From Spizellomyces punctatus DAOM BR117 (lineage: Eukaryota), in NCBI GenBank assembly GCA_000182565.2, contig KQ257450.1: DNA of 64,000 nt, one strand, 5' to 3'. The translations under genes were made by a program, and so were the position numbers. Under the pieces are notes generated by a model that did not search any database, was not told where the DNA came from, and saw only the letters and a program-made list of their open reading frames with translations. Positions 1 to 64,000 of this stretch are shown piece by piece. The stretch's first letter is position 1; each line of letters begins with the position of its first letter.

Positions 1-3000
1 TGACAACAACTTTGTTCGATGCCGGACAGTCAGGGGTGGATGTTTACATAACGGAAATGCACTGGTTCCCAGTACCACCTGGAAAAGGAGGACAGACCGC
101 GGCTGAGGTTTTTGCAGCGGGTGCGACGGATGGTAGGGCATTTGGAACGGTGCACCAGACTCAGTTGGTTGTCCTTCCATCAACGCCACTCATCACTTGG
201 CTCCTTTCAGGAAAGTACTACCTGTGTACCAAAGCGGGTAGGGTAGAGAAAGTAGTGGAAGCGCACAAAGGCGCCCTATTATGTTTGCGATGGAACAATG
301 AAGGGTCCGCACTGATTACTGGTACGAAGCCTTGAAGGATTTTGAGTGCAGGCCGAATTACAGATCTTTATTCATGTTCACATCGGCTCAGCGGGAGAAG
401 ATGGACACGTGAAGATATGGTCCAGGAGCGGCATGCTGCGATCTGTCCTAGTGCAGATTGGTATGTATGGTCCCCTTTCGAAGAACTGTTCTCTGCAATG
501 GCTAAGAATGTACTGGCAGGTTATCCAATTTATTCCCTTTCATGGTCGCCCGACAATGACCAAGTACTTTTTACAAACGGACGGAACCTTATAATAAAAT
601 CTCTGCAGCCTGCGAGTAAGCCAAATCAGGTCCGTTTCTCGAACCATGAGTGATCGCCTTGAATTACAATGTATTGATAGAACTTTATAAGAACAGTGGA
701 AAGGACACGATGGAATTATCCTTAAAGTCGACTGGAACTTGGTAAATGGGCTCATTCTCTCCGCTGGTGAAGACAGAAAATACAAGGTAAAGAAGACAAT
801 AGCTTGTGCACATCTGTTTCCGTCAGTGGCTTAGACAAATACTAGGTCTGGGACAGCTTCGGCAGACAATTGTATTCGAGCAATCCTCATGATCACCCCA
901 TTACATCCATTTCGTGGAATCCGAGTGGAGACCTGTTTGCGGTGGGATCATATAACTCGCTACGAGTTTGTGACAAGCTAGGGGTGAGTATGCGTGAGCG
1001 TCCTGCCTTGGAATTCCATCAATTGTCTGCCTTTCCGCTTAGGCTTGTATACCATTACCATAACAGTGGTCTGTTGCGATGGAGAAACTGAATAGTGGAT
1101 CCATCTTTAACATCTCTTGGACTCCCGACGGCACGCAAATGGCTTGTGCTGGAGGTTCTGGTGCAGTGGTGTTTGCACATGTAATAAACAGGTAAGAAGC
1201 AGGAAAGTTGGTCTTGCTGTAGACCAAAGCAAGCAATCTCAAGATGGGCGTAAGTCGTATGGAATGCTAATCGAGCTCCTAGGCGTTACGAATGGAAAAA
1301 TCATGAAGTAACCCTGTTAGATGACCATACAATACATGTTCATGACGCAGTGAATGGCTCTACAGAGAACCTAGGTATTATGGCTCCGTGATATGCACAA
1401 CTGGACGGCGTGGTTGCTAAACATGTAGTTGTCAATCTTGCGAGAAGATTTCCGCGACCGTGTCGTGAAAGTGTCCCTTGGCTTTGGTTATCTCGTTGTT
1501 GCGACATCTTCGCAGTGTCACGTTTACAGTGAACGGAACTGGAACACACCGGCTATTGTAGACTTGACGAACAATGGAAGAGTAACTTGCATACAACAGT
1601 GTCCTGAGTAAGTACGGACCTCACAATCTATATCCTTCGGCTACCAAGACCGCACGACGCTGACATTGTTTGCAGGTATTTTGTTCTGGTAGACACTGTG
1701 ACGGGCATTCAAATATTTTCGTACGAAGGTCGATTGGCTAGCTCCCCGAAGTATGCTGGATTGCGAGCAGAATGCGTGACACCGCAGACGATATCCATTT
1801 CCGGAGACGTGCTCGCGGTCAAGGACAAAGCTGACGAGAAAAGTATGTTCAGACAATGCTCGTATAACTGCATTCCTAACAGCCATTCACTAGCTATATA
1901 TATCTTCGAGAGTGCTTCTGGTCGTCCCCTTGGCAATGGCACCATTAAACACACAGCCGACATTGCGGAAATTGGGCTGAATCAGTGTGCATCTACCGTC
2001 GGCAGACAGTTGGTCTTGGTTGATAAAAATAGAAATATGTACATTACACCTTTGGTGAAACCAGATCTCAAAAAGCTGGGTAAGTCATCAAGGCTGAATG
2101 TCCGGTAAGATAATTCTGATCTTGCTGAACATGGTTCATAGGTACAATGGTAGAAACATTTGCCTGGAATGCTGATACCGATCTGCTTGTGGCGATGATG
2201 GACTATAAGTTTGTTGTCTGGTATTACCCGAACGTGGTCTTCATCGACGAAGACATCGCACCTTTGACAAAATTTGAAAAGGATGGAAGGTACGTGATTC
2301 TAGGCAACGCATTGGCATGGGCAACGGCCGCGGTACGAAATAATCAGCAATCTTCTAGCAATTTTGGAAAAAACGCCCAGATTGTAAACTTCTTTGGCAC
2401 GCAATGCACCCTTCGCCGCGCTGATGGGGCGCTGGTCACCGTTAGGTTGGTGCGTGCATTTCGCTCTGATTATCCTTGGTATTAAACAACTCATTTGGAT
2501 GAATATAAAGCAACATTACCCCGCTCCCTGGGTTATTACAAGAACACACCCGGAAAAAGCAATGGGAAGAAGCAATACGCCTATGTCGATATGTGAATGT
2601 AAGCTCCCTGTCGGACCTACTTTTCATAGACGCTAACTTTGACCTTTCTGCGACGCTAGATAAAAGAACTATGGGCGTGTCTGGCAGCCATGGCCATACA
2701 TGGACAGGACTTGCATACTGCGGAAGTGGCATATGCTGCAATTGATGAAATTGCCAAAGTCCAGTACATCACATATGTTCGCGATATTCCTATCGCAGAA
2801 GCACGAGCTGCCGAATTGGCACTTTTGCGACGACGACCATCTGAAGCTGAGAACATTTTATTGTCAGCAAATCTGGTATATAGAGCGATTAGAATGTGGA
2901 TTGGGTTATTCAATTGGGAGAGGTAATGGTAAATCTACATATCGCTTTCTTTGCTTCATGTCCTAATCTTGCCACATCTGCGTTTGTTAGAGCATTAGAG

Positions 3001-3266
3001 CTGGCCATCAAGTACAAGACACATGTTGACACTGTTCTCTATTTCCGGGACAAGTACCTCAAAGCTGTCGGTCGGCGAGAGACAAATAGGAAATTTGTAC
3101 AATATGGACAGAGTGTAAGGCCCTGCCAACTTCCACCCAGCATCCGCCCAGGACAGTTCCGTCTAACTCCTTCTTTCTATCGCAGGTTCAAGTGGACTGG
3201 GCAAAAATCCAAGCCAAAATAGCTATGGAGGAAGAAAGCGACCGTCAGCGATCGACAACGAGATGA
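1..3266 (+). CDS. IFT80: Intraflagellar transport protein 80 (WD40 plus C-terminal helical region), multi-exon, 5' end lies outside the window
   Basis: Exon peptides [94 protein letters not shown] and [20 protein letters not shown] are characteristic of IFT80. Short GT-AG introns join them; stop TGA at 3264-3266. Confidence 0.93.
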
Positions 3267-3590
3267 ATTATTCTTGTGATGAACAAATCTATCACGTAAT
3301 CTTAGACTTCACTCTAAATATGACTGTGCCACTTATTGGCTGCCATGCCTACGGCCTTCGCGTCTTGTCCAGCATTTGAAGAACGTGTTTTGAACTTTGA
3401 GAGATTCGTTGCAACGACACACTTGGCGCATTTGATTTCCAACGTCGTTTATAGACTGCATTACCTAGAGCCAACCAGACCTCCGTCCAAAGAGCTTTGT
3501 CTGTCTCGCACGGATTCTCACTTTCGCGTAAACGCCCTATAATTCAAGGCTGAGCAACACTGTGGTGGGGCTAGAGATCACTCGCTCATT

Positions 3591-5942
3591 ATGGACTCTC
3601 AAAAACCCGACATTAACGGCACCAATCACCCCGACGAGACTGCCAATGAATTAAACTATGACAATGAGCAAGGCTCAGATGCTTCCATAGCGGGGAACAC
3701 TGATATGGATGTAGACACTGATGCGGGTGTTGAAAGAGGAGATTCTAGACTGGGTGACGACTCTGCTACCGAGCCACGAGAACGAGGCGACGTAAATCGT
3801 ACGGATAATGACGATTCCAATGCGCAAACGGTTGCAAGCGGCGCTGGAGATGAAGCAGCGCCGAATGCGGATGCAGGTGGGATAGGTAAGTTTGAAAAAT
3901 CCTCGAAACCAATATAATCAAAATCATCAACTCAGTCCCTTATAGACGGGAGTGGGATGAATGTCAGGCTGGCTGAAATTGACGCGGGGCCGGCAACCGC
4001 TAGCAAAATGCTCGTGCCTCAGTCGCAAGAAATTATTATACCCAGCTACACGGCATGGTTCAACATGTCCCGCATCCATGACATAGAAAAACGCTCTCTA
4101 CCAGAATTCTTTAACAACAAGAACAAGAGCAAGACTCCCAGCGTTTACAAAGATTATCGAGACTTCATGATCAACACGTATCGGTTAAACCCATCAGAAT
4201 ATTTGACAGTGACCGCATGTAGAAGAAATCTGGCTGGAGATGTTTGTGCCATAATAAGAGTACATGCGTTTCTTGAGCAGTGGGGCTTGGTTAATTACCA
4301 GGTGAGAGAGCCTTGTTGTAAGCTCTTTGAATATTGTAACCCACCTGTCTATTCTTCCTCGCTCGTCTAGGTGGATGCGGATTCGCGGCCATCTACAGTG
4401 GGCCCTGCTTTCACTGGCCATTTCCGCGTGACAGCTGATACCCCTCGTGGCCTGCAACCAATTTATCCCTCCGTACCCTTGCTGAAGACCGAACCGCGCA
4501 CGCCTCAACGTCCCGCGGACCGCGAATTGGTTGATAATAGCATGGGTTCCAAAGCCCCACCTGTGAACCTCCAGTTTTCCAAAAATATATATGCGGACGC
4601 CATCGCTCAAAGCCCTCGAAAACATGCCTTAGAAGCGGAGGATGAAGAAGCTGCTCAAACACCTCCAGCAAAGAAAGTGAAGCATAACTGCGCAACTTGC
4701 GGTGTTGACTGCACCCGTCTTCGATATCACAGTACGAAAACACCAACAATGGAGATCTGCACAAACTGCTACATTGAAGGCCGTTTTCCGTCAAATATGT
4801 ATTCAGGGGATTTCATTAAAATGGAAGATCGTCCAACCAAGCAAGCTGCTGAGGATGACTGGACAGAGCAAGAAACATTGCTGTTATTGGAAGGCATCGA
4901 GCTTTTCGATGAAGATTGGAACAAAGTTGCCGATCATGTTGGAACTCGAACGCGCGACCAGTGCATATTGAAGTTCCTACAGCTCCCTATAGAAGATCCC
5001 TACGTTGGGGTAAAATCAAGCGACCTGGGACCGCTCCAATTTCATCGTGTTCCTTTCTCAGCAGCTGACAATCCTGTTTTGAGTTTGACTGCTTTCCTGG
5101 CTTCGGTGGTAGATCCAAAAGTTGCAGCTGCTGCGTCAAGGGCCGCAGCTGAAGAATTGGAGAAGGCGACAAGCACAAAGGAAATCAAGGAATCTAAGCC
5201 ATCCGAGACGCAGACAGAAGGAGAAGACAGAGAAAATATCACCAAAGAAACTGCAAGCGCAAACAAACAGGGTACCCCGACGACCCAGGAGAAGGTGGAA
5301 GACTCAGAGCTAGCGGAAGAGAAGCCACCTGTCCCTGCAGCAGAAGGAGCATCGCACGATGTGAACGCCACTGCTGACGCAATGAACATTGATCAAGTAG
5401 AATCAGAAGCACCGGAGGCTGTTTCAACTCATCAACCCACTACAGTACAGGACGGCGAGCCAGGTGGGACCCGTCCCGATGCGCTACTTCAGAAATCAGC
5501 TGCGACCGCGATCGCGTCCGCCGGAGCCAAAGCACATGCATTGGGAGGTCATGCGACATCAGAATTACACGCGCTGACGCTTGCGTTGATCCAGACACAA
5601 ATGCGGAAATTGGAGGCGAAGATGCTTCATTTCGAAGAAATGGAAGCGGTCCTCGAACACGAGCGAAAAGAGATTGAAAGAGAGAAACAGCGATTATACA
5701 TGGATAGGCTAGCATTTCGAAGAACGGTGTTGAACTGGGAAGCCAGACACGCGTTCTCATCAGAGAAGGAGAATCACCATACTAATGAGAACCGAAATTA
5801 TAGTAATGTGATGAAAGGCAGTGGTTTCGGTGAACTTGGCAATGCAGCTGGAGCGATGAGGGTGGAGTTTGGAGCACAGAGTGGACAAGAAGTAGGTCCA
5901 CTGTCAAGGGAAGGAGAAGGATTTTTGATCTCCATCGGATAG
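3591..5942 (+). CDS. SWI3: SWI/SNF-RSC subunit of the SWI3/Rsc8/SMARCC family (SWIRM, ZZ zinc finger, SANT, leucine zipper)
   Basis: [15 protein letters not shown]...[49 protein letters not shown] zinc finger; [29 protein letters not shown]. Two introns near 3886-3945 and 4302-4370. Confidence 0.93.
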
Positions 5943-6441
5943 CGGCTGAATAGGGAGTGCATGTGGTGTAAAATTGGGCTCGTGTAGTTGAATGCATTTG
6001 AAGAGAAGTGTATAATAGGCGGTAATATGAGTTGAATCGCAAATTTCCAATAATAAGGCGTCATTCTTCTCATCTGCCGACTTACTGATTCGGGACATTC
6101 AGATAGCTCAGGAGAGCCTATGTTTCTTGTCACAGGCACCCTGCTCCTCAAACCATGTCAACGCGTTGATATACATCGCACAACGCATCTGAAGGAATGA
6201 TCTGACCCTTTCGTCATATATACACCAAAAACGAGACACCAAAAGGTCGCTGAGCAGGATCGCCATCAGCAGCCGATACAATGATTGAATCATCCCACAG
6301 CAGGCGCTTATTCACCGCAATGGAAATGTGCCACATATATTTGTCTTAATGGGATGCGCAAGAGGAGAAATATTATAATACACCAACGATAAACAGAAAA
6401 GGAAACAACAATAGTTCAAGCAACATACGCCTTCCTACAAA

Positions 6442-9400
6442 TCATGACCACATTGTATCATACCCTGCAACCTTTAGTATCCTCTCCGTCGCCTCGTCAA
6501 ACGTCCCGGGCTTGTACTTTCCACTCTGCCAATTTGAATCGGACGTCTGTTGTGCGTATTCATATCCACCAAGGTAATCCTCTTTTGACGGGCATGACTG
6601 ACGGTAAAGATTTGAGAGGACGTCATACAATATCCAAGGAAAACTGTAAAATTGTCCGCGCATGTCCCAATCGATCCTCTCGTACTCTGCATCCGACTTT
6701 TCATTCGCTTTCCGGCGCCTGTCCGCTGCAATTGTTTCTTCATTTTCCTCACCAGGATCGTCCCGATGAACTTGAGTCTCAGAAGGGTTGTAAGCTGCCA
6801 TGTACCACGCCGATGCCTTGCAACATATTTCTCTTGGCAATGGCGTTTCAAATCCAATCACAGACTCCTTATTCATGAGCAGTGATTTATCTTGGTTGGG
6901 TACAAGGTCCTGTGTCCAGAATCGCTCCCGATAACGTCTCTGGATCGCGAGAACCGCGTGCATCACCTGCTCCTTAAGCTCTTGAGGGCGCTTTTTTAAT
7001 TCTAATTCCGATAGCTTGAATATGTAGCCGGACACAAGCTCGAATTCGGATCTGCCAGGGGAAAGAGTATGAACAGACGGAAACACTGAGATTATATCCC
7101 CATCGCTATTCTTACTTGATACTGTATTGATTCATGAGAGCACAAATTTCCGTATCATACTGCATCTTTTGATCGCGAGCGTCTTGTAGATATTGCTCAT
7201 ACCCTGGAAAAATAAGCTGCGGAAGCGGCTGGAATTCTTTCGATAGTTCAAGGTCCACAGACACGCTTCGATATATTTCCCCGGCAGCCTTTTCGCTTCG
7301 GTAGGACTTGGCTTCCGGCTTTTCCATGTAATCCGGCCATGTTTTGGGACGCAGCGCGCTTTCCATGATAGCGGGGATACCCTACCGACAAACGAGTTCG
7401 GAGTTAGCATGACCCATTTTGTAAGCATGACAGAATTTTGCGGTACTGCTTAGACCTTTTTCGCAAAGTCGACAGCATCAGAGTGCAGTTCAGCTAATCT
7501 CAAGGCACGCGGGTCTCTAGCACCTATATCACTTTTATCAGCCCACGCCTTCCATGCGTTATCAATTTGGCCTAGATTGTTGTTCTTCAGATAATTGATA
7601 AAATGTCTGAAATATCAAACGATCAGTGAGTGGCTGGGAAGGGAAGCCAGGTGCTCGATGCGAAGGTGCCTACCGCCTAACTTGAGCTATATTGCTTCCT
7701 TGGGGATGTGCAGGGGCGGCAGCGGCGTAATCCATGGGTTTATGGGTCTTCTTGGGGATGAGGCGAGGATCCCATGTGACGAAGAATGTATCGCCGTCAA
7801 GGTCGCCGCCAGAGAGCATATCTGGTAACGGCCTTTCACCGTGCTGTGAGAAAACGACCACATCCACAAGGTGATGCAACTGTATTCGATTTTGTCACGT
7901 TATTGCATACGACCTGCCAATGTTTTTTAAGCTTTTTATACCTCCGGAATATCCACACAATCAACCACTTGAACGTCTCCTGGATGCAGACATGGCGCGC
8001 GCATTATAGCCGCACGACCCTAAAATCCGCCATGTGAGCTTTGCGAGAAACCAATCTCAATGTGTCTGATGGTTACTTTGACAATCTCCCTAGCGTCCGT
8101 CAGCGGATTTGTAAACTGAACGAACAAGTTCCCCGCTGGTAGTTTACCGCTTTCATCCATTACGCCGATCAGAGTGCATCCTTGTTTGACAAGAATTTTG
8201 GCCCTTCTCTTCAGCTCTCGTAGCTAGCGGAATAAAAGTGAAAGGGCTTAGGTTACAAAAGACTGCAGCCTGTGAATAGCCATATTTGACTTGGAATCGT
8301 ACCTGAAGAGCGCGAAAAAGCTTTAAAAGGTTCATCAAATATGGCTCCTTGGCATCGAAGAAGCCAGCCTTGATCATTGTTATCAAAGTATGACACACTC
8401 CTTCTTCATCTTGGTTTTCACTCAAGACTTTAATGGCATCAGCTGGGTTTTGGAGTGCCCGATCAAGGTCTCGAATTGTCTCGTCGCGCAGATCCAAGAA
8501 CACCTGTGGTTGTCAAATTTGGTGAACGTACGCACTAGCAAATGGCTCTGTACAGTGGTGTACCTGCTTGTGGACACCAAGTGTTTCAAGTAGAATGACG
8601 TACTGATGGTTGAGGTAGCCAGGACTATAAAAACTAGTGCGGCAAACCTCTAGAGCATAATGCCCGGATTTGAACCTGGAAAATCATCCGGCAATTCATA
8701 AGTTGTGCGGCATACTCATACACTTGGGCATGATGCAAAAAACGTACTTTACTTGGCTTGGCCGAAGATGTACCTCGTTCCTTGGTATGTTGTGGTCGAC
8801 TGTAAGAACTGTATGAAGAGGGGAAACTAGTGAACCACTTTTCTTGCGTCGCGGCGCGTTTGACGTATAACCCACCTCCTTTGGCACCAGCCATGCGAAA
8901 CTGTATCAATAGGAGAGGATGGCGAGATGTGCAGATGCTTCAGTACGATAATCCATATCTCGGCGCTGGGCGGGATGGTCCCATCTTACCTGGAACGCAG
9001 AAGGTAGTCTACCTCTCACTCGCATATATCTAGAGATGATAGATCCGAATATTAATGACACTCATCAGCAACCCTACTTGAAATTTGACAACTGACTTTT
9101 TGAGTTCCCCACAGTTATTGAACGCAACAGTCTTTCCTATTCGGCCCACCCCATCACTGAAGCAAAAACCATTCTTCTCAATATCAGGAATATACCGAAT
9201 GCGTTCGTCCGCCATTTTGCCAGTCACCGTTGTAGAGCTGAAGCATTGGGCCATTCTATCAATTGATTAGATCCAGATGATTGTTAGCACAGACAAAATT
9301 TATTAGCACGTATCAGGACGTACCGAGCGCCTAATGTCGCTGGATTATTGATGCCAGTGAAATCGCCCATGGTCTTGTAAACATAGTTGGCGTCAATCAA

Positions 9401-11490
9401 AACTCTTTTCTCATCATGGAAAAAAGGAGAAATGAACCAGCATCCAGAGGTTCTCATGGAGCTAGGTGTGAAAATACATAAGTGAATATTGATATAATGC
9501 TGACGAACAAGCACGAAGCGAACCTATTCGAGTAATGCAGAAACTGAAATGTTTTCCCGGCAACGGGGAGCCCCGCTGCAAAAATGGCCTCAATCCGATT
9601 GAAGAGAAGGTCTGTGTGGACTCCACTCATTTGGGTGAAATCATCATCACAGAATGTGACTCGCATAAACTGATTGTGATACGCTTTGTACGTTCGCAAT
9701 ATACGGTTAGCAAGCTCAAGCTGTGGCCCCAGATAATACATCTTTGTTGGCGTGATGATGGCCTTTAGCAATAATCATCATTCTTAATTAGCAGGATTCA
9801 CCAAAAATGTAAGTATATCATTCACTCCACTCACTTTTCGGACCATTCTCTGGTTGTAATTCAGCTTCTCATTATGTTGGATCTACAGGGTGATAACACT
9901 CCAGGTTAGTTGAATCGGCATCACCGGAAACGCTTTCCAGAGCATTCACCTTGTGGATGATCCTGGCTGTGTCCTTCAACTGCTCCCTGAACACTTGCTT
10001 CGGATTCCAAATTTGCCTTTTGGGTTGCATCATCTGTTCCAAAATACCCTCGGCTATGTGATGAGGCACAGAGTTCAGGAGGTCAATGAATTCATCATCC
10101 ACAGCAAACTCAGATATGTTGCTGTGCGAGACGAGTCCTAATAATTTGAACTTTACGTATCTTTTGCAAGTCATGAGTTCCAAAGAGATGATATTGAGCA
10201 TGTTCAAAACAGGCACTCACGGATTCAGCGGCGCTTCTAGCACATTACAACGAGGGGGAGCATCTTCCACTGAGACAAACTCGATGCGCGTGTATCGTTG
10301 CCGATCCAACACGAGTCCAAATTCGGCCAGGCGATCCAGTACCGCCAAGAAACGGTCTTCTTCAGATCCTCGTTGCCCATCGACCCGCTCATACGTAAAA
10401 GTGTAACGGTGGTCCATGAAGCGACCAGTGTCCGGAACACGGCTAATGACACCAATCTTTTCCTCGTATCCCCGGAAAAACACGCCTGGGGGCAGCTCTT
10501 TGCCGGCAATGCTGCTAAACGCAATCCGTACCCAACCATGGCTTCTGCTTGAAGAAAGAGAAAACCGATCATTCTGCCTGAAAGATACGCGCGGTGGTAG
10601 ACTAAGAGAGGCCACCAAGTCATAATGGACACGGTTTCCGTCGTAGCGACAGTTCAATTTGAAGGTATCACGGATGCTGCGCATGTATTAGCATCTCCTT
10701 TATGGAATGGACTTGAAACAGAGGGCTTACTTTTTAAATTTATATTCCAGCTTATATTCCACGTCATTCCTTTTGAAGATTACACTGACAGCTAAACCGC
10801 AACGTGCGCAATGTTAATAGCCGCTTCTGGTCGAGAAGGTGATCAAATTCCATCACCTACCTTGCCAGTCTGTTATACATGTGACAGATACAGCAAAGAT
10901 CAATTCATGTCAGAACCCACGTTGATCTGTCAGTACCATTGCGCAAAGGACGTACCAGCGTATTCAAATATGAGGGTAACGTCCTGGGCCTGTGTCCATT
11001 GCTCACAGTATCGATCTACAGAGATGAAAGCGCCTAGCGCGAACCGATCCGCTTGAACACGGTCATCAGAGTATCCGGGATTAAGTTTGATGTTCTTGCG
11101 CCGGGTTGTATACTCCTCGACGCTATGCCGGCGGTCAAGCCGGACTTCCACCTGCCGTCCCCGAAAACTAAGATCAATTCTCTTCTGTTTTGTCAACATA
11201 TTTTCAATCTCCTTGGTCGGTTCTTCCAGAACGACAAAGGCATCCCCTGATGGGCGATCAGGACGTTCCCTGTGTTTGTGGAGAACGACAGTCCCAACTT
11301 TTCCAAAATTGCTAAAGAATGTGTGCACTTCTTCAGCTGTGAGGGTTTCGTCGACAGGAAGTCTGCGGACGAAAAGGGGAAGCCTATTTGTCGCCCCTCT
11401 GGCCGACGCCTGTGTTGACGTATTGCTATCGGATCTGTCATTGCTGGAGGTGGACAGGTCTTGACTAGGTTCTTTCGCCATAATTACCAT
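6442..11490 (-). CDS. Cellular RNA-dependent RNA polymerase (RNAi) with N-terminal RRM, multi-exon
   Basis: Catalytic LSGGDLDGDTFFVTWD; also FCFSDGVGRI, QFRMAGAKG, ITPTKMY...NRILR and C-terminal KASAWY...SFPWI. The first exon is RRM-like (LFVRRLP...FSNFGKV...GDAFV). Confidence 0.92.
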
Positions 11491-11832
11491 CAGTATTAGC
11501 GACTGTCAAAGCAACAAGGTGGTTTTGACGTGCGATGCGCAACTTGAAAACGTGCGAAAGACATGGGAAGCTTCCGCGCCTGTCAAATGCACCTCCATCG
11601 TGCGTGTGCTTACTCATCACATGTGGCTTGCGTTCTGTAAGCTATATTACCTGTCCATTGCCGTTAGACTTTTCATTGCAAATGTAGAGAACAACGATAG
11701 AGCATTTATTTCTGGTATATAACCCTATTCGACAGGAATCGCATGCCAAGGAGCTTAAACGTTCTACTTAAGATGTGGCTGCTTAAAACCCATTCGCGGG
11801 TGATACCAGCTGCTACGTACAAGAGTGCTACT

Positions 11833-12540
11833 TCATTTCAACAAACCTATAGAGTCCATACCCCTCAAACCGAGGCTAGAGCCCTTGCCAATCGGACCCT
11901 TCAAAAGTGCATACACGGCCGCACTGGGCCCGCCTACCAGCGGTAAAGCACCTAGCAAATGCTCACCCGTCTGCTTCCACACATCTTGATGCTTTACCAC
12001 ACGCCCGGAATCCCTTTGTACTGTCAGCCGCGTCACACACTCGATATCCACCTTTGTAGGGGATAGGGGCACGTAGTTTAACAGCTTCGGCAAGTAGTAT
12101 TTTTGCGTATTGGGAATCTCAATGCGAACCAAGGGCGATTGGGTCAACGATTGCGGAAGACCATCTTGACGAGCATCTTGTGCTGTAACGTTGTAGATTT
12201 TAATGTCACCAGCATTATGAGCTCGCGAGATCTCTATGCGAGGAAAGATGGACGGGAGGGAAGCAAATTGAGCTTCGCGATCGCGTGACGTGTACACGCG
12301 GAATATGGGATCCTCAAAGATAGCATCAGGATGGTAACGCTTCTTGAAGACATTCTTTTGTGTTGCGCTGTTTGGTGCAGCGTCTATGTGATATCAGATG
12401 AAGATGTTAGTAACCTACACGAGTCGGGTGAAAAAGTGCGCGCGCGTCTTACAGAGGGAGAAGACCTCATCCAACACATCCGTCAATCGGAAGGGGAGGG
12501 TCGACGGTGAAATGGTATCGCTGGAGGTAGATGCTGGCAT
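11833..12540 (-). CDS. Hypothetical protein, probable SnoaL/NTF2-like fold
   Basis: ATG at 12540 (MPASTSSDT) splices to YHPDAIFEDPIFRVYTSRDREAQFASL...GRVVKHQDVW, a motif pattern of NTF2/SnoaL-like proteins. Confidence 0.55.
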
Positions 12541-12763
12541 GATGAGAGTAGCACACAAAAGCGATGATGCGCCAAAAAGTCCTCAGGGGTAATCAAGGCG
12601 TCATTTGGCTCACCCAATCAAGTCACATGACACGAGCGGAATGACTTGCAGTTCGAGCCCAAAAGGTCTTATCATTTGACAAGAAGAGATTCTGGGGTGC
12701 CATTATACTAATCCGACGGGAAGCGAACATCTGGAATTAAACTGTATCTGGCGCTGGAATAAG

Positions 12764-13436
12764 ATGGCAGACTCGACGACAGTGGTCATATCCGTAGCAC
12801 TTATCATACTCTTCTTCCGATATATAGTATTTGGTATGACTTCTGAATCCGCATATCTGTCGAAACATTGACACTAACCTGCCTTTATTAGGCGGTCCCT
12901 CACAAAGCTCTTCTTCCAGCAACCGTACCACAGCCGCCCCAATCTCATCCACCCGTGCGTCCCCCATACGGCATGTTTCTCCCGATAAAGTAGATACTGT
13001 TTTATCAATGTTCCCCGCCTTTCCACGATCCACAATTGAGGCCGACCTAGCCCGCACTGGATCAGTGGAACAGACTTGCGAAAACATTCTAACTGGGGTG
13101 CTGGTACCACCTCCACAACCAATACCATCATCTTCAACGGGGTCGTCAAGTAGTTCAACTTTGTCAAAGTCGACCGGTACACCGTCTCATGCAGCGCTGA
13201 GTACGCTAATAAATGATACAAATGCACCCCTGTCAGAACCGCCGCGCATGTGGGAACAGACAGCGGAGGCTAGGGAGAAGAGTCTGAGGGCCCGTAAGGA
13301 ATATATGCTGAGACAGGCCAGACAGTAAGTGACCGAGTTGCCTTTTTGCAGTTCCCAAATGTTTGTTCATTCGGAGGCTTGTCGTAGGAAAATGTTGGAA
13401 AAACAGCAACGATCAAATGCAGTCAAGCAAGAATAG
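12764..13436 (+). CDS. Membrane-anchored CUE-domain protein (Cue1/Cue4-like ERAD factor)
   Basis: N-terminal transmembrane segment MADSTTVVISVALIILFFRYIVF; CUE motif VLSMFPAFPRSTIEADLARTGSVEQTCENIL; C-terminal W...REKSLRARKEYMLRQAR resembling the Ubc7-binding helix. Two introns. Confidence 0.8.
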
Positions 13437-13658
13437 AAACAAAGGGCATGTCCACGATATTGGTTATAGCTATCATCGAGGATTGATCAACAGAGCATAA
13501 AAAGGGTATACTTTCATAAAATGTGCATCCCCGTTCAGGTTCTGTGCAGAGAGTTAACCAGAAAGGAATTCATTGAGAGAAAGCCAAACATCAATATAAA
13601 AGAATATACAAAACATATAAATCTATCTACGTAATCATAACATGCACATTTCTGTATT

Positions 13659-14714
13659 CTACAAAGGAGGGGAAACTGCCGGACTATCATGCACCGCCAC
13701 GGATCTTGGGATTTCGCCCGCCTCCTGAGGTTCTGGCAACAGAATGCTGCTAGAGGTTGATGCTTGTCCATCCCGTTCGTGATCTGTTTCAACTCCATCT
13801 TTCGGCTCGGCAGTGCCATACTCAAGGACCATCACCTTCGTTTCTACACTACTTAAAGACCCCGCCCTTTCTCTACTTCCCTCGACCATCAAATCTGTCA
13901 TCGGAACAGCGCTTTGTTGTTGTGGACCTGTCTCCGCATCCGGTGTAGTCTCTCCCGTCCACCATCTCCGCCAACTCTGTGTAGTTCCTCTTGAAGAACT
14001 AGACTCTGTTCGTCTTGCTGGATATAGCGGAAGAGGTTCATCGTATCTTACGGCAGTTTCGTCATAGTCGGGAGCAGATCGCAAAGGAGCTCCATGCATG
14101 ACAACGTCATTAAGTTCATCGATTGGAAGTGAGTCAAGGATTCCCATCTTAAAGACACGAGTGAGGCGCTTGAATCGTGTGTGATCTGTAGGATAAAGGT
14201 CAACACATCTGTGGACGACTTTGGCATCTTCTAATATTTATAACTTACATGCATAGATGATGGCAAAGAGCATCATAACCCATAGAACGACGGCAACCCA
14301 TGTGTACGGTGTCATTTTACCTTTAACTTCATTTGCAATTGCATAATACTGAAGCAGCAAACAATGTCAAAAAAAAGGTTGCTCAAACTTGAAGTAAAGT
14401 ATATTTACCAGTATGAACCCAAAGGACGGAATCCATGTCAGCAACGGTACGCCATACGTCTTTCTTAATCTACTCCTGTATTGGACATATAACTTGCGTT
14501 GAATCTCCGGGTCAGGCCCATAGGCGGGTGGAACGGAGCGAATGGAGATTGGATAATGAGGAGGTTGGGTATACGTTTCCGTCGCTGCGCCAAAAGTCGG
14601 TGACGGATCAGGTTGGTAGCGCGGTGGGAGGAGTGCAGGTGGTGGAGGTGATGGCTGCCCGAATTGCCCTGGCGTGTCCTCCGTCGGGGTAGGTTGGGAA
14701 GGGTGGGAAGACAT
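13659..14714 (-). CDS. Hypothetical membrane protein with several PPxY motifs
   Basis: Pro-rich N-terminus containing PPRY, PPHY and PPAY; hydrophobic segments LLTWIPSFGFILVNILYF and WVAVVLWVMMLFAIIY; spliced to an acidic low-complexity tail (ORF 13659-14147). Confidence 0.55.
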
Positions 14715-16224
14715 GTCCCCTTGGAGGATTCCGCACGAAAGACAGGGTATCTTGTCGGTCAAAGGTTGCTTGTTTCCCGTTCTACAGCGCAGAGAACAAC
14801 TCCTCCCAACTTGTCAAAACGTCTTGACCCTGGCTTACAGAGCCACCGTGACTGTGCCATTCACCGAAATGAAAGTAAAGGGAGAGATTATTACTTTTGA
14901 ACTTGAAATATTTCGCTTAAATATTCAATAAGCAATATCTCTCAATTTCACTGCTGAACTTTTGCATGATGTTCATTCAACCATTTCCAACTTTTGATTG
15001 ACGGCCCTTAGCTTTTCCAATGACGGAGGATTATTCCTGCTTTGTTAACTTGCTTGCTCCTCCTGTTCAAGTTGTTTCACTACTGGTAGTCTTACGCCGA
15101 TATTACTCATTATAGTCGTATCGACCTACTTGCCCATAGCAGCGGGATTGAACTGGTCTGTTGTGGTTGCGTACGCACGCTAATGCTGCTGCTATGCTTG
15201 AATTGAACGGTAAATAGGTCGATAAGAGTCCTAGGCTCCGCAAGCACTAGGAACAACACCTAAATTGGAATCTTAGAATACGAACTTGGCAGGCGTTCGA
15301 GTTGGTGACCAATGGTACAGTGTCAAGGTTAGCACACAAATAGCTATGGGGTCTGGTTGCCATTTGTCACTCAGCCACTTTATGCAGTAAGCAAAGTTGG
15401 TTCGTGATCTTATGCAATGCATTGCGCTCGTGGATACAAAAATGCACGATGACACTCTTGTCCTGAATTTGGCATCTCAAACAATATTATGGCGTATGTG
15501 CGAGATCTCATGTCTCATCACTTGGCCAAGATATCACCAATCTCTCAAAACGCTCAGAGACATCAGATGGTCGATTTGTCGTTAATAGCAAATGTTACAG
15601 AGAGTTCTCGTAAACCGAATTCGGGTCTTCCCAGTTATCGCGCAGGTAGCATCATTTAAATAAGTATCCTGAAAGCGCAAGGGTCCAACAAAAGGACGGG
15701 GTCAAGATACAATTGGCTGGATCGGGAACGTTCAATAGCTACAAAACCAAAGATCTCTGCAGGTCTTGTCCAGTCCTGCATGGAAAGACCAGGACCCTTT
15801 AATACGATACGTTTCCCTCAGCTCAATTTTGCATATACGAGAGGACCTTGATGAGAATTCTGCATTACCCAATTTTACTTGTGCCGGTCCAGAGTCTGGA
15901 GTACCCAAAGAAAAAGTAAAATGGGACGCAATTAATCAGTCGATATCCATTGAGCAGAGCATTAAACATGATCATCCGCCAAATGCATGTCGATTCAGGG
16001 TGCATTGGGATATTCGGAGGAACGCTCCACAGATGTTCGTCGCTCCTTGCCTGGATTTCATCGGGGCAAATTACGACGTGCGCTTAGCTAGGCGACTCCC
16101 TCGTCGGATCACATGATATTAATTCCTTGGACCCTCGATCTGAACTCATTGTGCTATTTTTGACACTTTCTTTGAGCATGATCGCTATCTGCTTATTCCC
16201 TCCATTTCGCGCTCGTCAGAAACG

Positions 16225-18245
16225 ATGGGAGTAAGTGTATCGTTACATTTCCAGAAAAGACAAATGCAAGTGATCCTAATGCTGCGCTCCTCAAGTACCA
16301 ACCGGCGGATTTTGAGCAGGAGGCTTATGCCGCCGTCCAAAACCTTCTATCACAGTGGAGTAGCACATATTTTGCAAAGGAGGAAGCAGTTTCCAAGGCC
16401 GATGACAGCTCTCCGGGTATGAAGTTACCTCCATTGGAATGGAAGTACAATGTTCGCCACAAGGGAACCATTGATCGCGGGACGGAGAAGGCCGTCCAGT
16501 TTTTGACGACCTGGAGTCAACCTGCAGAGAGGGAGCCTGTTCCGAGAGCTACGGCCAGTGCCTGGGTGACGTACAGAAAGTATGTCCCAGGAGATGAAAA
16601 GGTACAGGAATAAGCGATGATGGATGTAATACACCCAACGATCTAATGTTTAGTTGTTACCAGCGACCGGTGACGGCCCCAGTAGTATCGCTTTCATACC
16701 GATATGAACATCATAGGTTTTCCCATAAGGCACCAAACCCCAACAACTGCTTCATCCTCCCAGGCGTTTGCGGTCCCATCGAAAGGGCTCCCCAGCCTGG
16801 TAACATCTAAACTGCAAATATCGGACGCAATAGTCAACCGCAAACTTTTACAAAGAAAAACATGGAGGGAATGGGGAGAGGAGGCGGAAATGGAGGGACG
16901 AGAAGGAGATGAGATCAAAAGAGGCTCGGGAGATGAACATGCGACAAGAGTAAACAGTCCTGAGGTATATCGAATATCACCCTGGACGCGAGCTGCCATG
17001 TTTGCCAGAGACGATATGGTCCGTGATGCGGTTGCATGTCGAGAACAAGAGCGTGAGGAAGGAGTAGGGCGCCCATCCATCGCTTCACGAGAGCGTGTTC
17101 GCCCCGTTACTGCGGCCACATTAATGAATAGGTCATTTCTCACAGCGGCGGAAATTGCCATTGCACCTAAAGCACCAGAGGACTGGAAAGTGGAGACCCG
17201 CAATGCGGATGCACAAGACTTGAGAGTGGATAGAGAGAAGCGCATCGCACGAAGAAGGGCCAGAGAGGAAAGGAGAAAGCAGATGGAAGAAGAAGCTATT
17301 GCCAGACTGCGGGAGGAACAGGAAAGACTGGAGCGTCAAAAGGAACTTGAAGAAGAAGCAGAGCGGTTAAAGATGATGATGGAAACCAAAAAGTCTCAAG
17401 AGAGCGGATCTTCAGCTTCCCTGGCAGGGCTGGCAGCAGCAAATTCCCTAGTCAGTATGCGCCCTTCATCTGGCCGGAGAGAAACCGACTCGGATCAGAT
17501 ACACCGCATCATTCCATTGTCTGGTCAACCTGGGCTACCTTTCACTGGCGTGAATGGCAAACGTCACAGCTTGACAACTGCGGAGCTCCTTGCAGCTGCA
17601 TCTATGGCAGTCGCAATGACAAACGATAGCGACGCAAATTCCGCCAAAAGTTCCGGAACAGCACAGTCGGGCCCGCCCTCTCAATTTGTGAGCAAGCAAA
17701 GTAGTCGACGTGAGTCAGTCAATGCAGTGGGTTTGTCAATGGAACCATCCGTGGACGAAAATCAAACGCCACATTTTGAGCCGGAACATGGCGCGCTCTC
17801 GGAAAATGAGCCTATCGAGACGGAAACTATCGAGAGGGAAATTGTCGAGACGGAAACTTTTGAGGCAGAAACAATAGAAATCCCGAGAGATGACAACGAC
17901 GACGACGACGAAAAGTCCGCAGTAGTTAATGAGACTGACGCAGATGATATCGGGATGACTACAACCGGGCCCCAAGAGAAGGAAGAAAAAGAGTTTCAGA
18001 AAAAAGATATCCCGCCGCCAGTATCAAACGAGTTTACCACCAACGACATGGCGACTGTCAGAATGGCGGGAGCGGACGATATGGGAGATATTATCGCCGA
18101 TAGCCCAGAGGATGCCAAACCTGAACAAGATACCATGCCAACAGGCAGTACGCTGAGCCTCCATAGCGATGATGGGAGTGTTTTTGAGATTCAGAGAGAT
18201 GATGATAATGTTGATGAGGACGTTACAGATATTGCAGTAGATTAG
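16225..18245 (+). CDS. AKAP14/AKAP28-like ciliary protein with long coiled-coil and acidic extension
   Basis: WSQPAEREPVPRATASAWV resembles the AKAP14 motif WSxPxxRxPIPRATASVYF. Inferred exons 16225-16230, 16296-16601, 16664-16716 and 16796-18245; the last intron is uncertain. Confidence 0.6.
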
Positions 18246-18399
18246 AAACGTGGCTTTTTGCAATGCATTTTGGATGAGTTTATGTGTGTAAAGGTTATTT
18301 TATCGCATTCTACAAATTTCATTAAACATCAAAATCTTTACGCGCAGTGAATTTGTTGCAAATGGAAACTTGCTAATCAGGAAAATGTTTTGCGTGCAG

Positions 18400-19010
18400 A
18401 GTTAAAGTGGGCAGAATGCAAACGCCGTTTGGCAGAGTCCCCCGCCTATGGCCGCCCATAGCCGCCATTTTGGACCGCCCATTTGGGACCGCCAATAGCC
18501 AAGGCAGTCAAGGCAGCAACAATCCATTACGTGCAGGTTTCAGCCTTCCAGTCTGCCAACCTGCCAAGGCAGAAAGTTGCATGCCCCCAGCAGCCACAGG
18601 CCAAACGTTTCCAACGATGCGTTTGTCCAATCGGAGAAGACATGCGGGTCCTGCTTTTGTTCCCTTGAACAAAATGTCCGTTTGTCCAGTCATTCAAACA
18701 CACATGCCCATCATAATAATAATACACGTGCCCTAGTCATTTGCCAAATGCTTATGTCAGAATGCGAACGTGGACTGTCCACGTGCCCATCAGCCATGCC
18801 GCAAACAAAAGACGCGATTGGCCATTGCAACGGTCCAATATCCGTCATTAATGGCACAAGTCCCAACCAATCAAACAACAAACGTGACGCACATGACTCA
18901 TCACACTGGACATTGTTATGTGACCCATTTACGCGATGTGGGTAAGGGGGGGCTCAGCTTGTGTGTTTTTTTCTTTGGGCTTCTCCCTCCTGGAATATAA
19001 ATATGGGACT
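18400..19010 (+). promoter_or_regulatory. Motif-dense upstream region of ECL1-like gene with TATA box
   Basis: TATAAATA at 18996-19003, TGACTCA at 18894-18900, CACGTG at 18725 and 18780, GCCAAG at 18498 and 18563, several CCAAT, and repeated CCGCC(C)AT units at about 18450-18496. Confidence 0.5.
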
Positions 19011-19145
19011 ACGTTCCCCTTCCCCATCACCCAGCGATAAACAGTCCCCGCAGCAAGCAACTGCAATCCCACACGGCCAAAGCATCAGAAATAGGAAGCA
19101 ATTTGAGAATATAAATACTCCGACTTCCAACTACAATCAAATACT

Positions 19146-19556
19146 ATGGAGTACGGACTTGATCTCGATTGGTGCATGGCCGGCTGCGGCCGCCATACTC
19201 AGAACGGTGCACTCTACTGCTCGTCAACTTGCCTAGAACACGAATCACGCACAACACGGGTAGCCAACCCATTTTCGATACCATCGTCCGCATACCCAGA
19301 AGAGCGCCGTGCCTCGTTTCAAAGCGATAGCTCCTTTGATTTGCACACATATTCGCACGCCGCCAACAACCATCACTCACAACACCTCAACTCTGGACGC
19401 ACAATACCTCGGCCTACATCGCCCCGTCCAGAATCTCCGACTGCGCTACTGCCCTTTCGGAATCGAGGTGGATTGAATTACTCGCTGGCTCGTCCACCGT
19501 CCCCGCATTCGCCGCCTCAAAATGTGGGACATTGGGGCGTATGGGATTCTTCATAG
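19146..19556 (+). CDS. ECL1: Ecl1-family (extender of chronological lifespan) small Cys-motif protein
   Basis: N-terminal DWCMAGCGRH...LYCSSTCLEHE followed by a Ser/Pro-rich tail; single exon. Confidence 0.75.
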   Translation: MEYGLDLDWCMAGCGRHTQNGALYCSSTCLEHESRTTRVANPFSIPSSAYPEERRASFQSDSSFDLHTYSHAANNHHSQHLNSGRTIPRPTSPRPESPTALLPFRNRGGLNYSLARPPSPHSPPQNVGHWGVWDSS

Positions 19557-19911
19557 AAAGGAGAAGCGGGAAAGTAGGAATCTTATACCAAATTTCTTTT
19601 GTTTTATATGCCAATTTATTCGCTCTATCAAAAGTCGTGAGGTCCGAGTTGGCTTTTATTAGAAAAAAACAACATTGCTATTGCAATGGCCTTTTGTGTA
19701 TATTGAAAAATCTTAATAATAATGTGTATATAGCTGGTATTTCTTTTGCAAGTCTAGACGTATTTGAATTGTTTGTAAGGACATTATCCGTCGCTACCTG
19801 CTTGTTCTAACCATTTAGAGACTCATTGGCCAGTCGGTCCGGCGCCCCCTTCCTAAAGGGTGTTGATGTAAGCCATGATCAAAACTACAAAAACACAAAA
19901 CACTCACCAGT

Positions 19912-20697
19912 TTAACACTTTACAACAAATTCGGTTCCCGTGCGCTCAAGCAGATCCGTCAGGTGCTGCGTCCCGGCACAAACCTCCAAACACCACTCCT
20001 TCTCATTGAGCTTCTTTACAAGCTTTGTGACACAACAATAGGGCGTTTCGGGAATGCGGAGTTCAAAAGGTCTCACAATTTGTGCGGCTGCTAATTGCTG
20101 AGGAATCGCCTGACATCCCGCTCCGTGCGAGACAAGAATCAAGTGTGTAGATGGCGATGAATAATTTTCAATGGCATCAAGGAACGAGTGCAGGAATCGT
20201 TGACGCATTTCCGTACGGGACTCTGGATACGGTGGGAGCGGAGTGGGAAAGTCGACTTTTGGTGGCTCAAGGACAGGGAATTGACGTATGCGGTTAGCGT
20301 GGGTAAAAGAGTCGTCGGGTAGCGGTTCCGGAAAGTAATCTCTGGCAAGCCATTCGCTAAGAGGTGGATATAGATACATAGCAGGCCGTTCGGCCAAACT
20401 AGAGTGCTTTGTAACTCCATGAATGATTCCTTCGGCTGTCTGCAGGGTTCGATAGAAAGGACTTGACAAGACCGTGAGCGCAGTCTTATAACCATTTCTT
20501 TGCCGATCTTCAGCAATGTACTGTCCTGTCCGTTGAGCTTGAGCGACGCCCAACTCTGTCAGTGGCGGATCATATGGTTCGGGAGCAGTGTTGGACCAAG
20601 AAGGATCGATTTGGTCTATCCTCTCACCATGACGCACGACGTACACAACTCTTTCGAGAGAAGGGTCCGTGAGCGCCGATAGTCTTTCTGAGGACAT
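19912..20697 (-). CDS. Histidine phosphatase / phosphoglycerate-mutase-family protein
   Basis: VYVVRHGERID, DPPLTELG, SSPFYRTLQTA and LVSHGA motifs; intronless 261 aa ORF. Confidence 0.88.
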   Translation of the reverse strand: MSSERLSALTDPSLERVVYVVRHGERIDQIDPSWSNTAPEPYDPPLTELGVAQAQRTGQYIAEDRQRNGYKTALTVLSSPFYRTLQTAEGIIHGVTKHSSLAERPAMYLYPPLSEWLARDYFPEPLPDDSFTHANRIRQFPVLEPPKVDFPTPLPPYPESRTEMRQRFLHSFLDAIENYSSPSTHLILVSHGAGCQAIPQQLAAAQIVRPFELRIPETPYCCVTKLVKKLNEKEWCLEVCAGTQHLTDLLERTGTEFVVKC

Positions 20698-21243
20698 GTC
20701 AAAGGAAATGAATGGTGCACGTTGACAACTGGCTGGGTGCGTCCATTGACGTTTGACGCGTCACCCCAGGCTCTTATTAAAGTCCCCTAATTCAAGAATT
20801 CTATACACTTTTCTAGACTGAACTGACGAACATTATGAGTCGACGAGTATGAATGGCCAGTTTGACTTGGCAAGTTGAGATCTAGTTCATTGGCAGTAGG
20901 TTTCCCTGTGAAACCACGAATTCTTGGTAGGGTTATTCATGGCGTTAATGACACACGGCACACTTGTCGGTTCACACCGCCAATGTTTAAGACATGAAGG
21001 AATGGGTATTAGGTACCTCTATCTAGCCCAGTGGTTAGGGAATCCAAGTAATTGTTACAGTCGGATGCCGCACTGGCGCAACATTCCAGCTGCGCATGTC
21101 GGCCGATGTCTAGACATTCGGACCCATATATACATGACCACACTAGAATCGGGTTTAACCAATAAATCCACATCGAAATTGCACTGCTGATCTCTCCATG
21201 GTGTGTGAACCGCAAAGCGTGCCATCAACCAAATCTTGACAAG

Positions 21244-22035
21244 ATGGCCACCATAAAGTTTTACGACCTAACAGCCGACCCTACGAAATCCACACGATTC
21301 TTTTCGCCCAACACATGGAAAACCCGAATGGCACTCTTGCACAAGCAGGTCAAGTTTGAAACCGTTCCTGTTACCCTCCTTGATATCCGCGGACCAATAG
21401 CAAAGCGCTCGGGTTTACCAAACATTCAAGCTCCAGCCATAGAACTCCCAGACGGAACATTTCTTTACGACTCTTTCCGAATTTCAGAGTGGCTTGAAAC
21501 GGCGTATCCTGATGCTCCTTCGTTGTTTACCGGCGACGGTCAATCTACGCGTCAAGCCAATCCGGCACATTTGACAACAGGCAAGGCGTATGCTCGTCTC
21601 GTTGACTTGGGTCTCGGCTCATCATCACCAGAATGGGCAGTATGGTTCGAACTGTGCTTTCCCGAATTGTGTAAATATCATCAAGAGGGTGTGCCTGGAT
21701 TATACGAATACTTTATTTCGGATCAACGTCTCGGTCCAAATGGACGTGAAAAGCTGCTTGCTCTCGACCGTGTGGAGCTCATTCGTCGTGCCAAGCTGAC
21801 CGTTACACCATTGATTCAGATTTTGCGGGAGCGTCCTGGAGAATATGTGCAAGGAAAGTTCCCTGGACAGGCGGATTACGTCTTGTTTGGGAGATATGCG
21901 TACTGCCGACTCTTGAATAAGGAGATTGCCAAAGAGGTCTGGGAGGATCAGGCACCTGAGCTTGCTTTATGGATTCAAAAGCTTTCGCAAGCGTTTGATG
22001 GACATGCTCAGAAAATATTTGATGAGAATGATTGA
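21244..22035 (+). CDS. Glutathione transferase, LigE/beta-etherase-like class
   Basis: IKFYDL...FSPNTWKTRMALLHKQV, PAIEL...DSFRISEWLETAYPDAPSLF and PGQADYVLFG; intronless; ATG at 21244. Confidence 0.82.
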   Translation: MATIKFYDLTADPTKSTRFFSPNTWKTRMALLHKQVKFETVPVTLLDIRGPIAKRSGLPNIQAPAIELPDGTFLYDSFRISEWLETAYPDAPSLFTGDGQSTRQANPAHLTTGKAYARLVDLGLGSSSPEWAVWFELCFPELCKYHQEGVPGLYEYFISDQRLGPNGREKLLALDRVELIRRAKLTVTPLIQILRERPGEYVQGKFPGQADYVLFGRYAYCRLLNKEIAKEVWEDQAPELALWIQKLSQAFDGHAQKIFDEND

Positions 22036-22239
22036 ACAGATTGAATAGATTACTGAGAATATACTAGAGTGAATGATGATAAAACCTGATTCATAGAGGT
22101 TGGCAGCACCGAGGTAGTCTTTGGAGATTTTGGGTAGATATTCGACATTGGGAACCTTTGGGACATCATTCATTACAAGCACTCGTATTGCTTCCGGATA
22201 ATGTAACGGATGGTCATATTTGTACATATCCCAATTATT

Positions 22240-23070
22240 AAATGTGGAGAGCCAAGTTGATATTTGACCATATTTGCCACATGGATTCGCAACCGACAGG
22301 GGTGAGATGCCAAAAGATGCAATTCTCGCCATCGCAATATTACAAAGAACAATCCGCTGATCAATACCACATAACATCATCACTAAACATAATTGTGCTC
22401 TGACGCTGTGGTCACAGCATGAAATGTATCGATAGACGCTTGTTATTACGCAGCCATTGTTAAAAGGGATATCTGCGCATAAGCAGTAGCTTTTCCCACA
22501 TTAATGGCAGTGGTGCATCAAATTCAGAACAGCCGACTCCCGATGATCACAATGGAAAATGTCACAAATCGCCCACAGTGTACATCTTCCAATGGATACC
22601 ACCGATGGACTTAGGACTATTCAAGGACAGCAAACTGTGTGCGGAATGTCCGCCCTATGGTTTTTCCCAACCGTAATGGACACATAGTGACAACCCGGAA
22701 AGGACATAGAATATAGGACGATGCTTCCAGGAGCACGAGTAAGCCCTGCAGTACAACAGAAACGATATCGAACGACCCAAAGGAAGCTCAAGATACCGCA
22801 AGTAGCACCCGGTCCCACAAGTGCTTGAATCCTAGAGAGAATGTTTTTCGATGCGCTGGCGGCGAAATATACACCACTAAAGGCACCACGCTCCAAAGAG
22901 ACGGGTCCCCGTGTGCTTCAGTGCCAGACGAGCAGAGTCTCGCATCGGTCAAATATGGACTGTAGACGGACCATACCGCTATAATGATTCGAGTCTTTCA
23001 GCAAAGAAAACGCTGGTCGCTGAAAGAGGCGATCTTGCAAACGAATATGAACCGCTTGGTGGGAAGGAAA
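22240..23070 (+). pseudogene. Possible heavily decayed paralog of the novel-domain+BTB gene at 60231-61383
   Basis: Colinear weak matches broken by stops and frameshifts: MITMENVTN vs ITTMTNLTD; AGGEIYTTKGTTL vs VGGIHYTVARSTL; CFSARR...VDG vs MFSDRW...DADG. Confidence 0.3.
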
Positions 23071-23456
23071 GAAAGATAGATACCTTGGTCGCCTCCTTCA
23101 CCCTTTATATAGGAAACCGCAGTGTGGCTTGGACAACAAAAAACAAAAAAGAGATCTGATTGGTGGATGCTTACGTTAGCACTGCGCCCATTTGCCGAAC
23201 ATTCTCCCATTCAGACGCGGGTTAGTAGCCGAAACGCACGCAGGTTAGTAGCCCAACGTCATCAAACGGACAAGGGCGGCCTCCGCAGGTTTCTGCGCTG
23301 CCACCACGGTTTTTAATGCACTGTCATTGCTTGAATGTCCTCAAGAATTCTATCGTAACAACGCTGACATTGAACCAAGGCAACGCAAGATACTGGGAAC
23401 TAGTCAAATATCATCCCCTCTTCCACAACCCATTTTCCTCGAATTAGATCCCCAAG

Positions 23457-26400
23457 ATGAAGTCCCTGACATTGCGAGTGAACGTTGTGGAAGCGCGAAA
23501 CTTGATGGCAAAGGACAGACGTGGTACTAGTGATCCCTTTGTGGTCATAAAACTGGGTGGTCAAAGCAACAAGACCAGTGTTATTCCTCGAAATCTCAGT
23601 CCCACATGGAACGAAATGTTTGAATTGTAAGTTTGCGCCACGTTGATAGTTGGCTGCGTTCTGTACTTTTGAGCGGGACGCTGATTATATTATTTTAGTG
23701 TTCTTACACCAGTGCTGTTTGATGGTATGTTTTCATTTTCGCGCGTGTGATGCTGGATTGGCGCGACCGTTCTCGTGAGCAATGAGTCGACAGACTTTTT
23801 GCTTCAGCCGTTTCCATCGCTTACAAGTCATTCTCTCTCTATCAATAGCATCATTGGACTTTATCGTCTGGGATAAAGATCTGATAGGAAAGGACTTTTT
23901 GGGACAATTATCCATCCCCATAAGTGATATACTAAGAATCAGCGACGCTGCATCATTCGACGACCCAAAAAACGAACCAGTGTGGCACCCTCTTCATCCA
24001 CGGAAAGCAAAAGAGAATATAACGGGCGAGATAAGGTTGGTTCCACTAAACCGCTCGCGTAAATATAATGTCTAATCGGTTGATCATAAAGTATCAAGCT
24101 CGGGTTCGTCGGAGAGTTGGATCGGGATCTTTTGGGAATGTTGGACAGCTCTGCAGAGCAGACAGCCGTACATGGTAAGCAGATTCATGCCCTCTCTGCG
24201 TTTCACACTTGAAAGTAGTCCTTATACTCAAGTTTCCAACCATAGCTACGCTGATGACCACCGACGATCCTGCTGATGGTACGAAAACCAAATAAACTGC
24301 CAGTTGACTGCGGGAAGATGCTAAAGTTTTTACGTAGACCTTTACTTTAACCAATTCACGGGGGATGCCAGTAGAGATCAAGACGTACCTCAGACCCCAG
24401 AATCTCCAGAAGACAGCAGTTCAGATTCGGTTAGCGCCGATTACCTTGATAAGGCAGACACGAAGGCATTTGATCACAATGCCCAGATGGGTTTGTTGAC
24501 GATTGATAGTAAGTAGTTCCTTTCATTTCAACATCATCCTGATTGCATATCTAACGGCCATCAGTCGTGGGTGCAACCAATCTTCCATATGAGACAAATG
24601 TAACACGCACATCGTTTGACTGTGATCCCTTTGTTGTCATTTCGTAAGTATCGAGACAAGTCTATAAAGTGTACCTTTCATCTTTTGACATTGTACTGAT
24701 TTGTGCTTATAGCTATGGGTGGGTATCTTCCGACTGGTATCTTCACTCTTTGTCAAGCTGTTGCGTTGACCTGCCGTTGCGATAGGCGCAAAACGTTTCG
24801 AACGCGAACAGTTCGGCATACCCTACAGCCCACATGGAATGAGAGGGTCTTTCTGTAAGCGTCGAAAACCAGAGTGAATACGCAGGATCTGAACACTTCT
24901 GAGCCATCCGACTACATTTTATCTAGACATGTACGGCATTCAGAGCATCAACTCGGTTGGGCCGTGAACCTCTCGGTTTATGACTATGACAAATTCAGCA
25001 ACAACGATTACATTGGTACCACGGAACTGAAGATATCAGATGTGGTTGCTACGTGTAAACGGCTTCCAATGACACCCAATGTGCCAACGATGATGCCTCC
25101 AGTCGAACAGGATCTGAAGCTGGCGTTGAAAAACACAAAGGTGTGACTGACTTGGGTGCCATAGCGGCAATTGATCCTATATTGACTCTGAAGGCTTTTG
25201 CTGTAGAGTGCAGACGTCGCAACGCTCAAGGTCAAATACACATTTACTCCGTACAAGGGTACGTAAACGCTGCTGAGTATCTTCACTACATCAGTACTGA
25301 TAACCTCTATGCAGATCTTCGTCGAAATTTCTGGTTGACTCTTATCAAGGAATTCGACAGCGACTCCAGTGGGATGATAAATAAGGTCCAGCTTACCGCG
25401 ATGTTGGACAGTCTCGGTTCGAATTTCTCAGATGAATCAATCAATATGATGTTCTTAAGTAAGGGGAAGTCGCCAGATGAGGAGTTGACGTTCGAAGAGC
25501 TGGTCGAAATACTGGAGGGACAAATAACTGGAAAGATTGTATGTCAGGCCAAAACCATGAGAAGAAATAAAAGTAGAGGGAATAAGAACAGCAAGGCAAA
25601 CAGAAACGGCAGCGACAGCGATATTTCCAGCACCAGTAATTCGGATGCCACCTTGCAATCCAACGGCGAAGTAGAACACGTTATTCAAATTCGCGAATGT
25701 CCCATTTGCCGGAAGAAAATAAAACGAAAGGGAGATTTGGACGTTGTTTCTCATGTAGCGCTGTGTGCACACGAAGATTTGGGCAAAGTGGACCATTTTG
25801 TAATGGGAGGCTTTCTAACTGAGGCTTATGCGACGAGAAAATGGTATAGTAAGATTGTTTCATATGTGACCTATGGAGGCTATAGTCTGGGTAAAAATAA
25901 TGGTAAGTGGCTCTTGGTGCTATCTTTTCGTCTACATCTAACGGAGAGCGCGTTGGATTTCCTAGCCAATATTATCGTCCAAGACCGTGCGGTACATTTC
26001 TCAACCTGTGGCGTTTTATAGCAATTTACTCGGTTTCTAAACTGCTTCCGTTTCAGACGGGACAACTGGTGGAGGAGCGCATGCCAACCTATGTGCGTCT
26101 TGGTATCCGATTACTTTATCAATTCCGCTCTGGCCGAAGCGGTACGTATAGGACATTGAATCGTGATCCCTGTAAACTTTGACTGAACATGATTCGGACT
26201 CAGCCGTCGAGCGACGACTTATCAAGAACCTACTGCGAAATCTCAGTATGTAGTTGGCACATCTCACTTCATGCGCTCCCGTTGCTAATGGTCACACTCG
26301 ACTCTTTGGTGTAGGTGTGAAGCAGGGTAAAAAGTTTGATGACCCATCAAGCCGGAAAGCGATTAAGCACTTTATCGCGTTTCACAATTTGCCACTTGAT

Positions 26401-27463
26401 GAGAGTAGGTACTTACACGTTTCGTCATAAATGAGGACTGCAGCTCATTTTCGCTGGAGTACGTGATCCACTGGATACCTTTCAGACATTCAATCAATTC
26501 TTTTACCGGAAACTAAAGCCGGGCGCAAGAACGTTGGCGTCTCCTGACCCTGTATGTTTGGCTATTTCCGATACATGCCAAATGTCAAACTATCAAGTTC
26601 TTACTCATTTGTCCTATCAGAAAGTGGCAGTGTCCGCGGCAGACTGCCGATTAAGCTGTTTCCCAACTGTCGAACGTGCGACGCAATTATGGGTAAAGGG
26701 GCAACGTTTCACGGTGCCAAACTTGCTACAGGATGAGCAGATGGTATAACCTTGTTGCCATAGCTGTAAACCGAATATGCTCACTAAACGGGGTCTGTAC
26801 TCTCTTAGGCGGCTACGTTCGAAGGCGGCCCCATGATAATATTTCGGTTAGCACCTCAGGGTAAAGGGACAAATAAGGACATGCATTATATGAAATCCGG
26901 TCATTTAACCAATGATCTTCTGTAGACTACCATCGGTTCCATTTTCCCGTCGATTGCACGGTTGGGCCAACCAAGTGGATTGAAGGATCGTATTTTACAG
27001 TAAACCCAATGGCGATAAGGTGAGAGCATCTGCCGTCACCAAGCAAATGTCCACCATACCAATCTGCCGTTAATTCTATGATCAGAACAACCGTCGACGT
27101 GTACACGGAAAACATACGCTGTGTGACATACCTTGACAGTCCAGAATTCGGAAAAATGGCCTACGTTTGTATCGGTGCAATGATGGTTGGAAGCATCGTG
27201 TTGACATCTCACGAGGGTGCAGAAGTGAAGAGAATGGATGAGCATGGGTAGGATGAAACCGTTCCGATCCTCTGGTGGTCATCTTCTAACGCGTCCTTTC
27301 ATTAAGGTACTTTGCATTCGGCGGCTCAACAATTATACTTCTCTTTGAGAAGGATGCCATTGAGTTCGATCATGATTTACGAGAGAACTCTGAGCAAAAT
27401 TTGGAAACACTGGTAAAAATGGGTAACTCCATTGGAGTTGCCGGGAGTAAGAGGCGATCTTAG
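23457..27463 (+). CDS. PSD2: Phosphatidylserine decarboxylase 2 (two C2 domains, EF-hand-like region, PSD domain), many introns
   Basis: C2 start [58 protein letters not shown] and IGAMMVGSI; self-cleavage motif FGGST near 27317. Confidence 0.93.
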
Positions 27464-27793
27464 GTCTAACCTCTTTGATGGGGCTATAGCTGGGAGGGAG
27501 GTGGGCTCTATCGGACTGCTGATTCATTTTGGATGATAAATATCTTTTTTCAATGTAATATCCCCTTGTTAATGTTCCAAGCCTTATTCGATAGTGTTTG
27601 TCACGTGCCTTCCCACGATCGGAATTTCATTCTTCCGTCATCAGTTGCACATGACAAGATCAACGCATTTGGCACTTGTCGCTCGTCGTCGTTTTCAACC
27701 TTCATGCTGCTGCGGGCTCTCGCTCATAAACAGAGTCCACGCGGCGTCAGCACTTACGCTCACCATATAGGGAGGAGAGTCTTTTTCCGTACA

Positions 27794-30700
27794 ATGTACA
27801 CCAGGAAGCAGGCTCACATGCCTGCGACTGCCCTACGGCGGTTGCAACACCTGCAGGCAGCATTAAACCCTAGATCCTTATCAACCTCAGCAAGCCAAGG
27901 TGAGAATACGACGCGGCGAGAATTGATGTTATTTCTCTCATGCCAGATGAACCATGGTCGATAGATTCTTCCACCGGAGGCTTGGAAGACGATGGGTCCC
28001 GCGTGTGCATTGGGAACGTCTGCGTTCCGGTTGTCGATGCACAGGCACCACATAGGGTGCCAATAGAGAGTCTGTTAGATCTGACTAGACAGGTTGGTTG
28101 ATTGGCGTCAGGTATCTTTGCAAAATTGCGCATAATGACAGGTTCTGACGTACTTTTAGGATGTCTTGGAACACTTGCAATGGATGATGCGAAAAGACAC
28201 ACTTGGGCAGGACATGTTCCTTATTGGGTATGGCATTTGTCCCCGGGTACCTCATGCAAATATGGGGAAAGGAAATCTGTGTCTAATACGGATGTACGTG
28301 GCAGACCACCTGGGCCATTAAAGCGACACCTCGCCTTAACATACCTCCATTTAACGAATCGAGAACACGAGTACGTTGCCCTGCATCGAGACACATCAGC
28401 GGAGTCTGACCTGAAGCAGCGAAGGGAGATTGTGCGTGACGCCAGCGGATCTGGGGGACTTACCGCCGAGTGGGTCGACGGTGTGGCCGTAAGAGCAGCC
28501 ATTCAAGGTCGCGTGCTTATTATTGAGGGTATCGAAAAGGCTGAGCGTAATGTCCTGCCGGTCTTGAACAATCTTTTGGAAAACCGAGAAATGAATTTAG
28601 AGGATGGGCGACATATTGTTCATCATTCCCGCTATGACGCCCTCCTCAAAAATCACACCCGCGAGGAATTGGATTCATGGCAATTAGTAAGGGCTAGTGA
28701 ACGGTTCAGGGTCATTGCATTAGGCGTACCAATTCCGCCCTATCCTGGAAACCCATTGGATCCGCCTTTCCGTAGTCGGTTCCAAGTCCGATACATTGAG
28801 AGCCCCTTTGATGGTTCCGAGACTAGGAGCCGCTCAGCTGCCCTAATCGAAGCGGGTGCCTTGGAGGCGGACACGGTATCTCGTACAAATGAATTGCTGA
28901 TCAAGCTACGAGATATGATCAAAACCATCAAGTATACACATGAAATTAAGGACCAGCTAACCATTTCGGCGAATGATGCCTCCAACTCTGCCCTTCTACC
29001 ACAATTTCCGCAAACGTCCATGGGTGGCATCGTAGACCTTCTCAGATTATTTCCTGCAGAGGCTCAGGATATCGAAAGTGCTTTGCAAAGATTTTGGCCG
29101 TCGTCCTGGGTCGGCAGTGCTTTGACAAATGATCAACTACAAGCCTTTAAAACTCTGTCCACCAAGTTTAACGTTCCCGTTGAATTACGGGGAGCGAATG
29201 TCAGTCGTAAGTCGTCGTACGATCTGACAACCGTTACTCGAGGGAGCGCCACCTTCCAATGGTCAGGTTCGTCGGTAACGTTGCCAGTTACATTCGGGTC
29301 AGCGCCCTTGGTTCCTCTTGCATCTGGCGAGATTGGCAGCTACGGCGGTGTGTTTGTGCATACTCCTCGATACCGTGACGTTGTAACGCGAATTGCACAA
29401 GCCCATGCTATGGGCCGCGACATTTGTCTGGCAGGACCGAAGGGTAGCGGGAAAACGACAGCGATTATGAGATTCGCTGGACTATTTGGTTACGAAACCG
29501 AGACGGTTCACATGTATCGTGATATGACCGCGAGGGATCTTTTGCAGCGGAGGGGCACACGAAGAGATGGAAGCACATATTGGGAAAGCTCCGGCCTAGT
29601 TCGTGCGGCTTTGGAAGGCAAAATTGCAGTTATTGACGGCTTGCATTGGGTCCGTGCTGGCACTATTGCCAGCCTACAACGACTTGTTCAGGATAGGGAG
29701 GCTGTCCTGCCGGACGGTACTTTCCTTACAAGTGCTGAGAACTTTGAAAGCCTCAAGGAGCGCACTGGTTTGTCCTCAGAGCAGCTTGCCGCAAAACGTG
29801 TCTTGCCGGTACATCCTGCATTCCGTATTATCGCTACGGCTAGTGTCCACCTTCATCACAAAGCTCCTAAGCAAGAGATGGAGTGGCTCACCGAAGAGGT
29901 CGGCGCGATGTTTCAATTCCTGGAAGTCGGAGCCATGGATGTTCAGGAAGAAGCGGCCTTGTTACGCACATTGACTCATTGTCCAGAAGACAAGGCTAGG
30001 CAGTTGCTAGACTTTGCTGCACGATTCCGAAAATTGGCGGAAGGTGGAGGATCGGGACACGAAACTGTGTTGGCCAAATCAACGTCTTTGTCTACTCGGC
30101 AGCTTCTGCGGATCTGTCGTCGTCTGGCCCAATTCCCAGATGAGTCCCTTTACACTGCAATTCACAGAACGTGTCTCAGCCCATTCCTTCCTCAATTGGC
30201 CCGACATGCTTTGGAAGATGTTTTGGCTGATTCTGGAATACAACCCAGTGGCAAAATCGTCAAGTACAGCATTGAGAATACACCTGACACACTACGGTTC
30301 GGTGACGTTGCCCTTCCCAAATATACGATCCGCCCTGATGACGTCGAGGCAAAAGCTCTCATTCCACACACTGCTGAAGGCGGACCTGGATTCTTTGATA
30401 ACGACGTACACACTCGAGTCATGAGAGAAATTGCCGTTGACTTTGTTTTGGGCGAACACCTGTTGCTTATTGGTAACCAGGGTGTCGGCAAAAACAGACT
30501 AACGGATCGGGTATTGGAGCTAATTGGACGACCTCGGGAATACGTCCAGCTGCATCGTGACACAACTGTACAGTCGCTTACCGTGCAGCCTGTGGTTGAG
30601 AATGGAGTAATTGTGTACAAAGATAGCCCACTTGTCCGGGCTGTGAAAAAGGGCCGAGTATTAATAGTAGATGAAGCCGATAAGGCACCGGTGTATATTA

Positions 30701-33042
30701 CAAGCATTTTGAAGAGCCTGGCGGAAACCGGCGAAATGCCCCTGACCGATGGCCGACGTATCCGGCCGGCACCCCAAGACGAGAGGTTAATTGATCCTTC
30801 CCGCGATATAATCATGCATCCTGAATTCCGTATTATCGTTCTGGCCAACCGTCCAGGGTATCCTTTCCTTGGCAACGACTTCTTTGGTGCCATCGGCGAA
30901 GTATTCAGTTGCCACGCCGTGGAGAATCCTGACCCTGCATCTGAGCTATCCCTTCTACGTCAGGCTGCACCAGCTGTTGACCCGGACGTGTTACAACAGC
31001 TGGTCCTAGCTTTCGGAGACCTCCGCCAGGCGTTTGATGACGGACTTGTCGCTTATCCGTACTCGTTGCGTGAGTTGATGAACATCGTCAAGCATATGCA
31101 GGCCTTCCCTGGAGAACCCTTGGATCAAATCTTGAGAAATGTTTTCGATTTTGATGTGCATCGAAAAGAATTCTTCGAAGTCTTGGTTGCTGCTTTACGG
31201 AAACACGGGTAAGTGATGGGACTGTTCCTTCATCATAAGAAATTCTTTGCCCCAGCTGAACAAATTTAATCATCCAGTTTAAATGTGTCTGCCGTCGGGT
31301 TTCAAGCTGTTAAGAACGGGTCTGGAATAGGAGGCGATAAGGAAAAGCAGCTTGAAGTCAAGTGGGAAAAAGGCAAGAATCGGATGCCGCCACCGGTAAG
31401 AGGATATGACGCCTTGTTAAATGCTAACCAACGTTATGTCACGATCTAAAGTTGGTTTTGCAGGCTACTGGTCCCAAACATGGAAAAGTGGATAACCAAC
31501 CTCACGTTGGAGGAAACCAGTATGCATCGTTTCCCACTTCCCCTGCAAAGAGCCCTCAATTTGCAGCGTGTTAATCATGTACATTTTAGATGGGCTGGTG
31601 GATCCGGCGGAAGTAATACCGCAGGTATTGGAGGAAGGGCCGGGCCATACCGCTTGCACAAGCCGGGGAACCCTATCGTCCGCCTCCCAGATGTACGTGA
31701 CTGCTGGTGCTCTCACAACCTGGCACTATCTGACCATGACATTACCATAGGACATTAAAAATGATGTGCCGGAGCACATCAAAGCCGCCGCACAGCAAAT
31801 GGGACGCGAAGCGCTGCGCAAACGATTGGAAGACATCAAAATGAGCGCTCACGAAGCTGGCGTATATAAGGAAATATACGAAAATGTCCGACAAGAAATC
31901 ATGCAGTTGAAAGTTATCTTGGAAGGAGTGCAAGCGAAAGAAAAGGAGCGAACATGGCTGCAGAATCAGACAGATGGAGAATTGGATGAAGGGAAGATTA
32001 TCGAAGGTACGTTTGTGATGGTTTACTATTCCTTTTGACAATGGCGACGATGAATAACGTATCTTTCTGTAGGTTTAACTGGCGAAACATCCATATACAA
32101 ACGCCGTGGAGAAGAAACCCCTGAGCATGGAGCAACGCAAAAGAAACCGAAGCGATTGAAATTTGTGTTTGACGTCAGTGCTTCCATGTATAGTTACAAT
32201 GAGCACGATGGGCGATTGAACCGGAGTCTGGAGACTGCGTTGATGGTATGTCTTTCAATCCGTGCTGGAAGCTGATATGGATGGAAAAGATCGTTAATGA
32301 TGCTTTCTGATCTAGATCATGGAAAGTCTTCAGTCACTGGGCGATAAATACGTTTATGATATTGTCGGTCATTCAGGTTCGTTTATTAGTTCCACGTTAG
32401 CCATTATTTGGCGACTCGCTAATGATGACTATTAGGTGATTCGGAGTGCATCGAATTTGTCCTTCCCGGAAAGCCCCCAAAGGATGAGATGGAGAGACTG
32501 AAAGGTTGTTAAAACTAGGCATTTCACACGGGTATCTTCTTGGTGATATTCATCTGCTACGCTATTAGTCCTTCAAACCATGAGTGCACATTCACAATAC
32601 TGCTTCTCCGGCGATACGACACTCAAAGCTACCGAGCGCGCCGTGAAAGACGTCGTCAAAGAGGACGCCGGTATGTCTTCACCCGTATCGTGGGCTCGTA
32701 TTAGCATTTCGTCGAAACTTACGCAATATATTCTAGATGACTACTTTACCCTCATCCTCTCCGATGCCAACCTTAGACGTTATGGCATACACCCTTCTGC
32801 TCTGGCAAAAGTCGTCGAATCAGATCCACGAGTAAATTGCGCCATTCTATTCATTGGTTCAATTGGTGAAGAGGCCAGAATGTGTGTGCTTTGGTGTCGT
32901 TTGTTTCAATATCTGGGCATATTGACTAATTATCGCCGTTCTTAGACTGACACGAAGTATGCCACCAGGAAAGGCATTTGTGGCGCTGAATACCAGTGAC
33001 ATACCCAAAATCATGAAAGAGATATTTACTGCTATTGCATGA
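27794..33042 (+). CDS. VWA8: VWA8-like AAA+ ATPase with three AAA modules and a C-terminal VWA domain (start codon uncertain: 27704, 27794 or 27818)
   Basis: QDMFLIGPPGPLKR, EGIEKAERNVLPVLNNLLENREMNLEDGR, GPKGSGKT, GEHLLLIGNQGVGKN, PKHGK...PHVGGNxWAGGSGGSNTAGIGGRAGPYRL and MIDAS DVSAS. Confidence 0.92.
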
Positions 33043-33415
33043 AAAGCATAATAGAGCAGTGGGATATAATACAGAATCATTAGATAGTTGTCTATGGTAG
33101 TTAGAGTGACCCATCCATAGAATGTATATCTCATGGAGTCTTATCAGGTACAGCGATGGAAGGGAAGCCATCTAATGGAACTTTGATGAACGGATGCAAT
33201 ACAACTTCATACGCACGACTCATCACACTTCACAACCCCAACCATAACGATATTGGCCATGAGCTAAAGGCCCTCGCCGCGACACATGATCGCCAAGATT
33301 TGCATAAGCCGTTTCATCGCGCGCATTGCCCAATACATTTGATGTTCTCAAGCGGCAAGCATCGCCACAACTCCCACTCCCCTCCGCCGCCGTAAAACTA
33401 GGAACCTCTACTGGC

Positions 33416-36316
33416 TCACGCATCTTCGTCATCTGAATCATCCGAATCCTCATAACTATCCAGCTTATCCTTCTTTCCTACGTCCTCAGCATCCTCATCC
33501 TCATCACTTTCATCTTTACCGCCCTTCTTGCCATTGACTTTAGGTCCACCACCGCCACGCATTTGCTGCATCTGACCGGCAATGCTGTCGTCTTCTGGTT
33601 CGGAAATGTCGTCTTCTTCCTCTTGTAGAGGAGCGGCTTCCGGTGGCTCAACGACAAGCTGAAATGTGATTTCAATGAGTGAATGCAAATGTTGGGTTGC
33701 GTACACGACATTCCAATTCTTACCTTCAGCTCACACAAGGCGTCGCAACCAATATGCGAGTCGGATTTGACAAACACCTGGAATGCCCATTGACCCGGTC
33801 GAGGGGGTGCTTGGAATTGTAGTCGGATTGTCTTTTCGTTGATGAGATCGCTCACTTTGCCGATGGTGATAAGTCGGTTCTGCTTCATGTCCCCAAAATA
33901 GACCCACCATACTGGACGCTTCTCCTACAGATAGTCGCGGCAAACTTGAGTCATCAAGAGCAGTGAAGGAGAAAGGGCAAATTCATTCCACCTACCGCCG
34001 GGAAGTATGGGGCATGAACCAACGGTGCTTGCTCCTTCTTTTCCCACCAGTTATTTTTTGGTTCCTCATCGTCGTTGGTGCTGTCATCTCGCAGCGACGT
34101 GCCATTCTCCTTGTCTTTTCGAAGATCCTCAATTGAGCCGATTTCCAACTTGATGCTAAGTGTCACCACAGCGTTGGGAATAATGGCAGGCTCGCCCAAA
34201 ACTGTACTCATTCAAGAAATGCTAGTAAGAATCAAGTTGGCTTCTCGCCTAAGAAGATGCATCGTACCAGAGAATTTTGCTTTCGTTATGCGAAGTAAAG
34301 GATACTGCTGCGCCACATGCATTACCAGAGCAATCTGCTCATGTGTTAAGAATCGTAGGAGATCGCTGAAATAGACGAGGCCCTTTAATGCGCCTGAATA
34401 CGTGATCCCCACTGTATATACTTACTTGCGATCCTTTTCATCCAGTTCGAGCAAATCGCGTATGGTACTAATGTCCCTCTACGAATAACCTGTGGTTAAA
34501 ATAAGCTGGCTCTGCATCGATCAGATATCGGGGTGGCACCTTTTTTGAACGGAAATACTTGAGCTTATCCGCCGTAATGTAAGGAAGTTGCATCAAGGGT
34601 GATTGGTGGAAATACAATGCCTGTGTAAGCATCTACAGGAAAGTGGACAAATATGAGGAACATGCCAATACTGTGCAACTCTGGCGACACTCAACTCACC
34701 TGTCCAAGGTCAATGACACTCAACGCAATGTTGAGCCATGATCGTGATATAGCAATTTGTAGCATTCCTGCAACTAGTTGTACGCTCCTCTCCGCCACAA
34801 GCCGTTGTTCTAGCCATCCAAATACTAGATCAGCGAAGGGACCCTAGCCATTCAGGTAACACTGATAACAATCTGTACCATGTGCCAATTTTGGGTCCTC
34901 CGGAGTCAAGCGCAATAGGTGGGAGTGTAGAAGAAGGTACACTTTCTGTTGCATGGCCGTTTGCGGGTCTTTTGCTGATGTCAACTAAATTGGACGGACA
35001 CTCACATAAATCTAGCTGATACTTATCCCGCACGAGACTTTGGAACATACCTTCTTACTCCAACGATCCGGTGTCTTCTGTTCCATAGCTTTCTTGACTT
35101 GGTCCACTAACTAAACCTCCAATATTGATATCGCATACACTGCGAAAGATCATCCTGTCCCTCCTCATACCTTCTCCAATGCAGGTGTTTCACTTTTATC
35201 AAGCGTAATGAGTGTATAGAATTCGTCTGCTTTGCTCAACAACTCGAGTAAAGCTGCGCGACCATTCGTCATATGTTGAGATAAATGAACTCTAGAAATT
35301 TGCCCAAATTTCATCTATTCTCACCTTTGAAGCCCAATGACTCTCTCAGTTCTCTGTAGAACTTTGCCATGGTCGGATGAAGAATCTTTTCCTTGTTCAT
35401 CTGCTTCGCATTATTCCACCAACGGGCCTAAAGAGACGAAGTTTAGTAGACTGACCTTGAAAGGTTAACTCCCAGTGATAGCATAGACCTTACCACCAAT
35501 GCCGGCAATAAAACCATAAAGACACCCGCGTATACAAAGAGCACCTTGAAATTATTACCCTCTTCCACCAACCATCTTGGGAGAGCGAGTCCTAGTTGGA
35601 AAGACTGTTTTCCATCCGGATGACCCCACTCGTCCCAGTTCTGCCTGGCTTCTGGGTCCGTTAAAGTCTTGTATGCTTTGGAGATGTCGGTCGTCATCTT
35701 TGTGGCTTCTTCCACATTGTCCGGGTTCTTATCAGGATGCCATTTCCTCATCAACTCCTTCCACGCCTTCTTCACTTGGTCGGCGTCAGCGTCCCGGTCA
35801 ACTCCAAGGATCTGGTAAGGATCCCAGAGTCCCTTCTCTTCCACGCTAGTTGTAGCGACTTTGTAGACAACGAACGAGAAGAGTGCCCAACCAAGCACCA
35901 GTAGAATAAACCTAATGAACGCGCCAGATTGATCACCAATTTAGATCAATGTGGCAAGAAGCGGCAGTCCGAAACATGAATACCTGGTAGAGATCAAAGG
36001 CTCTTGTTTCTTCTTCATTGCAACTAAACGCACTCGCTTTTCCCGACATGTTTCACATTTGCAATCATCTCCCTCAGTCACATCTGCCACCAAACATTAT
36101 TAATCAATATCAATCAATCAACGAACAGTCAGCATATCGTTGATAATAAAGAAAGATTATAATAACATAAAAACTGAGATAAACTAGCCTCTCACCTTTC
36201 CTGCCCCCGAACAACCAAGTATACGTTGATGGGATCAACACCATACCCAAAATGGTCAACAAGAAGAAGTTGAAGATTGCGCCCGTTTCATCATAGGCGT
36301 ACTGTGCACCACTCAT
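33416..36316 (-). CDS. SEC63: ER translocon J-domain protein Sec63
   Basis: MSGAQYAYDETGAIFNFFLLT; J domain WDPYQILGV...WHPDKNP; WGHPDGKQSFQLGLALP; VHAPYFP; VKSDSHIGCD; acidic C-terminus ending DDEDA. Confidence 0.93.
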
Positions 36317-36499
36317 TGTGACGGTCGCTCAGGGAGCGTACAAGCGATGTGGGGAAATGTGATATATGAGGACCAAAAGAAATGCCCCCCAACGACACAC
36401 AACATGCACCATCCAGGTGGGGCATCGCCATGAAGGACCGCAAATGGCACTAAGTGTGGTTCGAATGCAATCGAATATTGGCGCAGCACGGCTTAGCGC

Positions 36500-37200
36500 A
36501 CCAGACGAAGATTGGAACTTTTGGACGAAGCGAGATCCCAACACGACCATGATTGCGCAAACATACAGCGTCAGTCGAGGCGCCCTTACATCAGGATCAT
36601 GTTGCGCGACCATCAAACTGAGTGCAGGCACCGTCTTGCGCAACATACGGCGTTACGGGGAGGATCCTAGTCATTATTTGGAAGACAATATTGCATGTGA
36701 CTGACCAAGGAATTACTGTGTGGAACAACCACCCATCGAAGATTCAGATGCGCATTTCCAGGAAAATTATCGCAAATTGCTCATTAGTCCCACTTGCCAA
36801 ATCATCTTGGGTATTTTGTTCGGCGGCTGACACTAACGCTAGGCTTTTGTCGTGATCGTTTGCTGGAGAGCTAGGACCCGTCAGAGGGCAAACTCACCAA
36901 TCACCAAAGCTGCTCCGCCGCGACATTTCCTGGGAACACCATTGATACAACAGAGATATATATTCATTGTCTAGGTGCTACGGACTCGACGCCTCTGTTC
37001 AATTCAGCAACTAGGACAGGCTCGCACTTTGTCGCGTATTCTGAAAAACCATTGTATCGGGAAGGAATGCTGACTGTGAAGAAATTGTAACAAGCCTGAT
37101 GTAACTGAGAAGAAAGCTGTGGGAATGCATAGGAAATCAAGAAATGGCTTTCTCTTGTGCATTCGTAAATGAGATTCGCCCTTGATCCATCCATCACTTG
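36500..37200 (+). mobile_element. Highly decayed Tc1/mariner-like transposase relic
   Basis: Frame-broken fragments in the expected order: WKTILHVTDQ (cf. WxxVLWTDE), SFAGELGPV, IDTTEIYIHCL (cf. IDSEAYIQHL at 61.7 kb) and PDV...LW (cf. SPDLNPIENLW). Confidence 0.35.
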
Positions 37201-37998
37201 GAGTTGAGACATGAAATCATGCTACCTCATCGTATTTGGCTGACACCCTGTAATTCTGGGCAAATGACCACTGAATGAACGCAGAGTTTACGGAGATCAC
37301 CAAAAATCCAGTATTGCTGAGTAATGGACGGAAGGATTATGTATGTGAACTTCGATTGGGTCAATTAGTGGTCTCATTAAAAACTCTGTCAAATTACGAG
37401 GCCAGTAGTACCGTAACTGAAATATGACTAAAACACTATGCCACACTCGGCAGCGTAACAACATCGTGTAAGCTTGTCCAAACGCCTTTAACGATTCAAC
37501 CTTTGGATCTGGTGATTTTGCTGGCCCTTCCCCCCAAAATGGGAGGGATCCTCAGGCATAATCTTGTCAAGTGCAAAAGATTTAAAGTGTGGTGGATATT
37601 GCCAGATGACTGGTGGTCGCCATCCAAGTTGATCATTGCAGGAGGACAAGTCAGCGCAAAGCAATCTAAAGAGACAGGTTATGGCGAGTTCCCTTTCTGC
37701 GATTGACGTCGTGCGAACAAGATCTGGAAAAGGCTGAAATAGAAATCGTTGTCCTTGTCCTGCTTTAAATGATAAACTCAAGCGCAAAGACCAAGCGAGT
37801 CCGACTGCTGACGCGATGCAAGCGTGACTTCATCCATTTTGACCAATCATTGGCGACGGTGTGGCGTTGCATTTCTTTTGTGCAGCTCGGTGGGCTGCCC
37901 GGCTAACAACCACCAGCAACGCACCAAGGGAAGGTCCTTCTTTTTCCCTACGCCCCTCACATCTCTGTTCTTCACAAAAGCGGAGGAGGATATTCGAA

Positions 37999-38743
37999 AT
38001 GGCACCCAAGGCAGCAACCAAGGCTAAAGGTACATACCTGATTGAACTGGAGTAGTTGAACGGTGGATCTACGGGGAAGAGCATTGTCGATTTTAGCCTA
38101 TTGGACCTGAATTGTTGTGGGATTCCCCAAAGCCCCCGAGTGTCGCAAGGAAAGAGTCGCTAAATTCGTCTCTCTTATGTAGCCACTCCCGCCGCTGCAA
38201 AGGCTCAAGCAGCCAAGAAGGCTGCTTTGAAGGGAACTGGCGGCAAGCGTGTGCACAAGGTCCGGACGGGCACCCACTTCTACCGCCCCAAGACCCTCAA
38301 GCTCGCCCGTCAGCCAAAGTACCCCCGTCGTTCCGTTCCCCGTGCCCCGGAACTCGACCAGTACAAGATAGTTCAGTACCCTTTGAACACTGAGAGCGCC
38401 ATGAAGAAGATTGAGGAGAACAACACCTTGGTATTCATCTGCGATGTGCGTTCGAACAAGAGACAGATCAAGGAGGCGGTGAAGAGGCTGTATGATGTGG
38501 ATGCCTCGAAGATCAACACTTTGATCAGGTGGATATTATCAGCAAACTGGAGATAGACGCGGGCTGCCGTATACTAATCTTGTCGTGACAAGGCCCGACG
38601 GTACCAAGAAGGCTTACGTCCGTTTGTCTGCCGATATTGACGCCCTGGATGTTGCCAACAAGGTAGGTTTCATTTACCAGCTGTGGAGCAGGGTAAGTCC
38701 TCTCTAATACACTTTTCCTCCATATTAGATCGGCTTCATCTAA
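37999..38743 (+). CDS. RPL25: 60S ribosomal protein uL23 (L25/L23a)
   Basis: [10 protein letters not shown]...[19 protein letters not shown]...[20 protein letters not shown]...[12 protein letters not shown]...NKIGFI; three introns. Confidence 0.96.
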
Positions 38744-38911
38744 TTGTGCCCATTTCATGTCCATATTGATTAATAAAACGGGGTTCTTCTACTGATGGGC
38801 AATCTCAAATGTTACTTTGAAACTTTCTGCAGTTGCCGATTGAATTGAATGGTGTCACTTTACAGACGGAATTTTATCCAAACAATGTCATAACTCACAA
38901 ACACTTGATTC

Positions 38912-40829
38912 TCAAATCCCTCTCCTTGCCGCTCCGGGCATCCTAAAGCTTCCCGCAACACTATGCAACTTGTTTGGTGCAATCAAACTTCCTCCATTCA
39001 CACCGCCGACCGACCCAGCAATTCCCTCCTGAGCCTGGTAAGAGAAGCCCACGAATTGCTGCTGAACATCTTCAGTTAAGTGTGACGATGGCTCAACAAG
39101 AGAGTCTTGAGGGACCTCTGATGTAAATTCTTCGTCAAAGTTGGAGGTATCTACAGCAGAGGTCACATTGGGGCGGAAAGGTGGAGGATATTTGCGAGCG
39201 AGAAGACGAGCCCAGTTAATGTCGGCGAAGAATGGATGACGTTTGATTTCATCTGCACCGTTGGCACCAAGCCGTTTTGCTGGATCGCGGTTGAGAAGCT
39301 AACGGACAAAGAACTTAATGCTTATCAAAGGGAGGACTTACACCGTCCATTGCATACCTGTCTTAACAAATCCTTTGCCACCGAACTCATCTCATCGGGG
39401 AACCGCAGCTCATCGGACAATATCTTTTTATACATCTCGTTTGTATTCTCGTCGTAGAAAGGTGGCAGTCCTGTCATCATTTCGTATAGCAATATGCCAA
39501 TTGTCCACCAATCTACCACCTTGGTATATCCTTGCCCGATGAGCAGTTCAGGTGCAAGATACTCGGGGGTTCCACAGAACGTGTTTGTCTTGTTGCCATC
39601 TTTCATATTGAGTTTGCATAGACCGAAATCACACAACGCAATATGACCTGTATAGTCCAGCAAGATGTTCTCGGGCTTGAGATCGCGGTATATGATGTTG
39701 TATCCGTGGAGGCACTCGAGCGCGCTCAAGAGTTCGGCAGTATAAAACTTTGCCCTGTCTTCCGAAAACTTGCCCTCTTTCTGAAGATGATGGAACAGTT
39801 CACCGCCGTTTACAAAAGCGAGCACAAGGTATAGTTTATCTGGGGTTTGAAAGGAGAATTTCAAGGGAACAATAAAAGGGTGAGACAGTTTGGCGAGGAC
39901 TGTGCGTTCGGCCAAAGTGTGGGCTACTTCAGCCCGTTCGACAATGTGGGACTTGCGAATGATTTTCATGGCGTAGATTCGGTTGGTGTCACGTTTGCGG
40001 ACTTGCATAACTTTTCCAAACGATCCTTTGCCGATAACTTTTAGGAGCTCAAAGTCATCGATGGTCAGTGATTTGTTTTGCTAAAACGAGGAATGGTAAG
40101 CTATGCATGCTACATGACACATTAACTCATATACACTGCTCACCCCGCTTTTCTTGAAGTGGAATTGCAAATGAATTTCACCCAGCGTTCCAGCTTGCTC
40201 TCCTCCTGTGGAATCCGCTTGAAGAGGATACCATTGGTCCTGTAGCTTCCCGTCAATCAGCAGGGGCTTTACCCGAACACTGCCAAGCAGCACGTCGCCT
40301 TGTTGTGCCCCACGTTGATACACTAAAACTGTCACTTCTGCCTCACGGCTCACATCGCTATCAACATGAAGAAAGTCAACAATTGCGCCTCCATCTTCCA
40401 TGTGCAAAGAGACGTAACTCACAAGTGCGCACGATGCCCCCAAATTACTGTCTTTGTTGCGGGATTTCCGTCTTTTGCAGTCACCAGAATTTCATTCTTG
40501 TCAAAATCGATGACGACGTAGGGAAGTCTCGTTACATCTCCAGCCGTGGCACTGGTAATCTGTAGAGGTGTGCCATTTGCAGACACAAGGTTACGAGCCT
40601 CAACTACCCTAATGAGAAGCAGCCCCGACCCGCCTAGTTGCACTTGGTTGGGATGTGAGACATTTGATGCCGATTGTTGCGAAGAAGACGAGGAAGGTAT
40701 GTTGGCGGAGGGGCCAGGTGCGGGTTGGCTTGAGTTCGACTGGGGAGTGGCAGAAGTGGGACGAACAAGGTTTTTCAAAGGGGAACCGGCAATGTTGGCG
40801 TCTGCACTATTCTTCTTCTGTTTGAACAT
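38912..40829 (-). CDS. YPK1: AGC kinase of the Ypk1/Gad8/SGK family with N-terminal C2-like domain (an upstream exon may exist)
   Basis: IGKGSFGKVMQVRKRDTNRIYAMK, YRDLKPENILLDYTGHIALCDFGLCKL, TFCGTPEYLAPE and hydrophobic motif QQFVGFSY. Confidence 0.93.
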
Positions 40830-41364
40830 ACTGTCAAGTCTGTGTCCGTGACTCCGACTATGAAAAAATACGATTGACCGGTGTTGGGCGAAAAGTCAAC
40901 ACCCCTGGTCCAGAGATATATAAAACCGTATTGACAGCGAAAAGCCGGTACTGAATAGAGATAACAACTGCTACTCTGCTCGATAAACGAGATAATTCCA
41001 TGCAACTGCTGGTAATAATACCTACCAGCTATTCCCCAAAGTACCTCCGATATCCTTAAAGGATGTTACTATATTAAGCCATGGCACTTGGTTTTGAAAT
41101 GATTGTTGGAACAGCGGGCGTTTCCGCTTACGTCAGCAACGTTTGTCATTGCACGTGATAATTCGGAAGATTTGAGTATGACTTGCAGCAACAGTGTTGG
41201 TTTTAGCGAGATCTCGTTAAGTTTAGAATTTAAACGTATTCTCATCACACTTGCAGATTGCATACGAAACTCATACCCTGGTTATCTTTGAACGGACAAG
41301 TTATTCATATAGACTGTGACTCGCATCCTCTTCAATCACCTTCAAACCGTACCACCATTCATTC

Positions 41365-42013
41365 ATGATGACTGCGTTGACGAGCCGCTGTCTAACTGTT
41401 CGCCTTGTCCGTCTCCCGTCACTCTCTTTGACACACGTTGTCCCGCCGCGGAGATTTGGGCGGTGCATCCATTCTCGGCAACAGCCAGGACAACAAGTAC
41501 AACCACCACAACCACAACCGCGCAACATGGCCACAGCCGCGCAACAGGCTACACCTACTCCTGCACCTGGTGCAATAGGTGCACCAGTGAAGAAAACAGG
41601 GACATCCGGGCGATTTGCTGCCAAGAAAGCAGCTTTAACCTTGGTATGTTTGTGATTGATCCGCTCTTGCATCTTTTGACCGCTAATCGTTAATGACTCC
41701 GCAGACTCCGCGGGCCGTTGAGCGTCTTCGCGTTATGCTGGGGGATCCTTCCCGGCCACAATACCTTAAAGTCGGAACAAAGAAGAAGGGGTGTTCTGGC
41801 CTATCATACAACCTCGAATACATCTCGTCTCCAGGAAGGTTTGATGAAATTGTTGAGCAAGATGGTGTGAAAGTCGTTGTGGATTCGAAGGCGTTATTCT
41901 CGCTAATCGGGAGTGAAATGGACTATGTGGACGACGTATTGCATTCGACGTTTGTGTTCAACAATCCTAACGTAAAAGAGATGTGTGGATGTGGGGAAAG
42001 CTTTATGGTATAG
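41365..42013 (+). CDS. ISA1: Mitochondrial A-type Fe-S cluster carrier Isa1/IscA
   Basis: Presequence-like N-terminus; KAALTL / TPRAV; KKGCSGLSY; IGSEMDY; FNNPNVKEMCGCGESF. Confidence 0.93.
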
Positions 42014-42166
42014 CGAGGCAGAATATGTGCGTTCGCTTGAATGTGGCAGATTTTTTGAACAGGAACATCTGAAAGGCATCAGTATCTCTTCTATACAATG
42101 ATGTTCGAAAGAATTATTTAATGCTGTACGTACTGATTGACAATATGCAATTTCTATACAATTTAT

Positions 42167-42472
42167 CTATCTGTCAACGACTGACTTATCAGCCCTAAAC
42201 TGTGCGTTCAACCATCCCTGTCTCCGAGCAACCTCCAAATCCCTCTTCCCTCTTTCGTAAAGCGCCTGAATCCTCTTTGGATCAGTCTCAGTGGCATTTT
42301 TACGGAAAGCATCTTGAGCGCGCCGGTGAATGTAGTCACGGTAGTTATGGGAAGCAAATACTCTAGAGGAACGAATGAGATCCCGATATAGAGATATGAT
42401 TTGCCTTTTGGTCGGGGATGCTGGGGACGACGCAGATGTTAGGGAGCGGAGAAAAGTACGGCAGACCGTCAT
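42167..42472 (-). CDS. ISD11: LYR-motif protein Isd11/LYRM4
   Basis: ISLYRDLIRSSRVFASHNYRDYIHRRAQDAFR...LEVARRQ...FRADKSVVD. Confidence 0.85.
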   Translation of the reverse strand: MTVCRTFLRSLTSASSPASPTKRQIISLYRDLIRSSRVFASHNYRDYIHRRAQDAFRKNATETDPKRIQALYERGKRDLEVARRQGWLNAQFRADKSVVDR

Positions 42473-42752
42473 GCTTGCAAGGGATTTTGAAGTGACTGAT
42501 ATGAAGGACATTGTTATAGCGCGATGATTGGAACTGAGCGCCAACATTTACACTGGTGATGACGATTTGAGCCCGAAGTCGTCGTCGAGTCTGCCCTTGG
42601 AAGCGTTGATCACGGGACTCATGGGTGATTGGATCCCATTCGACTCGACATGGATGATCTTACCAAGCCCTCTGACTTATAGCAGGCTTTATGGCAATCT
42701 GGTTCGCCTTGAGCCAGCACATGCACGAAACTCTACGTCGCTGTTGAGAGCT

Positions 42753-45700
42753 ATGGAGGACCCTGATACTCCAACAGTTGGGGAAGAGGGGGTGATGTCT
42801 GAGTCTGACCATGGGCAGAATGTGGACACAGAGGATTCCACAAGCACCATCGACGAAGAAGAGGCATCTGCAACCTCGCAAGTTGCGGACGCAGAGACCA
42901 TGGAGAGCTTGCGATTGCAAGTGAAACAATTGGAGGAGGCCTTGACAGTTGCGGAAGCCAACTTTGGTAAGATTCAAACAGCTCCATCTTTATGGTTGGC
43001 GATCAATTCCTAATATTTTGGAATAGAGCATCGCGTGCACTGGGCGGACACCAAAAACCGGCAATTCGTCAGTGAGTTGGCAGCGGTGAGGCAGGAATTG
43101 GCTAAGGAGAAGCAGATCACTGAGGAAAAGGGTACGTTCCCATTTGATTATATCGGATCGTCCATAGCTTACAGGGAATCTCCCACGGCAGAGCGCGTGG
43201 TTGTTCAGTTGCAGATGGAACTGACTACAAGAGATGAGCAACTTCGAACAACCCAAGACTTAAACCTCAGTGTTCGGGTCGAAACACTTGAAGCCGAGAA
43301 GCGGGATCTAGTCATGATCGTATCGAAGCGGCAGCAAGAAATCGATCGGTTAACCGGTACGGTCTCAGTTGTAGGATGGTGTGAATATATACCTCTCATC
43401 ATTCCAATATGGCTGTGCCTTTTCCTTTACTAGAGCAGTCAGAAGGATTGCAAGAACAGACCCAAGCCCTACGGCTAGAATTGCGTGCGGCAAACAATAG
43501 GATTACGGAATTAGAGAGTGAAACAATGAAGGATAAACTACTTCTCTCTGGGAAGGACCAGGAAATCACTCAAGCACGCAAGACAAGTGAATGGCTAAAT
43601 GCCGAACTCAAACAGAAATCGGAAGAATTCCTTAGTTATCGACTGGAAAAGGTTGGATTTAAATGCCTTCTCATTTAGTGGCCAATATCTCACTCTTTGT
43701 ATTCAGACCGCTCAAATTTCTGAGGCGCAATCACAATTGGACAATGCAATTGAAGAGAAAAGTAGTTTAGAGAGCAAGAATCGTGTATTGCAACAACGGG
43801 CTGAAGGTTTAGAGCAGAAGGTGCAAGAACTGCTGCAAAAGCTCAATGAGGTGAATACTTAAGAAAATATGCCGGTGCATCTCATCCAAAAACAGTCCTA
43901 CTCAGCTGACCGTCACTCAAACCTAGAGCGAAACTCGGCTTGTAATGAATGAGCAGCAATTCAAAAAAGAGATGGATGCACAGAAACGGCTGAATGAGCT
44001 CTACGAAAACAATATTAAAGAGGGACAAAGCCACATGCAAGAGATGCAGAAGACTCTGACTGAAGCCCAGGAGGACTGGGAGACTACTAAAGACGAGTTG
44101 GAAGAAAAGATTCGTCAATTAGAAGGAGAGAGCAGTCATTGGAGGGAGCAGTTCGACAGATTGTATGAGGAGACCGATAGACTCCGCCACCAAGCGAAGG
44201 AAGCGGATGATACGCGCACGTCAACAGACGAGGTGGGTTTCAGATCCGGAGTATAGGTTGATGTAACGTTGAAATTAAGGAACTCCATCTCAGCAGGCAA
44301 ATTTTGGAAGGTCCTCGCAAGGCTCAAGGCTAATGCTGCGAGGCATGACCTACACAACACTGGTACGGCAATATGAGAAAGTGTGAATGTGATTCCGGTA
44401 TTGACACTTTGCATGGGGTCTCAAGTATGCCTCATACGAAGAGGAGAAACAGCAGCGCCTTGAGATTGAACGCGAGCTGGAGATCACTCGAGAACGCTTT
44501 GCTGAAGCATATGAACGCCTTGAGCACCTTGTAAGATCTAATCAGGTTTCCAACTAGCCGTGATTTGCGTGGAGACTAATGCGTAAAAATGTGCAGAGCC
44601 CTTATGTACAAGATCTTGAAAAGGAATCACGACAGCTGCAAGTGCGATACGACAAGCTCTTCACTGATTTGAGCCGCGCATTGGAAGACAAGAAAACTGC
44701 CGTCGCGAGATGTGTCCAAGCGGAAGCCGAGAGGGCGAAACAAGCGGAGGAGCTCAAGATGATGGAGCAGGGTCAGGATCCGCCAGCGCCTTTATTATGA
44801 ACCTCCAGGGGCATTGAAAGTTTTCTTGTTTCTGTAGACGTCCGCGATCTTTCACGTCAAGTGCGCATCTTCTGTATCCAACTCCAGCAAACGAAATCCG
44901 GAACCTGGGAAGATACCGAGCGATATCTGCAAGAGCTTACTGCTCGCTTTGGAGCAGGGGAAGAAGTAGATGAGGCCCCTACAGATGCATTGATCAGCCA
45001 ACGTTTGGTGGAGGTGACGAGTCTGGAGGTAGGAATTACTGCTGTTCCCTTGTCGTAGGCACAGCGGAATATAGTCCATATTCACAAATATGAATAGGGC
45101 CTTGTTCAGCAAAACGTGGATTTGCGCAGACTTGCTCGAAGCTTGGCACGACAATTCGAGGAATGCCAGCAGAAGCTTGAGCAGCAAAGGTCAGAATTCG
45201 TGACTACGGAAATTGAACAAGCCCGTACCAGAATCCAGGAACTTGAGGAGAATGCGGAAAAAATGGCGCGTCAGCTTCGATACGTTGTAAAACAGCGCAA
45301 CGACCTCCGTGCTGTGTTGGAAGGAAAGGCCAACGGAATCCAAGTGTCACCCGCTAAGAGCTCTGCGGGGCGACCAGAAACGCCGCTCGGGAATTCAAGA
45401 TCTGATGGGATGTTAGCTGAATCGGAGTATGAAAGATTATACAGAGAACTGCAGGTAAATCTTCGACACGTTTGCAACTTGCGCGCACAGTTCTTTTAGC
45501 TCACATATGCCACAATGCAGCGCGATCACGATAACTTGATAAAGGAGAGTGGAACAAGTACAAAGGAGTTATCTAATCAGGTGGATAAATTGCGACAGGA
45601 AAGATCAGACTTGGCGATTCAAGTTGCGAAGTTGAATCATCAGATAAACTTCCAAAATGGTACTTCCGCTACGTTGCTTATAAGGTAGATTTGGTTGCTG

Positions 45701-48700
45701 ATTTCGCCTGCATATCTTAGAAAGATATCAGCTCCTTGCTACCAATGCAGACATGCAGTCACGTGAGATTTCACAGCTGCGGGAGCGACTCGCGAACATG
45801 GCAAATGCAGCGACGCAGCAGGATGCTAAAACCCAGGAGTTGACAAACGGTTTGATGAGCGAAAGACTTCGAGCGGAGCAATTATCAAGTCAGATACAAC
45901 AATTGAAGATTGAGCGAGAGGTCTGGGAAGCCAGCAAGGATCGGGCGGTGCGAGAAAGCCAAGATCTACTTACTGAGCGGAACCTGGCAAATGAGCGAGC
46001 GAGAGCGGTGCAAAGACAACTGGAGGATCGTGAGGATAACTGGAGGACGGAGAGAAAGCGGTTAGAGGATAAGTTGGACGCAGCCGAAAGGGAATTGGCG
46101 CTAGTGCGCAAGCAACTTCAAGATGCATCGGAAGAGAATCGCGCAATTCTTGCCAGAAAGGACACAGAAGTCAGGGGAACCCAATCCAAGGTGGAGCGAT
46201 TGACTGCTGAATGTGAAAAAGTCAAGGGGGAGTTGATGCTTTCAAGAAATAAAGAAGAGAACCTTGCGCAACGACTAGCGGAGATCACGGACCGTCTAAC
46301 TCTAGCTGAAGCGAAACTATTAAGCTACGAGGGCCGCGAAGGTGGTGAGAGTACGCCCGAAACGGCAGAGAAACGTGTCAGAGATTTGGAGAAAGAGCTC
46401 GCTGATGCTCGACGGCAGATCATGCGCTTGCAAGAGGATGTGCAAATGTCAAAAGAACGGGAGGCGAACCTCAAGGAACTAGCGAATGCTTCTGAACAAC
46501 AGCTATTAGAGTTCAATGAGACGTATGACACATACAAAGCAGCGAAAGAGAAGGAGATCGGAGAGCTGGAGGTATGCAGTCAATCCGCGTGGTGACATCG
46601 TCAGTGCTGACTTCTTATTCTGTACTGCAGGAGCGTTTGAGGGACGTGGACAATGCACGGAATGAAATCCTTGAGCAGATGAAAAACACTGATCGGGAGC
46701 TTATCGAATCTCGAGAGAAAACTGAAGCCCAGCGCCACGAATTTGAACAGAGAATCCGCACATTGGAAGCACAAATTGAAACAATAAAGAAGACCGAAGA
46801 AGCAGCCATCAAATCGCAAGAAGAAATGCAAGAGGATGTGAAACGTCACGCACGTATCGCTCAGCAGGCGAAGGAAAGTTATGAGCGGGAAGTGGTCGCA
46901 CACTCCAGCGCACTACAGGCTGTCCAGCAGCTGAAAGCTCAATTTGAGAAAGTGAAAGCGGACTTGGGAGAGGCTCAACAGCGTTCCACGTTGGCTGAGT
47001 CCGAACTACAGACAGCCAGTAAATCTTGGGACGACACAAAGAAGCAACTGGAGGAGCAGATTGAAGAAGCTCGTCGCCGAATGGAAGATCTACAAGCGCA
47101 AAATGAACTACTACATTCTCAATTCGAGCGAATGCAGGAAGGTCAAAAGGTGTCCGATTCGGTCATGGAAGGCGGTCAAGGACAGACGGACGATGCCGAA
47201 CGAATAATTCGCGAGCTACGCGAGTTGGTAAAATACGCGCGGAATGAAAGGGATATCTTGCGGACAAAACTCGATATCGCCACATCTGAAAACAACCGGT
47301 TTAAGATGGAGCTACAGCATCTGCAGAGTACACTCGACGAAACACGAGCTCGGTTGGACGAGGAGCGCCGGAGGAGTCAAGATGCATTACAAGACGATAG
47401 ACGACACAAGGAGCTAATGGATAAGATTGAACAAGCGAATCTGCTGCGGGAATCGAACGTTACATTGCGCGATCAAGTGGAACAGAGTGCAAAGAAAGTC
47501 AAGGATCTAGAGGAGAAGTTAAAGGAGAGCGTGAAGGAGCTTGAGCCCCTGCGGGAACAAGTTGTTACATTACAGGCCGAAGTGGAAGTACGGAAAGATG
47601 AGAATGCTTCCCTGACGGAGGACAACAAGCGCTGGAAGGACCGCGTTGATCAGATTCTACGCAAATACCAACGTATCGACCCTCATGACTACGACACATT
47701 GAAGCAAGATGTGGAGAAGCTCACAAAAGAGAAGGATGAGTTAACGGAGACGAAGAACCAGTGTGAAACGCAAAAGGAGCAGTTCGCTGCCAAGGTGAAA
47801 GAGCTGGAGGACAAGAACAAGCGCTTCCTGGAAATTGCGCGCAAGCAAAAGGAGGCCCTTGACGTTCGTAGCAAGCAGCTTTTGGAAATGACGACTAAGC
47901 TAAATGAATGGTCTGGGAAGGAGGCACAGATGGCAGAGAAGGACAAGGAGATTGCGTCTTTGAAGGAGCAATTAGCGAATCCTGAGAAGAATGAACAATT
48001 CTTGGCTATGAAGGCGGAAATGGATAAGAGGCGTTCTGATATTATCCAACAGGCAAACTCTACTCTTGCCAAGTTCAAGGAGAGGAACAACAGTTTGAAG
48101 GACGAGTTGAAGACCGTGAAGCAAGAAAATGCTACTTTGCAGCAGCAATTAACGGTTCTACAACAGGAGGTGGCCCAGCTAAAGGACAGTAGCTTGACGA
48201 AGAATGACGCTGTTCCTGAACGCGTTCAACAGCTTGAGCAGCAATTAGCTCAGATTCAATCCGAGAGCGATCGACGCGTGGCGGCAGCTTTGGACGAATG
48301 GAAAAGCAAGAATACTGGAGAGATGGAAGCCTTGAAGTTGAGAAAACAGTTACTAGAGAGCCAACTTGCATCGGAAAAGAGGCGGGTCGGCACATTGAAC
48401 GAGAAGATTAAGGGCCTAGAGGAAGGCTTGGCAAGCGCCACCGCAGGCACTGCGCCTCCCCAAGTTCTTGAAGGAAATCAAATAGGAGGCAAGAGGCAGA
48501 GGGAGGAAGAGGACGAGAATGTCGTGGAGCCACAAACGCAAGGGGAGGAAGGGGTCGTAGCACCAGCTCTCGTTGAGGCGGGCACGCCGCTTGTGAAGGA
48601 GCCAATCGGTAGTAGCGGAGATGATATTCCGGCAGCAAAGAAGGCCCGAGTTGAGGTTATTGAGACGCAATCAATAGAAGCAGCTGTCATCCCGGAAGTA

Positions 48701-50231
48701 ACAAGCGAGCCGGTGGAGATGGGGACGGCATCCGCTATGACTGGGGAGGCGCTAAAACAGGAAATGATCGCTACTACTGAGGAAGTATTAGATACCGCAA
48801 TGAGTCCTGACAACAGCGTACAGGATCTTACCCCAGAAAGCCGTCCCAATGTGGAGATAACTCCACCCGTCACAGTTTCGATCATCAAGGAAGCAATTCC
48901 ACCAGAGGCTGCGGAAGCCATTACACATCTCCCGGGCGCGTCAACACCAGCACAGACATCCATAGTGGAGGAGATTGTCACGGAGGAGACCGGAGCAGAA
49001 ATTGCCGTCGAAACAAAGTTGAACGTAGCTGTTGACGACGCTGAAGAGATACTGGAGGATGTAACGACGGAGGAAGCTGGAAATTTGATAGTTGGTGACG
49101 AAGAGGGAGAGATTCAGGAAGGTGTGAATGTGGAAGAACCGGAAGGTGAAGAAGTATTACACGAGGAAGAGGAGATGACCGGTAGGTTACGCTTCTTTAG
49201 ATGATGTTAGGCGTACGACCGCCGTCTGACTCCTCACCACTAGGTGTCACCGAAGGTGAGGTGATAGAAACGGAAGGTCCTCAGGTAGAGGACGTCACCG
49301 ATGAGATAGCGGCTGCAGGAACTGAAGAGTGAGTTCAACCTCTAATAGTCAATAATCCCGACGTTCTATTGACACTGGGTGCTACAGAATTGAGCAGGCG
49401 ACTGGGATTGTTGAAGAAGAACCCGAAGTGGTACCTTCGGTAACTACTGGAGAGCGCGAAGAGCCCAATAATGGGGACGCAACGATAACTGCAGAGACAC
49501 AGTCTCCTTCGATATCTGATTCGGGTTTGGTGGAATCGACCGGAACTGTCACCCCCGTGGAATTGCCTACGACGGTGGAGACTGTCCCAGTGCCAACGAC
49601 CTCGATCCCAGCAACTGAATTAAATGTTGCTGCGCCAGAATTTATCCCCGCTCAACCGCCTCCAGCCGCAGGAACTGTGACAGCCACCATAACAACCGCA
49701 GCCAGCACCAGTATACCAAACCCGGAAGATCCAGCTTACAGGATGGCGCTCCTCAAGAGGAAGCTGCAGGCTGCGCAGATGGAAGTTGCGGCCGCAGCTA
49801 TAGCGACGTCTACTAGTAGTGTCGCTCCCAGATCTGGCTCTGCGCAACCAAGTACGTCAATTATCGAGCAGAGAGAGACGAGAGCATGCTAATGAAGCCG
49901 TTTCTATTACTGTATGAATAGTTGAAGGCGGACCAAGAAAACTTCTCCGAACCACACCAGCAGTGGGACTTGTAACCGGTGAGATTTGAGATATGTCTTA
50001 TTTAGATCAATGTCGATATGCTCTAAACATTAGCGCCTAGAAACCCCGACGAGCACCCCTGGTACAAATGGTCAGGATGTCAATGCCGCAACAGAGACTC
50101 CAACAACCCCAACAAGAGGTCGCGGCCGAGGGGTTCGTCGAGCCGCTAGATTTAGGGGCGGGTCACCAGCTACTGGAGCAAGGGGACGGGGTGTAAGAGG
50201 CAGGGGTGCAAAAGCTAAAGAACAAAAGTGA
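42753..50231 (+). CDS. MLP1: Nuclear basket coiled-coil protein TPR/Mlp1
   Basis: Very long coiled coil with TPR/Mlp hallmarks YEREVVAHS, QNELLHSQFE, NLLRESNVTLR and RWKDRVDQILRKY; acidic disordered C-terminus ending in an RG-rich tail; stop at 50229-50231. Confidence 0.9.
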
Positions 50232-50407
50232 ACTCGGCAAGGTTGTCATATTGTACGTGTATATTGCTTTTTGGAAATTGTAGATCTTTGGATTAAGGAG
50301 GTTGACATGTATAATGAAATGGCAGTTCATATATGCACTCATTGGGTATTTAGCCAACGCCGTTGATAGAATGGATAACACAGCGCAAAGACAAGCAGCC
50401 ACGGCCT

Positions 50408-50924
50408 TCAAGCTCTACGGGGCGATCTCCTATCCGGATGGCGTGAAGCAGAGGTGGCGCCTACCTGCGCTATCCGATTTACATATTCTGAACACTTTGA
50501 AAACGAATCTATCCTCCCCATGCGTTGCGTTATATCGTGGGCTTCTGAAAGAGCAGACCGTGCCTGCACCGTCTGTTCAGTGAGCGCTCTCATATCATGC
50601 TATATTTGACCACAGGACTGTAAGGACTTTACGCTCCGCGGCAAACTGACGGGAAAGAACTGTACGCCAAAAGAACCACCTTTTGCTGCACGATGAGCGG
50701 GACTTTCTTTTGGACGTGTTCCTGGATGCGATACAAGCCAAGTGAAGATTCGTTGAGTAGCGAAACGACAAAGGTCGAGATGTCTGTTGTTGCTGCAATG
50801 CGAAAAGCCAAAAATGAAAGTCTCGTTTAAAGTGCATACTAGTGCAGTATTTACCCTTAGTGACGTTTTCTTTGATATCTGGGGCCGCCGTTGAAAACAG
50901 TGACGATTCTCGACGTGCTGCCAT
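50408..50924 (-). CDS. BORCS8: BLOC-1-related complex subunit 8 (MEF2BNB-like)
   Basis: LLNESSLGLYRIQEHVQKKVPLIV resembles BORCS8 LANEPSVALYRLQEHVRRSLP; two introns. Confidence 0.75.
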
Positions 50925-51150
50925 GTTGCTCGAGACCTGACCATCTCGTTGAGGGATATTTGGGATCGTGTCAGGGTCACGTGGTCTTCGATGAGGGGAG
51001 CCTCAACTGACTTTCAATAAATGTGGCTACGGGCATAACAAAATCCGCTGAAGCGACTGCACCGAACGTAAAACTTCATCCAAACGACACTCCCTCCAGG
51101 CTCTTACGGAACCCGGAAACTACCCACACTGGAAGTACGAGGACTTCTTC

Positions 51151-51919
51151 ATGGCAGCCTCGGAGGACCAAGCGCAGGCCAATACATCCAATACACACGC
51201 CAGTGGTTCTGCGACAGAAAGTAACGATCCCGATTTGAGCAAGGTTTGTGGAGCATGCGGGATATTCATGAATGTGCACAACGACCAAAAATTCAATGTT
51301 ACTCTATGAAGGTTACACCGCAGATGCTCCAGGAAGCCGAACGGGAACTTTCCGAACTATTAAGTCGAAAAAAGGCTGTGGACAAAGCTCTCGTACGTTG
51401 GACATCTTCGACATTTGTTTGGTTGACACGAAACTCACGTTAGAATTAGATGGACTTGGAGAGGAAAATATATCTCTTTGAAGGGTCGTATCTGGAGGAC
51501 ACGAGCCAATATGGAAACATTATTAGAGGCTTTGATGGCTACTTGAATAGTTCAAGTACCAAGAAGAGGCAGAAGCTGGTAGAAGAAGATAGGTTGTTTT
51601 CAAGGAGTAGCGTGACATATCCAAAGGTAAGTAGCGGATTTTTCATGGAGATAAGCATATTCGGTCCTGACTTGAGAGTGTCCCACTCTTCAAGGCATTG
51701 GAGATGAAAGAACGAGCCAGTAGGGAAGATACTACGGAAGAAGGGGATACCCATGCGTCCGCATCCTATCGAACGACGCCAACACCGGCGTCAGGTCGAA
51801 TAGATAAATTCAAGAAATCGTCGTTGAAAAAAAGAAAGTCGTCTATGGGTGGGGAAATGGAGACACCAACAGCTGCACAACGGAAAAAGAAGGTTAGAGT
51901 GCCAGATGACGACGACTGA
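51151..51919 (+). CDS. EAF6: NuA4/NuA3 histone acetyltransferase subunit Eaf6
   Basis: [10 protein letters not shown]...[29 protein letters not shown]...[10 protein letters not shown]. Confidence 0.92.
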
Positions 51920-52139
51920 TGCGATACGCATTCCTGTGGAATTTGAATTTTGGGGAGAGTAGATTTTGTGTATATTGGCGATATGGTGGGCTTGTTTTGC
52001 TTCTGTAAATAAGGATTGTAGGGCAGTACTTGCCACAATGGGTCTGGTGCCTCGATACGTAAATAAATTATAATACTGCTATATACAGATAGATACACAG
52101 AGAACGACATCTCTTGACGCACGATGATCCCGCAAACGC

Positions 52140-52796
52140 CTAGGCGGTCGCGTTCTCTGTGTCCATCGGGTCTGCGGGGGTAGCCTCTCCCTCATCTGCA
52201 GCATCCAACAGAGGCTCTTCATACGGCAGCAGTTGCTGTATAAGACCTACAAGGTCTTCTTGCTGATCTTGGCTGAGACGGTCGTCGATGTCCTCAATTA
52301 ACTTTAAGTAATAAGCCTCAGTCAATCAAGTTTGGCATTCACTCGACATCAGGTGCAACCTACTGGATTCAACTCTGCAATGCTTCTGGGTCTAATATTC
52401 AATAGCATGAGTTTCTCAGCTTTGGTAATGTCGTACCGTTGAAGGGCTTCCTTAAATTGTTGCACTTGAGTGCTGCTTTGGGCAACGCAAGGTGTGCTCT
52501 TCAGATACTTGATAACCTGGATACACAGCTATTTAAGCTTGCGGGTTCCAGCATATCTACATATCTGAGACACAACCTCTTGTTCAATAGTGTGCAAATC
52601 CATCAAAGATTTGTCAGAGTCTCCTATTCCGCCAAAGGCTGGTGGTTCTTCAAGTTTTTGAACATCCAGTTCGGAAAGGAACGTAAGAACCTCAAAATTG
52701 CTGACTGGTCCGGCGCAAGGGCGTTTAGTTATACGGAGTAAACAAATAAAGATAGCCAGACTTACGATGGGCGGCTCGAAGTTCCAATACTTCCAT
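52140..52796 (-). CDS. RPC17: RNA polymerase III subunit Rpc17/CRCP
   Basis: MEVLELRAAH / LSNFEVLTFL...LHTIEQEV; ITKAEKLMLLNIRP; IEDIDDRLSQDQQEDL. Confidence 0.85.
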
Positions 52797-52865
52797 AGTT
52801 CCGGTTTGTTAAAGCTACGCAAAGAGTTTACGACTTTGAGAGGTCCTCTGCTAGATCTTGTCGTA

Positions 52866-52879
52866 GTTGCCATGGCAGC
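52866..52879. promoter_or_regulatory. RFX X-box-like palindrome in the RPC17/RIM2 divergent promoter
   Basis: GTTGCCATGGCAGC matches GTTGCCATGGCAAC at 13/14 positions; TGACTCA follows at 52887. Confidence 0.5.
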
Positions 52880-53118
52880 TTGGCTGTGACTCATGCCGAA
52901 TGAAAGTGTCAACATCTGTTTACGCTGACCACCAAAAAAAGTTTGACGGGTATTAGTGGGATCTACCGTGTTTTTCGACCAAGTTTCTGCGGTTCAGCAT
53001 CTTCTACAAAGGAGCCAAAAGTTTGCCATTGGTCGGAAGCAGCTAATAGTATACGGCTACTGCTGAGTACCGTACAAACATCACCAGTCGAATCTATCCC
53101 CAGGTACAAACCGCGCCA

Positions 53119-54748
53119 ATGTCAAGCTCGGACATAACCCCCAGATCCCTATCTACAACCACCCCTATACTTCCCACTGCAATGAGGCCAATTTCCGATA
53201 GTAGAGATTCACCAGCTGTTCGAGATACAGCAAAACCGTCCGTATTAGTGCACTTCGCTGCGGGAGGGTAAGTTCATGGCGAGTTACTACGCAAAAGCTG
53301 TTTGGCTGAAGCAAATTACTCCCTTACTCAGCATTGGTGGAACTGGTATGCAAAAGAAGAAATTCTAATGTCTGTCACGAAACACTCACCATTGAACATG
53401 GGATTCGCCGTATCTCCATCGTAGTGGGAGCAGCGATAACATGTCCTCTTGAAGTCGTCAAAACCCGGTTGCAATCCTCCCTCTACCGCTCGACTGAACC
53501 TACCGTTAGTTTGCGTAATCCTCTAAGAGCGATCTGGGTGCATACGAAGGGTGTGGTGACGCTACTAGGGTATGCTCGATGTTGATGTCATTGTCAGATG
53601 CCCTTCGATTCACGAAGTCTCGTTGCGTACATAGCATGATTCGACGACAGGAGGGTATTCGTGCACTATGGAAAGGGCTCGGGCCGAATTTGATTGGTGT
53701 TGTACCAGCCAGGTATGCTTGGTCCTTAGCTCTGAGTCTTCCCTGTCGACAGATCGTAGTATTGATGGTGGTTCTGATGTGCCATTAGAGCTATCTACTT
53801 TGCTGTATATAGTCAAGGCAAGCATGCGTTCACAACCATGAACCACGGGAAAGAGACGCCAATTGTGCACATGCTTTCCGCCGCAAGTGCCGGTATTGCT
53901 ACCGCTACGTGTACCAATCCAATATGGCTGATCAAAACGCGGATGGTTGGTGGAGGCACTTCATGTTCACTAGGATGTAAAACGGGAATGCTAATCCATC
54001 TGTTGCAGCAACTGCAATCTGAGAACCCTCAATTGAAGGCCGCGGCAAAGTACAGAAATAGCTTCCATTGCCTATATCTAGTTCTTCGAGAAGAGGGTAT
54101 CCGAGGGCTCTACAAAGGCCTCTCGGCAAGTTTCCTTGGTAGGGTTTGAACGTCTGGCATATGGTTTACAGCAGACTCACATCCCATTACATGATTCAGG
54201 ATTGACGGAATCGACTTTGCAATTTGTTACATATGAGTACCTTAAAAAGCATTGGGTGGAGAAGCGTAGACTGGAAAGATTACAGGCGATGCCAGCATCT
54301 GAGCGACAGACGACCTTCCTGGCGAAAACACCATCAGGTCAGATATCGCATGAAGTGACTTTTATTTAGGATGCCAGAGAGTTAACAGATTGGCGGGAAC
54401 AGATTGGTTCGACACCTTTGCTGCAGCCGCAATTGCCAAACTTGGAGCCGCTATCATCACTTATCCACATGAGGTATGTACCCACTTCAGTGCAGGTAAG
54501 CCTGCTCCCACTTACGCAGCGCATACCTTAAGGTCCTGCGAACACGGCTACGGCAGACGCCAGAAAACGGAATCGTCAAGTACAAGGGGCTCGTGCAAAG
54601 CGCGAAACTGATTTATATGGAAGAGGGATTAGGTGCACTATATGGGGGGATGGCTGCACACTTGATGCGAGTTGTGCCAAATGCTGCGATACTATTTTTC
54701 TGCTACGAACTAGTGGTGTCTATATTTACCAACCCAACTTATTCATGA
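53119..54748 (+). CDS. RIM2: Mitochondrial carrier of the Rim2/SLC25A33-36 type (pyrimidine nucleotides)
   Basis: [73 protein letters not shown] and HLMRVVPNAAI. Confidence 0.9.
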
Positions 54749-54872
54749 GACTAAGGGATGGCTGGCCGTATTGTTATTTTACATCAATTTAAATAGAATT
54801 CTTTGCACTCGACTATATATTGGAGTGTATCCTTCCCTGCGTTATCCGTATCCACAATTATTATGAACAACA

Positions 54873-55994
54873 TCACGGGTGACCATCTTTGTTAGGGAAT
54901 GACGACGACAAGCCATACAGATATCCAAGAAATTTGCTATCATCAATTCTATCATCAAAGAATGTTTGCCGCATCTTGAAAAACGTCTTTGAGGTTAAAA
55001 GACTATCGCTTCCCGCTTGGTGTTGTGGCCCCACTCTTGCAATCTGTAAAACCACAATATTTGATTTAGTGCTTATGCTGCTCCGGCCTCAGACGATCCG
55101 GAGCTCACCTGAAGATCGTCAGCAACATCCTGCAGTCCTCCTTTCAGATTCTTACAGCTCTTCATGAGATATTTGATATCATATATACAAGGGAAATAAA
55201 TCCTCAGAAGGTCAAAAAAATCCGATTCTTCTGCCGGTAGCGGCTGGCAGGTCAGGATTTTCAGCAGGTAGCCGAAATCATATCCACTACAATCGAAATT
55301 GCTATGAAGTGGTATTCCAATGTTAAACCACACGTAGTAACCACAAACCTGTGGAAAGAGACCCATTTTACGTCATCCAGTAGCACAAATCCGGAACTAA
55401 TTAGCAGCTCGCCAAAATGCTCCACATCAATTCCATATTCTTCATTTTTTTTGAAATCAATTCCTGATTTAGTCAAAAGGTCAATCGAATCCTGAGCATA
55501 CATGTCGTCGCTGTATACCGTCATACAGTAAAATAGCGGTCAATCGCTACCCTCTCATGTAAGTTCCGATGTTATAAGCTCACCTCAGATTGAACTTGAA
55601 GTTGAATTGCCAGGTGCACACGCCGGGTGGGTGATTTCCTTCTTCATCCGCAAAAGTTATGCCAAGTTGGATTATCTTCAAAAGGTCGACGTTACATCGG
55701 AGGGTTTGGTAGTGATAGTCGGCTGATGTCCGGAAGTTGCCAATTGGTCGAGCAACTACGCCAGGGAATTCCGTATCCTAGCATAGTGGGCCAATAAGCA
55801 AGGTAATCGACATCGAACACACAACTTGTACATCATCTCGCTTTGACGCAGCATACCATAGATAGGTAGGGATACCTTTCTACTAAGTCGCGCAAAACAG
55901 CCATTTCATCCTCTAGATTCGAATCCCACACCTCCCTCACCCATGACTGCCCTTGACCATCCTGTCCCATGGGATTCCCAGTCCCGTTCTGCAT
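54873..55994 (-). CDS. CAF1: CCR4-NOT deadenylase Caf1/Pop2 (CNOT7/8)
   Basis: [51 protein letters not shown] and [10 protein letters not shown]. Confidence 0.95.
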
Positions 55995-56358
55995 TTGCTA
56001 CGAAGATCTTCAGTCGTCCGTTTCCTATACGTAGCTTAAAAGCAGTGATGCACTCTGCCAGGAGAAATCGTTGGGTATATGTAGCACTGACAAATGGAGA
56101 GACAGAGGAGCAGCACAAGTTTCTATCAAGTTTGTCCTGGGAATATCCTGATGTTATCGGGTTGTGAAGTCGGCAAGTGATTGTGGTCTGGCTATGAGCA
56201 GGAACAAGCACCAGCGTTGAGCCTGAGCGGGGATCCCGCCTCACGTGGCCATTCCCATGGCAACAAATCAATGGTGACTCATTCAGCACAATTTAGAGTC
56301 AATCAACTCTTTCCGACCTACCTCGTCGAGAGCAACGTCCTACCACTACCCCCAAAAC

Positions 56359-58132
56359 ATGAATGGACTTTATAGAACTATAGCCGGGAGGACCAGGAGC
56401 GGCCGTTTCTTTGCGAAGGCTCTCGCAGAAGGAGCGCGATCCTCTACTTTGTGTGTTAATGCAAAGAGTGGCCTTTTGGCTCGGGCCGGCTTGCGTTGGC
56501 AATGCTCGAATACATTTCCTAGAATTGGTAGCGATCCTTTCAACATGTTTGAACGCTTACCCACATCTCTACATCCGAACGCACTGCGCATATCTTCCGG
56601 TGTACGCGCTCAGCATTCATCGACTGTAGCATCGCCTATTCTCGCCGATGCATCGCCTGTGCAAGGGAAGGAATTGCAAACGGAACATACTGAGCAACAT
56701 CGACAAGATCATCAGGAAGAGGCACCAAGCAAGCCCATCGTTGGATGGTGGTACCTCTTCTCTGGGTCTCTTGTTTTTGGTATTGTGGCCATCGGTGGCC
56801 TAACCCGGCTCACTGAGAGTGGGCTGTCCATCGTAGAATGGAACCTGATCAAAGGGATGAAACCACCAAGATCACAGCAGGAATGGGAAGAAGAGTTTGA
56901 AAAATACAAGCAGTTCCCAGAATATAAGTTGTGAGTATGGCGAACCAAGTTACCTCGGTTGGCGCGTCTCACCTATCCATTCCCATGACAGGTTGAATCA
57001 TCATATGACGCTGCCCGAATTTAAGTCGATATTTTACATGGAGTGGGCTCACCGAATGGTCGGGCGCTTTATTGGTCTTTCATTTATTATCCCTGGAGCG
57101 TATTTCGCGTATAAAGGCCATATGTCCAAGATAATCCGCAATCGTTCCCTTCTAGTGGCTGCTTTGATTGGTGGTCAGGTAGGGCAGGGAACCCGTCTCA
57201 AGCTCATTACCTTCGTAACACTTACCTAGATTACTCTATGCAAAGGGTCTCTTGGGTTGGTACATGGTCAAAAGTGGCTTATCGGATGAGATAATGGAGA
57301 AAGCGCACGCCGTCCCGCGTGTCAGTCACTACTGGTTAGCCGCTCATCTCGGGTCCGCTTTTACGATTTACTCTATCATGCTTGTAACTGGTCTCGATAT
57401 CCTGAGGGCGAATAAGGCAAAGGCGATTGAGGTACGGTGTAGGTTCCTTTCTGTATGCTAACAGACTATATCCTAATGATTCGTCCCCCAGAACCTGCGC
57501 TTGATATTAAAACATGCGGATGTAATAAAGTTCCGGAGGTACGCAATCGGCACGGCAGGACTGGTTTTCCTAACCGCCATGTCAGGTATGTAAACTATCT
57601 GACATCTGGTTTAGACAGCTGACTAACATGATTGGCGTAGGGGCTTTCGTGGCAGGTTTGGACGCCGGATTAATTTACAACGAGTTTCCTAAAATGGGTG
57701 AAGGATACGTGCCATCCGATATGTGGGCGATGTCGACACGAACGGAGCGGAATCCTAACCCAGGACCCTTTTGGAAGGATCTGTTGGAGAACCCCTCTGC
57801 TGTTCAGTTCAATCACCGCGTGCTGGTAATTCTTACTACTTGTGGAAAGAGCAGTGACAGGTCCCTTACAGTTTCATCCCGCTTAGGCCATGACGACAGC
57901 AAGTTCAGTTGGAGCTCTTTGGCTATATTCGCGTCGAGTCAAGCTTCCGCGAAATGCACGTTTGGCTGTCAACGCTCTCCTTGCAATGGCGGGTGTGCAA
58001 GTGACGTTAGGGATTACTACCCTTCTCTACCTCGTGCCGGTCCCCCTAGCGGCGGCCCACCAGAGCGGATCGTTGACGTTATTGTCGATTGCACTGTGGC
58101 TCATGCACACCCTCCGATATGTAAAGAGATAG
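56359..58132 (+). CDS. COX15: Heme A synthase Cox15
   Basis: [57 protein letters not shown] and VQFNHR. Confidence 0.96.
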
Positions 58133-58398
58133 TAGACTGGGCGCCGAACACATATAATTATCATTATGACCACAAAAACGTTCCATCAATTGGCTATAAC
58201 CTCCGTGCCACTATGAGCATTTTCCATTTCTGAGTTCGAAGCAATGATAAAGCTTGGGGATGTGCAGGACACACAGACCCAGCCCGTCCGCGTCATGAAC
58301 GTACTGTAGTGGTATTCGGACAGAGTCACGTGTGCTAAACTCGGACATTCGGACGAGCGGACCAAAGACGGATACTTTGGAAATACTTTACACTTTAC

Positions 58399-59597
58399 AT
58401 GAGCAAGATGCCGCCTTCAAGAGGACCAATGGCCATATCATCAGATGTCGATGTGTTGACTAGTGATTCTGAAGTATTGAATATTGTAGAGTCGGACGGC
58501 GATGGGGATTTCGCTCCTAGTCGACCTGGTAAACGTTCACAACGAGTCTCTAAAATCGTGTCCAAAACATCTGTATCCAAATCACGGACAAAATCAAAAT
58601 CTTTAAAGTCCACTTCAAGACTATCTCGTCCAGAAATAGTTCGTGCCTCCTCAGTTGTTTCCACCGGGTCGTCAGCATCTGGTACGGCTAGCGCTGACGG
58701 GAAAGAGGATGCCGCCAAGATTGGGCCGGAATCGTCACTGGAGGAGCTGTTGAAGCGAGAAGAGCATCTTCAGCTCCAGATTGATATACTTATGGAAGAA
58801 ATTAAAGTATTGAGAGGAGGGGAGAAGAGTAACGCGGTCGGTGATCAAGCCGAGGAAGAGGGTGAGTTTCTGATATACATTTTCTAGCGGTCAAGTTGAT
58901 ACAACCCATGATATAACATATTTCTACAGAAATTGATTATTCCAACTTTGACGCTCCTGAATGGTGTGTTCCAATCAAAGCAAATGTCATGACCTTTGAA
59001 TGGGACCGATTAGCAGATGCCTGCCAGTTCGATGTCATTCTCATGGATCCGCCATGGCAGCTGGCTTCTCATGCTCCGACCCGAGGTGTAGCGATTGCAT
59101 ACCAGCAGCTTCCAGATGCCTGCATTGAAGAGCTTCCTATCCAGAAACTGCAGAAGAACGGGTTCATCTTTATCTGGGTGATCAACAACAAATACGTCAA
59201 GGCATTCGAGTTGATGGAACGTTGGGGATACAAATACGTGGATGATATAACTTGGGTGAAGCAGACTGTCAATAGGCGGATGGCAAAAGGTCATGGCTAT
59301 TACTTACAACATGCCAAGGAAACCTGTCTGGTGGGGAGGAAGGGCAATGACCCACCCGGGTGTCGACATGGTATAGCAAGCGATGTGATCTTTTCGGAGA
59401 GACGAGGACAAAGCCAAAAGCCCGAGGAGTTGTATGAGATGATTGAAGAGCTAGTACCAAATGGTAATTCAATCTCGCAACACAACCTTCACATTATCAA
59501 TACTGAGACCAATTGAATTCTAGGAAAGTATCTTGAGATATTTGGACGAAAAAATAACCTAAGGGACTTTTGGGTCACAGTAGGAAATGAATTATAA
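58399..59597 (+). CDS. MTA1: MT-A70 adenine methyltransferase of the AMT1/MTA1 (DNA 6mA) clade
   Basis: FDVILMDPPWQL...RGVAIAY, WVKQTVNRRMAKGHGYYLQHAKETCLVG, RRGQSQKPEELY and YLEIFGRKNNLR...VGNEL match ciliate AMT1/MTA1 rather than METTL3 (GRTGHWLNH). Confidence 0.88.
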
Positions 59598-59669
59598 AGA
59601 ATAGACTGTCTTGTGGCCATCTGATCCCCATAGAACATAGACGCCATAGGCCATTAAGCAATGCAACTT

Positions 59670-60110
59670 GATGGACATGGCTTATGGTCCATTCGCGATA
59701 TAAGCCTTCGGCAGCGGGAGAGATGTCACAGACAAGTCCCTGGAACATTGGTCAAAGATGGCTGCATATCCTTGATACATCACCAATGCATTTGGCGAAT
59801 ACGTCCACTGCCCAAGTATAGCACCTATTTTTTTCTGACTGGACAAACAGCGCACATGCAGAGTATCATGGTGCTGCATTAGCTGCGAAGGAAAATTATT
59901 GCATCATTGAAACAGTTTCCCTTGCTGTAACATGTTCGGGCCAACACCATCGGGATGGACGAACTACCAATATGGGACAGAAAGAGAGAAGCGAATACTA
60001 TCGGACAGGGTTATAAGGGGTAAGCTTCTTGTAAGACTCTTGCGTGGGGCTCTCGTACAGCGTGATAATGGTCCTGCAAAGTTCCGTCCTGCCCCAAATT
60101 CTCGACGGAT
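59670..60110 (-). pseudogene. Decayed inverted copy of THG1
   Basis: Minus-strand translation W*FVHPDG...F...NN...QLM...RCL...I...GQ.DVF and YAAIFD aligns colinearly with THG1 WLVVRVDG...F...ND...QLM...RCM...I...GQSDEF and YPPSFD. Stops and frameshifts are present, and it follows an inverted copy of the THG1 upstream sequence. Confidence 0.6.
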
Positions 60111-60127
60111 GGGGGGGGGGGGGGGGG
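60111..60127 (+). repeat. G17 homopolymer
   Basis: 17 consecutive G; corresponds in inverted orientation to the C6 run at 62185-62190 just before the THG1 ATG. Confidence 0.9.
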
Positions 60128-60176
60128 CGAAATTCGTTAACGATCTCCATTTAGGAGGGTACAGCATGTCGCAGCA

Positions 60177-60214
60177 TGTGCAGATAAACTGGGACCCCAC
60201 ATGACCACACGTGA
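60177..60214 (-). repeat. Left arm of imperfect inverted repeat (partner 62091-62129)
   Basis: Reverse complement TCACGTGTGGTCATGTGGGGTC-CCAGTTTATCTGCACA vs TCACGTGTTATCACGTGGGGTCACCAGTTTATCTGCACA: 35/39 aligned columns identical. Confidence 0.9.
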
Positions 60215-60230
60215 CAGATTCACTCATGCA

Positions 60231-61383
60231 TCATTTCATCGCGGCTAGCAAGTTCACCATGCCAAAGTATTCGGCCTCCTTCTTAAGCATATCCTTTTCT
60301 CCCGCAGATAAACCCTCTGGGACACTCCGTCTTCTTAGCCAGAACAATATCTTGGCAAATATCTGTCCATCGGCGTCAATAAATACCGTTCCATCGGCAT
60401 GCGACTTTGCGGTCCACCGATCGCTAAACATGGATGCCAGCATGGACTCTGGCTCGTGGGATGGTGCTAGAGTAGATCGCGCCACCGTGTAGTGGATACC
60501 ACCAACATTCAAGGATACCGGGTTTTTATTTGCTTCGAGGGTCGTTTCCAACAGCTGAAGATTGCCCATGGCATCCTTGAATGCTTCTTCCTGATCGCGT
60601 TTTGCCATCTTCAGAGCTTCTTCCTTGTCCTCATATTGCTTGCCGAGCGAGTCCAAGTAGTCGTAAAGTTCTCGTTTGATCTTATCTACTTGTGTCGATG
60701 GGAGATCGAGTTGTGTGTTGGAGATGGGAATCTCCCCGTCACTTGTTCTGGCTGGTGCCTAGTGTGAGCATCTCAGCTGTTCAGCAGGGACCATGATTAC
60801 ATCGGGCACTACTACCTGCTGTCTCCTGCTGTAGCCGCCCTACGATTTGTTCCAATTCCTGAACTCTACGTCTCAGCAAGATCCTTTGTGCGTGCATGGT
60901 GCCCATCATTTTCAGATACTTTTCTGCCGTATAATCCTTCTTGAATCCACATTCACCATACCAATTCCGTACCCCCCATAAGATATAGTCGGGAAGCAGG
61001 GACCAATCAGTCAAATTAGTCATGGTAGTTATGTGTTTACTCATCTGCGCATGTTGTTGATCTAACATGCCGCCATAGGAACAGTTCATCGAGAAAGTCA
61101 CGCCGCATCGACAGGTATACATGTTATGAGGATTGATCCATTCACGATGAATGACGTAGTGGTGTGGGTTTCCTGTTGGAAACGTCCAATTGTGCTGTCC
61201 CTGGAGTCGTGCAAGACGGAAGGCAGGATCAAGGTCGGGGTCCGGGGCATTCATGAGTTCCTGATATACCCTTTGTTGTACGTTACTGGCGATCTCTGCA
61301 AGGACTCGCTTGCTGTCACGGTTGAAGCGGTTGGCATATTCGCCTAACTCATCCTCGGATAAGACCAGAGATTGAAAAGACAT
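60231..61383 (-). CDS. Two-exon protein: unrecognised N-terminal domain, coiled coil and C-terminal KCTD/T1-type BTB domain
   Basis: ATG at 61383; a 64-nt GT-AG intron at 60815-60752 joins the two ORFs in frame; BTB motif VSLNVGGIHYTVARSTL...SMLASMFS...VFIDADGQIFAKILFWLR...EAEYFG. Confidence 0.75.
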
Positions 61384-61559
61384 GGCGCTTATAGCAAAAA
61401 AGAAAGCTTTATTGATTGCCAGTCCCATTAGCTGATCCAAGTAGCGGAGGATTACGTCAGAAAGAGCGCGTTTTGCCCTAGTGGGGGGTCGCTCGTTTGC
61501 TTGCCTCCCCCCTCCAGGGCTTCCTGTTGGCTTTCTGACCTACTGAAAGCCGGCTGATA

Positions 61560-62078
61560 ATATGAAATAAGCCGAGGTGAAAGACTGCATAGACAATGCA
61601 TCCGAAGAACGCGCAGAAGTGGACGGCAAAGTGTCATGTTCTGGGGATGCTTTTTCGGTGGAATAAAGGGTGTATTAGCCAATATCGAAAAGATTGATAA
61701 TTCTCAATGTGGAATCGATTCAGAAGCATATATTCAACATTTAAACGGGTATATGTTACCTTTTTACCGCATTCCAGGTGTCTTTTTCTTCCAACAAGAT
61801 AACGCACCCATTCATACATCACATCTTTCACGCCAGTGGTTTCAGCAGAATAACATCCACCTTCTCAAATGGCCAGCAATCTCCTGATCTTGATTCCATC
61901 GAGAATCTATGGTCAATCTTGAAAAGACGGGTATATAGACAGAATCCTCATAATGTAGAACAATTAAAGGCGATGGTGCAAGAAGAATGGGTATATCTCC
62001 AGAATATCTGTTTAAACTAGTTGAATCTATGCCTAGACGCATGCAGGCTGTGGTAGATGCCAATGGAGCTATTGACTA
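61560..62078 (+). mobile_element. Tc1/mariner DD34E transposase remnant (5'-truncated, frameshifted)
   Basis: SVMFWGCF, FQQDNAPIHTS, KWPA / SPDLDSIENLWSILKRR and LVESMPRRMQAVVDANG; frameshifts near 61880 and 62000; D-to-E spacing is 34 after frame repair. Confidence 0.9.
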
Positions 62079-62090
62079 GACTAGATTAGT

Positions 62091-62129
62091 TCACGTGTTA
62101 TCACGTGGGGTCACCAGTTTATCTGCACA
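62091..62129 (+). repeat. Right arm of inverted repeat; tandem E-boxes immediately upstream of THG1
   Basis: TCACGTG at 62091 and 62101, about 70-110 nt before the THG1 ATG. Confidence 0.9.
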
Positions 62130-62197
62130 CTTGCTGTCCCTCATCAGCGAGTCGTTCATGAACTCTACATTATCACCACTGGTTCCCCCCATCAACC

Positions 62198-63156
62198 ATG
62201 GCTTGTAGCAAGTATGAATATGTCAAGGTCGGTGCTCTGCGGTCGTCACATTCATCCCGGTATGCTACACCGCGAGAAGGCGCTATCCAGCAGACGGCAA
62301 ACAGAATCTAATATGGTAGTTATGTAACCTCTAGTTGTTTGAACAAAACATTACCCTCCTCCCAAATACCTGGCTTGTTGTCCGAGTCGACGGTCACAGC
62401 TTTCACCGGTTTACCTCAGAACACGATTTTGCAAAGCCAAACGACATTCGCTCCTTACAACTCATGAACTATGCGGCCCAGCGCTGCATGCAAGAAATGC
62501 AGGACATTGTTCTCGCCTATGGTCAATCAGACGAATTCAGCTTTGTGTTTCGCCGATCCACAAACTTGTATAAGCGTCGAGAGGCAAAGATCACGAGCAC
62601 CTTGTGCAGTTTATTTACTTCCAATTTTATCTTTCATTGGAAACGATTTTTTGCGGATCTGGAGCTCAAGTATCCACCATCCTTTGACGCCCGCGCGGTA
62701 TGTTATCCAACGGATCAGAATTTGAGAGATTATATGAGCTGGAGGCAAGCGGATTGTCATATCAACAACTTGGTGTGTGCACTTAATGTCGCGAATGCTC
62801 GTAAAACGGAAAGTCACTAACGGAAGGTCTTTCCTTAGTACAATACTGCGTTCTGGTCCTTGGTTCAAGATACAAGCAATCCACGAACAGAAAGAGAAGC
62901 TCAAGCCATCCTGAAGGATACGGATTCCGCAGCTAAAAATGAGCTTCTTTTCACTCAGTATGGGATCAACTATAACAAGCTCCCAGAAATTTTTCGCAAG
63001 GGCTCGACTCTTTTCCGCCGACTAAGTGAAGTGGCGGCGTCGACACGAGATGGTACTTCGGAAGTCAAGAGAACCAAGAACCTAGTCGTAGTAGAACATG
63101 GCGATATCATAGGAGACAAGTTTTGGCAGGAGAATCCACAGATTTTATCAATATGA
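62198..63156 (+). CDS. THG1: tRNA(His) guanylyltransferase
   Basis: MACSKYEYVK / LFEQ...VVRVDGHSFHRF, AYGQSDEFSF, PSFDAR, YMSWRQADCHINNLYNT and KNELLF...GINYN. Confidence 0.96.
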
Positions 63157-63222
63157 TTGATAGTAGCAGATAGTTTGTATATAGTATATGTACATGTGGC
63201 ATGGTCGACATCTCGATTGTGT

Positions 63223-64000
63223 CTAAGAGATTAGATTGAAAATGGCAGGTAGGCACAAACGTCCAGTAATCCCACGGACCAGGACAAAGTGCGTGTGCTC
63301 TCTACCGGCGCTGGCCAAAACATTGAAATTTAGAGTGCAGTTCCAGCGAATAATGTGACTACCGCTGACACTTACGATTCGCATTCCTGTACAATGCGAT
63401 GTAGTCCAGACAATTTGCAACAACCCAGAGCTTGTCCATGTCCTTGCGCAAAGGAGAATCGTCCGGTTGTGATATAGCCCACGATAGCTGAAGGTGGTGG
63501 TATCACATCCAAGAGTTTTTGTTCTTCGTTGACACTACAATCATCACTATTTTTCTCCACAGCATGTTTCCAAAATTCATATTCTTTTTCCGTTGCGGAG
63601 TAAATGATACCGCGTTCGCCCGGCGTTCCTCTTCGTAACATGGTTATGCGGACTCGAACCAGCATGTGTTCCATGGTATCAAGAGTTAGGTTGACGAGTT
63701 TGTTGGGGATTTCATATCGGTGGCGGATTAGTCGTACTACCTCCTCCATCAATAGTTGGGGTAAAGCCTCGACTGAAGCTGAACTCAGAGCAGTTCTTAA
63801 GTAGCTAATCAAGCGCGGACTGTTGATGACGTGGTATCGGCCATATGGTCGAGAACAGATACCGGAGAACCTCTGGGCACAGGCTTTGTTAGTCTCTGAA
63901 GCAGTACTGCTGTCTCTGCTATGTTGATCGCGACCCGAATTCGGTTCTTCAACGTCCATCATATCGTTGGATTGTTTCTCTTCGCCTTTTGAATTTGTCA
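63223..64000 (-). CDS. POP1: RNase P/MRP subunit Pop1, C-terminal POPLD region (partial)
   Basis: LVRVRITMLRRGTP...IY; IVGYITTGRFSFAQGHGQALG; last exon FVLVRG, as at Pop1 C-termini. Confidence 0.72.

What the first reader, a model, noticed from the sequence alone, without database searches (positions are those of the whole stretch)
59670..62200. Inverted-repeat-bounded cassette (novel BTB gene plus dead Tc1 transposase) between THG1 and an inverted THG1 pseudogene
Seen: 60177-60214 and 62091-62129 are inverted copies (35/39 nt). Weaker similarity extends outward through the THG1 leader, first exon and intron, and the left arm continues into a decayed THG1 reading frame. Between the arms lie an intact intron-containing BTB gene and a broken DD34E transposase. 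Inference, two models: (a) a transposon-associated inverted duplication of THG1 that trapped an accessory gene; (b) a Pack-like Tc1 element carrying cargo whose terminal repeat was co-opted as the THG1 promoter. The homology extending into THG1 coding sequence favours (a). The E-box core is far better conserved than the coding relic, which suggests that the left promoter copy is still constrained or homogenised.
Basis: partly seen in the sequence, partly recalled or inferred. Interest (0 to 1): 0.8.

Follow-up and report, generated by a model that had tools for sequence, protein, structure and literature searches.

The report
Dead Tc1 transposon carrying orphan gene
In a chytrid fungus, a broken cut-and-paste transposon sits just upstream of a tRNA-processing gene and encloses a whole, transcribed gene with no close relatives found; the neighbouring 'inverted pseudogene' that was proposed is not there.

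Summary
The inverted arms are real (35/39 nt). They are the terminal inverted repeats (TIRs) of a decayed Tc1/DD34E element, 60162-62136. The same TIR, with TA ends and a tandem E-box core, bounds 6 other small derivatives in this genome. One of these carries both ends of the same transposase. The THG1 pseudogene is not there: four tests gave background scores. Similarity beyond the arms runs only about 25 nt and stops short of the THG1 start codon. Model (a) is refuted; the structural part of model (b) is supported. The cargo is an intact, annotated, transcribed 377-aa gene (orphan N-terminal domain, probable coiled coil, C-terminal KCTD-type BTB). It replaces the element's 5' half and ends 16 nt from the left TIR. 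No parent copy or close homologue was found, so it works like a Pack-TIR but fails that class's strict parent criterion. The E-box core is a family feature, not evidence of promoter constraint. The element ends 61 nt from the THG1 ATG, and one ChIP run of unknown antibody peaks beside both TIRs, so promoter co-option is open. Synteny could not be tested. The earlier-findings look-ups showed no note on this element; similar cargo-bearing mariners were noted in giant viruses.

The parts
60160..60161 (.). TA, left target-site dinucleotide
   Evidence: family copies begin TA|CAGC
60162..60214 (+). Left TIR, including a 10-nt tandem duplication of its outer end (60162-60171 / 60172-60181) and the tandem E-box core
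   Evidence: 85% to the right TIR against 61-68% to other family TIRs
60231..61428 (-). Cargo gene (P0001/P0002, 377/378 aa): orphan N-terminal domain, probable coiled coil (inferred from a low-confidence model), C-terminal BTB_2 domain; annotated intron 60815/60812-60752; stop codon 16 nt from the inner end of the left TIR
   Evidence: minus-strand RNA reads at its 3' end, up to 17.6x
61429..61572 (.). Cargo/transposase junction; candidate promoter or 5' UTR of the cargo gene; no detectable transposase N-terminal relic
   Evidence: P0003 aa 1-186 scores 27 against 33.3 +/- 5.6 in shuffles; low RNA depth on both strands at 61332-61679
61573..62067 (+). 3' half of a Tc1 DD34E transposase (equal to P0003 aa 187-355); two frameshifts, decayed C-terminus; first catalytic D and the DNA-binding domain missing
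62091..62136 (-). Right TIR with two perfect CACGTG (62092, 62102); its outer end is 61 nt upstream of the THG1 ATG
62137..62138 (.). TC where the right TA duplication is expected (decayed)
60133..60159 (.). Left outer flank, with a weak inverted match (about 19 of 25 nt) to the right outer flank 62138-62162; unexplained
   Evidence: a shared-motif pattern gave 16 hits against 18 in the control, so it is not a repeat family
59625..60159 (.). Intergenic DNA, not a THG1 pseudogene; low minus-strand transcription (2-3.6x); probably the original MTA1-THG1 spacer (inference)
62198..63156 (+). THG1 (neighbour; exons inferred as 62198-62227, 62335-62772, 62839-63156); transcribed
   Evidence: 3' reads 33-47x
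58399..59624 (+).

Best explanation
60162-62136 is one old, non-autonomous Tc1/DD34E element that inserted at a TA 61 nt upstream of THG1. Its 5' internal part (5' UTR and about 186 transposase codons) was replaced by a whole intron-containing BTB gene in antisense orientation, most likely by gap-filling or template-switch repair at a break inside the element. The capture happened either here or before the element arrived. Shown: TIR identity, family link, transposase remnant, intact cargo, and transcription of the cargo and of THG1. Inferred: that the gene is captured cargo rather than a resident, the repair mechanism, and purifying selection on the cargo. The cargo most likely acts as an oligomeric KCTD-like adaptor (BTB for self-assembly or cullin-3 binding, orphan domain for the target); this is inferred from domain content only.
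For: TIR pattern: 16 matches against 0 in the control. On inspection 10 of the 16 lie in E-box TIR context and 6 do not. A second pattern gave 11 against 0. Together they define 6 other derivatives, on C2, C3 (two), C5, C10 and C22; 4 of the 6 have both ends with TA and 2 have one good end. The 309-bp C2 copy holds the start (MALDSHKRAAIV) and the end (…DANGWWTRY) of the same transposase between these TIRs, and its 3' end aligns continuously with 61990-62138. Transposase 5' fragments on C2 and C5 also have the E-box pair just upstream. The two window arms match each other at 85% against 59-68% to other family TIRs, and their diagnostic core occurs only at these 2 sites, so they behave as one element's pair. 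The cargo stop is 16 nt from the TIR. The transposase took 2 frameshifts in 495 nt while the 1134-nt cargo CDS took none (Poisson p about 0.01 if they are equally old). The left junction is not an assembly artefact: a contig of run X7 spans 60017-60221, and ChIP depth is non-zero in all 30 bins.
Against: The right TA duplication is not intact (TC). No parent copy of the cargo exists at DNA level. The only protein-level paralogue of its N-terminal domain is a 47-aa, 38%-identical relic on C21 that ends at another repeat. The element is single-copy, so no transposition with the cargo is shown. About 25 nt of inverted similarity outside the TIRs is not predicted by a clean TA insertion. The empty site was not seen: 0 of 34 metagenomic MT-A70 loci had THG1, BTB, COX15 or POP1 in their mostly short flanks, and run X8 laid only on the transposase. 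Cargo GC and GC3 are host-like, which fits a resident gene equally well.
Confidence: 0.7

Rival explanations
1. The BTB gene was resident. A Tc1 element inserted between it and THG1, and the left arm arose locally as an inverted copy of the element's end plus about 25 nt of host flank (template switch or alternative transposition), or from a second insertion of the same sub-lineage that lost its inner part.
For: Inverted similarity continues about 25 nt beyond the TIR ends (5 of 1500 random pairs reach the score). The left end has a 10-nt tandem duplication. No parent copy of the gene was found. Composition is host-like.
Against: The gene has no close homologue in the protein collections searched, which is odd for an old resident gene. 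Its stop codon lies 16 nt from the TIR. The left arm starts at a proper TA and the element's 5' interior is wholly missing.
Confidence: 0.22
2. One reading: an inverted duplication of THG1 (promoter to coding sequence) that trapped an accessory gene, leaving a THG1 pseudogene at 59670-60110.
For: Only the roughly 25-nt outer-flank similarity, which ends 35 nt short of the THG1 ATG.
Against: Background scores in tblastn, DNA alignment, frameshift-aware alignment and Pfam Thg1 genome search. The arms are explained as TIRs.
Confidence: 0.03
3. The arms are chance or promoter-motif convergence (two E-box promoters), and the transposase scrap is unrelated to them.
For: CACGTG also lies upstream of COX15 (56242) and MT-A70 (58327).
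Against: The match is 46 nt at 87%, E 2e-7. The same ends bound TA-flanked derivatives with transposase termini.
Confidence: 0.02

Closest known systems
Pack-TIRs of animals (Tan et al. 2021, PMC8277862; abstract and search passages read)
   Same: Single-copy TIR element enclosing non-TE genic DNA; transcribed; the paper attributes most single-copy cases to transposition-independent gap filling and shows a case with a mutated TA duplication.
   Different: Their strict set needs a parent copy at 90% identity or more; none exists here. The paper covers animals ('fungi' occurs 0 times in its main text). The cargo here is a whole orphan gene with an annotated intron.
Pack-TYPE / Pack-Mariner of rice and maize (Gisby and Catoni 2022, PMC8903248; passages read; author names recalled)
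   Same: Mariner-type TIRs with TA duplication around coding DNA, beside MITEs of the same TIR family.
   Different: Those are clustered multi-copy elements without transposase hits and mostly carry gene fragments with high identity to host genes. This one is a singleton with half a transposase and a full-length gene.
Tc1/mariner DD34E transposons and their MITEs in fungi (Muszewska et al. 2017, PMC5751038; passages read)
   Same: TIRs, TA target and DDE_3 transposase with 34-residue spacing; the paper reports few DNA transposons in chytrids, S. punctatus included.
   Different: 'cargo', 'passenger', 'captured' and 'BTB' occur 0 times in that paper's main text.
ToxhAT (PMC12506042; search listing only)
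   Same: A fungal DNA transposon carrying a complete gene.
   Different: hAT-type (recalled), 14 kb, mobile between species, known cargo; here Tc1-type, 2 kb, immobile, function not tested.
KCTD-type BTB/T1 proteins (KCTD16, KCTD9, BACURD)
   Same: BTB_2 domain, E about 3e-9 to KCTD16 over residues 283-373.
   Different: The BTB is C-terminal here (N-terminal in KCTDs, recalled), behind an orphan domain; no close full-length relative.
Promoter-bearing Tc1/mariner ends ('blurry' promoters, PMC6446368, search listing only; Fusarium mimps upstream of SIX genes, recalled)
   Same: Element ends lying in or acting as promoter DNA.
   Different: Here the end holds tandem CACGTG boxes and lies 61 nt from a housekeeping gene; promoter activity is untested.

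Membership tests
Tc1/mariner DD34E element (decayed derivative) | Terminal inverted repeats shared with a family | tested here: met
Tc1/mariner DD34E element (decayed derivative) | TA target-site duplication | tested here: inconclusive
   TA on the left, TC on the right; TA at both ends in 4 of 6 other derivatives
Tc1/mariner DD34E element (decayed derivative) | DD34E spacing in the transposase | tested here: met
   P0003 has D169, D264, E299, spacing 34; the remnant aligns through the second D and the E across one frameshift; the first D is deleted here
Autonomous Tc1 element | Intact transposase with HTH DNA-binding domain | tested here: not met
   aa 1-186 absent, 2 frameshifts; 9 of 9 genome matches to P0003 are partial
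Pack-TIR (Tan et al. 2021) | Both TIRs of one family flank non-TE internal sequence | tested here: met
Pack-TIR (Tan et al. 2021) | Parent copy of the internal sequence in the genome (90% identity or more) | tested here: not met
   DNA search found none; only a 38% relic and two distant BTB domains; it fits only the paper's relaxed criterion without a parent
Pack-TIR (Tan et al. 2021) | Microhomology at capture breakpoints; element without cargo at the orthologous site | not testable with these tools
   needs a parent copy and a related assembly; the genome has no relatives held
Pack-TYPE / Pack-Mariner (packFinder definition) | Hit to coding genes, no hit to transposase, non-singleton cluster | tested here: not met
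   transposase remnant present; cargo-bearing form is single-copy; definition
THG1 pseudogene | Detectable homology to THG1 at 59670-60110 | tested here: not met
KCTD-type BTB domain (Pfam BTB_2) | Score above the curated cut-off | tested here: met
   45.7 bits against 21.4; PDB KCTD hits
KCTD-type BTB domain (Pfam BTB_2) | Oligomerisation or cullin-3 binding | not tested
   no complex prediction or assay run
TE-derived promoter | THG1 transcription start inside or dependent on the TIR | not testable with these tools
   the RNA run is 3'-biased and the ChIP antibody is not given

The most novel reading that the evidence does not exclude
The Tc1 TIR is a portable bidirectional promoter built on tandem CACGTG boxes. 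After the insertion displaced THG1's own upstream DNA, the right TIR came to drive both THG1 (outward) and the orphan BTB cargo (inward, through the dead transposase), while the left TIR fires its own weak outward transcript. The host would then depend on the element's end for a tRNA-maturation gene, which fixes the cargo in the genome.
Probability: 0.25. Interest if true: 0.65.

Novelty: new variant of a known kind. Interest (0 to 1): 0.42.

Why it matters
Gene capture by TIR transposons is documented in plants and animals. My searches showed no Tc1-borne cargo gene in a chytrid, and the locus tag gave 0 papers; subscription papers were not searched. A whole, transcribed orphan gene between Tc1 ends suggests a route to lineage-specific genes in a TE-poor early-diverging fungus. 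Because the species can be transformed (Medina et al. 2020, seen only as a reference title), TIR promoter activity toward THG1 is directly testable. Without the promoter result, it is one fossil element of modest interest.

Tried and rejected
THG1 relic: rejected by four tests. E-box conservation as a sign of promoter constraint: rejected, since it is a TIR family feature. Outer-flank motif as a second repeat family: 16 hits against 18 in the control. A second cargo case: the 400-bp insert in the 555-bp C3 derivative is another dispersed repeat (15 matches), not a captured gene. Intact master element: the 408-aa DDE_3 ORF on C3 (L041) has no family TIR and no tblastn hit to P0003, and the C6 Tc1 has different ends. 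Donor of the cargo: only itself in 3 searches (two searches were length-limited); 0 of 21 viral candidates; Atlas gave no usable hit for the N-terminal part and generic BTB clusters under 0.9 for the whole. The single viral match to the TIR start has no partner repeat or transposase. AlphaFold from a single sequence gave pLDDT 42, so no fold search was run. Rfam: 1 sub-threshold hit, E 0.36. The sigma-70 scan is not relevant to a eukaryote and was at background. Synteny through metagenomes: 0 of 34 loci informative. No RNA holder was listed in the run index; a raw-read run was laid instead. GC bias does not explain the ChIP profile (rho -0.08, 30 bins). Supplements of the papers were not opened; repeat annotations there could already list this element.

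Full report
Setting. The window is G000:C1:1824086-1888085 of a 24.1-Mb, 38-contig assembly. The gene between the arms matches proteins that the sources name as Spizellomyces punctatus SPPG_00726, in two isoforms, so this is a chytrid fungus. The order here is COX15 (named from the sequence, recalled), an MT-A70 gene, the cassette, THG1 and POP1 (Pfam for the last three genes named).

Observation. The BTB gene is intact: BTB_2 scores 45.7 bits against a cut-off of 21.4, and a 61- or 64-nt GT-AG intron reproduces both annotated isoforms exactly. The transposase remnant equals residues 187-355 of an intact 360-aa Tc1 relative, P0003, whose triad has 34-residue spacing. It has two frameshifts and lacks the DNA-binding domain and first D.

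The THG1 pseudogene is not there. tblastn restricted to 59600-60200 gave a best E of 1.0 for exon 2 and 0.19 for a 9-residue plus-strand hit of exon 3. DNA alignment was at background in 4 of 4 scoring schemes. A frameshift-aware alignment scored 26 against 28.8 +/- 3.5. Pfam Thg1 found 2 places genome-wide at E<=10, neither on the left of the cassette. What does exist is about 25 nt of weak inverted similarity just outside the arms, reached by 5 of 1500 random pairs in a post hoc test. It ends before the THG1 ATG; further out the score is background.

What the arms are. A 16-nt pattern from the arm's outer end gave 16 matches against 0 for the control. Ten of the 16 lie in a common context and 6 do not. 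A second pattern built on the E-box pair gave 11 against 0. Together they define 6 other elements: 309 bp (C2), 555 bp (C3), a solo end (C3), at least 112 bp with one end truncated (C5), 131 bp (C10) and 143 bp (C22). Four have TA at both ends. The C2 copy is a plain internal deletion: TIR, 5' UTR, the first transposase codons, the last about 30 codons, TIR. Its 3' end aligns continuously with 61990-62138. Transposase 5' fragments on C2 and C5 carry the E-box pair just upstream. So the arms are TIRs of this DD34E family, and the E-box core is built into the family. The window's arms are closer to each other (85%) than to other copies (59-68%), and their diagnostic core occurs only here. The element therefore runs 60162-62136, after TA on the left and before TC on the right. 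All 9 genome matches to P0003 are partial, so no autonomous partner was found. Related multi-copy transposase pieces occur in run X8 of another organism.

The cargo. It lies antisense to the transposase, replaces the element's whole 5' interior, and stops 16 nt from the left TIR. An earlier scan note (e1-5530134, not checked here) reports the same flush packing for virus-borne mariner cargo. The N-terminal 190 residues hit only the protein itself among 1.84 billion representatives. Both halves hit only the protein itself in the 5.8-billion set within the length limits. In the genome there is a 47-aa, 38% relic on C21 that ends where a dispersed repeat begins, plus two distant BTB domains. The BTB is KCTD-like (E 3e-9). 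The structure model is unusable (pLDDT 42). An adaptor role is inferred from the domain alone. The cargo has no frameshift in 1134 nt where the transposase has 2 in 495 (p about 0.01 if equally old), which suggests constraint.

Reads (4 of 24 listed runs laid). RNA run X19 (about 6% read, 817 reads laid) piles up at gene 3' ends: MT-A70 20x with poly(A) at 59624, THG1 33-47x, cargo up to 17.6x on the minus strand. Minus-strand depth of 2-3.6x continues over 59418-60113. So the cargo and THG1 are both transcribed. No joint over the cargo intron was seen, and starts cannot be read from this library. Three contigs of X7 (kind not recorded) cover only the cargo and the left junction, at 5 substitutions and a shorter G run. 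ChIP run X20 (antibody not given) is high over the 5' halves of MT-A70 and THG1 and low over their 3' ends, independent of GC. It peaks on both sides of each TIR with a dip over it, and is low at the annotated cargo start. If this is a promoter mark, both TIRs look like bidirectional promoters. This is one run without input, and the left dip adjoins a G homopolymer, so it is a lead only. CACGTG also lies 72 nt and 117 nt before the first ATG of the MT-A70 and COX15 frames; 12 sites were found in the window and most were not tied to a gene start.

Mechanism. Most likely (0.7) a Tc1 element gained a whole gene in place of its 5' half by repair at an internal break, and now sits dead 61 nt upstream of THG1. 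Single-copy Pack-TIRs are attributed to such gap filling in PMC8277862 (abstract and passages). Against this stand the decayed right TA, the missing parent, the unexplained 25-nt flank match and the untested empty site (0 of 34 metagenomic loci informative). The main rival (0.22) is a resident gene enclosed by a local inverted copy of an element end.

Comparison. It is a decayed member of the Tc1/DD34E family. It works like a Pack-TIR or Pack-Mariner but fails their strict definitions (parent copy; no transposase; multi-copy), so I file it as a variant. Searches for chytrid Tc1 cargo and for the locus tag found no description.

Verdict. Real structure, wrong preferred model. Interest 0.42; up to 0.65 if the TIR proves to drive THG1.

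Noticed in passing
L007:1810-1817 and L023:2827-2834 (G000 C2 and C3): Two TIR derivatives are both followed by TACTGTAC, which resembles a Tc1-type excision footprint (recalled form TA-CTG-TA) next to the element.
   Followed up: no
L003:516-535 against L020:1470-1675: A repeat copy on C2 matches the flanks of the C22 MITE and has TA-C-TA at the insertion point, like an empty site with a footprint.
   Followed up: partly
L023:2352-2765 (G000:C3:1822351-1822764): The 555-bp derivative holds a 400-bp insert of another dispersed repeat (15 matches, 75-91% for the other copies).
   Followed up: partly
L036:5186-5225 (G000:C21): A 33-40-nt repeat end with 37 other matches in the genome truncates the only paralogue of the cargo's N-terminal domain; tandem 345-nt units with zinc-finger-like frames lie upstream.
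   Followed up: partly
L041 (G000:C3:532018-535443): A 408-aa open frame with an IS630/Tc1-type DDE_3 domain and no family TIR; a different, possibly intact or domesticated transposase.
   Followed up: no
L035 (G000:C5:962030-962551): A second Thg1-family gene (E 1e-25) in a 327-aa open frame, probably a Thg1-like paralogue.
   Followed up: no
window 60093-60109: A 17-nt G run in the left flank, 11 nt shorter in a contig of run X7.
   Followed up: no
window 59418-59765: Minus-strand reads overlap the 3' end of the MT-A70 gene, so cassette-derived transcription may run antisense into it.
   Followed up: no
window 56242 and 58327: TCACGTG lies shortly upstream of COX15 and MT-A70, a possible common promoter motif in this species.
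   Followed up: partly
L062:1039-1972 (G000:C6): A separate decayed Tc1 family with 28-nt inverted ends, next to a tRNA-like sequence.
   Followed up: no
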